From the NCBI GenBank assembly GCA_009103225.1, contig RHPI01000863.1, positions 63,892 to 120,801 of the forward strand: a stretch of 56,910 nucleotides of DNA, read 5' to 3'. The position numbers were made by a program, and so were the translations under genes. The stretch comes from Chlorokybus atmophyticus. Lineage: Eukaryota > Plantae > Mesostigma and Chlorokybus algae. The notes beneath the pieces were generated by a model, which was given only the letters and a program-made list of their open reading frames with translations, searched no databases and was not told the origin of the DNA. Below, piece by piece: positions 1 through 56,910 of this stretch (its first letter is position 1; each line of letters opens with the position of its first letter).

Positions 1-33
1 AAGGCACCACCACCAACACCAGGAGCGAACACT

Positions 34-3000
34 GTGTGGTCAGAGCATTCAGCAGAAGCACACTCTTTGCTTGTGTTGAACAGCAAACCGCATCACTTTC
101 CCATGCTCACTGCATGTGAAGATGGTAGACAAGCTTGGGAAAAGCTATCAGCCGTTTTCAGAGCCAAGAACAATGCCAGAAAGTTGCATCTACGCAAGCA
201 GCTCAGCGCACTCAGGAAGGAGGCAGCAGAACCCATCACAAAGTATGTTGCGCGCGCGAGAGAGCTGTGGGCGGACCTCATCAACGTCGGCCACAACATG
301 GGGGAGACGGAGGTAGTGCTGGCCATTGTTGCAGGGCTACCAGCAGACTACGAGGTCGTCGCAACCCTGCTGGAGACGTCATCATCGGAGTTGACGTTGG
401 ACGATGTGCTACTGAAGCTGCTCACCGTGGAGCATAGGGTTGTGAAGAAGGACGAGCAAGCGGATGCCGTCGTCTTCTACACCGGCAAGCACGCAAAGAA
501 GAGCAACCATGAAGAGAAGTACAAGGGCAACAAGCCAGGCAATTCTCGTCACAAAGACCTCACATGCCACTGGTGTGGTTGGAAGGGGCACATTGTGAAG
601 GACTGTAGGAAGAAACAACAGGGGCAACCTAGAGCAAGCACCAGCAACAGCGGCAACGAGCACCAACACAAGGAGAAACATGTCGCCTTCACTGCATCCA
701 GTTCGAGGGCGGGCACAGCTTTCTGGGTGGTGGACTCTGGCTGCGATCGTCATCTCACACCAAACAAGGAGGTGATGGAGGGCTACAGGAAGCTGACGTC
801 CACAATCAAGGTGGCGGGCTTCGGTGGCGAAGTACTGGTGGCTGAGGGAGTTGGCGACGTACGACTCCAGTGCAAGGTTGGTAACACACTACGCGAGGTG
901 TTGTTACGCAACGTCCTGCATGTTCCTAAGGCTATTGCGAGTCTATTCTCTGTGAGGGTTGCGGAGCGCTTAGGCGCGGAGATCCTATTTCGGAAGGGTG
1001 GCTGCTCAGTCATCCTTGATGGGGTCGTGCACATGGTTGGAATCACTGATCCGGGAGGGCTCTACCACGTGGAGCAGCACCCTCAGGACATTGACATTCA
1101 AGCCATGATGGTGAAGGACAAGGAGTCGCCAACATTGTGGCATCGAAGGTTCGGGCATCTCAGCTACGTCAACCTCACTCGCCTTGTCATTAAGAAGATG
1201 GTCAAGGGCATCCATCTCAGCACAGAACTCAAGAATGCATCAGGTGCACTTTGTGAACCATGTCTGGTTGCAAAGCAGCATGCTATGCCATTCCCATCAT
1301 CCTCTTCGAGCAGTCAGCATCCTTGCGAGCTTGTGCACATGGATGTCTGTGGCCCTATGCGCATTGTGGCGAAGGGAGGGGCTAGGTACTTTGCTACGTT
1401 CCTCGACGACTACAGCAAGCTGCCCATCATCTTTCCATTGCCGCTCAAGTCAGAAGTTGCTGGAGCTGTGCGCACAGTCGTGGCCTTGTTGGAGACCCAG
1501 TCTGGCAACAAGATGAAGGCAATGAGGAGTGATCGAGGAGGGGAGTACATCAACAAGGAGTTGAAGGAGTTCTTCGCCAGCAAGGGCATACGCCACGAGA
1601 CAACGGCACCCTACACCCCGCAGCAGAATGGAGCAGCTGAACGCCTCAACAGGACACTCTTGGAGCGTGTTCGAGCCATGCTCAGCGACACAAAGATGGA
1701 AGACAGTTTGTGGAAGGAGGCGGTACTCACTGCCAACTACATCCGCAACAGGTCTCCGGTGAGCTCAGAGCAGAAGACTCCGTGGGAGCACTTCTATGGA
1801 GCCACACCAGATGTGAGTGGTATGCGTGTGTTTGGATGCACGGCATATGCACTAGTGCCTAAACAGCTCAGGCACAAGCTGGAGCCGGTCAGCAAGAAGG
1901 GCATCTTCGTTGGCTATGAACCGGGTTCCAAGGCTTACAGGATCTTGCTCGAGGACACTCAGAAGATCATTGTGAGCGGAGAGGTGGTTTTCCACGAGGG
2001 ATTATCACAACCAGAAGCAGGCTTCTTTCCTGAAGATGAAGCACAGCCGGAGCATCCTGAAACAGTGGAGGCTACAGGCAAGGCCATCATCGACGATAAG
2101 GGTGAGCAGGACTCCGTTGTAGCAGACAAGCAGTCGCACCTGCAGCAGGAGCACGCAGCTTGGAGATACCCAATGAGGGAGAGAAAGGCACCTGACTTCT
2201 TACACAAGGCACACGTCGCCAGTGTGCACAATGAGGAGCCAAGCACCTACGAGGAGGCATTGTTAGCACCAGATGCGGAGCAATGGCAGCGTGCTATGGA
2301 CGAGGAGATTGCGTCACTCCATGCCAACAACACTTGGTCACTGGAGCAGTTACCGCAAGGAGTGAAGACCATTCCAGTGAAATGGGTCTTCAAGGTGAAG
2401 CGTGATGGTCAGGGCAACATTGAGCGCTACAAGGCAAGACTGGTGGCAAAGGGCTTCTTGCAGCAGGAAGGTGTGGACTTCAACGAAGTGTTTGCACCTG
2501 CAAGTAAGCATACCACCTTCCGTGCACTGCTAGCTGTGGTTGCCGCTGAGGACCTCAAGCTGCATCACCTGGATGTGAAGACTGCCTTCCTCTACGGAGA
2601 GCTGGAGGAGGAGATCTTCATCGAGCAACCACCTGGATATGAAGAAGGGGAGAGAGGCACAGCGTGCAAGCTGATCAAGGCACTATACGGGCTGCGACAG
2701 GCACCGCGTATGTGGCACATCAAGCTCAGCAAGGAGCTGGAGGCACTTGGCTTCACCGCATCCTCTGCAGACCCTGGGCTCTTCATCCATGCAGACAACA
2801 AGGTCTGGCTGCTCGTGTATGTGGATGATATAATCATCACCGCCTGGCAGGTGCACCACCTGCAGGAGACGAAACTTGCTCTACAGCAAGCATTCTCAGT
2901 TCGTGATCTTGGAGAGGCCAAGTGGTTCCTTGGCATGGTGATTGAGCGCGACAGGGCGGCTCGCACAATCAAGATTAGTCAGGAGCAGATGGTGAGAAGA

Positions 3001-3767
3001 CTCGTCACCAAGTTTGGGCTCACTGAAGCGAAGACCAAGACCACACCGTTGGCACTTGGCACTGCCCTCATCAAGGCAAAGGATGAGGAGGTACTCGACA
3101 AGGCTCAGTATCCATATGGTGAGCTGGTAGGCAGCATGCTCTATCTGGCAGTGTGCACACGTCCCGATGTTGCACATGCTGTGGGAGTACTTGCTCGCTA
3201 CATGTCTGCACCGAGCATGGAGCACTGGAGAGCAGCAAAGGGAGTACTACGCTATGTTGCTGGGAGCGCAACAGTTGGCATTAAGTTTGGGAGCGGGAGC
3301 ACTGAGTTGGAGGGCTACTGCGACTCGGACTTTGCTGGTGACCTCAACAGCAGGAGGTCCACTACAGGCTACGTCTTCAAGCTGAACGGAGGCGTGGTGA
3401 GCTGGAACAGCAGGCTGCAGCCAACAACAGCAGCATCTACATCAGAGGCTGAGTACATGGCAGCGGCAGCAGCAGTGGAGGAGGCACTCTGGCTTCGCAA
3501 GCTCATGGCAGACTGGAGCACCCCATGGCGTGCATCGTCATCAACTGTGACAACCAAGGAGCCATCAAGTTGTTGAAGCACCCTATCGCCTCGGCAAGGA
3601 CGAAGCACATTGATGTTATGCATCACTTTGTGCGTGACAGAGTTACAAGGAAGGAGGTGGAGTTCCAGTACTGCAACACTGAGGGCATGCTGGCGGACTT
3701 CATGACAAAGCCATTGTCACCACTCAAGTTCAAGACCTGTTGTGCAGGACTTGGCATCTGTGTTTGA
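34..3767 (+). CDS. Copia gag-pol polyprotein, near intact, with one frameshift in RNase H at ~3530
   Basis: Zn knuckle CHWCGWKGHIVKDC; protease WVVDSGC; integrase HRRFGH...CEPC, VHMDVCG, RSDRGGEY, NGAAERLNRTL; RT YVDDII; RNase H YCDSDFAGD...STTGY...AEYMA, continuing in ORF 3525..3767 (CDNQGAI...RTKHIDV...LADFMTKPL). Confidence 0.95.
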
Positions 3768-3809
3768 CTACAGGAGCAAGCGTTGGAGGTCAAGCTGCTC
3801 GCGTGGGAG

Positions 3810-4233
3810 TGTTGAGAGTATTCCTACATACGATCAGCATCGACCCTCCACACAGGAGTAGAAGGTCGTAAGGACGAGCACTAGGTCCGGACTTAGCAAG
3901 ATGGCATCGTCGGACTAGACTCCGGACTCCAGACTGGAGCCTTACTAACTGCTTTGTATCTCCGCGTATACTTACTCATATTAGGGGTGTAAGAGCTTGT
4001 TGGAAAGCTCTGGTTGTAAGAAAGACAACACAGCTTAGAGCGCGTCAAAAGGCTGAGTATAGCTTACGCAGTGCTTGCAAACGTAGACGTGTGTGTAACT
4101 GGCTGGTATAAGAACCAGCGGACAACTTGTAATAGATGAATGTGATGTGACCTGTGTATGCTCTGGTGGCGGTAGCTCTGTCTCTGTGTGTCTATGCTTG
4201 CCTCAACTACATGTGCATGCTAGTCCTTCAACA
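3810..4233 (+). repeat. 3' LTR of the copia element (424 bp)
   Basis: Starts TGTTG at 3810 right after the purine tract and ends CAACA at 4233. Shares blocks (GGACTTAGCAAGATGG, GGAAAGCTCTGG, AAAAGGCTGAGTAT, GTAGACGTGTGT) with the solo LTR at 15511-15935. Confidence 0.88.
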
Positions 4234-4240
4234 CTGTTAC

Positions 4241-4573
4241 CTTGATGGCTTGCTGGTATTGAAGCCCCATAGCCTTGCACACATCCTGGTCCTCCCTACC
4301 GCCCCGGTTGTTGATCATGCGCACGCATCGGCACACCTGCGTGTTGAAGTGCTGTCCGATTTTGGTGGGCTTGGTCTCTCCCCCAGTTGGTTGACCCCTT
4401 GCATCACGGTGACCAGCTTGCACATTGCACATGCAGAACGGGCAGCCCCAAATAAACGGCGCCCCTGTGGACGCCCGCCTTCGTTCCATGATGTCCAACT
4501 GCCTGGCAATCCTTCTCCTAGCGACTGTCTTGTACAACTCCTCACAGCTCCGCACACCTCTCCTCGCTTCACC
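4241..4573 (-). CDS. Internal exon (111 codons) of an unknown Cys/His-containing protein; the copia element is inserted in the following intron
   Basis: Stop-free phase-0 exon bounded by GCAG| and |GTAACA. Encodes GEARRGVRSCEELYK...WGCPFCMCNVQAGH...IGQHFNTQVCRC...QQAIK. Confidence 0.6.
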
Positions 4574-5236
4574 CTGCGCCTTGAGCTACACCCATAACCA
4601 CAACCACAACCACCATAACCACAACAATAGCAAAGTATACTAGCGAGACCATGCAACGGCTATGTACGCCGCCAACCTCCCGTCCAATCTATGATGTCCC
4701 ATCAATGACAGCCGCCAAGTTGGTGAGTCCCTAGCCCTAACACTGCTAACCCTTGACAGCCGCCTTGTAAATTCAACGCAATTTGTTGCTAGCAGTGCGT
4801 TTGGCGTCGATTCGACGTGGCGTCGATTCGACGACAATAAATGACAACCCCCAGATATAAGGTGAGTCTAGGGATTGACAGCCGCGTCGCTAGCTTTGTG
4901 AGTTCCATTAACTGTGTCGCACTGCATTTGGCACTGCACAATTGCGGCTTGTGCGGCGGTCACAATGCTTGTGCGGCTCGTGCGACTGTCCATATGGAAC
5001 ACAATGGGACTTGACAGTCCTAGTGAGTGAGTAGTGAGTTCGCTTGCGAGTTTGCATGCGCCCTGGTTGTGTGTTGCTTGAAAAATTGCACTAGTCGTTT
5101 GTGGTTTGCTGCTTGAGCTGTCAGCGCTTACCTGAAAGGTGTTTTGCTTTGAAGCTTGCATGCCTTGTTGATTGTGCGCTGAGTCACTGTCTGTGCACTA
5201 AGTTCGGTTGCTTGTTCAGGCTGTTCAGCTGACATT

Positions 5237-7660
5237 ATGGCTACTGGGGAGGGCAGCCAACTGCCTGCTGCAGCTGATTGCTTCAGGGCCAAGGGCAACC
5301 ATTTGCTGGGCCAGGTGACAGGCCAGCAGTTCTTGATGAAGGAGGAGTACAAGCATATGCGCACAACGCTGATGGTCGACCTGGAGAAGCTGAAGAAGAA
5401 GATGTTAAGCAAGTGGCCACTACCTCAAGGTATGAAGGGCAAGGACTTCAAGATGAATGCCGAGCACCGGCAGGAGCTCGACGAAGTATGCGAGGCGGTC
5501 TTGCAGCAGTCACTTCCACTGGTCTTTGACGCAAACCACACGCTCACGTGGACAAAAGGTGAGCTGCTTTCTTGGTGATATCTGCTGTTTGACAGAAACT
5601 TGAATTCAGCTGTGTTGAAGTGAGCTTTCAAGCATGTCGTTCAGCTTTCAGTTCACTCACTGTCTGCTTAGCTGTCTTGCCGTAAACAGTCCTTGCCCTG
5701 GTTGCTGTGTTTGTGCTTGTTGATTCATTGACCAGTTGCGATATGCTGTCTTTGAGGCTGTCTTCTGCTAGATGCCATCTTCCAACAGCTGAAAATGCTG
5801 TATTAGAGCTGTCTTGCCGTTGACAGTCTTTGCCGTTGGTACTTTGCTGTACTCTTATCTGCTTGTGTTGCAGCACAAATCAAGCAGCATGTACTGGTGC
5901 TGCAGTACTCCGTTGGCGCGAAGCGCGGCAGTGGTACCGGGAAGAGCGTCCAAGAACGCAATGAGGCCAAGAAGCAAAGGCGTGGCAGCGACAGAGAAGC
6001 TGCACAAGGCAGCCGCGCTGCTCAAGCTGGAGCTGGCTGGGGCACGACATTTTGTCTGGGGAGGGACATGAGGGCCAACCAGCAGGTGGTCATGCTTGCG
6101 CCTTTAACCGCTCTTCCTCTCACAAACGCTTAGTACCGGGCCACTTGGCTAAAAGAGAGGTAAGCAACCATGGTGCTGTCGGTAGACTGTCGGTCCTGTT
6201 GTACTGTTTTGCTGAGCTGCTGCCTCCATGCATACTGGCTTAACACATGGTGCCTGCTACTCTGAATGCTACTCTGCGTGTCACGACAGGGGTGCGGACG
6301 GATTTGCTGAAGATCAGGTGTTCGACATTTGCAACAACGCAGTAGTTGTTGGCGTCGCCACCATCGATTCCGTATGCGAGCCAGACCAACCAATGCACAC
6401 GTATCTAGTCTCTGTTAACCACTGGATGGCAATGAGAAGTGAGGATGGCAACCTTGCCGTTCAACTACCTGTGAAAGAAAGGCATTTTCTCTATGGCACG
6501 CCGACAAGCAGCTGCCATGGTGGGCGTACTCTGGAGGTACATTGCTTGCTGTGGATATGCACATGCTCCTGCTGTGACTGTATGGTGTAGTGTATGAGCA
6601 TTTCTTGTGTTAAACACAACAACATGCAGGGCAGGGAGATGGAGTGGCCCATGATGTTCTTGGCCAGCGGAGGCATCTGCCCCTGTGAGGCATGCGCTAA
6701 CGATGAGCGCATTGCGGTGCCGGGTTGCATCAAGGACCGGCTGCCTACGCCCGCAGCCAGGCACAGCACAGACACAGAGGTTAATAAGGGCTGTTGTTAG
6801 GCTGCTGTCACATGATGAACAGTCGCCAATGCAGCCATTGATCACGCCTTGACAGTCGCAAAGTGCATTACATGTTGCAGTTCTTGACAGTCATCAACGC
6901 ACTGCAGACTGTCAATGGTATTGACAGTCGCCAATGGACTGCACTGACCACTCTGGGTCCTAGGCAGGTTGCTGGGGCGATCTCTGACTGTGAAGATGAA
7001 GAAGCCGCCGCCATGGACTTGCGAACTGCAGCGGGGATCGTGTGCAACACCAAGCCCAACGCCCCCACCAGAGAGGAGGCAATGGACATGTATGAGTACT
7101 ACCACCACATCGAGCACACGCTGTTCCACAATGGTCACCAGCTGGCATTCAAGGACCCCGACCGAATGGAGCGTGTGCCAGACGAGCTGATCTTGAGAGC
7201 CATTGTCAGCTTTGCTGCCAGGAAAAAGTGGTTGGTGTCCAACAAAGATGTTGAAGGAGGGTGCGAGTGGGGATCCAATCGCAAACTACCAGGTATGCAT
7301 ACTTCACTGCAGCAAGTTAACGACAGTCCTTTGCTGGTTTTCAAGAGTGATGATTTGGTACAATGCAGGGCTTTTGAGCGAGGCAAAGAAGAGAAAGCCA
7401 TTCCGACCCAAGAGGCAGTGGACGCGACAGCCCTCGTCATCCTCCTAGGTGGGTGGTTTCCTGTGCTATGGTCAAGTTACTGTTTGTGTAAGCACGTGAC
7501 AGTACAGTTGTTGTGCAGAGCTCAACAAGCACTCGCTGAGTGTTTGCAAGAGATGCTGTTGAGCAAGGCTGTCGCGGGTGTCTTCACATTGGGGCTGAAT
7601 CAACCAGGGAGAGCACAAGTCTGGCTTCCAGGCGAAGGTGCTGGCAACACAAGAGACTGA
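5237..7660 (+). CDS. Multi-exon (~7 exons) hypothetical protein, possibly TE-associated
   Basis: Protein-like blocks at 5237-5558, ~5870-6080, ~6230-6535, ~6630-6780, ~6965-7292, ~7367-7450 and ~7520-7660, most bounded by AG/GT and separated by T-rich introns. Contains CPCEAC...PGC. No family recognised; exact splicing uncertain. Confidence 0.55.
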
Positions 7661-7849
7661 TGTTGTTAGCTGCTCCTGTTACCTCCTGTAACCGCAGCTT
7701 GAAGTGCATGTAGGAGACTGTAGCTACAGTCTCACTGGCTTGACACTGATGGGCTGTCGTTTGACAGTCCATTACAGCATTTTTGTGAATTGCATGCGTG
7801 TCGGATTGTATGCACCGGGCACGGTGCAGGCACCAGTGCCAAGATCATG

Positions 7850-8512
7850 CATGGATTCAATGGCTGTGACATCATGACAGACCATGCATGGTGCGATTGT
7901 CAATAAGACCATGTGGTGCGTTGTCTGTTAGGACCAGACATGGTGCCGCTTGTGGACCATGCATGGCTTCAATGGCTGTGACATCATGATAGACCATGCA
8001 TGGTGCGACTGTCAATCAGACCATGTATGGTGCGTTGTCTGTTAGGACCATGCATGGTACCGCTTGTGGACCACATATGCACAACAAAGTCCGTATCCAT
8101 GGACCGTGCATGGTGCGACTGTCGATCAGACTGGCACCATAAATGGTCCACTGAGCCAGGAGGGCAGCGCACCATGCATGGTCTGAAATATGTCAGTTTA
8201 AAATAAGACTTGCCGGTCCGTATCCATGGACCGTACATGGTGCGACTGTCGATCACCAGACATGTGGAAGTAACAAACCATGCCTGGTCTTCTGCGCCAG
8301 GGGGCATTGCACCATACATGGTCCTTGCAAACTCATACAAACAGGTCACCATACATGGTGCGACCCCAAAAAAACATGGGACCGTTCACGTGAGGTTTGG
8401 ACCATGCATGGTCCGACTGTCATTGACAGTCCGACCATATATGGTCCACTAATTTCACTTAGCAGGGGAAAAAAAAAAAATCCCGGTCCAGAGGTACGGA
8501 CCATTCATGGTC
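7850..8512. repeat. Array of ~17-19 palindromic 12-mers, consensus ACCATGCATGGT
   Basis: Read directly: GACCATGCATGGTG, CACCATACATGGTC, GACCATATATGGTC, GACCATTCATGGTC, etc. A higher-order ~110-bp duplication spans ~7851-8070. Confidence 0.9.
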
Positions 8513-8528
8513 CTTTGACGTCAATCGG

Positions 8529-9248
8529 TGTGGTGGGCCTGCTCATACAGCTGATGCAATAGTGAAAATGTATAAAGGGTAGAATGTTCGTGCTCTCTTA
8601 ACGCTGCTACCACTCGACACACTAGTGCTTGTGCGCACTATGCGATGACGGTGATAAGATTTCCAAAAAATGTATGCAACTGCAAGCTGCACTTCTAATG
8701 CACACAATGCAACCACACTCACTTAAGCAAAGAGGGTGACACTGTAAGTCAACAAGCCACTACTATAGGTAGCACTGTTTACACGGTTATTTGCAGTAGA
8801 AATGTCCTACACTGTTAAGTAAGGTGAATGAGCAAGCAACACGTGGTTGCTATGTCTTGACTGATGCCAATAAGCACACCACAACCAAGCACATCAAGAT
8901 TCATAGCAATGACAAGCACAGTGCATAAGAGCATGCACAGGCTCTCACACGGTGAGGGGTTTATTAAAAACCGAGACGGCGAGTTCGTAGTTAAAGTTGT
9001 TTCACAAGCTCTTGGCTTTCTTAGCTTTCTCACTGACAGTGTCACCAGCTGGTTTGGTGAACACCGCAACTACTTGTACATGTCAAATAATGACTGTCCC
9101 GAACCTAAGCTAACGATCATCGAGGCTATTTCTTTAAAAACCTCCTACCTAGTGTAGATCACAACTTACAACCGAACTCACAACTACGCGCGGTGTATGG
9201 AGTATATGCCATAACCTTCTAGTGGTTATGAGCTAGTCTACAGTCACA
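8529..9248 (-). repeat. LTR-like direct repeat, copy 1
   Basis: Aligns by eye with 20880-21617 (shared GTGGGCCTGCTCATACAGCTG, GGGTGACACTGT.AGTCAACAAGCCACTACTATAGGTAG, AAGTTGTTTCACAAGCTCTT, CATCGAGGCTATTTC). Ends TGTG...CACA; weaker similarity continues to ~9365. Confidence 0.7.
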
Positions 9249-10232
9249 ACCTAGCTAATGGGCAGTGATGTGCGCAGGCCGGTATGCTGATAGGTCGGGA
9301 GAGGGTCCTTAACATAAGCATGCTCGATGAAGGCTGGCATGCAAGGACAATGGGCATGACAGCCCGCTCAACAGCTGGAGTTTAAGCCTTCCCCACTGGA
9401 CCCATTAGAGCCACAACGCCGCTCAATGCAAGACCTTGTAATGGCAACATCAGCCATGCCGCTGGGCACCATCCCAGCACTTTAAGTTCTTGTTGAAGGC
9501 AGCCGTCAGCAGCGGTTCTCTGCTTTTTAACAAGAACATCGCTGGAAGCTGGATATGGCGGCGCAAATTGACACGAGATTCCAAGCGTATGCAGCCATGC
9601 CAATTGCAGGGGCGTCCACCGTCGCCGGTACCATCACTGCACTTGCATAGATACACCATCGGCGTCCACAGCGCCGAAGGGGCAACCAACTGTTACTGAT
9701 CAAGCGAGGGCGTTGGCACAACAATAGAGGGGGGTAATTGCCCCGATGCTGCCTCCTTTGATTGAGGATATGCCCGAAGATCAGCGAGATGTAGGGCAGG
9801 GCTACTTCACTCCGCAAGAGAACAATACACAGCGAGGCGGAGCTGGTATGGTAGGAGAGCAACAACTCCGTACTACGCGTCGTAGGTCCGCCCTTATATA
9901 AGAAGCAGTCATGCTGCACAGGCCCGAGAAAAGTGCACTGAGGCGGTGTTGGGGATGCAAGAAAGCAGCGCGACTCAAGCACGACTAGTGACTTGGCTTG
10001 TTGCCAACCACCCCGCTGTACCCAATATTGCCTTTGGCAACAGAGCATCATCGTTGAGGGTCTTTATTTGCTCAGTGCAACAAGCACATGATGAAGCTGC
10101 TACCACAGCTCCGACCACGCTGGAGGGGAGTGCAGGAGGCAATGCTGCGGCTGTAAGGAATAAAAGTAGCACACACATTAGCCTAATCTTCAACGCACCT
10201 ATTGAGCACGTGCCATGACAGTGCTCGATGAG

Positions 10233-11153
10233 TCGAGCACTGTCATCGAGCGTGGAAAAAGGCAGATGGGATGCCTACATGGCAGGAATCCCGAGGGTCC
10301 CCACCATCACCCATGATATGCGGCGACAGCTGCTGCGTGCTGCATATCTGCAGCCCATGTCGCAGTATCACCATTGGCCCAATGTAAACACCGAGCCCAC
10401 GGCCACATGGGAAAGAACATTGGTCAGGAAGGTAGCTCACGCTGTCCGATGGACTTGTATGTGAAACCAGCTGCACGTGAGGCGGGCCCACAAACACCGG
10501 GTTCTTCAGGTTTCCCTCCACCACCACTAGTGACACCTGCAGGCATACCCCCCGCTTTACGGAGGCGGCATTCACCACTACCTCCAGCTCAAGCAGCACT
10601 AGAACCCTCAATACCAAGACCTCCCCGCATCTACTAGCCACCCGACAAGGCATATTTGGCAGAGGGAGAGGGCAGGAAGGAGGTCCTCCGGACCCAGCAG
10701 GCAGAGGAGCTTTGGCTACTATGCGCTCAGCACTCTTAGCCAAGAGAGCCGAGGCACTGATGACAGCAGCCCGCACAAAGAGGCAGGCATCAACGCCAAT
10801 GCGGCCATAATCGCCAACCAAAGCAAGCATGTCACAATCATTGGCTTGTCACCCAAGCGGGTGATGCTGAACAGCGGAGCACAACCTGTCATCATTGGGC
10901 GTTTCCTCGCTCGATCCCTGGGCATCACCAGCGCGGACCTGGTGGCCTGCCCGTATCTGTTGAATACTGCCACCGGCAGTTGCGATAGGGTGATGGGAGT
11001 CACCAAGGAGTCTCTTTGCATCCGGTTAACAAGGCTAGACCCAATTCTCACCACTGAGATCACGCAGCAATCTGTGGTCATCAACGCCGGCTCCTTCGAT
11101 TGGTGTGCTTGGGCAAGACTTCAACTTCTTTGTGAGCATGGGCCTTGATTGCT
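10233..11153 (+). mobile_element. Inverted fragment of a related gypsy copy (pre-protease domain plus aspartic protease)
   Basis: GRWDAYMAGIPRVPTI... matches GRWDAYMAGILRVPTI... at 17130-17564 (-). Protease-like VMLNSGAQPVIIG...LNTATG matches 16700-16940 (-). Confidence 0.8.
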
Positions 11154-11464
11154 ATGCAAAGTGTCGGGTCGGGGGAAGTCGAGGGTCGCACTGTCTCGGG
11201 CCGCTGCAGGGAAAGTCATGCGTGCTGGTCCTGGTGCTGCAGCATGTTATAACTTGTGGCAAAAGTACAAGATAACCGAGCTTGTATGGCGAGCAGTGCT
11301 TGGTGGAGCTGCTCCACTGCTGCTGAACACAGACATGTGGAGCGATGTCTTCCTTAGTATACATGCTGTGCTGTAGGACACAAAGTCAACAAGCCACCCC
11401 CCCTGAGCTTCTGGGGAGGTTCTAGCTTTATGCTTAGCTGCTAACGCAGTTGAGGAGGGCCGTT

Positions 11465-11612
11465 GGTGCGGCAATCGTCGCACCAGTACTCCTCCATGGG
11501 TATTGCGTCCAATGGGGGCTACAGACAGTAGCAATGCAGGCCCTTGTCACAGCCATCGCAGAGCATCATAATTGCGTCATCGCCAGCGTTGCCGCAGCGT
11601 TCACAGCATGTG
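11465..11612 (-). pseudogene. PHD finger at the C-terminus of the gypsy integrase
   Basis: CERCGNAGDDAIMMLCDGCDKGLHCYCL*PPLDAIPMEEYWCDDC is a complete C4HC3 pattern with one in-frame stop. Confidence 0.9.
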
Positions 11613-12850
11613 CTGCGGGCGGGGCGAGGGTGCTGGATGCGCGCGAAGCCTGCTACGTAGGGGAGGTGACATGGCGCGCAGATTACCATGTTGTCTTTCA
11701 ACCTCTCGCCATTCTGACCAAGAAGGTCCAGCACTCCCGTGGGGTACACCTTGAAAACCTTATAGACGGTGCGGCCCACGGAGGTGTCGAGCGTATCCTT
11801 GGTGGCTGCCATGCAGTAGGCAAAGTCACCTGCTTGAAACCGCCGTTGGCGCTCCCTGTAGAAGCCGCATCGCATGCGTTCGTGGCGCAGAGCATGACGG
11901 TGCTGTGCGATGCGCAGGTTGTGGAAGGCTATCAGGACAGTGTGCTCGCACAGCGTGGCACGTGTGGTGATGTTGTGGTGCATCCAGTCGGGATCATTGA
12001 GGTTGTCCACCACACGGTCTACTTCCTGCTGTGCATGAAAGGGAAGCAATGGCGGACACCTGGACAGCAAGTAGTATGGGCTGTACTCGCGCATCGCCGC
12101 TTGCTTCGACAATCGGTAGCCAAGAGCCACCCACGGAAGGTGGTCGTCTCAGGTGTTCTTCTCATAATACAACACGTACTTGCGGAGTGCCTTCTTGATA
12201 GTCTGCACCGTCCGCTCGGCGAGACCGTCGGCTTGAGGGTGGTCACGCGAAGTACGGCGATGATCGATGTAGCATCTGTCCAGCAGGGTGTCAAACTCCC
12301 CTCTGAACTCAGTGCCCTGGTCGGTAATGACCTCAGTGCATCCGCCAAACCAGCTAAGGACATGGGAGAGGAAAGCTTGAGCCCCCCCCCTGCTGCTCTT
12401 GTCGGGTAATGGCACCAGCTCCACCCATTTGGAGAAGTGCTTGATCATGACCAAAATGTAGCGGGTGCCCCGCACCGAGGGTGCCAAGTCTCCCAAGCTG
12501 TCGACTTCCGAGCGGTAGAAAAGCCCAGAGATGGGGAGAAAGGGCAAGGTGGCGCTGCGTGTGTTGAGGCTGGCACATACCATGTCACACTGCTGGCAGC
12601 GACTGACAAACCCCTGCACCTGTTTGGACAGCCCATACCACCATTATTGCGCCCTAACTAGGCTGCCGGTATGCTTGACACCGAAGTGCCCAAGCTCCGT
12701 GTGGAGGGCAGCGATAATGCCCTCGCGTGTGGCTGGTGTTGGCACCTTCTTGTCCTCGTCCTGGACGCGGCGGTACACTTTGTCATCCGCCCACCGGTAG
12801 TGGCGGGTGCGCTGACTGACACGATCTTTCTCTCGTGCACTCATATTGGA
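11613..12850 (-). pseudogene. Gypsy integrase (H2C2 zinc-binding domain plus DDE core), frameshifted
   Basis: LHTELGHFGVKHT...CQQC; VDSLG; HFSKWVELVPL; VITDQGTEFRGEF; HPQADGLAERTVQTIKKAL. Confidence 0.92.
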
Positions 12851-12999
12851 GGGAAGCTGGCATTTTGAAGGAAGGAGAGTGATGGCTTATTCAGCCATAT
12901 GTCCTGCCTGGTGTCGGTAAGTGCCAGCTCGCTGTCGTTGACTGCGATGTCGACCGCGTGGACGTCCCCTAGTGATGTGGTCACTGTGGGGTCGGTAGC

Positions 13000-14560
13000 C
13001 TCAAGGGCAGGAACCTCCTCTGTCGTTGAGGTGGTGTTGATCTGGCGCTCTAACCATGACGCGGCACAACATGGCCGCCATGGTGGGAGCTGCTGCGGGG
13101 CCGAGCTCCTGCCGAGCTCCGGTTGCATCGTTGGTATTGCGATGAGGGTTGCAACTGAGGCCATCAGCGTCCTGGTTGGTGAGGCCGGCGCGGTGGTTGA
13201 TCTCGAAGTCATATTCCTGCAGCAACAGGGCCCAGCGAGCAAGTTTCCCTGTCAGATATTGGTTGGTCATCAACCACTTGAGTGGCTGATAATCGATGAT
13301 CAGCTGGAATTGACGACCAAAAAGGCAAGGTCTGAAGAAGGAGATAGCCCATACTGCAGCGAGGCACTCCCCCTCATAGCTGATATACTTGGCCTCAGCG
13401 CTGTTGTTGCTTCGGCTGGCGTACGACACCACCCGCTCCTTCTTGTTCTCATCGTGCTGTACCAGCACAACCCCCATCCCAAGTTTGCTCCAGTCGGTGT
13501 GGAGGATGAAGGGCTTGTTGTTGTTAGGACGTTGCAGGATGGGAGCGGTGGTGAGCCTGCCCTTTAGCTCCTCAAACGCCTGCTGTTGCGGCCCCTTCCA
13601 CGCAAACTCCACCTCCTTCTTTAGGAGCTCTTTGAGGGGTCGCGCGATCTTTGCGAAGTCCTTCACGATCCGGCAATAGTAGTTGGCAACGCCCAGAAAG
13701 GCATGCAGACGCGTAAGGTTCGTGGGAGCAGATATAGCCGCCAAAGCCTCCACCTTTGCCTGCTGTACACATTATGGGGCACAATCATGTGCCCTAGGTA
13801 GGGTACCTTGCGAGTGAAGAAGGTGCACTTATCGAGGTGCACTGTCATCCCCACCCCCTTGAGTCTCTTTAGCACAACCTCGATGTGCTGCAGGTGCTCG
13901 TCGTTACTGCGACTGAAGGTGAGAATGTCGTCAATGTAGCATCGCGCGGAGTTCAGCCCCTTTAAGGCTTTGTCTATGATGCGCTGGAACTTGGCATGAG
14001 CGTTCTTCAATCCAAAGGGCATGACCTTCCACTGGTACAGCTGCCGGTTGCCCCAAAAAGAGGACTTGTGCTTGTCCTCCTCCTTGATGGCGATCTAGTT
14101 GTACCCTTGTATATCCAGAATGCTGAAGATGGTGCAGTCTCCTACATTTCCAAAGATACCCGCTGCAGTAGGCATTGGATATCTGTTTTGTTTGGTCTTG
14201 TTGCTGAGGGGGCGATAGCGAGGGGGCCATTCAAATAAATACGGTACGCTTCAGAGGTCACCACACTCGCCGTTACCGGTGACTGGTGACTCCAGCATGT
14301 AGCCTAGCATGCTAGACTACAGCATTGCCGCACATGCGCCGGTCTGTCCAGTTGCCTGCTGAAACCTTCTTTAGGGGCATGACAATCGCGACCGCAAAGT
14401 CCAATGTGGACTCGTCTATTAGGATTGCATCTAGCAGAGCCTTGCACCTCTGCTCCACCAAGTCTTCATTCAACTTGGAGAGTCGGTATTGTCGTTGAAA
14501 CACGGTTCGGTGTCCACCAACTCGATGTCCATCTGGTTAATCGAGCAAACACCCAGTTCC
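13000..14560 (-). pseudogene. Gypsy reverse transcriptase and RNase H, disrupted
   Basis: RMCG..RPL; MPFGLKNA.AKFQR; CYIDDIL; PYLGH; FLGVANYY; PFILHTDWS..GMGVVLVQ; YEGECLAAVWAI; KLARWALLLQEYDFEI.HR.G. Confidence 0.93.
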
Positions 14561-14829
14561 CTTACGCTGAAACTGAACTAACTTCTCCACTTGTTGAGGA
14601 GAGCCTCCAGTTGTTCTCGCGTTTGGTCTGTAGCCAGTGGTCCAATGGCATGGGACCAAGAGGTGGCATTGGCAACTACTGGGATGTCCTCCACCGTGAT
14701 TGCTGCTCCTTTATATGGGCGATTTCGAGGGCGGTGTGTGCCGCTTTGGTCTCTTGCACGCGATTGGCCCACCCCCCTGCCAGGTGTTCGAGCTCCTGGA
14801 AGGACACATAGCGGTCTTCGAGAGCAAAG

Positions 14830-16215
14830 CACATTTTCCATAACCATACCATGCTGTTCTGATCCATGGCGCTTCCCAAGAATTGGCATTGCTGACTGTC
14901 GGTCAGCGTGGAACCTATGATACTGCCTGGAGAGAAGCCCATGGCGCGTTCGCGCTCACGTGCGTTGGGTTTCTCACGTTGGCCTGTATTGGAATCCAAC
15001 ACCATGCCTGCGGCGTGGTTGCAAAAGGCGCACGATCCTGGGTAGGACGCCAGCGTGGGCAGCGCATGACGTGGTTGCCCAGGCTGGTTGCACTGGTAGA
15101 AGTGCTGGTGATTGTGTCGGGTGACTGGTTGTGCTAAACGACTAAAGTCCAGCATAGCGTCGACGACGAGGTGCAGATATTCAGCAGCAAAGAGATCATC
15201 GATTGTTGTCAGGTTGGTCCACTTGGCGCGGACGCGATGAGTATGGGAGCCATGCCGTGCTGCGTTGATTCTGAGAGGATGTCCCAATAAGGAACGCACC
15301 TGTCGGAAGATGTTGGCCACGTGATGGCGCTTATCGTCCTTGGAGTGCACATTCTCAATGATGTATCCTGGAGGCCTGGACAGCTGGCTGCTTTGCAGGA
15401 TTTTGATGACACGCATTAGTTCCTAGAACAGTCGTGAGCGAGGATCAGCAAGTCCTTAGCCGCTGCCTGCTCTGGAGTGTCCTTGACACTCCCATCCTGC
15501 TATCAGGAGGTGTTGACATTCACACGTGCAAGTGACACGCCAACAACATCAACACAAGAGTATGACTGCTACTGCCATAAATGCCATACAAGTCCAGAGG
15601 TTTTATACCCCGCCAGTTTCTACACACGTCTACATTTGCAAGCACCGCGTGCATAATACTCAGCCTTTTAATGCGCTTTAAGTTGTGCTGTTTAGCTCAC
15701 GACCAGAGCTTTCCAGCAAGCTAAGCCACGCCTGCTAAGCTTACGTATCCACAAAGCTACGCGGTTTCTCCCAACGCTCTACTCATCTCATCAGCATCTA
15801 GTCCGGAGTCCGTCCTGGCTCGACCATCTTGCTAAGTCCGGAGTCCACGTGCTCAGCCCATACCTTCGAATCTCGACTCTTGTGTAGAGGGCCAGCTGAC
15901 CAGATACAAGCATCACCCATGTGATACCTTCAACAGCAGGTCGATGTTGCTCATTGCTAGGAGGTGATCCGCAGTAATTAAACGGATGTCCTGTGGCAGT
16001 GCCTTCAGACTGCCTTGCAGTGCCGATAGCGGCAGTCGCTGCTGGTAGCATTTATGTAGGTGGCGCAGGTGGTGGCCCAGGGCAATCTGTGCGTGTGGAT
16101 CAGGGTCACAGTAGAAGTACTTGGTGACCGTCGCGCCGGTGTTGAGGATAGCGGCGAGGCCACTACCTGTTCCTCCAAATAGTTTCGACACAGTGATGCC
16201 TTGTTGTTGCCGGAA
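14830..16215 (-). pseudogene. C5 cytosine DNA methyltransferase domain (DNMT3-like) inside gypsy pol, between AP and RT
   Basis: Motif I KLFGGTGSGL; motif IV IDLL/IAGWECQGHSRAG (split by the solo LTR); motif VI GYIIENV; motif VIII-like HGSHTHRVRAKWTNL; motifs IX/X ERERAMGF...LGSAMD. Confidence 0.88.
15511..15935 (-). mobile_element. Copia solo LTR (425 bp), related to the LTR at 3810-4233
   Basis: TGTTG...CAACA termini. Flanking 5-mers GGAGG/GCAGG form a target-site duplication with one mismatch. The reverse complement shares several exact blocks with 3810-4233. Confidence 0.88.
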
Positions 16216-16699
16216 TACGTGAAACTTTACTACTCCAGTGGCCACCTGGTGTTGTTCCTGTACAGCAGCTTGGTCCTTGTAGAGAGGGAACCGTGAAGTG
16301 AGCCGCGGTCTGGTCAGTAGTGGATGTGCGACCACCTGTGCGCGCCAGCGGCGTTCTGCTGGTTTGTTGTGGGCCGCTTCTTCGGTGGCATCTTCCTGAG
16401 ACTCGTCGCATGCGATAGGAGAGCCTTGGTCCGAGTTGTGGGTAACCACCGCAAATAATCTGTCATTGGTCATCGAACCTGACCTGTTGGTGGTTGCCGA
16501 CAACGACCTGTAGGTGGCTGTTGCAGCTAACCTCTGGTGGGAGCGAGTGCGAGCCACCAGCTCAAGAGGCAGATATCCTTGAAACTCTCCGTCCTCCTTA
16601 TCCTAATGAGGACAAAACCATGCCTTCTTTGTCTAGCAATCCAACCCCATGCCAACAGGGAAGTTGGAATCCTGTCCCAACCACGGGGCAAAGGATCCG

Positions 16700-16940
16700 G
16701 CGTCGGTGACCACACACTTCTGTATGACCTCGGTGTTGCGGGACGGGTCCATTCCTGTCAAGCGTATGCAGAGGGCTTGCTTGGTGATGGCAATCACCTT
16801 GTCACGGCTGCCGGTTGCGGTGCTGAGCATGTATGGGCACGGCATCAGCTCAGCGCTGGTGATGCCAAGGTCACGTGCGAGGTAATGTCCGATGACGACA
16901 GGGGTCCATAGCCCAGCATCACCCGCTTGGGTGCTCGTCC
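16700..16940 (-). pseudogene. Degenerate gypsy aspartic protease
   Basis: PKRVML...VVIGHYLARDLGITSAELMPCPYMLSTATG...VVTDAGSF; homologous to the NSG-bearing copy at 10846-11148. Confidence 0.65.
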
Positions 16941-19084
16941 ATTCATAGTGACATGCTTGCCTTGGTTGGCGATCATGGATGCGTTGGCAAGGATGCGCAG
17001 CTGCTTGAATCGTCGATAGCGTGTGCATGGGGTGTCCGCTACTGCAGTCTCCTCCGATGGTGTCGAGCGCAGCGCGGTAAGCGCCCCTCACCCAGCTAGG
17101 TCTTGACCGCGGCCTGGCCCGAACCATCCTTACCTTGGCTGTTGATAAACACGCTGTGGCCTGGGTGCCGGCGGTGCCGCCTGCGGCTGTCCTGATTGTG
17201 GCGCCGGGGGATTGCGTCTTTGTGTGGCCGGGGTCATTGCTAGCGGCGTGGCCAATGGCTGTTGGGGAAACCCTGGAGGACCGGGTGGTTGTAGGCCCGC
17301 CTCCCGTGCGGCCGGTTCTTCCACATAAGTCCAGCGTATTGCATGAGCCTCCCTGACCAGTGTACCTTCCCATGTGGCTATTGGGTTATAGATTACGTCA
17401 CTCCAGCGCTGATTCAGAGGCAGGGGTTGGAGATACACTGCACGCAGAAGCCGCGCTCTTATGTCGTAGATGATGGTGGGGACCCTAAGGATCCCTGCCA
17501 TGTAGGCATCCCATCTGCCATTGACCACTCCCACCTCCAACACCGTTGTTGCTCGCGCCCGCATAGTGAGGTAAATCTTTGGCTGTTAGACATGCTGCTC
17601 GTAGGCTGCGATGCGTCTGCGTTGCCGCGCTGCTTCCACCCTTGGCAACTTTAGTACGGCCTTTTGTACTCCTTCTAAGGTGTCAGTGGCTGTTGAGGCA
17701 ACCTCGTCATAGGCTTGCCGTTGTAAACGCAGGAAGGCGTCCAATCAGAACAATTTAGTGCTGAAAGCGAACAGGGGGCCTGCGGGGTGATTGGTGACTA
17801 GCCAAGTCACTTGTCTTGCTCGAGCTACATTACCACCTTCTCGCATCCCCAGCATCCGTCTCAAGCCGATGCCTTCTTATCGGTGCAGCATGGTTGCTTG
17901 TTGCAACAGGGCAGTATGTAGTTGCTGTTCCCCGATTAAACCCGCTCCATCTCGTTGTGTCCACCCTTGCGTTGTGAGGTAGCCTCTCCCTGGATCCCGC
18001 TAATCTTCAGGCAAGTCTTCCAACAAGGCGGGTAGCAGCGGGGCGATCACCCCCCTAAGTTGTTGGGCCAGCGCCCTCGTCTGGTCACCGTTGGGCCCAC
18101 CGACAAGAGGTGTTGTACTAGATGATGGGCCAGCGACTGTTGGCTAAAGAATGCCAGCGCAAGCATCGGCAAGGGCGTGCGCTCTTGCGTCGATTGCCGC
18201 CGCTTGATCCTGTCGCCAGGTGAATGCCTGTTTCAGCGCGGTGTAGTGCTCATGACGTCGGACGGTATTGAGGGGCCTCAGTGCTTCGCTGTCACCCAGA
18301 GGCGTGTCGGCTGTATCAGCGATGTTCTGCTGTACGTTGGGTTGCCGGTCCCTATACGTGTCCAGTGGGCTGGGCTCAAGGGGTTCATAACGGACTGGTG
18401 AAGGTTGGCGTGGCGCCGTTTGCATATCGTTATGCAGAGTTCAGAACATCCGCAGTGCCAGCTCCAGTACAACAGGCGTTCTGACAGCGAAGACGCGGTC
18501 CTGCATGGGAGGTGCCGTGCCGGCGAGGATTCAACCTCCAGCTGCCGCTGAGTCTGTTCTGGCAGCGTGTGATATTCAAGCAGTGGGAAGACTCGATCAC
18601 TGCGTTCAACACGTGTTGTGCGCTCCCCTTTTGGTGGGATCTGCCCCACGCATGATGGTCTCCCAAGCACGCTCAGCTTGCTGACCTCGCGAGACAGCCT
18701 GAGGGACGTCGAGGGCGCGCAATGTAGCTGAGCGGGTTGTTGCAGCGGCAGCAGGCTCGACAATGGCACTGTCGGTGGTGGCGAGAGTGCCGCTCAATGG
18801 CGCGAGAGTGGTCTCAAAGCCTGCTGGCACAGGTGGTTCTGCGGCTGGAGCGGGACTGGTGCGACCTGCTGCTGCAAGGTCGGTGACAGCAGTGGCTGTA
18901 ACCTGCGTGCTCACCAGTATGGGCGCGACGGTGCTCACTGGTAGACCAGTTTCTGGTGAGATTGGAGCAATTGCTACTAGCGTTGACGGAGTTCACGTCG
19001 TAGCCGATGTGACCGTTGCGGCTAGTGAAGTACCACTGGTGGCTTCAGAGGAGGTGGCTGTTGACGATGTTGCGGCTTCCCTTT

Positions 19085-20800
19085 AAACTCGCCGGGATGG
19101 TTGAATACGCGACGGGTTGCTCATGTCTCTCGTGCGCTTTTGAGCCATCAGTGTCCACCAGGCAGAGTAACAGGCGCGGTAGTCCTGCTCCTTGTCTTCC
19201 TCCAAGCGTGCCATATGTGCTATGAGGGTAGCGATATGGTCATCAGCTGGCGGTTGGGCTGGAGCCTTGACGGCAACAGCAGCAGCGCGCGGACGTTCTT
19301 CCAGTCCCTTACGCTGAGGAGGGATTCTTCCCCCTGTAGCCTTGCTCTTCCTTGCGAGCGTTGGCGTAGTTGTTGGTATGCTTATGGCCTCCGGTGTGAT
19401 TGCTGTTGTAGCCATCAGAGTTGTTGCCGCTATGGCCACCAAAGTTGTTGCCGTTGTAGCCACCAGTGTTGTTGCTGTTGTAATTGTCGACGGGTCTCAA
19501 CTGGCGGAACTTGAGCCAGCAGACTGACTCCAAGTGGCCTATCTTGTGACAGTAGTCGCAGGCCAGAGTTGAGTACTCTTCGGTGCACTCCTTTTGGTAG
19601 TGCCCATGCCGTCCAGAGCGATGACACAGCACAGGGGCAGACAAAGCAGTATGCGCTGACCGTTTCCCTTTGTCGCGTGCTGGTGGAGCGTTGCGGCCAC
19701 GTTCGCGGCGCGAAGGCTTGACAGTCGTGCTGGCTATAGGCCGTGAGGCGCTGCGGTTGGTTTTCAGCACTGCCTTCTCATACACCAAGCGCTTATGGGT
19801 GGCTTGTGCAGTTTCGAAAGCTTCCTTAAGCGTGTAGCCAAGGGGCCTGCTGTAGTTTAGGGTCAGGCGCGTCGACTTGCTCAAGGTGGCATCCAACTCA
19901 TTGACATATACCACTGCAGCCGCCTCATCGCTGACGATCTTGTAGTCAGTGTCCTTCAACAGTCCTTCCAGTCTGCAGTACAGGCGTAGGGGGACCTCAT
20001 TGGGCTTGCGCCGGAACCGCCTCAACTCCTCCACTTTGCTAGTGGTTTGCACTGGGAAAGTGCAACGAAGTGCAGCGTATAGATCCTTGAGTGGAGAGTT
20101 AGAGATAGCAGCACCTACAGTGATGGCTGGTGCGCGCAGTGCAACTGACCCGAGGGTGAAAGCACTGCCTCCCGCACGAGAGCCAGGTGTTGCCATAGGT
20201 AGGGGCGTGCCCACCTCAACAGCTGCAGTTCGTTGTTCTTTAGGTCTGGCAGCAGAACGGTCCAGGATCCGGGCCCATCGCGCGGCCGTCTTGATCTCAA
20301 TCTCTGCAGGGGTCAGGTTGACGATCACCAACTCCGGTTCCTCCTCCTCTGCTCCGTCAATGGCTGCCGCTATGGACAACCGGTAACTGCAGCGGGAGTG
20401 GCAGGTGGAAAGACGGCTACTGAACTATGGAGTGATGCCGGTGCTATGGTACTGGAAAGCTCGCCATAACCATCAACTCGATGCAGTTCAACAGCAGACT
20501 TTCTGACATCATGTGCTTCATGATCCAGGTACTAAGCAGTAATGCGAAAAGAGATCTCATCTGACTAGTCTTTCTTCTTCAGAGCATGTTGTCGCATGTT
20601 GGAGTGGAACTTAATGATGAATTCGTCCAGAGAAGTAGTGCCAACGCGTCCGGAGAAGCGCAAGGACGTGGTTGAGCTGGAAGACTCCATCTCGTAGTCG
20701 TCACTGTCGAACGAGAATGGGGAAGCTCGATGCCGTGGAGTGGATAGGAACGGAGTGAAGTCGAAGATAGCACGTGAGCCTCTGCTGCTACTATCATTGC
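19085..20800 (-). pseudogene. Gypsy gag with two zinc knuckles
   Basis: ORF 19309..20379 has LRRFRRKPNEVPLRLYCRL and knuckles CHRSGRHGHYQKEC and CDYCHKIGHLESVC. Upstream gag-like FSGRVGTTSLDEFIIKF at ~20650. Confidence 0.8.
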
Positions 20801-20879
20801 TCCCGTCGCTGGTCCGCTCGTAGGTGAGGTTGGAGGTTGGGCTTCAGCTGCTGAGGTCACCCTTGTCTATTGGAGAGAA

Positions 20880-21617
20880 CGGGGTGGGCCTGCTCATACA
20901 GCTGGTCCAAATGTGAAAGTGTATGCAGGGTAGAGTGTTGTGCTCTACCGCCTGACTCGATGCCGCTACCACTCACCACACTATTGCTTATGTGCGCACT
21001 ATGTAATGACAATGATAACGAATGCCCAAGGATGTGTCCCCAGATACGGACTACACTATCTGATGCAGAATGCAACGCACTCACTTGAGCAAAAAGGGTG
21101 ACACTGTGAGTCAACAAGCCACTACTATAGGTAGTGCTGTTTACACAGTTCTTTGCATGAGCGAAAAATGTGCTACACTGTTAAGTGCGGTGAATGAGCA
21201 AGCAACACGTGGACACTATGCCCTGACTGATGCCAACAAGCACACTGCAACCAGGCACACCAGGCCCACAGCGATGACAAGCACAATGCACACGCGAGCA
21301 TGCACAGGCTCTCACACAGTGAGGGGGTTCTTGGTAACCGGGATGGCGTGTTCATAGTTCAAGTTGTTTCACAAGCTCTTAGCTTTCTCACTCACAGTGT
21401 CCCCAGCTAATTTGGTGAACACTGTGACTACTTATACAAGTCAAATCATGAATGTTCAGAACATAAGCTAACGGTCACATCGAGGCTATTTCCACAGCGA
21501 TTGTCACTCGATATAGAACACAACTTATAACTGAACTCACAACTGAACAGCTACGTGCGGTGCCTATGTGGGCTATGGTCGTGAGCTACCCTTAAGTTAT
21601 GACCCAGCTACTGGTCA
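20880..21617 (-). repeat. LTR-like direct repeat, copy 2
   Basis: Diverged counterpart of 8529-9248, immediately upstream of gag. No convincing tRNA primer-binding site seen. Confidence 0.7.
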
Positions 21618-21779
21618 AGGACGCGCGCGCGTTGGTATGTCGATAGACCGGGCGACGGTTGTGATGTAGACATGCCCGATGAAGGCTGGTATGTGTGGGC
21701 ACCAGGCATGACAAAAGCGGGCTTGATTGCGGCCTCATTGAGATGAAGACGATGGGGAAATATAGGGATTTCTACCTCT

Positions 21780-22620
21780 CGAGTTGGTGGCACGTACGCA
21801 TGCCCCACGCCGTGTGGCTGCAATAGCAACTCGTAACTATGAGCGCTATACAAGAAGCTGCAGCAGCGGCCACGCACATACACACGACAGCGCTCGAACC
21901 AGCCAGTTTATAATACCACAGGACATTCAGCTGATCACAAAGGACCACCTACTGGCTCTCGGCAACAACGACTTGTTAATAGTAGGATGGGAGTGCTAAG
22001 GACACTCCAGAACAGGAAAAGGCCAAGGCCTTGAAGACCCTCTCGCAGGGTTGTTTTAGGAGTTGATAAGAATCATCCATCTTCTCCAACAGCGCTAAAT
22101 CGCAAGGCCGCTGGGGTACAACATCGAGAATGTGCACTCAGAGGACGAAGCGTCCGTACATGGCCTGCATAGGCAGTGTGCCAAATTCTTGGGCACCCAC
22201 TCAAGGTGAACGCAGCACGATACGGCTCACGCGCACACCGTGTCCGCGCAAAATGGACAAATTTGACCATCACAGAGGAGCACGACAGTTGAGTACAAGC
22301 GCAGGACGCGGCCTTGCGACCTGTTGGTCGATGACATCCTTGACCCTAGCCGCAAGGCACAACAAGTCACGCAAGGCACAACAACAGTTGAGTACAACAA
22401 GTCACTTGCCATGACCACGATTAGCTTTACCCGTGTAGTTAGCTTGGTCAATCGCGACGCGCTCTCCCCACCCTTGTCTCTTACCTGGGACTATATGCCT
22501 TTTGCAACAGCAATGGCATGGTGTTCGACACTACATCAAGCAAGCTGGAGGACCCCAACGCGTGCGAACGCCAATGCTTTATGGGCTTCTTCCCTAGCAG
22601 CATCATATGATCGCCGCTTA
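21780..22620 (+). pseudogene. Second retrotransposon-borne DNMT3-like domain, opposite orientation
   Basis: PQDIQLITKDHLLALGNNDLLIVGWEC*GHSRTGKGQGLEDP...LF*ELIRII...GYNIENV; later RANANALWAS, matching RERERAMGF across frameshifts. Confidence 0.85.
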
Positions 22621-23001
22621 CTGATAGTAAGATATGCCAGCTATTAGGGCGCGTCGTGAATCCAAACAGCATGGTGTAACTGTCGGAGCTAAGCTTCGCA
22701 TTGCAGGATCGCCATATGTCTTTGAAAATCCTCAAACACCTGGCTGGGGGGTGGGCTGATTGTATTGCCGACGCGAACGCAGCTGACACAGCCCTTATGG
22801 TGGTGCACATGGATGAGCAAACAGCAAGTACAGTAGAACATTTCCGTGGTTGCCAATGCAACATCATGTATGTGTGTGGGACCATGCCATAGGTCCTTTA
22901 GCCATGGAAGCCACGCACAAGAAGCTAGAGGCTCTCTTCAACAAATGCAGGTCTCAATTCAGCTTTAACAGGCGTGAGCTTGGCACGTGTTTAATGTATA
23001 A

Positions 23002-24600
23002 ATGGACATCAAGCTAGTGGACACCGAGCCGGTGTTCCGGCGACCTTACAGGCTCTCTAAGTTGGAAGAACACCTGGTGGAACAGAGGTGTAAGACTTTG
23101 CTTGATGCAGGCCTTATCGAGGAGTTCACATTGGACTTTGCAGCTGCGACAGTCATGCCGCTGAAGAAGGATTCCGCAGGCAACTGGACAGCGCAACGCA
23201 TGTGTGGTGACTATCGCCCCCTTAACAACAAGATCAAGCAGGACAGATACCCCATGCCCACAGCGGAGGGTATCCTTGATGATGTAGGAGACTGCACAGT
23301 CTTCAACATCCTTAACATGCGCCAAGGGTACAACCAAATTGCCATCCAGGATGAGGACAAGCACACAAGACCTCCTTGTGGCAAACGACAGTTGTATCCC
23401 TGAAAGGTGATATCGTTCGTGCTAAAGACAGCCCCCGCCAAGTTTCAGCGCGTCATGGACATAACCTTGAAAGGACTGAACTTCCCGCGAACCTACATCG
23501 ACGACAACCTCAGTTTTAATCACAACAACAAAGAACACCTTCAGCACATCAAGGCGAAGCTGGAGCAACTTCAGGGTGTGGGGATGACTGTGCACCCCGA
23601 CAAGTGCACCTTCTTCACCCACATGTGCCATACTTGGGGCACATGATGTGCCCCACGTTATATACGTACAGCAGGCAAAAATGGAGGCCTTGGCAGCTAT
23701 TCCGGCAACAACGGACCTCGCACGTCTGCGCGCCTTTTTGTGCCTTGCCAACTACCATTGACGGTTTGTGAAGGACTTCGCTATGATCCCACGGCCCCTC
23801 AACGAGCTACTGAAGAAGGAAGTGGAATTTGTATGAAACGAGCCTTAGCAGCAGGCCTTTGAGGAAGTGAAGAGCAGGCTCACCACATCTCGCATCCTTC
23901 AACGCCCTGAGTACACAAAGCCCTTCATCCTTCACACCAACTGCAGCCAGTTTGGGATGGGAGCTGTGCTGGTGCAGCACGATAAGAACACGATGGAGCG
24001 GGTGGTGTCAGACACTAGCCGGAGCAACAACAGCGCTGAGGCCAAGTACAGCAAAATCAAGGGCGAGTGCCTTGCGGCATGGGCCATCTCCTTCTTCCGG
24101 CCCTTCCTTTCCGGTAGACAGTTTTCGTTAATCATTGACTATTAGCTGCTCAGGTGGTTGATGACCGACCAGCACTTAATAGGCAAACTTGCCCGATGGG
24201 TACTGTCGCTACAGGAATGCGACTTTCAGATTGATTATCGCGCTGGCCTCACCAACCAAGACGCCGATGGGCTCAGTTGTACCCCCCACCTCAGCGCCAA
24301 CAACGCAACCGAAGCTTCACACAAGCTCAGTCCAGCAACTGCAGCCCCTGCAGTAGCTGCCATGTTTATTGCTACCGCGCTGCGCTCGGGGCGCAAGACC
24401 AACACCGCTGCTAAAGTTGACGCAGCGGGGATGCTTGCCCTTGAGCCAACCAGCCCTGCAGCAAACGCAGAAGACACTCACATCGTCAACACCGAGATTA
24501 ATGACAGAAAGTTGGCACCCACCGACAGCACTCAAAACATATATCTCGACAATCCATCCCTCTCTTTCCTGCAGAGTAGCCAGCTCCTTGCCGGCATGAG
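23002..24600 (+). pseudogene. Second gypsy RT-RNase H remnant, truncated before integrase
   Basis: VFRRPYRLS...RMCGDYRPLN...DRYPMP; KFQRVMD...TYIDD; PFILHTNCSQFGMGAVLVQ; KLARWVLSLQECDFQI. Confidence 0.9.
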
Positions 24601-24624
24601 TGCTTACGGTTTGCACTTTGTCAT

Positions 24625-24900
24625 GTTACTTCACAGCAAATTTTGCAAGCAGCAAGGTCATTACCAATGAGACTGTCCGCAGCTGAAGGAGAAAAAGGCT
24701 TGCAAGAGCAATACCTTTAAAGGGTACAACGGTGGTGGTAAAGGAGCAATAGCTTTCACAGCATGCGCAAGCATCCACACGCATTATCCTAAGTGGGTGA
24801 TTAATACTGGCTGCACACAGTATATAACTTCTGATGCTGGACTATTTCATGACTACAAGGCGCATGTGGCACCGCGAACTTTGAGGTGCCACATGCGCCT
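24625..24900 (+). mobile_element. Copia gag-knuckle and protease fragment
   Basis: FCKQQGHYQ*DCPQL...AIAFTA...KWVINTGCTQYITSD, matching a copia CX2CX4HX4C knuckle followed by a WxxD(S/T)G protease motif. Confidence 0.65.
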
Positions 24901-27570
24901 CCTGTATCCACATTAATAATGATATGTTTTAAGGCATTCACTATTGAATGGTGGATGCCTTGGAACATATTATAATTGATGTGGGTACAAGCAAAGCTAT
25001 ACTTCAATGCAAGGTGGGTGTACAAAAGATAGAGCTACATATAGCTCCACCCTTTGTACCATAAGGACAATATGGCATATAGTCCTCCATGTACCTAGTG
25101 TACATGCAAGCCTCTTCTTTGTTTAGATTGCTTCTTCGACAGGCTTGCAACGAACTTGGCAACATAAAGGCAACCCTTGCGCTATGCAACATTATGCATT
25201 GCATTTGCGCTACGTAGTATAATTGTAACTCATGCGATGCATTAGCTTATAGCCAACTCGTGGTTTAAAAGCGCATTGTATATAATGTTCATGCTATAAC
25301 CTTTCATAAGTTATCTGTCGTTTCCATGCTTCACACCCCCTGTAATTTTATTTACCACTCAACTTGTAAAGTTTTCCTCATCCAACATTATAATATGTAA
25401 ATGTGTAACATACATTATATGATTATGGTCTACGGATAAGACATATATAACAATGACTGCTCTTATGACAGCGGCTTTTGCTGCCACGGCCTCGTAATCA
25501 AGGCGTTGTGGTACACCTTGCATGCACATATGCAGTTGTTTGCAAACACCGCGTGCATACAGGTATATGCATTTGCTCACATTGTCATGGATGACTCAAA
25601 CTTTACTGCTGAAGTAAGACCGTGCTCACGTGTATACAATTTTCTGTTAGCCTTAGTGCAATGGAGTATTCTTAATAATCAATGATACTACGGCATGGTG
25701 TAGCTCATGAATTTTCCACATGGCAATACTGTGACCTGGGTGCACACCCTCACTGTACGGCATAAGCAGCCTCGGGGGCTCCTAAGGTTGAAGCGCATGC
25801 TGCATACTGATGACTCAGTGATGAGTATTCGTATAACGACTCTTACGCACGCCAAGCAGCGGATATCGTTATCGCTACAACGTCTGCGGCGTACGCCAAC
25901 GGGCAGAGGCCTTGCGAATCTTCCAATCTACAGTTGTTCAGCCTGGGGATTTTTTGTCGCGGATAAGTGGATAAACAGCGTCGCGAGTTGCGGCTTTTGT
26001 TCCAAAACCCAGCTTTTTCTCGGGCACCAGGGACGAATCAGCCCGCAGCCGGCCGTGTTGCTTTTCGTCTCAAGGATTTGGATTTTGCGCAGAGCTGGAA
26101 AGTTCCTGCACGTGGATATTGATTACCTACGGCACGGAGCAGCGGCCCACCGATCAACTGCCCTACTCGATTGATGAATGATAGCACCGTTTAGTTCACT
26201 TGGTGAACTAAACGTGCGGGAGAGCGTGCGGCAGGTTTCAGAACAGCAGAAACCTGCCACGCTCGCAACCACAGCCAGTGGAATCCTTCAGATGACTTGC
26301 TCGAGGTTGCACAGCCTAGCTAGGCAGCCTACCTGACTTGGTCAGTTGGGGTAGGTGCGTGCGTGTCGTCCAACAGCTGTGCTACAACAGAAAGAAACGG
26401 CCGGAATTGAAAAAGAAATAAACCGTCGTCGGCCTCCAACGGTGCCATTACCGGTCAGTGGGACAGCGCAGGGGGGTGGCTTTGCAGCCACACGCTGCGC
26501 TGGAAAGAGCCATCCGTTGTGCGCGGCCCCCAGCCGTACGATCGACGCAGCCGGTCGTACGATATACATGGCACCCCCTTCTGTTATGCATGTCAATGAC
26601 AACTGCCTCCCACCCCAAACAACTGCTCATCGGTAATATTCTCTATGCCATGTCACAAGTAAGTTGTTCCATGCATAAATATGTGGACCACACACTTGCC
26701 GAACTGTGGTAGGCAGTGTGTGTGGCGGCTGGCCAGCGTGGAGAAAGACTGTGGGCCACATTATCTTGCGGAGACTAGCTTGCAGAGAGGCAGTGTGTGG
26801 TTTGGGATTGAGCTTGAGGTTGTGGGCGGCGGCGTTGTTGGTGCCGGGGTCGGGCGAGGCCGGGGCGGCAGGAGCATCAGCCAGCGGCGGGCGAGCAGGT
26901 GCCCGGAGCGGGCGGGCCGGCGAGTGTGGTAGACGGGGCTCGTGTAAGGGCAACTCTGCTGTGATCCAGCCATGACGGTTGGTGCGGCTGTGCCTGCGGC
27001 GTCCTCCGCCTCCGTGGCGTCGGCGTCCGCCCCTTCCTCTTCCGCCTCGTCCTGCGCCCATGGGCAATTGTCCGCCGTTCGCCGTCTGCCGTCAGCGTCC
27101 TCCGCCATCGGAGGCAGGCGGCTCGTCTGTCGCAGACCAGCTTCTCTTCCTCCCAGACAGACTGCGACTGTGCCCCGTTGCGCTGTGCAGGTACACTCTC
27201 ATTCCCTTGCCCAATGACCCATTGTCCTTTCATTACAGGCCAAGCAAGCACAATACCATGTACTGAGCAGTTCAACTTGTATCCGTAGTAACTCTAGCCT
27301 TCCTGTCCTGCCCATGCTTGCTTTGCTGGATGCAACTATGCTGGTACAACTACATCCCCAATTCCTTGCGGTTTGTGGGAGGCATTGCTTGAATGTCCGT
27401 TTGCTTGTCCCATGTTTGGAGCATGCCGATCTTGATGACGCTGCTGCTGTGTCTTGATTATTGCTTATCTGAGTTGCCAATCATAGGAGGATGTCGAGAA
27501 GGAGAAGAAGACCCGTGAGAACAAGGAGCGGGAGAATGGCCAGCGTTTTCTAAAGCTTGGTGCCACTTTC

Positions 27571-30500
27571 ATGCCCTTTCTCTTCAAGAATGGCACTGCT
27601 CAGGCTTCAGGTAAGCTTGGCTTATCTGGCAGCACTCCCCGCTGTGGCTTGCTAGCACACTCCACTGATGTATGTTTGTTTGCAGAGGACTCTTACAGCA
27701 ATGAGAATTTCAGATGCGAAGGCCCACCTGCATCCGTATTTGGCTCAGAGCCTGATTCATCCACAGTTGGTGCCAGTGGGTCGGCCTTCGGCGCTGCAGC
27801 TGGCAATGGAAGCAAGGCTCCCTCATCCGCCTCGCAGACCGCACCCCCTGTTGAGACCATGTCATCCGCGGGCTCTTTCTCCAGCAACTTTGGCCGCAGT
27901 GAGCCTGCCAAAGACGAGGACCTGAAGTTTATTCAGGCTGAGAAGGACTCCAAGGCTGAGGCTGGGTCATCTGTCTCTGTGGCATCCGTTGCTGAGAAGG
28001 CCACTGCTTTCATCCCCGAGCCTGTCAAGGAAGCTGCCAATAAGGTTGTGGCTAGTGCCCAGTCGGTTGCTCAGCCTGTCAAGGAAGCTGCCACCCAGGT
28101 TGTAACTGGCTCCCAGTCGGTTGTTCAGCCTGTTAAGGAAGCTGCTACCCAGGCTCTGTCCGGCGCCCAGTCGGTTGCTCAGCCTGTCAAGGAAGCTGCC
28201 ACCCAGGCTCTGTCCGGCGCCCAGTCGGTTGTTCAGCCTGTCAAGGAAGCTGCCACCCAGGCTGTGTCTGGTGCCCAGAAGGCTGCTCAAACACCCTTCA
28301 ATGCCTTCAAGCAGTCTATCTCTTTCCCTGGCTCCAACCCATCTGTGTCATCCCCTTCCTTTGGCGGATTGAACCTCCCCAACGGTGGAGGTGTTGGTGG
28401 TCTGCTTGTCACTGGTGCTCTGGCTGCCAGCGTCCTGCTGCGTTCCCGCAACAATGCCAAGCTCATGGCTGAGGCAGATGAGGTATACCCACACTGCGGA
28501 TCATGCAGTTTTAATGAACTTTTTTAACGGTGCATGACCCCATGAGTTGTTGCGTCATTGCATCGTGCTACTGGCGAGGCCTCTGGCACTGTGCAGAGTG
28601 CATCTTTATTTGGAATCTTTGAAGCTCACTGAGTGTCCTTGAACAGGTCCGCAAGCAGCTTGCTGCAGCGCTTGAGTCAGTGGAACAGCTGGAGTTCCAG
28701 CAGCAGGAGCTGTACAAATCCAAGGAAGATGATGCCAAGGCTGCTGAGGCTGCCTTGGCAGCTGCTGCTGATGGTGCCGAAGCTCAGAGGATGGCCATGG
28801 AGAAGAAAGTTGATGCCGAGCGATACATGGTATGCCTTGCAGTTCTACACTTCATGGAATTGTGTTGACCTCTGGAATTGTGCTGAGTACTCCATGTGTC
28901 ACACAGGTGGATGCCTACAAGAAGGATTTACTGAGGACCAGAACCCAGCGTGCCAACCTGGAGGCGCTGGTGACCAGCACAGAGAGTACCAACCAGTCCC
29001 TGCAGAAAGACAAGAGCCAGCTGATGCAGACAACAGCAAGTGAGCCTTGAATTTCGTCATGCTCCATCAAACTGCAAACTTAGCTGCACAGTATTTTCAG
29101 TGAGATCTTGGACACTGCAGCTGATTATGTTGGCTGTGCGTCCTCCAGATCTGTCAACCAAGGCCTACTCTCTGGAGAAAAGTCTGCAGCAGACCAACCA
29201 GGAACTGACCCGCAAGCAACGCAACAACACCACCCTGGAGAAAGAGCTCATCATGAAGAATAAGGACATCCTCAGGGCCAGGGCGCTTCAGCTGGAGCTG
29301 CAGCAGGCACGCGAAGCTGAGGTCAGGGCCGCCGCTGCTGCCAAGGCTGCCGCGGCGCGCAGCATGCAGATGCAAAAGGCTGCCTTGGAGAGAAAGCTCA
29401 CCTCTGAGCAGTCTCAGGTGTGTAACCCACCATTTGGGTGATTAGCAAGCATAGCTGTCACATGTCACATGCGTGCTTTTGCTTCATGTTCAAGTCTAAT
29501 CCATTCACATTGCAGGTTGACGCATACAAGAAGGATTTGCTCAAGACTAGGTCTCAGCGTGCTAGCATGGAGGCTACGATGGCTGCTAGTGCAGTAAAGT
29601 TCGCTGAGGCCCAGAGGGAGGCTGATTGGACCATGCGCGCCCAGCAAATGGCCTTTGAGAAGAAGGTGGAGGCTGAGAAGAAAGTGGTAAGTGGCATTCT
29701 TTTTTACGTGTGGGCAACTGTAATGTGTTTGGCTGTTGACATGTCTTTGCCACTGATGCTTGTTTTAACTGATGGGCATGCAGGCGGAGCTGTTTAAGTC
29801 AGATCTGATGAAGACCAGGTCTCAGCGTGCTAGCTTGGAAGCCTTGGTTTCTTCCACGCACACCATCAACAAGACTCTCCTCAAGGAGCAGAACAGGCTG
29901 GTTCAGACAACTGCAGGTAATCACCCGCTGGCAGTGCAACAGCTTCACTTGTGGCATATGTTGCTGATCTCTGATCTGTAACAGAGCTCAAGGAGAAGAC
30001 CATGGCCCTGGAGCGTCTGCTGTCGCAGACTAGCCAGGACCTGACACGCAAGGCCCGCAGCGCCATGACCCTTGAGAAGGAGCTGCAGCTCAAGAATAGG
30101 GACATCCTGAAGGCCAGGACTATCCAGCTGGATATTGCCAAGGAGAAGGACGTTGAGGTTGCCCGCGTCCGCGTTGCTGCTCACGCTGCTGCCCAGAACG
30201 CTGCAGCCCAGAGGGCTGTGCTGGAGAGGAAGCTGCAGGCCGAGAGCAGCTTGGTACGGGTGTCTGCCTTGACAGTGTGCATGAGAGTTGCCCAAATTGC
30301 ATCAACGAATGTGGCCCAATGCTTCCCATGTGTCACAGGTCGAGGTGTATAAGAAGGACCTCTTGAAGACCAGGTCGCAGCGTGCTAGCCTTGAGGCTGA
30401 TGTTAACTCGTCTCTTAGCAACTTCTCTGCACTGATGAAGGAGCGCAACAAGCTGGCGGCTACCAATGCAGAATTTTCTCAGAGGACCTTTGCCATTGAG

Positions 30501-32038
30501 AGGCAAATGAACCAGGTCAATGCCGAGCTGGTGCGCAAGTTACGCAGCCTCGATACCGTTGAGAAGGAGCTAGCCCTAAAGAACAAGGACATCCTCAAGG
30601 CTAGGACACAATCCACCACCCTCGTAGCAGAAGCCAAGGTCAAGGATGCCACCCTTGCTTCTCTGCAAGCAGAGAAGAGCAAGCTGGAGTCTTCATTGGC
30701 AGGTGTGTGGAGCTAGAGTGCAGTTGTGGTGCTCATGCTTTGCAAACACGGATTGGTTGACACTGATCATCATTGTGGTGGCGCAGATCTGAGGGCCACC
30801 TCGCTGTCGCTCACTGGCCAGGTCAAGCAGCTGCAAACAGTCTGCCACAACCAGCGCAGGAACCTGGAGGCTCTGGACAAGGAGCTGACCCTCAAAAACA
30901 GGGACATCCTCAAGACCCGCTCCAACCTGGAGCACACCCGCAGCGCAGCCAACCAGGCCAAGTCAGCCATTGCCGCAAGCCAGTCGCAGGTCTGTTGCCC
31001 TCGATCGTGGTGCTTTGGTTGAGGGTGATGAATGAGCGATTAGAGTTACTTACCTTCATCATCTTCGCAGATGGCCAAGCTCACTCAGGCCCTGGAGTCC
31101 CAAATGTCCAGCAATGACCAGGGGGTGGCTGACACCATCGAGTCTCTTGGGTATACTCAGGATGACATCATGCAAGTGTGCGTGTTGCCTGCCTTACTCA
31201 ACAAGCAGTTCACCGTGAGTTAATTCATTAATGGCTTGATTGTGTGCAGTATCTCATCTGATGGTTTGCACTCTGGTGCTGCATCTCTCGTTGAGGAGCT
31301 GATGGACAAGGCCCGACAGGCCAAGACATCCCAGATTGCTGCTGAGCAACAGGTGGGCACCCTACCCCTATTACACTCTTAGACTTGTAAGTTGTCAGTT
31401 GCAATGTGTAGATGTTAACGCATGTTTTGAATTTGCAGTTGCGGGAAGCCCGGTCACAGCTGGTGACAGAGCACCGCAACATCCAGGAGTTTCTCCGTCG
31501 GGTGCTGGCTCTGGAACAGGAGCTGGCTACGCAGAAGAGCGCTGCTACCACCTCTGTGGAGGTAACATTGGCTGAATCTCCAAAGGTGTCGCTATATGAC
31601 AATTCAACTAACATGGTTGTTATAACATGTGTTTAACTGATGCCTTCACTTGTGCAGTCCGTGCATGCTTCTGAGCTGGAGTTGGTGCATGAGCTGAATG
31701 CTGCAATGAAAGCTGTAGAGGATAGTATGCCTTTCTTGAAAGAGGAGGCTGCCCCTGCCCCTGCTGGCACCAACGGTGTTTCCACCAATGGCACCTCCTC
31801 ACAAGAACTTGAGACCCCTGCAAAGAAGCCCCGCGCACGCCGGAGCAAGGCGCAGGAGACTGTTCTTAACATCAATGGCCTCGAGGAGACAGTGAGGTCC
31901 TTGTCCACTCCCAGGAGGCGCAAGACCTCAGGAGTTGATGGAGACGATGCTGAAAAGAAGCCCGCACCGCGCAGGAGATCCCGCAAGGCCAACACTCCCG
32001 AACCCATGCCAGGATTCACTCCAGGATATGCGATGTAA
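27571..32038 (+). CDS. Multi-exon protein: N-terminal 18-aa repeats, one hydrophobic segment, long repetitive coiled coil, basic C-terminal tail
   Basis: About 14-15 exons with clear GT-AG introns. TM-like VGGLLVTGALAASVLL; recurring VDAYKKDLLKTRSQRASLEA and LEKELxLKNKDILKAR; ends KKPAPRRRSRKANTPEPMPGFTPGYAM*. Confidence 0.8.
28018..28290 (+). repeat. Five tandem 54-bp coding repeats (PVKEAATQALSGAQSVAQ)
   Basis: CCTGT(C/T)AAGGAAGCTGC recurs every 54 bp in frame. Confidence 0.92.
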
Positions 32039-33908
32039 ACATGGGAGACAGGCTGCGAAGTTTCAGCACTCGAAAGATTGTTGTCACCTGCAATAACCGC
32101 ACATTGCCGCTTCACCAAGAGCTTCAGGCACAGGAGGGGCTTGTTGAGCTCTCTGTTTGGATGGATAGTCCTTCCTCCTCCCACCCTCCCTTTCCCCGGC
32201 TTTAACCTTGCTGAATATATCCTTGGTTCAGGTGTAGAGTGAAGTTTTGTATAGGTATCAGAGGGCCCTGCTTGCAACATCTAAAGTGTGGCGCAGTGTG
32301 TGATGCACACCATCGAACCAACTTAACCCTGTCTAGGGTGGTATAGATGTAGTTTGTTTGTGTTCGCCTTTGCTGAATCAATGACCCGCTGCGGATGGCA
32401 AGGCTGGTTCTCTGTGCCTGCGACATTTGTGCCATGTGTTGGTATGCATGTTTTATGACTTGTCAAATCATGCTTCCTGCATTGAAATTCGTGCCCTTTT
32501 GAGCCTGCATGTGTGAGTGCTCTGCAGTGTGGTGTACTCAAATTGTAGTGTGCAAACTTATGTTGTTTTGTAAACTTAGTTGCAATGCTTTGTGTCGTAC
32601 ATATCATATGACATGCCACACTGCGATGCTTTTCGCTTGGCTGTCTGTCTGTGACAGATATTGACGTGGCCAATATAGCTGAGCATACTACACTGGACAT
32701 TTCATGTGTTATCATCTGTGAACATACTGTTTATTATTCTGCGGGTATGACAAGTATTTGTGAAACATGCTGTGCTTTGCTATGCCGATATGCACGTTTG
32801 TTGGTATCTAATGGTATGTGAGTGTAAGACGTACACCGTCGTGGTGTATGCAAACGTAACAGGTCATATCATGCGCTACTATGCAGATAAGCGGCCAAGA
32901 TGCGAGTATGGTGTGCTTCCTTAGCCTGATTTGTGTATTGCAAAGGATGTTGGTACATGTCATATCTGCGCATGCGACAAACAAAGGGAGGGAGAGGGTA
33001 GGAGAGGGACAGTGATTTTGGCACATATGCAATTGAAATCGTTATGATTGTGATACTTCATTTGTTGGAGAGTAAGCTTGCATTGCTCCCTTTACCAACA
33101 GTAGCGTCTGCATGTGGTTGTTAAACCAGCTCCACAGCTGACTCGACGTCGCCTTGGCAAGTGTTGATCGACTATCCCACCTTTGGCCCCACCATGGCAC
33201 ATTGATGGTTTTGCTGCATGTTCAATATGTCAATATGAATGCGATGACTTGCCCAAGACGTTGGTGATTGCATTTGGCTGGTGTCCAGTGGATGAGTATT
33301 GAGTCGTGTCCAGCTTGGTCAGTGATGCGTGCAATCGTGGCCTATTTAATACACACGCCAGACCAAAGTTGCACGAAACGTCCTTATCATGTTGCCAAGT
33401 GCTGTTGTTCTCGCACACACAGCTGCTAGCCCAGCACAAACCACCACCACCACCACAACAATCACAGCATCTCCCTAGTTTTCAGTCAATCCACCAGCTG
33501 CTGCTGCTCAGTGACAGCGTGTGACTCAGTCAGCGTTTATTAGGTTGCGTCTCAATCACGCACATACAGCGCGCGACGCACTCAACAGCAGCAGGGTGGT
33601 ACGGGTGGGTGTTCCATGTGTATATGCTGACCCCTTGCCCCGTGGCCCCCTTCACCCACAAGTACGAGGGCAGAAACATGCGCGTGCGCGCACACGACCG
33701 ATGCGGCAGCACAGACCCGCACGCAGGCACACACATGTACGCGGACACAGGCAAGTGCCACATAAATTACGGTTACAAGCGAGCCCTAGCTACGCTCGCC
33801 ACTACACACGCAGACACAAGTCTATCTAGTTCACACACGCGCTTATGCGCACACGTATACTCCATTCAGTACTAGAACTAGCTAATAGGTAGGTAGGAAC
33901 CAGGCAAC

Positions 33909-36900
33909 TCAGACAATCTCTCCTGCGAGCGGCACGAACGGCGTCGTTGCGAGGCACGCCACATCCGCCTGCATGCTGAACTCCATATCAAAGGTCACAT
34001 AAGGCGGTCCGTTGCTCGCCTCGTGCACCTCCACAGCGAGTACTTGCGGCCCGTCCGCGCTCACGAGTCCCGCCGCGAGTGGGTACGTGTTGAAAGCCAG
34101 TCCATCCGTTGGCGCTAGTGCCATTGTGTTGTTGGAGATGGTGACCATGTTGTTGGGCATGTTGACACGCAGCGCCTCCACACCGTTCAGGTACATGATG
34201 AAGCCGTCGCGGGTGCGTATGTTGGCGAGGTAGGTGTGCGCGCAGTGCGTGGCGGACAGGGTGAACGTCTTTCTGAAATAGGCTGTGGTCAAGTGCATGC
34301 GTGCGATGACGGTTTGATCCGCAAAGGGAAGCTTGTTGTAGAAGCCGAGTGGGGAGCGGCCGGAGAGCCATGTTGTGTCGTCGTAGGCGGGAGAAGTCCA
34401 GGAAGAGTCGGGGGCGCCGTCGTCCTTGTAGTTCCAGGCGCTGTACGTCTTGAACACAGACAGAGGACCCGTGCTGGTGTGGGGAGATGTGTTAGTGCCT
34501 GCGTGCGTGCGTGTGCGCGTGCGTATGTGCGTGTGTGTGTGCGTGTGTGTACCTTTGGACGCAGAGTGGGTTGTTGCCGCACGGTGCTGCGATTGTGGCG
34601 GTAAGCGACGCCTCGTTCTCCAGATTGTTGTACTGGCTGACCTTGTGCACCTCCACGGCGAGTCGGTTCACTCCCCCGCGCAGGTTGAGCGGCGCCGCGG
34701 GGAGCGTCATGTTCACCAGCTTCGCGTAGTTGGAGTTGTAGGTGGGGTTGTTGAGGTTGGCCCACGTTGACACGCTCGGGGGCCCGGGCGGCATGTTGAG
34801 TCTAGCCAGCTCCACACCGTTGACCCACACAACCGCACCTTGTTGTGCCAGACTCTGCAGGTCAAGAGATGTGACGGCCGCAGCGGTGGCGTTGGAAGCC
34901 AACGTGAAGTCCACGACGAAGTAACCCGTCGGGGAGTACTGCCCGTTGAGTCTCACTTGTGCCATGAGTGTGTTGGCTGGGTAAGATGGTGCTGTGGATG
35001 TTGTGATGGGTGCGGGTCCAAGCGGCCACCCGTTGGCCGACGGCGTGAAGTTGCCGTTGGGACCACCCGGCGGGTTCTTCCAGTTGGGTACCTCCAGGTT
35101 GACGTGTCGGTAGTACCACGCGGGGTGTTGGAGTGGGATGATAGGGAGGGAGGTAGTGTTGGACAGCGCGCGACACGCCGCGAGGTAGCAAACGCTGCCC
35201 TGAGCGCAGTCCAGGTAGGTGCTGTTGCTGCTCGGGTCCGTGTTGGACGGCACATCAATACTACCATCACAATCGTTGTCCACACCGTCGCACACCTCGG
35301 GGTCCGCTTGCACATCGCAGGGGAGATACGCCCCGTTGACACACACTTGCACTCCCTGATGACAACCCGCTTGACACGTCAACGTGAGCGGGATGGTTGT
35401 GCCGGGCTGGTTGTCGATGTATCCATCATGGTCGTCATCCTTGCCGTTGCACACCTCCACAGCCCAATTGGCTAGTGGTACCAATGGTGGTGGTGGGATG
35501 GATGTACAGTTGGACAACTGGAACAACACGGCCACGCGGGTGGACGTGACGAGGCTTCCCGGGCGCACGATGAGGTTGGACACGCCCGTGTTGGGGTCCT
35601 CGGGGTACTTGGGTGAGAGAGCGAGAGGTGTTGGGTCAGATGTGACCACAGCAAAGGACGCATCGGCCGGTGAGAGGATAGTCCCAACCAAGGTGAGACC
35701 ATTTTGTGTGAGGCGGGCTGTTCTCCCGTCCAACGCCACGCTCACGGCGGCACGCGTGTGGAACATCGACACGACATCAACAGGGTTGGCGGCAGTAATC
35801 TCATCTTGCACGAGGAGTCTGCTACCTGACCCAACATCTTTGAGTAACATCACGCCACGAAGCACAGATACGGCATCGGGGTACGCCTCGGATAGGTCCG
35901 CGACAACGAGGGCACGCGTGGAGTTGGAGTAGGTTGTGATGATGGGTGTGTTGACTGCGGCGCCAATGTTGGATGGCTGGCTGTTGAAGTAGAGTGGCTG
36001 CTGCACCGCTCCCGCTTTGATCGCCAACGTGTTGTGTCCCTCGGAACGCACGCGGTAGAGTGTCCACCTCTTCGGTGCGAAGTAACCGGGCAGCAAGTAG
36101 TCGTCCGTGCCGAGGTCGATGAACCAGCGCACGCCGTTGGTCTCGAACATGAAAGAGCCCAAGTCCAGGTGCATGTGGCCGTTGCGGTTGGGACCCTGCC
36201 CGGCTTTCAGGAAGAGGTAACCGGCGCTGCCGTCCATCCAAGCGGAACGGTAAGAGATCGTGTCCACGCGGTAACCCTGGGAGAAGAGATGCACTCAGCG
36301 AGTGTGTGTGAGGGTTCTGATACTGACACAGTACCACAGCACCCACACGCACATACGCGCACGCACAAAGGACCATGTGTCTTTACCTGGTTTCTGCTGT
36401 CGAGTGGCGGGAACGCGCTCAGCGGCGGCGCCGCGGTGGTCCACTGCTGCCAGTTGGCACTCCCCAACCACAGCACTCTGTATATCCCTCCGGTCAACCC
36501 GAGCCTCCTCTCATTGGCCGCAAGGAAGGTGTCATTAAACTTCCTCGCAGCGTATATCGTCCAGTGAGATGAAATAGGGTCTTCGTGTGCGTCGGAGAAG
36601 CACGCGTTGGATCCCGAGGGGGCGATGGTGTATATGCGGGAGTAGGCGGCGGCGTACATGGCGGACCCATCGCCGAGGAGGCCGAAGTCCGTGCCGAGGG
36701 CGGACTCGATGGAGGTGAGGGAGAAGGCCATGTTCATGCCCGTGTTGGACATGTACGTCGTGCCCTCGTTCCAAGCGCCGGTGGGACTGTACATCTGCTT
36801 GCAACGCCAGATGGCCATCAAAGAACGACGAAGGATCTGCGCCAGATTGGGGTAACATAGTCAGTAACGACAACAACAACAATGATGACAACGCTGATAA

Positions 36901-38902
36901 TGATGACACACACACAGATGCACATGGGCGCGTGCGCACATACACACAAGCACACGACAACAGCAACACTTACATTCTCGCACAACACCGGGTCTCTTTC
37001 TGCGAACGCGACGGCTGCCATGACCCATCCGAACAGCGAGTTGATGGCAATGTTGTAGTCCAGCTGCGCGACGTAGTCCAGATTGTTCGCCGGGTAGTTG
37101 TCCGTGAGCAGCGATGGCAGGAACGCCTTGTTGAGAATAGAGTTCCACATGAGCGTCTTGTCGTCCTCAGTGAGGTAGTCGTTCATCCAGTCGTAGGCGA
37201 AGGCAAGGGCGGCCATGTAGTTGCCCATGCCCATGTAGCCGGGGTCGGGGATGCGGCCGGCGTTCCACGTGTCCGCGTCCAGGGAGCACACCAGGAGGAC
37301 GTCCAAACGGGCGGCGACGGCGAGGGAGGTGTCGTTGTTGAGGATGTAGGTGCCAGCCATCACAGCAACACGGTCCTACACATGTCACAGTATCAGATAC
37401 CATGCACACACACACACACATACACACGCACATCCACATGCACGCACACGCACACGCGCCCACCCACTCACCCACCCCAACCCCCACATACACATGCACT
37501 CATCACTGACCTGGAAGCTCCTTGCGGACGTGTCCGTTGTGCTGTTGACCGCCGCGCTGGCGTACGCCTGCGAGAAGGCCGACGAGCACCATCCCGGCAA
37601 CACCGAGGCCGTGGACCCCGTCCACGTGCACGCCGTCCTCAACACGGGCAACGTGTCCGTGTTGATCATCATGCGGGGGTGCGTCGGCCTCAACGTCACA
37701 AACAAGTTGGTATCGGGGATTGGGCTTGGGTCGTGCGCCAACTTGGGTGGGGGAGGAGGAGGAGGAGGAGGTGGCGGAGGTGGAGGAGGAGAAGGAGGAG
37801 GAGGGGACGGCTTGGGNGCCGTGGGGATAGCAGCGCGCGCAGCAGCGAGGTCCGCCTCAAGAGCCTCGCGCTCCTACACACAAGACAACCGGGGCGTGTG
37901 CATATCAACACACACACACACACACATACACGCGGCTGGATGGATGCTTACGCATGCTATCCTCACCCACCTGTGCCCATTGATGAGACACGCGCTCGGC
38001 GTCCTGAGCGAGGTTGTCCGCCTGATTTCTCAAAGCACTCCGAGTGTTCTCCTGTACGCATTGTTGATGAACACTGTAACATGCACACTAACATGTGTGC
38101 ATGTGCGTGTACTGATGAAAGTCACACATGTGGTGCATCTGCATGCGTGCGCGTGTGCACACGCGCACGCACGCACGCGCTGTCTTGCCTGTAACTCCAG
38201 CAAACGCTGCCGCAGCGCATCGGCAATCATCTCCGCCGCGTTGACCCTTTGCTGCATCTCTGCCTTCAGGGAGGCAAAGGAGGTGGGGGTGGGGAGGAGG
38301 GAGGAGGGGGAGGCTGGTTGCACACGGCGGGGAGGGCACCCGTAGGAGTGTAGCACTGGTCGGGACCGCGCCATGTCGGGTAGGCTATGTAGGACAGCTG
38401 CGTTCACACACACACACACACATGCAAACGTCAGCACACAGGCCAGATGTGAGAGAGATCTGCGTGCATGGTCTGCATGTGCAGGTACCGGAGGTATGAC
38501 GTAGTCCCTGCTGCACGGCGTGACGCCCAAGTACGTGGCGCACGTCTGGCCGACCGCCTTTGCAGTTATCGTCACATTGCACCCCGCGAGTGTGGCATTA
38601 CTCGCTTGCGCGCTCTGTATGGACGACACGGCCGCGGACCACAACCCGTTGGCATCGGTCTTTGGCGACTTCAGCGCGAGTTGTGCCCCCGTCATGTCGG
38701 TGCACAACACCTTCATGGACACGTTGGCGAGGGGGAAGCACTGGGGGCTGAAACCGCCGTCGCGGCAGGCGTCGCAGATGACGCGGCCCGTCACGAGGAT
38801 GGTGTTGGACTGCGAGGACACGGGACGGGAGAGGAGGGAGAGGGAGAGGAAGAAGAAGAGGGGGAGGAAGAGGGAGGGGGAGGGGAGGCGGATGGGAGCC
38901 AT
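33909..38902 (-). CDS. Secreted multidomain protein (~1330 aa): signal peptide, Pollen Ole e 1-like domain, Pro-rich linker, heparinase II/III-like polysaccharide lyase, two MopE-type metal-binding repeats, two galactose-binding-like beta-sandwich domains
   Basis: Six exons: 38902-38489, 38397-37511 (interrupted by a 450-bp insert), 37375-36974, 36836-36387, 36276-34553, 34473-33909; GT-AG junctions keep the frame. Motifs VTGRVICDAC...TDANG...C; LAFAYDW; WNEGTTY; GHMHLDLGSF...DLGTDDY.LPGYF...RWTLYRVRSEGHNTL; EVCNGKDDDHDGYID and EVCDGVDNDCDGSID; YFRKTF...YLNGVE..RVNMP...LAVEVH. Confidence 0.88.
37818..38267. repeat. 450-bp exact copy of 44954-45403
   Basis: Appears identical including the (CA)9 run; abuts an N at 37817. 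Confidence 0.92.
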
Positions 38903-39519
38903 GTTGGAGATGCCTGCAGTGAGCAGGACACAACATGGACAGTGTCAGACAGCGTATGACGGTGAGGGATTCATTCTGTGCTGCACCCGTGTACTCACAC
39001 GCACACGCACACACGCGAACACGCTTGTGGTGAGTGCTGATGCACACAGCGTACCTGTTTTTTTGGGTTGGTTTCTGGTGTCAAGTTTAGGATGCGAAGG
39101 CAAGGGTGCTGCTCCAGAAGGGTGGAGACCGGCTTCGTTGACGAGAAGAAGCTTGCTGCTGCGGTGTGGAGAGTGTGCGCCGCAGGAAAGGATAGGTATG
39201 CTTGATAGAGTACAGCGAGTACAGCAAGCAAGAATGGTAAATGGTTGAATGTGTTTCAAAGAATGAGCGATGAATGTGTGAACTATGTCAACACAAGAAT
39301 GTATGAGCGGGGTGCGACTGTGTGCCTAGCATGCACAGGGTCTTTGGGTTGGGGTAGGCAGCCTGGTCTCCTGTGCAATGTGCTGGCTAGACCAACACGC
39401 TCACTCCACCCACCCACACCAACAAGCCTGGGCGTGGCCTGCCCTGGCCTGGGCCCTGGCGCCTGGCGCAGGGATGAATGAATGACTGCTTGCTTCGCTA
39501 CAGCCAGGGCCCACCCCCC

Positions 39520-39525
39520 TATATA
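39520..39525 (-). promoter_or_regulatory. Possible TATA box upstream of the lyase gene
   Basis: TATATA followed on the minus strand by a G run, ~620 bp upstream of the ATG; the intervening sequence resembles a UTR with intron(s). Confidence 0.3.
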
Positions 39526-41915
39526 CGGCCGCGGTCAAAAGTCTCCTTTTCATGAGACTTGAGACTTTGCCATTTATTTTGACCGAGTCGTGTCGCGCAG
39601 TCCTAATTAAGCCCCCATTCTTCTTCCAACATGTCTGGTCGACGATACTTCCGTGTTGATCAGAGATCTCACCGCGGCCTATATGCGGAAGCCTGCCGGC
39701 TTGATCTCAAGTCGTGTGCGGTTACGTCCGGCCGTTCACCGGGCGGTTTCTCTGGACGCATTCCGGCCAATCAGCCAGCCGCCGTTTCGAATGGCTCGAT
39801 CTGACACGGGACAGGGGCCGCCGTTTTATCGCTGGCTGGGCGACATTGACCGGTGTCTGACGGTTGACAGGCTGCGGCCGCTTGTGTCAGGTCTACTTAA
39901 CCGTTGCTCTGTCTCCATCACGTGATGCACTGCGGAACTTCCAGCAGGGAAGCTACAGCCATCTAACGCCGCTACAAGAATGTAGTCTATCACCAAGGTT
40001 TCTATTCTTATGGTGGGGCTACGCTATTGGTCGACACAAATAAACGATACATAAACATGCGATCCATAAAAATATATGTATAGTATCATATGTATATGCA
40101 CACACACATATGGCAACTATAATAGTATCATATACTCTATATATACGTGCATACATATACATGCTCCGTATCTGCTCATGCCCACTGCACCGTCTTGCAT
40201 TTGCACATAGCGCAATAGACTATCCAGTCTAATCCCCTGCTGTAATTAAGCTTGCCTGCTCATGCCTTGTTCCTTTCTAACTTTATGCTTGCCACATGTG
40301 CATGTATGTGTGCATGATTGTGCATTGCACACCGACTTCATATTATGTACATAGCGGTGTATATAGTAGTATCGCAAATACTAGCCTGGTGCAGCACACG
40401 GTATACATTATGCTTGTTTTTATTAGAGTGCATAGCGCTTGCAGTATATTTCACCATGTATATAATGCATATGAATTCGTGTCACGCACTAAGAAGAGTT
40501 GTTTGCCTTATATTTGAGCATAGCTTTTGTAAAATAATTTGTTAAACATGTTTTATGTTACAGGTTCCAATCAACCCTTTACAACACAATTACAATAGTT
40601 ATATGTTTACATGTTTTACGGTGCCAAGTCAGATGTTACAGGGCTCTTCCTACTCTTCAGTTCAAACGATTGTGCACACGCACATAATGTGTGTGCGTGT
40701 GTTGCGCTTGTATGTGCCTACAGATAAACGTTATGGTGTTTGCGCCATATTTCATAAAAGATATTGATGACCTTGCACTTGCAGTTATACAACAATTCAT
40801 TAAACCACATGTCAACAAGTTACACAAATGCTTATAAACCAGTTGCTCCTCCCTAATCAGACATAGATTGTGAGGCTGACACGCTTGCCTCAACAGCAAA
40901 AGCTTTATACTTAACGTTGTTGAGTTCATATATGATTACCATGTGTATTTAAAACGACCGATCATAAATAATCATCCACAATATCATTATATCATCAATA
41001 GCATTGTATTTAACATAACAATTACCTGGGTCAGCAGCTCATCGTTACACGCACGCACGCTACAAAGTTAGGATTGAAGTTTGAGTATAAGTATTGAGAT
41101 CAGAGAGTCAAGCAAACATTGCTAAAGATCACCATTGTACATCATCGCAAGCTATAACGGCACTGCCTACGAAAAAGTGGGAGTCATTTGCATGCGCTTT
41201 GAATCTCTAATACTAGCCATGCAATTGTTAATCGCCCAATGACATAGACAATGATGCCAATCTTTGCCAACCATGAAACGCGCACAGCAAACACATAAGA
41301 GAGAGAGAGGCAAAAAGAGACCATGCATGCGCATCAGACTCAAAGGGCCCCAAGCTTCTACTATGGCGAGAACCAACCTACTTGCACACGCGTTAAGCAG
41401 CTTTGCGCTATGTGGCATATGTATGCTTCGTCCTACTTGTTCGTTCCGTTGCATATGTCGCTTATGTTAATGGCAAACGTTTAAATCGTTTACCGAGAGA
41501 CATATTGTATAATACTGCTCACAAACGTGGTTTACATGCTCATTAAACGTTTTTAATGCATGTTACGATACATTGGTAAACGATAGATTGGTATATACTC
41601 ATTGAGGTAGACCCAGCCAATCGTGTTGTGTGTGGAAATCAATGTTATAACATCGTGGAGTGTGGAGGGCGGAGTGAGTGCGATTGTACAAAAATGGTAC
41701 AACAAACAGACTTATAGCCTAGTATTTTGCATTTTCTAATGTGCACTTCAACCGCCTACTGCTATTCAGCTAGCCACATACCTAATAAATCAATGCAACC
41801 AGTGTAGAACCCGACATGCTACACAACCCACGCCTCCACTTGCCACGCATGCTTTGTAATACTCGTGTTATCAACGACATAACAAACCGTGCAGAGCAAT
41901 TCGTGGAACTCGCCC

Positions 41916-44900
41916 TCAACCGAAGCACCCGCAGCGCGTCTTGCGCTGCGTACACATCAACACAACATGAGCAATGTGAATGTTGTGCGTACTGACGTGC
42001 ACATTTACACATCCGCATCTGCATACGCGCGTGCACACACATACGTACAGTACAGTAACAGGCACATATGCACGCACGCACAAGCGTGTTCTCACCACAG
42101 GGTAGTGTTTAAGCGTGAGGGAATTTCTGGCTCGGAGCTCTTCATCTGCCCATCTGACAGTCTTGCTGAGTGTGGCTTTCATGACAAAGGAGGAGCCCGC
42201 GATGGTGTTGGTGCTGCCGGCCGGAGCCGTGTTGGTGTTGACTCCCTCTCCCTTTGCCATGTCCGCTATCCTCTGGTCCATCCGCTGAGCCCACTCCAAA
42301 TCAGCCTGGCGTGGTGATGTCACAGAAGAGTGAGTGAGTGAGTGTTTCCCTCCTGTCAAAAGTGCTGTGCTTCGCGCGTGGGCATGTGTGCGTGCGTCCA
42401 CATACGCGTGCACGCATGCTTTCATGTGGTCCTGTCTCTACCTGTTGCTTCAGTGCTTTCACTTTATCCAGGTCGATGAGTCCCCACCGGCCGCTCTTCC
42501 GTCTGGGCGGGTCCTTCTTCGACGAGTCCGCGTGGCCGAACAAACGCCATTTGGGCGAAGGCGGGGACACTTCTTGACCGGTCGCATAAGCAGCAAGGCT
42601 TCGCGCTGCCTGATCAGACAGAAGACACAGAACACAGAGAACGCGCGCTCACTACAAAGGTACACTCACACCCAAGCAAAGTACTCGTTCAAACTTGAGA
42701 CAAGACTCCATATACGCGCACACAGACCAGTATGAGGATACATAAGTAGAGGACGACTTTTTGTAGTAGTACACATGCACGAAATGCAGGCTTAGTCCTG
42801 AGATAAATGTTCATGACTGACCTGTTTTAGGACGTCTTGGTTGGAAAGAAGCGAGCTCAGCTTTTTCTGCGTGGCCCCGAGGATGCTCGGGACTTGGCTC
42901 GACGAGTTGCTCGACAACCGCGAGGTGCGTCTGCTGTCGTTGGCACTGCTGCTGTTGTTGTTGTTGTTGACACTGTTTCTCCTGCTCATGCTTTTGAGAT
43001 TGGTGTTGTTTGTATGAAGTCCCCCCTCCTGGTTATAAGTTCCGGACACAGTCGGCAGAGTCCCGGACACGGATGATCGGCGACTGTTTCCCTGTTTAGG
43101 ACTGCCCGTGTTGATGCTGATGTTGTGCATGTTGTTCACGCTGTTGCGTCGGGAGCCGTAAGTGGAGGGCAGTTGCTGCTGCTGCTGTGGTTGGATTGAC
43201 ACGCTCCCTCTTCGCTGCTGGTTGGGACTCGTACTTGCGTTGTTGTTGTTCATGGATGTCTGCGTCACGCTGGCGCGGCGAGGTGAACCGGGGACTGGCG
43301 TGGACGCGCCCGAGTTGGACTTGTGTCTCCTCTGCTCATAGTCACCGCAAGCAAGTGCGTGTGTTTGTGCGTGTACGCATGTATGTGTACGCGAGAGCGA
43401 GTGAGTGTGTGGCGGTGAAGTGGGTGCAATGGGTGAGTCAGGGGACAAGTACCTGATCGGATGTGCTTGGCCTGCGTTCAACTGCTGGCAACTGAGCTGA
43501 TATAGACCTTCGGTTCTGCACATAGTTGACATCAGAATGCATGGTCACTCAAACCACCAACATACGCGCGCGCGCACACGCCTCTGACTTATCATTGTCA
43601 CTTCTGCTACTTACTGATTTGGCCACATTCTCCACTCGAGGATCCGTTGGCATCCCCGCTGCCCCGTGATCTTGTTGCTGTTGGCTGTACCCGCCGCCGT
43701 TCTGGCTCTGCTTGTGGGTGTGCGCGTACGCCTGCATCCCCGAGGGCGACGTCGGCGAAGACGGGGCAGAGGCGTGGTGGATATCGCCGCCGCCAGCGCG
43801 ATCATGCTCCTCCTCGGGCATGTGAGAAGAATATATCGCACCCGCGGGAGTGGATATCGCCGCCGAGTGCGCCAACGCTATCGCATGCTGGGCCCTCTGC
43901 GAGATGACACGTGTGTGTGCGTGTGTGCATGCGTGCGGGCGCGCGTGTGTGTGTGCGTGTATACCTTGGCGAGGTTGATGGTGTCTCTGTGGCTGTTTTG
44001 GGCGATGGCGGCCTCGACCAGGCCGTCGGCAACCTCGAGGTGGGCCTGCACGGCGGCGAGGATACGGGACGCCTCCGCCCACACAACCGTGGAAGAAGCT
44101 CTCATCAACACCTGCGTGAGGCCGCCATTGGTGATGCGTGCGCGTAAATCAGATGCACACCAACACACCTGCACACATGTTTCAGCAACACACGCACACC
44201 ACCGTGCGGGCAGGTGTGCACGCTCATGCGCGCATGCACACACGCGCGCGCAGGTGCCTCACCGCTGATGGGTCTTCTGCGTATGATGTGGAGGTAGGGG
44301 ACGTCGGAGGGAGCAGATCGTTGTGTTGCTGCTGTGGGTGCTGTGGTTGTTGATGGTGCTGTTGGTATAGTGTCGGCAAGGGCTCGGGACCAGGAGGGAA
44401 GGAGGAGGTGTGGCGCAAGACAGACTGAAGCTGCTGCTGCAGTGAGCCCACCTCCACAAGAGCCTAATAACGAAGCATTAACTGTACTGTGTTGGTTGCG
44501 CACGCACGCACGCACGCACGCACCACAGGCTCGCACCTGTCGTTCGTTTCGTCGTGCTTGTTCTAGGTCTGCCCACAGTCTCTCGCACTCTCTCGCTGCC
44601 TCCTGCGCTGCCACGCCGGCCTCCTTGCCCGCAGACACCACGCGAGCCTCGCTCTCTGCGCGTGTGTGTGAGAGAGTGTGTTGGTGTTGGTGTCACACGC
44701 ATGCGGCTTCGCGTGGTGTGTGTATGAGCATACCTGCAATGGCGATGTCGGCCCGCTGCTCTGCCATGCGTGCGCGCTCCAACGCGTCCGCCTTCTCAGC
44801 CTATTGTTGCATTGATGTGTGCACATGCGTGCGCGTGCGTGCGCGAGTGCAAGCACTTGTGCATGCATGTGTGTGTGCACGTGTATGTGGGTTAGAATGA

Positions 44901-46182
44901 TAGGTGCTGCGCGTGAATCAATGCTTACTTGGGCTGCGAGGAGGGACTCTTCCGCCGTGGGGATAGCAGCGCGCGCAGCAGCGAGGTCCGCCTCAAGAGC
45001 CTCGCGCTCCTACACACAAGACAACCGGGGCGTGTGCATATCAACACACACACACACACACATACACGCGGCTGGATGGATGCTTACGCATGCTATCCTC
45101 ACCCACCTGTGCCCATTGATGAGACACGCGCTCGGCGTCCTGAGCGAGGTTGTCCGCCTGATTTCTCAAAGCACTCCGAGTGTTCTCCTGTACGCATTGT
45201 TGATGAACACTGTAACATGCACACTAACATGTGTGCATGTGCGTGTACTGATGAAAGTCACACATGTGGTGCATCTGCATGCGTGCGCGTGTGCACACGC
45301 GCACGCACGCACGCGCTGTCTTGCCTGTAACTCCAGCAAACGCTGCCGCAGCGCATCGGCAATCATCTCCGCCGCGTTGACCCTTTGCTGCATCTCTGCC
45401 TTCTCCTGTTGTCAGGACATCCACCACACTTACAACAATCAACAACAACAACAACAACAACAACCACATTTACGACGCCACAAGACAACAACAACGATGA
45501 CGTTAATGGTACTGACCTGGGAGCGTTTCTGCTGGAGGTCAGCGAGCATGAATAGCTGCTCTTCATACTGTTGCTGTAGGGCCGCCATCTGCTGCTGCAC
45601 GTCGCACAGTATGTTTCATAATTTGTGCATAAGAAGAAAGAAACAACATTATATTGTGTGTTTGATCGCGTGGAGTGCTGCTAGGTGATCACCTCAGGCT
45701 TACCAAAGTAAAGAGCGAAAGCTGCAGTGCGTGCACGTGCACGTGCACGTATTGCACTGTGTGCGGGCGTGCGTGTTTTTCGTGTAGATGTGTGTTGATT
45801 CGTGCGTGTGCCCTCAATCACTCAATTACTACGAAGAACTCCGATCGACCTGGTGTCCACAAGCTGCAACTCCCCCTTTTGATCTCTCACTCACCTGCAA
45901 GGCGATCTCACGCTCCTGCTGCAGCTGCTGCTGTGGTTGTGCGTGTGCGTGTGTGTGTTGTTGCTGCTGCTGCTGCTGTCCATCGTGCTGCTGAGGTGCA
46001 GGTGCAGGTGTTGCCAATGGTGTCGTCCAGGTCGTGGACGTCGACGGCTGCAGGCGAGGGTTGGATAGCAACGCGGATGACGCTGAGGCGGACGCCGAGA
46101 CATAGGAGGTGGATGCGGACGAGGAGGAGGAGGTCAGATATGGTGCACAGAGCGCCTCGAGCTCCGTAATCAACGGCTCCAT
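41916..46182 (-). CDS. Multi-exon Gln/Ser-rich coiled-coil protein of unknown function, ending RKTRCGCFG
   Basis: At least 12 exons between CA/GCAC-rich introns, e.g. MEPLITELEAL...EREIALQ, EKAEMQQRVNAAEMIADALRQRLLELQ, EREALEADLAAARAA, ESEARVVSAG...LEQARRNERQ, KTVRWADEE. Confidence 0.72.
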
Positions 46183-47574
46183 CCCATGCGATCCACGACG
46201 GCGACGGCGACGACCACTCCCCCTCCCCCTCCCGCGCCGCCACCGCTCACGTGACCCACGCAGGCAATTCCGGACACGGTCGTACCATCTTCGGTCGCAC
46301 GGTACGACTCGAACGTACCACCTCGCAGCGTCGTTGTGCGCCGACGCTCGTGACGCGCGACGCGAACGCAATGCAAGCCTCCCGTCGATGCGGCCGCCGC
46401 CAGCTGCGAGTGAGAGTGTGGGAGGCTCGCTCGAAGCTCGACCTACGGTATGACGACCATCATGTCAAAAACCTGTGTTGTTGATGTCATTGAGAAGAGC
46501 AAACGATTGTGTTTTTGAGGAAGGTAGGGGAAGGGCTAAAATGTCGCATGTGCGGTGCGTGCATGCGGCGCTTGTGGCATCCTTAACAACTTCGCTCCGT
46601 CAAGGGTGGGGGTGAGGTTGGGGCCATCGAAGTAAGGGTTGATGTATTTGCACGAAAAACATGTGACTCCGCAAGCATTATAATGTGTCGCTGTTATGTA
46701 GCGTAATAGTGTGTCGTTGATGTCCAATCACATTCACAAAGGGGGGATGAGGAAGTTGTAGTGCAGCTTTATACATTTTCATGTATAATGATAAGCCTGT
46801 ACATGTGCTCTCGCGCGTGCATATATAAAATTGCTTCGAAGCGCATATGCATGTTGGTGTAAAACCATCATGCATACACGTGTGTGTGCGGGCATTCGTG
46901 TGTCTCATAGCTACAAATCCACATCGACGGAGCAATAATGCAAGCATGTACAAAACAGCTTGATGAGAATGGAGCGCGTGTCTCATGCTGCATTGTAGAT
47001 GCATGCATATGCATGCATTGAAGCAATTGTACTCATATTTGTGCTACGATTATGCCTGATTAAGTATGGCGTGAACATAATATTTGCGGTGGAATTGCAT
47101 GTGGTGGTGGTGGTGGTATTACTTGTACAAGCACAGTTGGCTTGGTGAGACATCGAGCCGACCGTGCAAGCCCCCCGTCACGTGAACATTACTATTATAA
47201 ATATTACTGTCGACTGTGTCGGTGATTGTTTTCGTAATTTGTTGGTATCCAATAATGAATAATGAATTCTAATACTATTGATATTTTATCATAGCAAGTA
47301 CTTGACTAGGGGTGCGGCTGATTCAGCTAGGCCGTTTAGCCCACCTAGCATTCACGGTCACTCACACATCACATACGCATCCCCACACGACTAAAGGCTA
47401 TCGCACAACTTGGCACCCGCAGTTGGCAGAGTTTTTGGCTGCGCGGCAATATGTGCGTCCTCGCCTATCAAGTGATTGGCTGGGCAGCAATTACTAGCCT
47501 TGACCGATCAGATCCATACACTAGACCTCGATCATTCAAAGCACATCCCTATCAGCACATGGGGCTTGCAGGCT

Positions 47575-50400
47575 ATGTACTGGCACAAACCTTTTGGGCT
47601 AAGACCTGAACCCCCCTAAAGCTTGCACAAAACCGCTTGTGCCAGTACCAGCTGTTGATAAACCTACTGGTCGCTGGCACGACAAATGGAGACTGTATTG
47701 GCACGAGAGGTCCGTTCTAGCAATGGCTTGTAAGCAAAGTACAATTTTAAACCGGAGCCAGCATTGGCACAAGAAAATGCTGTGCCGCTGCTGGCATTGA
47801 GGTGAAAGTGCTTGATTGTTGCACACCGGTACCCGCAGAGATGTAACGACATGCCCATCGGAATAATGCATGTGCAGCATGCAATGTAAGCATCACAACA
47901 AACCAACTCGCAAAATGAGCATTTTGCGAGCACATCATTTTCAATTACACCTACATACTCAACATCACCACCACCAACAACAATTGGTACCCTAGCTATC
48001 GCCCAGCGCCACCTCCAGCTCAAAACTCCATACACTTAAGACCCGCCTAGACCCAAGACATGCCCGTCTTGCCATAAGCCTAAGGTTTAGGTCTGCTGCC
48101 AACAGCAGCGGAAGGGGTTGCATGGTTGCTGGCAGCTCATCCACCTGCAACATGCTGGCGAGCAGAAGCTTGTAGTGGAAGACCTTTACGCGGTGATTAG
48201 CGTGCGGCAACGCATTCGCGTACTCCCGCACATTTGTCCACACAAGTACGGTGAAGACCTTCACTTGCACTATCACTTGCATGCTCACACATCGCTCACA
48301 CGCACGCGCACATGCGCGTGCGCGCATGCTTGCGCACACACACAAGTCAGAACTAGTTGGACACGGAGTCAAACCAGCAGCTGCGAAAGCAAAAGCGGCT
48401 TCGTCAACTTCACGTGTTCAATGAAGGATGCCAATGGCAAACATACCTGCTCGTAGTACACATTGTGGGGGCCGTTGCAGTGATGCTTAAGCTCGCAACC
48501 TAACAATCAACCAAAGAATACTCATTGCAACTCAGCAAATCAGCCAACAGAAGCAAGCTAGCAACCAAACGACCAAGCCAATGTCAACGCAGAGCATCAG
48601 CATCTTGCTCTGCAATGACAGCAAGCAACATGAGTGCAAAGCAGCAACTTGCTGCTCTGCATAAAATGCAGCAAGTCACACCTGGCATGATTGAGCGTCC
48701 GCTCTCAAAGCCGACTCAGCACATGCTGGATGCCTCTTCGATAGACTTCAACTAGCCTTGTTGACATTCAGCATGCCGCCAATGAAGAAGTGTGCTATGA
48801 TCAGCCTCATTGCTGCCCAATAAACAATGCGATATTAAGCTGTGTATATATACAAGCAGCCGCATGCGCAATTGTGCAAAAGTGACGATAAGGCAGCTGT
48901 CACAAGCATGCAAGACAGCAACTCTTAACGACACCTCGCATTTCCTTATTTTCAACACCGGTGGATAGTCCGTTACAATATGGTGGTTATTAAAGTGTAC
49001 TGATATAAACTAGTTGATTAACATTAAGAAGGCAGGTACTAGTACTAAACTAATGCTCATCCGTTAAGTGCTCAGACCGTATTTCTCCGCGGACTTCGGG
49101 TGTCGGAAGCTTCTGCCGGGCATGCCGGCACTGTCGGGTCTAACATCTATGGACTTGGGTTCTTCCCATCTAAGCCCAAGACTCCTAGGGTTTTTTAGAG
49201 TTGTGCCAATAATGGTAGTGATTTGTTTATATATTAATACTTGCACAATGACCTAAAGCATTATTGATTCAGGTTTGTGTCAGCAATTATCACGCCTATA
49301 AGGCTGGCAAAGGTTGTTCATTGTCCCTTACTTATGTAGTACGAAGAGACTAGTTGGGTTTTCCATCCTATAAGCATGTGTAGTGCTTGCGGGGTACGCT
49401 CTCATGTAAGTCTACTGTTGAATTTATGTGGCCATGCACGTGATGAACGACATAAGGCATTGGCAAGGGCTAGCACAAAGCTGGTCAGTGCTTGAGGCCT
49501 TTCGCCCAAACCTATGAGTTGCCACAGGATGTGACATTGAGGAAAGAACGCCAAGTTGGCAAACCATTTAATCATGATGTGATAGTGCGATTTGCCACCA
49601 TGGTGACATTCGTTGGGGTAAGTAATGCTTGTGGGCAATCCGCAAGTACTACTGTACTGGGAGAGCCTATGTTTAAAGTTCCAAGGTAAGATTGTTCCTT
49701 CAATAAAAACCCGAGGGAGATTTATACTCCCAAAGTGAAATTCGTTGGTTCCTATGTTGGAACAAGGTCAGCATAGCGACAAGGCCTTGAGGCCCTTTGA
49801 CATCTTGTATGCCAGGTCGGGAGAGCAGCAAGTGGTATATGTGCTATGTAGCAACCTTGATTAGGGATCAAGGAGTGTTCACAACTCGCGGGCCACTTGT
49901 GTGTGGGGTGCCCGGTTGTAGCTGTTGAAGGGGCTCTCCCCCTCATCCTTTGTGGGGTGTGGTGTTTTGTGTGCATGTGGGTGTGTTGGGCGTGGGTGTG
50001 CTTGAGGCAGAAGCTGTGTGAGAGGTTGGTGGTCATTTTCTCCTCCCTTTTGGTGCTGCAACCTCCACTGCACCGTGGTGCTAGTGGGACTTCCGTCGTA
50101 AGTTCTTGGTGCTTGTGCATAAGTTTGCCAAGCCCTGGCCAGCAAGTAAGTAGTGGCATTGTTACAGCATTGCCATGGGGTGCTGCTTCCATGCCATTGC
50201 TGGCACAGTATTCATGCCATTCCAGATCACTAAATTATTGACCAGTAATGGCACAGTTTGTGCCAGTCATGCATAAGTTGTCTGTAAGTTGCTAGTAATG
50301 GCACAAATGTTTTGTGCCAGTATTGGCACGGGTTTGTGCTAATACTGGCACGGGACGCTGGCCCCATATGCGTATGCCATTGCTTAAATATGCCAATAAG
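47575..50400. mobile_element. Putative non-autonomous DNA transposon with TGGCAC subterminal repeats
   Basis: Clusters of TGGCAC/GTGCCA in both orientations at ~47575-47800 and ~50190-50365. No transposase motif recognised inside. Confidence 0.45.
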
Positions 50401-52345
50401 CACAATGTGCACGGTGTACCTAAGGCGATATATTCATCATGTAGACATATATATCAAAAGTAAAAAACATTAAGCAACATGTTAGTATTATGGGGGAGAG
50501 AGCAGAATGCAGGCTCAAAAGGGACAGGTGCCGGACACCATTTGCCCGGCGCCCTATCCGCGCAAGAACATAAGTCGTTTTGTATCCCGCCCCTCCAGCC
50601 AAAATTGCCCTTAACCCGCTTATAGTCTACCCTCATTAAATTAATCACGAATGTAAGAAGACATTTGGTTTAAAAGGAGGTGACATTCCTTTATCATAAT
50701 GGCAGACGGTTGCTGTAACGCATGAACGCTTTACACATTGTGACGATTTATCATTGTGATGACGGTTATTTTGACATATAGTATACAATATAAATATTAT
50801 GTATATAGAATGTAAGATTTCCCTTGACTATAAGGCGGACATCTCTATGCAATGACAATTGATCACCATATTACAATGTTCACATCATTTCATATGGTGA
50901 CATCAGTTTATCATAGCAATGTATGCAAACCTTAATCGATGGATGTTATACTTGTTACCCTCACTATAATGACGCTCCCTATTAGCACCCACTGTCCTTA
51001 CAAGGATTGTGACATTCATCGTGAAGGTGGAGATGTGCCTTATGTAAAATAGCTCATCAGCATTTTGTGTTTTATTTATTTTTATTTATTTATTACTGTC
51101 AGGGTGTGGTAAGGACGAGTGTTATTACAGCAACGATAGACTGTATCTCGATAGCCATGTCGCGCGCCCTTAACACTAGACGGGGAAACGGTATATATTA
51201 CTACGGTTGCCGTTATCATTTTCGTTTAAATTCTCATACGATAACTTGTATATAACAACTTTGCTTATAGCAATCTATGTAGATTGCTATACTATGACCA
51301 CAAGCGGATACACTTGCAGTGATTTACATGTTGTGCTGTAGGCACATAACGGGTGCAGTCACGCACGGCGTTCGTTATGACGTGACGAGCGGCTCGACGG
51401 CGTACTCAGCAACGTCACGGCACCAAAAAGGACGGTTCGGTGGCTGTCTGCGGAAAATACGAACCCCAAGACGACCATAGATGTGGCATCTACACAGGGC
51501 GGGCCAGTCGTCTCTGGCGCGCATCCTGCGGTGGTACGTTCAAACATGCGAGTGCATCGCTTGGTCCCGGCGTGACGGCTGCGGACCACTCCACGCCGTC
51601 ATGCCATTGTCGATGCGGACCGAACCATTGATCTGCAAGATGGGACCAGGGCTAGTCGCGTGCCCCGGCCTATACAGGGCAGCACTGATACAGCAAGCGG
51701 CCCCGCCGACAGGACCAAGTAGGGAAGGGCGCACGGTGCCGTGGCTGCTCCCAGCGTACTATCCGTGACTAGTCCCGCGGCACAAAATTTAAGGTGCGGT
51801 CGGTTGGCTGCGACATCATGCATGTAGGGACAACATAGTACTCTGATAGCACGGCAGCTTTGTGTTGCGCGCCGGCAGCAATACCACATGGGATCAAGTG
51901 GTCAGTATTGGGCCGTGCACGGGCGCTGGCACAACTCTGGTGCATGGGATTGCGGGCAGAACCCTTGCTGCGGAAAACAGCACACCGGCGCAACAGTCTG
52001 GCGCAGCTCACATGTGGCGCGTAGTGGCGTGTATGAGTGCACCTTGGCTGGAAAGTTACGCCCGTAGTCCGCTCCTCCGCCACTCCGCAGACCAGAGACG
52101 GCGAGGCGCTCCTGGGTGTGGGTGTGGGTGTCGGGTTGTGCGTTGCTGCCGTAAGTAGCCTTGCATTGCCCCCAAGTCCATGATGCATGCATACTCTTGC
52201 GTGTCTTGCTGTGTGCGTTTCTCTGTCAACCCAGTGCCCTACGTTGCTTGCTTGCATGCATCCCCACCCAACCCTGACACTGACGCCTGCCTCTCCCCCG
52301 CACACACAGGCAGTCGGAAGCAGTCGCAGGAGCTGGCCAACAAAC

Positions 52346-53320
52346 ATGGCCCGCTTCGCTGCCTCCGCCCTGTGCTGGCTGTTGCTGCTTCTGGCCACCT
52401 CTTCCTCCATCAGCAGCGTGGTGGCGCAGGGCCAGTGCATGGCGCCGTGCACCTGCGTATGTCCCTCTCCGCCCCCTTCCCCATCACCGCCCTCCGCACC
52501 CCCCACCCCACCCACCCCCTCTGTCCCCCAGACGGTGATTATCACTCTCAAGAACATGACTGCCATCACCAATTCGCTGGCGCCCGTCGCCAAGACCATC
52601 AACGACGCCAGCTTCGTCCCGTTCGCCTTGGCCAACAATCCCTACCAGAAGATCATCCGGGGCCTCGACCAGATAACCGCGCTCGGCAACCAGATCGATC
52701 AGGTGAGTCGGGAGGGGGGGGGGGGTGCGTGCATGCGTGCGTGCGTGCCGCAACGGTGCATCCGCCTGCCTGTGAATCACGCATGCACACGTCATAGTCG
52801 CGTGAGGTGTGCTGGCCTGCTGTGTGTGCTGTTGCTTGCAGCCGCCAGCTGTGCTAGTAGCCTGCCGTCTGCTGTTGTCAAGCAAGTGGTCTCTCTCTTC
52901 GTCTGGACAACAAGCGCACGTCTTGCATGGTGTGCATGTGTGCGCGCACAATAGACATCAGAAGGTGGTTGCTCATTGTCTTCCTCCATTGCACAGACGC
53001 TGAGAGGCTTGGGGTACGCCAGCAAGCTGTCGGATCAGCAGGCGGTGTACGACGCGACCGTGGAGTTGATCCGCGCGATGACGGCGCTGATGGACCTCAT
53101 CTATCAGCAACGCAGCCGTCAGCTAGCAGGCTTGGCACGCACTGTTTACATCGGCCCAGACATCACCCGTGCCCTCGACAGAGTGCAGAGTGCCGTCAAT
53201 GAAGACTCCTTGGCCATCTCCGGCCGACTCGATCAAGGGGATTACGCCTACCTCATCTCCACCGTCATGTATGACCTCAACCAAAGCTTCACCAAGTGCA
53301 AAAGCGTCTTCCCCGCATGA
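52346..53320 (+). CDS. Secreted protein (226 aa, 2 exons): signal peptide, Cys/Pro-rich linker, helical domain resembling fungal UVI-1-type proteins
   Basis: Exon 1 52346-52702 (|GTGAGT) and exon 2 52997-53320 (CACAG|) join in phase 0. MARFAASALCWLLLLLA...CMAPCTCVCPSPPPSPSPP...TVIITLKNMTAITNSLAPVAKTI...NPYQKIIRGL...YIGPDITRALDRVQSAV. Confidence 0.8.
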
Positions 53321-53535
53321 TGAGATGAGAGGACATGGCTGCCAGGTGGCATCTCTGTGTGAGTGAGAGAGATCTTGCAGCAACCCACTCGCTCTTTACT
53401 TGATCAGTTGGCTGCTGACGCGGCTGCTAGTTTAGCGGATGTTGCATGAAATTTTGCCCTGCTGCGGGTTTTTGCTTGTGATGAAAATAGTCTAATGTAC
53501 AGTGTAGTAGGGAAGGGGGGGGGGGGGGGGGGGTN

Positions 53536-53582
<47 letters not shown>

Positions 53583-54009
53583 TTTTGGAGTGTGTTGCAG
53601 TACGGCACTGGCTTCAGGCTGTGGAGCTTCACGTATGCTTGTTGCTCCTGCCAGCACGCTGATTGACTTTTTTCTGCGTGCGTTGACTGGTGCAGCACAT
53701 AGGCAGGGGTGGGGTGGAGGGGGGGGGGGCACACGCGAGAACTCTAGCAGGATCGTACAATCTGCATCAACACAGGTTCAACGACAAGCATGCACAAAAC
53801 CCCACAAACCACAGCTCCACTCAGAGCAGGGCGTATCCTGCTGTTAGCACGTCAACCAAACGCTACAAGTACATTGCCAGTAGCGGCGTAGGCAAAGGCA
53901 ATGCACTGCAGTCAAACAAACAACACTACTGGTTGGGTAATGACCTGGGCCCTTCAGCAATACTTGACAGCGTCATAACAGCAAGATCGGGAAGGCAAGC
54001 CCCTCACCT

Positions 54010-56832
54010 ACCCACAGGCGCCACAGTCAGCAGGTTGCCAAGCGGTCACCCTGTCACTGTGGTCGCCCCGCCCCTTCACCCTACCGCTAGCTCCCAAAAG
54101 GCCTGCCTCACGTATCACTACACACAAAACGGCCGCATGTGCGTTGAGTAGATAGCATGCACTACTGGAATGCGTGCAACTGGTGCTCAAGTGCAACCGT
54201 GTATATTGCTTACCAGCACAACACAGCCAAACAATTGCAACAAGTCCTTACGCTCTGGACTACGCAACAGAATATGCCAGTCTATGGAGTACCTGCTACC
54301 ATTGTGTACACGTCCTAGCTACCCACTGCGATACCACACATACACATACAGACGCACGCGCGCATGCACACACTCAACTCAGTTGCAGATAACGACTAGG
54401 CAGCCCGGGTAGAGTGCTTGCTGAACTTGCTCACTAATGACCGAGTAATATTGTGTGATCGCATCAACTGTATACGCCCACACTATGGTGAGACGCCGTC
54501 ACAACACACACATACACGCCTGCGCACGCACAAGCAAGCATACAGATCATTGGCAAACTGGTCGTTTCAAGTGCTATCATCACCACATTGTCTCATGCAT
54601 GCAAGCATGCATGCATGCACGCGCGTGCACTCGCATATCTATGTGTGTCACACTGGTACCTTGCTTTCCGTTGTTGAGGTTGTCGAGGGTGTGACGGAAG
54701 GTGAGGGCGCTGGACATCTAAATGCTGCGTGGTCTTGAGAAGCGCAGCTGCCTCTCTTGCAAGCCTATACGCAAACACGTGTGCCTGTAGATGGGGACAG
54801 GTTTGGTATGAGCGATGACGCGGGCGCGAGCCTCGCGCTGCTTGTCGGCCTGCGGGTTGAAGTCTATGTGTCATGGATGATGACAGTGTCCGCGCTGTTG
54901 AGGTTGAGCCAGCCTCTGCTCGCAATGACAGCAGCATCGCAAACATGCCACCGTCACCACGATTGAACGCATGCATCAACACTTGCCTCTCCAACACTAG
55001 CGCGCTGCACAACAACGATTGTCCGTTGCTGCCCCACGCGCACATGTACACATACGTACACGCACACACGACTTGAACATCCTACCCACACATCCCAACA
55101 CAGCTCTTCCATTCAGACGAAGGTGAGTGAGGTCCACCTGCTGCTGTAGGGCGTCTTCCATGATGTTCGATGGCAAAAGATGGGGGTCAGGAGCCGCGCG
55201 CGAGCGTCGCGGAAGCTCATCCAACACAGGCACCCTGAGGGTTGTAAGGCAGGCAGTTGGGGTTTGAACGTATGCATGCACCTCTCTACCCCCGCAGCTG
55301 GTTGTCGTGTGATGTTGTCACAACAACCTTTGAATCAAAAAACTGTTGTCACAAACTGCTGTGTTGTCTAAGTTTGTTTCTGTTTGTCACATGATGTCAT
55401 GTAATGTCGCGAGTTTTGTGAGAGCGTGTACAACACATTGATCAACTGGCGTTGAGTCGTGGCACTTCATCATCTTCGTGTCGTGTGCGCCTCCGTGCGT
55501 CCGGTCCCGCTGCATGTGGGAAATGATAAGATGAGGCGTCGCCGCCTCTGCCGCGGAGAGCGAGTGAGAGAGAGAGAGAGAATACAAGTGCGTGTGTGCG
55601 TGGGGTGGTCGATTGACTCGTTGTTTGTGCGAGCGTGGAAACGGACACTGTCCTTTTATGCTTCGATTTGCGTGCTGAACGATAGAGTTTACAATCTACA
55701 TCGCATGAGTGTGCAACACCTTTGCTTGCAGCCATTAAGTACAGGCACCCACTCATGGCTAACCTCTTATACAACACTTGACGTGCCAAGCAGTTCAACA
55801 ACTTCTAGTAGCGCCAGACAGTGTAGCCATTCAAGTCTCGTATTGATCTGCTGCTGCATGTCTCGTCCTGTTTTGCAGCACAACGCATCCGCACTCCTGC
55901 ATTTGCACAACACTTCTACTGGCTGTCGATGCGGCACTGGAGTGGCTTCTTTGGCTGGCTTAGGCAAACCTGTGACTTGCCTGATGAGCCACTTGTTCAG
56001 CACGGGCCCGGTGGCGAAGATGGCGAAGGTGGTAAAGGCCGAGTCGTATATCACAAACACGTGCCACAGCAGTGCTTGCGTAGTCCCACCAGGACCAGCG
56101 CGGAGGCGTCCGCGTAGGGCTTCTCCATGTCGTCGGTGCGGGCGCATGCAACGGTGCGCGCGGTCTGCCACTCATCGCTCGAGCAAAGGATCACCGCCTC
56201 CTTCTCCGCCAACGTGGGTCACATGAGACCCGTCCAGCCGTAAGGTGATTGTGTCAATGCCCAGCAGCACAAGAGGGGAGCCGTTGCGCAGCGTCTCCTC
56301 GTGCATGGCCCTGGTGGTCGCGTTCATGCATGGGTTCACCAGATCCACCTGTCAATGGCTTGTCACATTCACGACACGTACACGCACATGCACACATGAA
56401 CGTGCATGTAGATACACACGTGAGCAAACACTTGCACGCGTGCGCACGCACATATACGCCGTGATGCAACGGGACGCTGCGCGGACGCACACGCTTGCAG
56501 CACACAAACATTTGCACATGCCTATGCGCGCACACAAACCAACAGACGCACAGGCATGTGCATGTGCATGCAGCACGCACAATCGCGCTCCTGGCGCAGA
56601 CACCCACACGCATGCACGTAGACATGCGTACATGCGTGAAGACACTCAGGCGTACAGATGCATATGCATGTGCGCACACCAACAGTACCTTAAGGAGTTC
56701 TTCCGTGGAGTAGGCACCGACGAGTAGGTAGTCTTCGCAGGGGTGGATTTGGATGCCGTTGGCGTAGAAAGACACGGTGGCCTGCACGAGGGTTTCCCCC
56801 ACCGCGCAGCTGCGGTCTGTCGTCAGCCAGGA
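54010..56832 (-). pseudogene. 5'-truncated multi-exon gene running inward from the telomere; product unknown
   Basis: Exons WLTTDRSCAVGETLVQATV...EELLK|GT and AG|VDLVNPCMN...(in-frame TGA)...ALLWHVFVIYDSAFTTFAIFATGPVLNKWLIR|GCAAGT, with further exon-like blocks down to ~54.0 kb between CA-rich introns. Confidence 0.55.
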
Positions 56833-56910
56833 TTAGGGTTAGGGTTAGGGTTAGGGTTAGGGTTAGGGTTAGGGTTAGGGTTAGGGTTAGGGTTAGGGTT
56901 AGGGTTAGGG
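56833..56910 (+). repeat. Telomeric repeat (TTAGGG)13
   Basis: Thirteen perfect TTAGGG units running to the end of the window. Confidence 0.98.

What the first reader, a model, noticed from the sequence alone, without database searches (positions are those of the whole stretch)
33909..38902. Bacterial-type heparinase II/III lyase fused to plant/algal cell-wall modules
Seen: a eukaryotic front end (signal peptide, Ole e 1-like Cys domain, SPPPP extensin-like linker) is joined to an alpha-toroid plus beta-sandwich lyase retaining the WxEG..Y Tyr and the GHxHxDxGSF His. Established: the heparinase II/III fold occurs in CAZy PL12/15/17/21-type enzymes, mainly bacterial, acting on uronic-acid or sulfated polysaccharides. 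Inference: a horizontally acquired lyase domesticated with introns and tethered to the hydroxyproline-rich wall, perhaps remodelling the alga's own matrix or attacking foreign polysaccharide. I do not know of this architecture being described.
Basis: partly seen in the sequence, partly recalled or inferred. Interest (0 to 1): 0.75.

Follow-up and report, generated by a model that had tools for sequence, protein, structure and literature searches.

The report
Algal Ole-e-1 plus bacterial-type lyase gene
This alga has a nuclear, intron-containing gene for a secreted enzyme that joins a plant-type wall domain to a bacterial-type (PL35) sugar-chain lyase with every known catalytic residue intact, so it may cut the alga's own acidic, sulphated wall slime; the proline-rich "linker" is unresolved in this assembly.

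Summary
The gene is real. It lies on the minus strand, ATG at 38902 and TGA at 33911-33909.

- **Architecture:** signal peptide, Ole e 1 domain (Pfam above its cut-off), a PL35-type lyase split by three spliceosomal introns, a Cys-rich MopE-like unit and two galactose-binding-like beta-sandwiches.
- **Catalytic residues:** all seven residues shown by mutagenesis to matter in PL35 GAGase II are kept.
- **Origin:** the lyase domain forms one clade with five Chlorokybus atmophyticus paralogues. That clade is nested among soil and freshwater bacterial sequences, which supports an old bacterial acquisition followed by expansion.
- **Linker:** The two C-rich tracts flank a 450-bp block (37818-38267) that is 100% identical to part of a neighbouring coiled-coil gene (44954-45403). 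The block abuts one of only two Ns in the window. The tracts may be coding, with an assembly fault between them. Alternatively the whole stretch may be one intron.
- **Function:** lyase activity, its substrate and wall tethering are inferred, not shown.
- **Prior reports:** the scan found the same gene family before on other pieces of this genome (s1-186364, s1-194335, s1-171905, s1-171923, s1-179423 and others). I found no paper describing it.

This is a new variant of a known enzyme kind, of moderate to high interest.

The parts
38489..38902 (-). Exon 1: start codon, signal peptide, Ole e 1 domain (7 Cys)
   Evidence: Pfam Pollen_Ole_e_1 E 3.1e-8, above cut-off. 43% identical to paralogue P0121 residues 27-129. 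GT donor at 38488.
38326..38397 (-). Exon 2a: end of the Ole e 1 module (PTWRGPDQCYTP region)
   Evidence: 64% identical to P0121 residues 131-152, collinear with exon 1 without indel. Codon log-odds +0.48 in this frame.
38269..38325 (-). C-rich tract 1. It reads VCNQ then a Pro/Ser run in the exon 2a frame. It is either coding or the 5' part of an intron (GT at 38325).
   Evidence: CCN frame equals the upstream coding frame. A TGA at 38268-38266 is formed across the junction with the duplicated block.
37818..38267 (-). 450-bp block 100% identical to 44954-45403. It holds three coiled-coil exon pieces and two introns of the neighbouring gene.
   Evidence: blastn 450/450 identical, and the only repeat of at least 150 bp at 97% or more in the window. 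The block abuts N at 37817.
37736..37817 (-). N (37817) and C-rich tract 2. It reads PKPSPPPPSPPPP... in the frame of the lyase exon, or it is the polypyrimidine end of an intron with AG at 37737-37736.
   Evidence: Non-C bases sit 20:3:1 at codon positions 3:1:2 in the flanking frame. There are only two Ns in the window.
37511..37735 (-). Start of the lyase domain (TLRPTHPR... entry motif and the TS.R substrate-groove region)
   Evidence: Aligns with the N-terminus of the mature bacterial homologues and with P0121 from residue 156. Codon log-odds +0.57.
36974..37375 (-). Exon: first half of the alpha/alpha toroid, with the neutraliser Asn at 37054-37052
   Evidence: DUF4962 E 0.004. 9o3q PL35 chondroitinase E 0.0034. 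The Asn column is nearly invariant in alignment A1.
36387..36836 (-). Exon: second half of the toroid, with the catalytic Tyr at 36755-36753
   Evidence: 8khv E 0.002, with Tyr aligned to Tyr246 of GAGase II. 61% identical to P0121 residues 362-510.
35452..36276 (-). Exon 7, first part: beta-sheet domain of the lyase. Catalytic His at 36177-36175; metal ligands His 36171-36169, Asp 36165-36163, Asp 36117-36115, His 36036-36034.
   Evidence: Hepar_II_III_C E 1.1e-14. 9o3q E 2.3e-17 and 8khv E 6e-13. Residue mapping.
35167..35451 (-). Exon 7, middle: Cys-rich unit with two MopE-like C.G.D(D/N)DCDG motifs (10 Cys)
   Evidence: Pfam Cu-binding_MopE E 1.1e-5, 26.0 bits, just under the cut-off of 27. 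The same unit occurs in up to 57 copies in large bacterial proteins and in Closterium proteins.
34553..35166 (-). Exon 7, end: beta-sandwich 1 (galactose-binding-domain-like)
   Evidence: Pfam BetaGal_ABD2 E 2.5e-5, 25.4 bits, above the cut-off of 23. Homologous to beta-sandwich 2 and to repeats in P0181, P0148 and P0221.
33909..34473 (-). Exon 8: beta-sandwich 2 and the stop codon
   Evidence: 60% identical to P0121 residues 1023-1225. AlphaFold model (pLDDT 62) matches the N-terminal sugar-binding domain of GH2 enzymes, TM about 0.5. Relatives occur in bacterial CotH/LTD proteins.
44954..45403 (-). Second copy of the 450-bp block, inside a multi-exon coiled-coil gene where its exons continue on both sides
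   Evidence: Sequence reading with flanking exons and GT..AG borders. 100% identity to 37818-38267.

Best explanation
This is a real nuclear gene of a Chlorokybus-lineage alga. It encodes a secreted mosaic enzyme of about 1,280-1,380 residues, depending on how the linker is read.

Order of modules:
- signal peptide
- plant-type Ole e 1 (PAC-like) disulphide domain
- possibly a Pro/Ser-rich stalk
- PL35-type polysaccharide lyase (alpha/alpha toroid plus beta-sheet domain)
- Cys-rich MopE-like unit
- two galactose-binding-like beta-sandwiches

The lyase core came from bacteria. It then gained introns and multiplied into a family of at least six genes, several of them fused to Ole e 1.

Inferred mechanism: beta-elimination at a 4-linked uronic acid. 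Asn neutralises the carboxylate. His and Tyr act as base and acid. A His/His/Asp/Asp metal site shapes the binding loop, as in PL35 GAGase II. The flanking modules would hold the enzyme on a polysaccharide matrix.

The most likely substrate is the alga's own anionic, sulphated, GlcA-containing 'pseudo-pectin', so the enzyme's role would be matrix remodelling or turnover.

Shown here: gene structure outside the linker, domain identities, residue conservation, phylogenetic position. Inferred: secretion, activity, substrate, tethering.
For: - **Gene model:** exon junctions E1/E2a, E4/E5, E5/E6, E6/E7 and E7/E8 are collinear, without indels, with the JGI protein P0121 (Chlat1/7377). Exons differ sharply from introns in TG/CA dinucleotide content (0.24-0.33 against 0.44-0.57) and in codon log-odds.
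- **Domains:**
- **PL35 membership:** the single exons hit only PL35 chains significantly. The family profile A1 hits 8khv at 8.7e-158, 8khw at 3.8e-147 and 9o3q at 5e-123; PL15 comes next at 2e-35.
- **Catalytic residues:** the equivalents of Asn192, Tyr246, His401, His403, Asp405, Asp421 and His457 of GAGase II are all kept. In GAGase II each of these was shown by mutagenesis to matter for activity (PMC12088678).
- **Origin:**
  - The best hits are Chlorokybus paralogues at 47-62% identity, then hundreds of bacterial proteins at 36-45%.
  - The Chlorokybus clade has support 91 and 94. With the environmental sequence P0004 the support is 95 and 98. It is nested among Myxococcales, Fibrobacteria, Hymenobacter and Acidobacteriaceae.
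- **Substrate lead:** Chlorokybus 'pectin' is sulphated and contains GlcA, including beta-D-GlcA-(1->4)-L-Gal. It resists all the land-plant wall hydrolases tried in that study (PMC10953000). Characterised PL35 enzymes cut GlcA-containing glycosaminoglycans.
Against: - There is no transcript or protein evidence for this locus. Its product is absent from the protein collections searched.
- The linker is broken in the assembly. One reading gives a premature TGA.
- Local motifs differ from the bacterial consensus: N-I in place of N-W-N after the neutraliser Asn, and T-T-Y-M in place of P-x-Y-W at the Tyr. Specificity, or even activity, could therefore differ.
- No characterised enzyme is closer than about 25-30% identity.
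- In an acidobacterial relative the homologue sits between AT3 acyltransferase genes. That hints at a role in polymer biosynthesis or editing rather than degradation.
- The root of the tree is not inferred.
Confidence: 0.6

Rival explanations
1. Same protein, different target. It attacks foreign polymers, such as bacterial exopolysaccharide or biofilm matrix, or other organisms' uronic-acid glycans. The purpose would be defence or nutrition rather than remodelling the alga's own matrix.
For: The donor-side relatives belong to soil and freshwater heterotrophs: Acidobacteriota, Verrucomicrobiota, Planctomycetota and Myxococcota. The family is expanded to at least six genes, as is often seen for enzymes facing diverse outside substrates. 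Chlorokybus is a terrestrial or subaerial alga living among such bacteria (my own knowledge).
Against: The Ole e 1/PAC-type module is known from proteins of the plant's own wall (my own knowledge). A fitting endogenous GlcA-rich sulphated polymer exists. Nothing here discriminates between the two readings.
Confidence: 0.2
2. The catalytic core works as a uronate C5-epimerase, or another non-degradative editor, of the alga's polysaccharide. It would use the same proton-abstraction machinery without breaking the chain.
For: The lyase fold and its His/Tyr machinery are shared with dermatan-sulphate epimerase, which the family profile detects (6hzn, E 2.9e-6). An acidobacterial homologue lies between polysaccharide acyltransferase genes. 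The motifs around the Asn and Tyr are altered in the whole Chlorokybus clade.
Against: Similarity to proven lyases of PL35 is more than 100 orders of magnitude stronger than to the epimerase. All lyase-critical residues, including the proton-donating Tyr, are kept.
Confidence: 0.1
3. The locus is a very recently disabled copy. A real 450-bp segmental insertion from the neighbouring coiled-coil gene landed in the Pro-rich exon and creates a TGA at its junction. Only an Ole e 1 stub of about 180 residues would then be made.
For: The block is 100% identical to 44954-45403, with no shared sequence at its 5' border that would explain a graph mis-join. In the frame that continues from the conserved exon 2a, the T at 38268 plus the block's GA make a stop.
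Against: The N lies exactly at the other border of the block. The only other N sits in a poly-G run, so Ns here mark assembly trouble in G/C-rich low-complexity DNA. An intron from 38325 to 37736 would remove the block harmlessly and give a product collinear with P0121. All other exons are intact, although a very recent event would leave them so in any case.
Confidence: 0.1

Closest known systems
PL35 glycosaminoglycan lyases (GAGase II 8KHV, GAGase VII 8KHW, PL35 chondroitinase 9O3Q)
   Same: Two-domain toroid plus beta-sheet layout. The Asn/Tyr/His triad and the His/His/Asp/His-type metal site are conserved. The family profile matches them end to end.
   Different: - Only about 25-30% identity.
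- Eukaryotic, with three introns in the domain.
- Extra N- and C-terminal modules.
- Altered residues next to the Asn and the Tyr.
- Substrate unknown.
- The nearest relatives are uncharacterised soil-bacterial proteins, not the Bacteroidota enzymes that were assayed.
Chlorokybus atmophyticus protein jgi/Chlat1/7377 (P0121, 1225 aa) and paralogues 62, 2860, 4579, 6903
   Same: P0121 has the same order of modules (signal peptide, Ole e 1, lyase, MopE-like, two beta-sandwiches). It is 43-62% identical exon by exon. P0130 also has the Ole e 1-like front end.
   Different: P0121 has no Pro-rich stretch and only about 37 residues of the Cys-rich unit (95 here). The other paralogues lack the C-terminal cassette. 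The window's own product is not in the protein sets searched.
Plant PAC/Ole e 1 chimeric wall proteins (for example AGP31-type proteins; from my own knowledge, not tested)
   Same: A secreted protein that pairs an Ole e 1-type Cys domain with a Pro-rich stretch. In plants this pairing mediates non-covalent binding to wall polysaccharides.
   Different: The plant proteins carry no enzyme. Here the Pro-rich part is unproven, and the partner is a bacterial-type lyase.
Bacterial multidomain lyases with the same beta-sandwich (Verrucomicrobia RME94134.1 = P0200; P0178)
   Same: A PL35-like lyase domain followed downstream by one or two copies of the same beta-sandwich domain.
   Different: The domains are separated by 400-600 other residues. 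There is no Ole e 1 and no MopE unit between them. These proteins sit in a different part of the lyase tree.
Closterium proteins GJP57087.1 and GJP57556.1 and a EukProt transcript (P0265)
   Same: They share the sandwich / MopE-like / sandwich / sandwich cassette at 31-33% identity.
   Different: They have no lyase domain, and their N-terminal parts have no Pfam match.

Membership tests
CAZy PL35 polysaccharide lyases | Significant sequence similarity to characterised PL35 members, stronger than to any other PL family | tested here: met
   Exon 7 against 9o3q, 8khv and 8khw: 2.3e-17, 6e-13 and 6e-10. Exons 5 and 6 hit only PL35 chains below 0.01. Family profile: 1e-123 to 1e-158 against PL35, 2e-35 against PL15. 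dbCAN itself was not available.
CAZy PL35 polysaccharide lyases | Catalytic triad Asn (neutraliser), Tyr and His, as in GAGase II Asn192/Tyr246/His401 | tested here: met
   Asn 37054-37052, Tyr 36755-36753, His 36177-36175. Residue roles from PMC12088678.
CAZy PL35 polysaccharide lyases | Metal (Mn2+) site: His403, Asp405, Asp421, His457 of GAGase II | tested here: met
   His 36171-36169, Asp 36165-36163, Asp 36117-36115 and His 36036-36034. All sit in invariant or nearly invariant columns of A1.
CAZy PL35 polysaccharide lyases | Beta-elimination activity on uronic-acid polysaccharides | not testable with these tools
   Needs expression and assay.
Pollen Ole e 1 / PAC domain family (PF01190) | Match to the family model above its curated cut-off | tested here: met
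   Exon 1: 34.3 bits against 23, E 3.1e-8, profile positions 1-89 of 99. Paralogue P0121: 28.7 bits.
Pollen Ole e 1 / PAC domain family (PF01190) | Conserved cysteines, including the G.V.CD.CR signature near the start | tested here: inconclusive
   The TGRVICDACR motif is present at 38791 onward, with 7 Cys in exon 1 and 1-2 in exon 2a. The comparison with the PROSITE signature is from memory, and the total Cys count depends on the unresolved splice.
Extensin-like hydroxyproline-rich linker | Translated Ser-Pro(3-5) repeats within the mature protein | tested here: inconclusive
   SPPPP motifs are in frame with the flanking exons in both C-rich tracts. They are interrupted by the duplicated block and an N. 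An alternative 38325-37736 intron removes them. No transcript data.
MopE-like putative metal-binding motif (PF11617) | Match to the family model above cut-off | tested here: inconclusive
   26.0 bits against 27, two stretches. Homology of the roughly 70-residue unit to bacterial multi-repeat proteins is strong (for example 18-57 stretches per protein, E down to 1e-157).
Galactose-binding-domain-like beta-sandwich | Family model match or fold match | tested here: met
   Copy 1: BetaGal_ABD2, 25.4 bits against 23. Copy 2: the model (pLDDT 62) matches GH2 N-terminal sugar-binding domains, Foldseek E about 1e-4, TM about 0.5. This is a moderate-confidence model.
Horizontally acquired bacterial gene in a eukaryote | Eukaryotic sequences form a narrow clade nested among bacterial ones; the gene is integrated (introns, eukaryotic flanks) | tested here: met
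   Trees. Three introns lie inside the domain. There is a copia retroelement and intron-bearing neighbours in the window. Caveats: the root is not inferred, only the best 150 of 6,624 library hits could be inspected, and the library carries no taxonomy.

The most novel reading that the evidence does not exclude
A relative of land plants took a glycosaminoglycan-lyase-type (PL35) enzyme from bacteria. It then fitted the enzyme with a plant wall-binding Ole e 1 module and sugar-binding sandwiches, and expanded it into a family. The family would serve as the endogenous depolymerase system for the alga's own sulphated GlcA/L-Gal 'pseudo-pectin'. That is a self-matrix turnover pathway with no counterpart in land plants. 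A further twist is that this copy may have just gained a coiled-coil stalk by in-frame exon shuffling from its neighbour.
Probability: 0.3. Interest if true: 0.75.

Novelty: new variant of a known kind. Interest (0 to 1): 0.6.

Why it matters
- **Enzyme candidate for an orphan polymer.** The wall of Chlorokybus, one of the deepest branches of the plant lineage, contains an anionic, sulphated, GlcA-rich polymer. No known plant-wall enzyme cuts it (PMC10953000). A secreted PL35-type lyase family with intact catalytic residues is a concrete candidate for the missing enzymes, and that can be tested with recombinant protein.
- **Gene transfer followed by module shuffling.** This is a clear case of bacterial gene acquisition followed by intron gain, duplication and shuffling with a plant-type wall module. 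It bears on how early streptophytes built and remodelled their extracellular matrix.
- **Assembly warning.** This locus shows a local assembly problem that would mislead automatic annotation.

Tried and rejected
- **Bacterial contamination or a chimeric contig:** rejected. GT..AG introns with the window's typical TG/CA-rich composition interrupt the lyase domain itself. The Ole e 1 exon is collinear with paralogue P0121. The flanks hold a copia element and intron-bearing genes.
- **A 'coiled-coil linker':** I first modelled three in-phase exons (38263-38177, 38051-37971, 37873 onward) as a genuine part of the protein, because their composition is exon-like. I dropped this as the default once they proved to be an exact copy of exons of the gene at about 45 kb.
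- **Finding the locus's own protein or transcript:** nothing turned up.
  - Word search with exon 7.
  - Word search with P0121, whole and C-terminal region.
  - Exact look-up of the exon 1 read-through ORF.
- **Retrieving DNA for the nearest non-Chlorokybus relatives P0004 and P0002:** the sample files were too large.
- **PDB sequence search with exon 8:** no significant hit.
- **Pfam on the read-through ORF of exon 1:** this missed Ole e 1. The exon alone gave it.
- **Joined spliced protein:** I did not build one for any search, fold or tree. Everything was done exon by exon by reference, so there is no full-length fold or full-length phylogeny.

Full report
**What is there.** The minus strand between 38902 and 33909 holds a multi-exon eukaryotic gene.

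Firm exons:

| Exon | Coordinates | Note |
|---|---|---|
| E1 | 38902-38489 | |
| E2a | 38397-38326 | |
| lyase entry | 37735-37511 | |
| toroid, first half | 37375-36974 | |
| toroid, second half | 36836-36387 | |
| E7 | 36276-34553 | ends in phase 2 |
| E8 | 34473-33909 | ends with TGA |

- All introns are GT..AG and 79-137 nt long.
- Introns are TG/CA-rich (dinucleotide fraction 0.44-0.57), against 0.24-0.33 in exons.
- Exons have GC3 of 0.74-0.91 and positive codon log-odds only in the proposed frame.
- Every firm junction is collinear, without indels, with the JGI protein model Chlat1/7377 of Chlorokybus atmophyticus (P0121, 1225 aa). P0121 is 43-62% identical exon by exon.

All searches, alignments, the fold and the trees used single exons by reference.

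**Domains.**
- **Ole e 1.** Exon 1 alone matches Pfam Pollen_Ole_e_1 above its cut-off (34.3 against 23 bits, E 3.1e-8). The hit comes after an N-terminus that looks like a signal peptide (by eye).
- **Lyase.** The exons from 37735 to about 35452 are a two-domain polysaccharide lyase.
  - Hepar_II_III_C scores 1.1e-14, and DUF4962 hits weakly.
  - The best solved relatives of each exon are PL35 chains only.
  - A profile of the family (alignment A1: this exon, four Chlorokybus paralogues, 29 bacterial homologues) matches the three PL35 structures end to end at E 1e-123 to 1e-158. PL15 follows at 2e-35 and dermatan-sulphate epimerase at 3e-6.
- **Catalytic and metal-site residues.** The structure paper on PL35 GAGase II shows by mutagenesis that Asn192, Tyr246, His401, His403, Asp405, Asp421 and His457 matter for activity (PMC12088678). 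All seven equivalents are present here.
- **Local differences.** The residues next to the Asn read N-I rather than N-W-N. Those around the Tyr read T-T-Y-M rather than P-x-Y-W. Both differences hold in all Chlorokybus paralogues.
- **C-terminal modules.** After the lyase come:
  - a Cys-rich unit of about 95 residues with two MopE-like motifs (26.0 bits, just under the cut-off of 27);
  - two homologous beta-sandwiches. The first passes the BetaGal_ABD2 cut-off. A moderate-confidence model of the second (pLDDT 62) resembles the sugar-binding N-domain of GH2 enzymes.

**The linker problem.** Between exon 2a and the lyase entry lie 590 nt (38325-37736).
- They consist of a C-rich tract, a 450-bp block (38267-37818), an N (37817) and a second C-rich tract.
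- The block is 100% identical to 44954-45403. It is the only long repeat in the window.
- At about 45 kb the same sequence is an ordinary part of a multi-exon coiled-coil gene whose exons continue on both sides.
- The window has only two Ns. The other one sits in a poly-G run, so Ns here mark trouble in G/C-rich low-complexity DNA.

Four readings remain:
1. **The tracts are coding.**
   - For: in both tracts the CCN frame is the frame of the adjoining conserved exon (1 in 9 by chance), and variation sits at third codon positions. A conserved Cys right after 38325 also aligns with P0121.
2. **The whole 590 nt is one intron** (140 nt without the block), with a strong polypyrimidine acceptor at 37736.
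   - For: no error has to be assumed. The product (about 1,283 aa) is collinear with P0121, and the Cys count is even.
3. **The insertion is real and disables the gene.** It creates a TGA at its junction (38268-38266).
4. **The insertion is real and spliced in frame.** A 62-nt mini-intron would add a coiled-coil stalk.

My rough weights are 0.45, 0.3, 0.1 and 0.1. The remainder is for something I have not thought of. Only transcripts or raw reads can decide.

**Relatives and origin.**
- The word search with the beta-sheet domain gave one Chlorokybus protein at 47% identity. It then gave hundreds of bacterial proteins at 38-45%, named as Acidobacteriota, Verrucomicrobiota, Armatimonadota or Chloroflexota where named at all.
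- The full library search gave 6,624 hits. The top hit was P0121, the only protein matching all three parts of the query.
- Look-ups identified five C. atmophyticus paralogues: Chlat1 7377, 62, 2860, 4579 and 6903.
- A scan of bacterial and archaeal genomes found relatives at 34-43% identity across many phyla.
- In an IQ-TREE tree of 103 sequences and a FastTree of 264:
  - the six Chlorokybus-lineage sequences form one clade (support 91 and 94);
  - an environmental sequence, P0004, is sister to it (95 and 98). Its 7.3-kb contig carries only short, scattered ORFs and so looks eukaryotic, but no DNA could be fetched;
  - the group is nested among sequences from Myxococcales, Fibrobacteria, Hymenobacter and Acidobacteriaceae.
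- The root is not inferred. With one narrow eukaryotic clade against more than a dozen bacterial phyla, transfer from bacteria is the economical reading.
- The genome's assignment to Chlorokybus comes from the scan's notes. My data agree, since all the closest relatives are C. atmophyticus proteins. This locus's own product is not in the protein sets searched.

**Origin of the accessory modules.**
- The Ole e 1 front end recurs in P0121 and, more weakly, in P0130.
- The MopE-like unit is a repeat of large bacterial proteins, with up to 57 copies per protein.
- The beta-sandwich occurs in bacterial CotH/LTD and cadherin-like surface proteins.
- It also occurs in two bacterial-type proteins that carry a PL35-like domain: P0200, annotated as a Verrucomicrobia MAG protein, and P0178, which carries no source name and groups with a Thermoguttaceae sequence in the tree.
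- The sandwich / MopE / sandwich / sandwich cassette is found in Closterium proteins and in one EukProt transcript, without a lyase.
- The gene is therefore a plant-bacterial mosaic, not a simple transfer.

**Function.** Shown: an intact catalytic and metal site of PL35 type in a protein with a secretory front end and sugar-binding-like modules.

Inferred: beta-elimination at a 4-linked uronic acid in the extracellular matrix.
- Chlorokybus 'pectin' is sulphated. It contains GlcA, with beta-D-GlcA-(1->4)-L-Gal as a characterised unit. It resists all the land-plant wall hydrolases tried in that study (PMC10953000).
- Characterised PL35 enzymes prefer GlcA-containing glycosaminoglycans. The alga's own matrix is therefore the most attractive substrate.

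Rivals:
- action on foreign, for example bacterial, exopolysaccharide;
- a non-degradative C5-epimerase-type role. This is hinted at by an acidobacterial homologue lying between polysaccharide acyltransferase genes, and by the distant kinship to dermatan-sulphate epimerase;
- recent inactivation of this particular copy.

**Novelty.**
- I found no paper linking Chlorokybus, or green algae in general, with heparinase-like or PL35 lyases.
- A recent review states that pectin lyases are absent from Mesostigma and Chlorokybus (PMC10762512).
- The scan itself has reported the same family on other pieces of this genome. This locus is thus a further paralogue.
- What is particular to this locus:
  - the possible Pro-rich stalk;
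  - the longer MopE-like unit;
  - the single 1.7-kb exon covering half the protein;
  - the duplicated block.
- I rate it a new variant of a known kind, with interest 0.6.

Noticed in passing
window 44600-45700, minus strand: A multi-exon gene for a Gln/Glu/Ala/Arg/Leu-rich coiled-coil-like protein. Its segment 44954-45403 is the source, or twin, of the 450-bp block inside the lyase gene. I did not identify the gene family.
   Followed up: partly
window 34-3576, plus strand: An uninterrupted 1180-aa Ty1/copia polyprotein ORF (gag, beta-barrel domain, integrase, RVT_2). It looks like a possibly recent, intact element.
   Followed up: partly
window 53500-53570: A long poly-G run holds the window's only other N (53535). 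Ns in this assembly seem to mark G/C-rich low-complexity trouble spots.
   Followed up: yes
P0004 (metagenome 3300059473, 7.3-kb contig): This is the nearest non-Chlorokybus relative of the lyase clade. It sits on a contig with sparse, short ORFs, one with a weak C-type lectin hit. That looks like intron-broken eukaryotic DNA, so a second, unsampled eukaryote may carry the family.
   Followed up: partly
P0148, P0221 (Closterium NIES-67/68) and P0265 (EukProt transcript): These proteins have a sandwich / MopE-like / sandwich / sandwich cassette like the C-terminus here, but no lyase. Their N-terminal halves have no Pfam match.
   Followed up: partly
L001:739-5910 (Acidobacteriaceae MAG): The bacterial homologue is flanked by an AT3 acyltransferase gene and an AT3-SGNH acyltransferase gene. 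This suggests an exopolysaccharide biosynthesis or editing locus rather than a catabolic one.
   Followed up: partly
window 34553-36276: Half of the protein (574 codons) is in one exon. The scan's notes describe paralogues with 16-17 exons. Intron number may differ strongly among paralogues. I did not check this because I hold no paralogue DNA.
   Followed up: no
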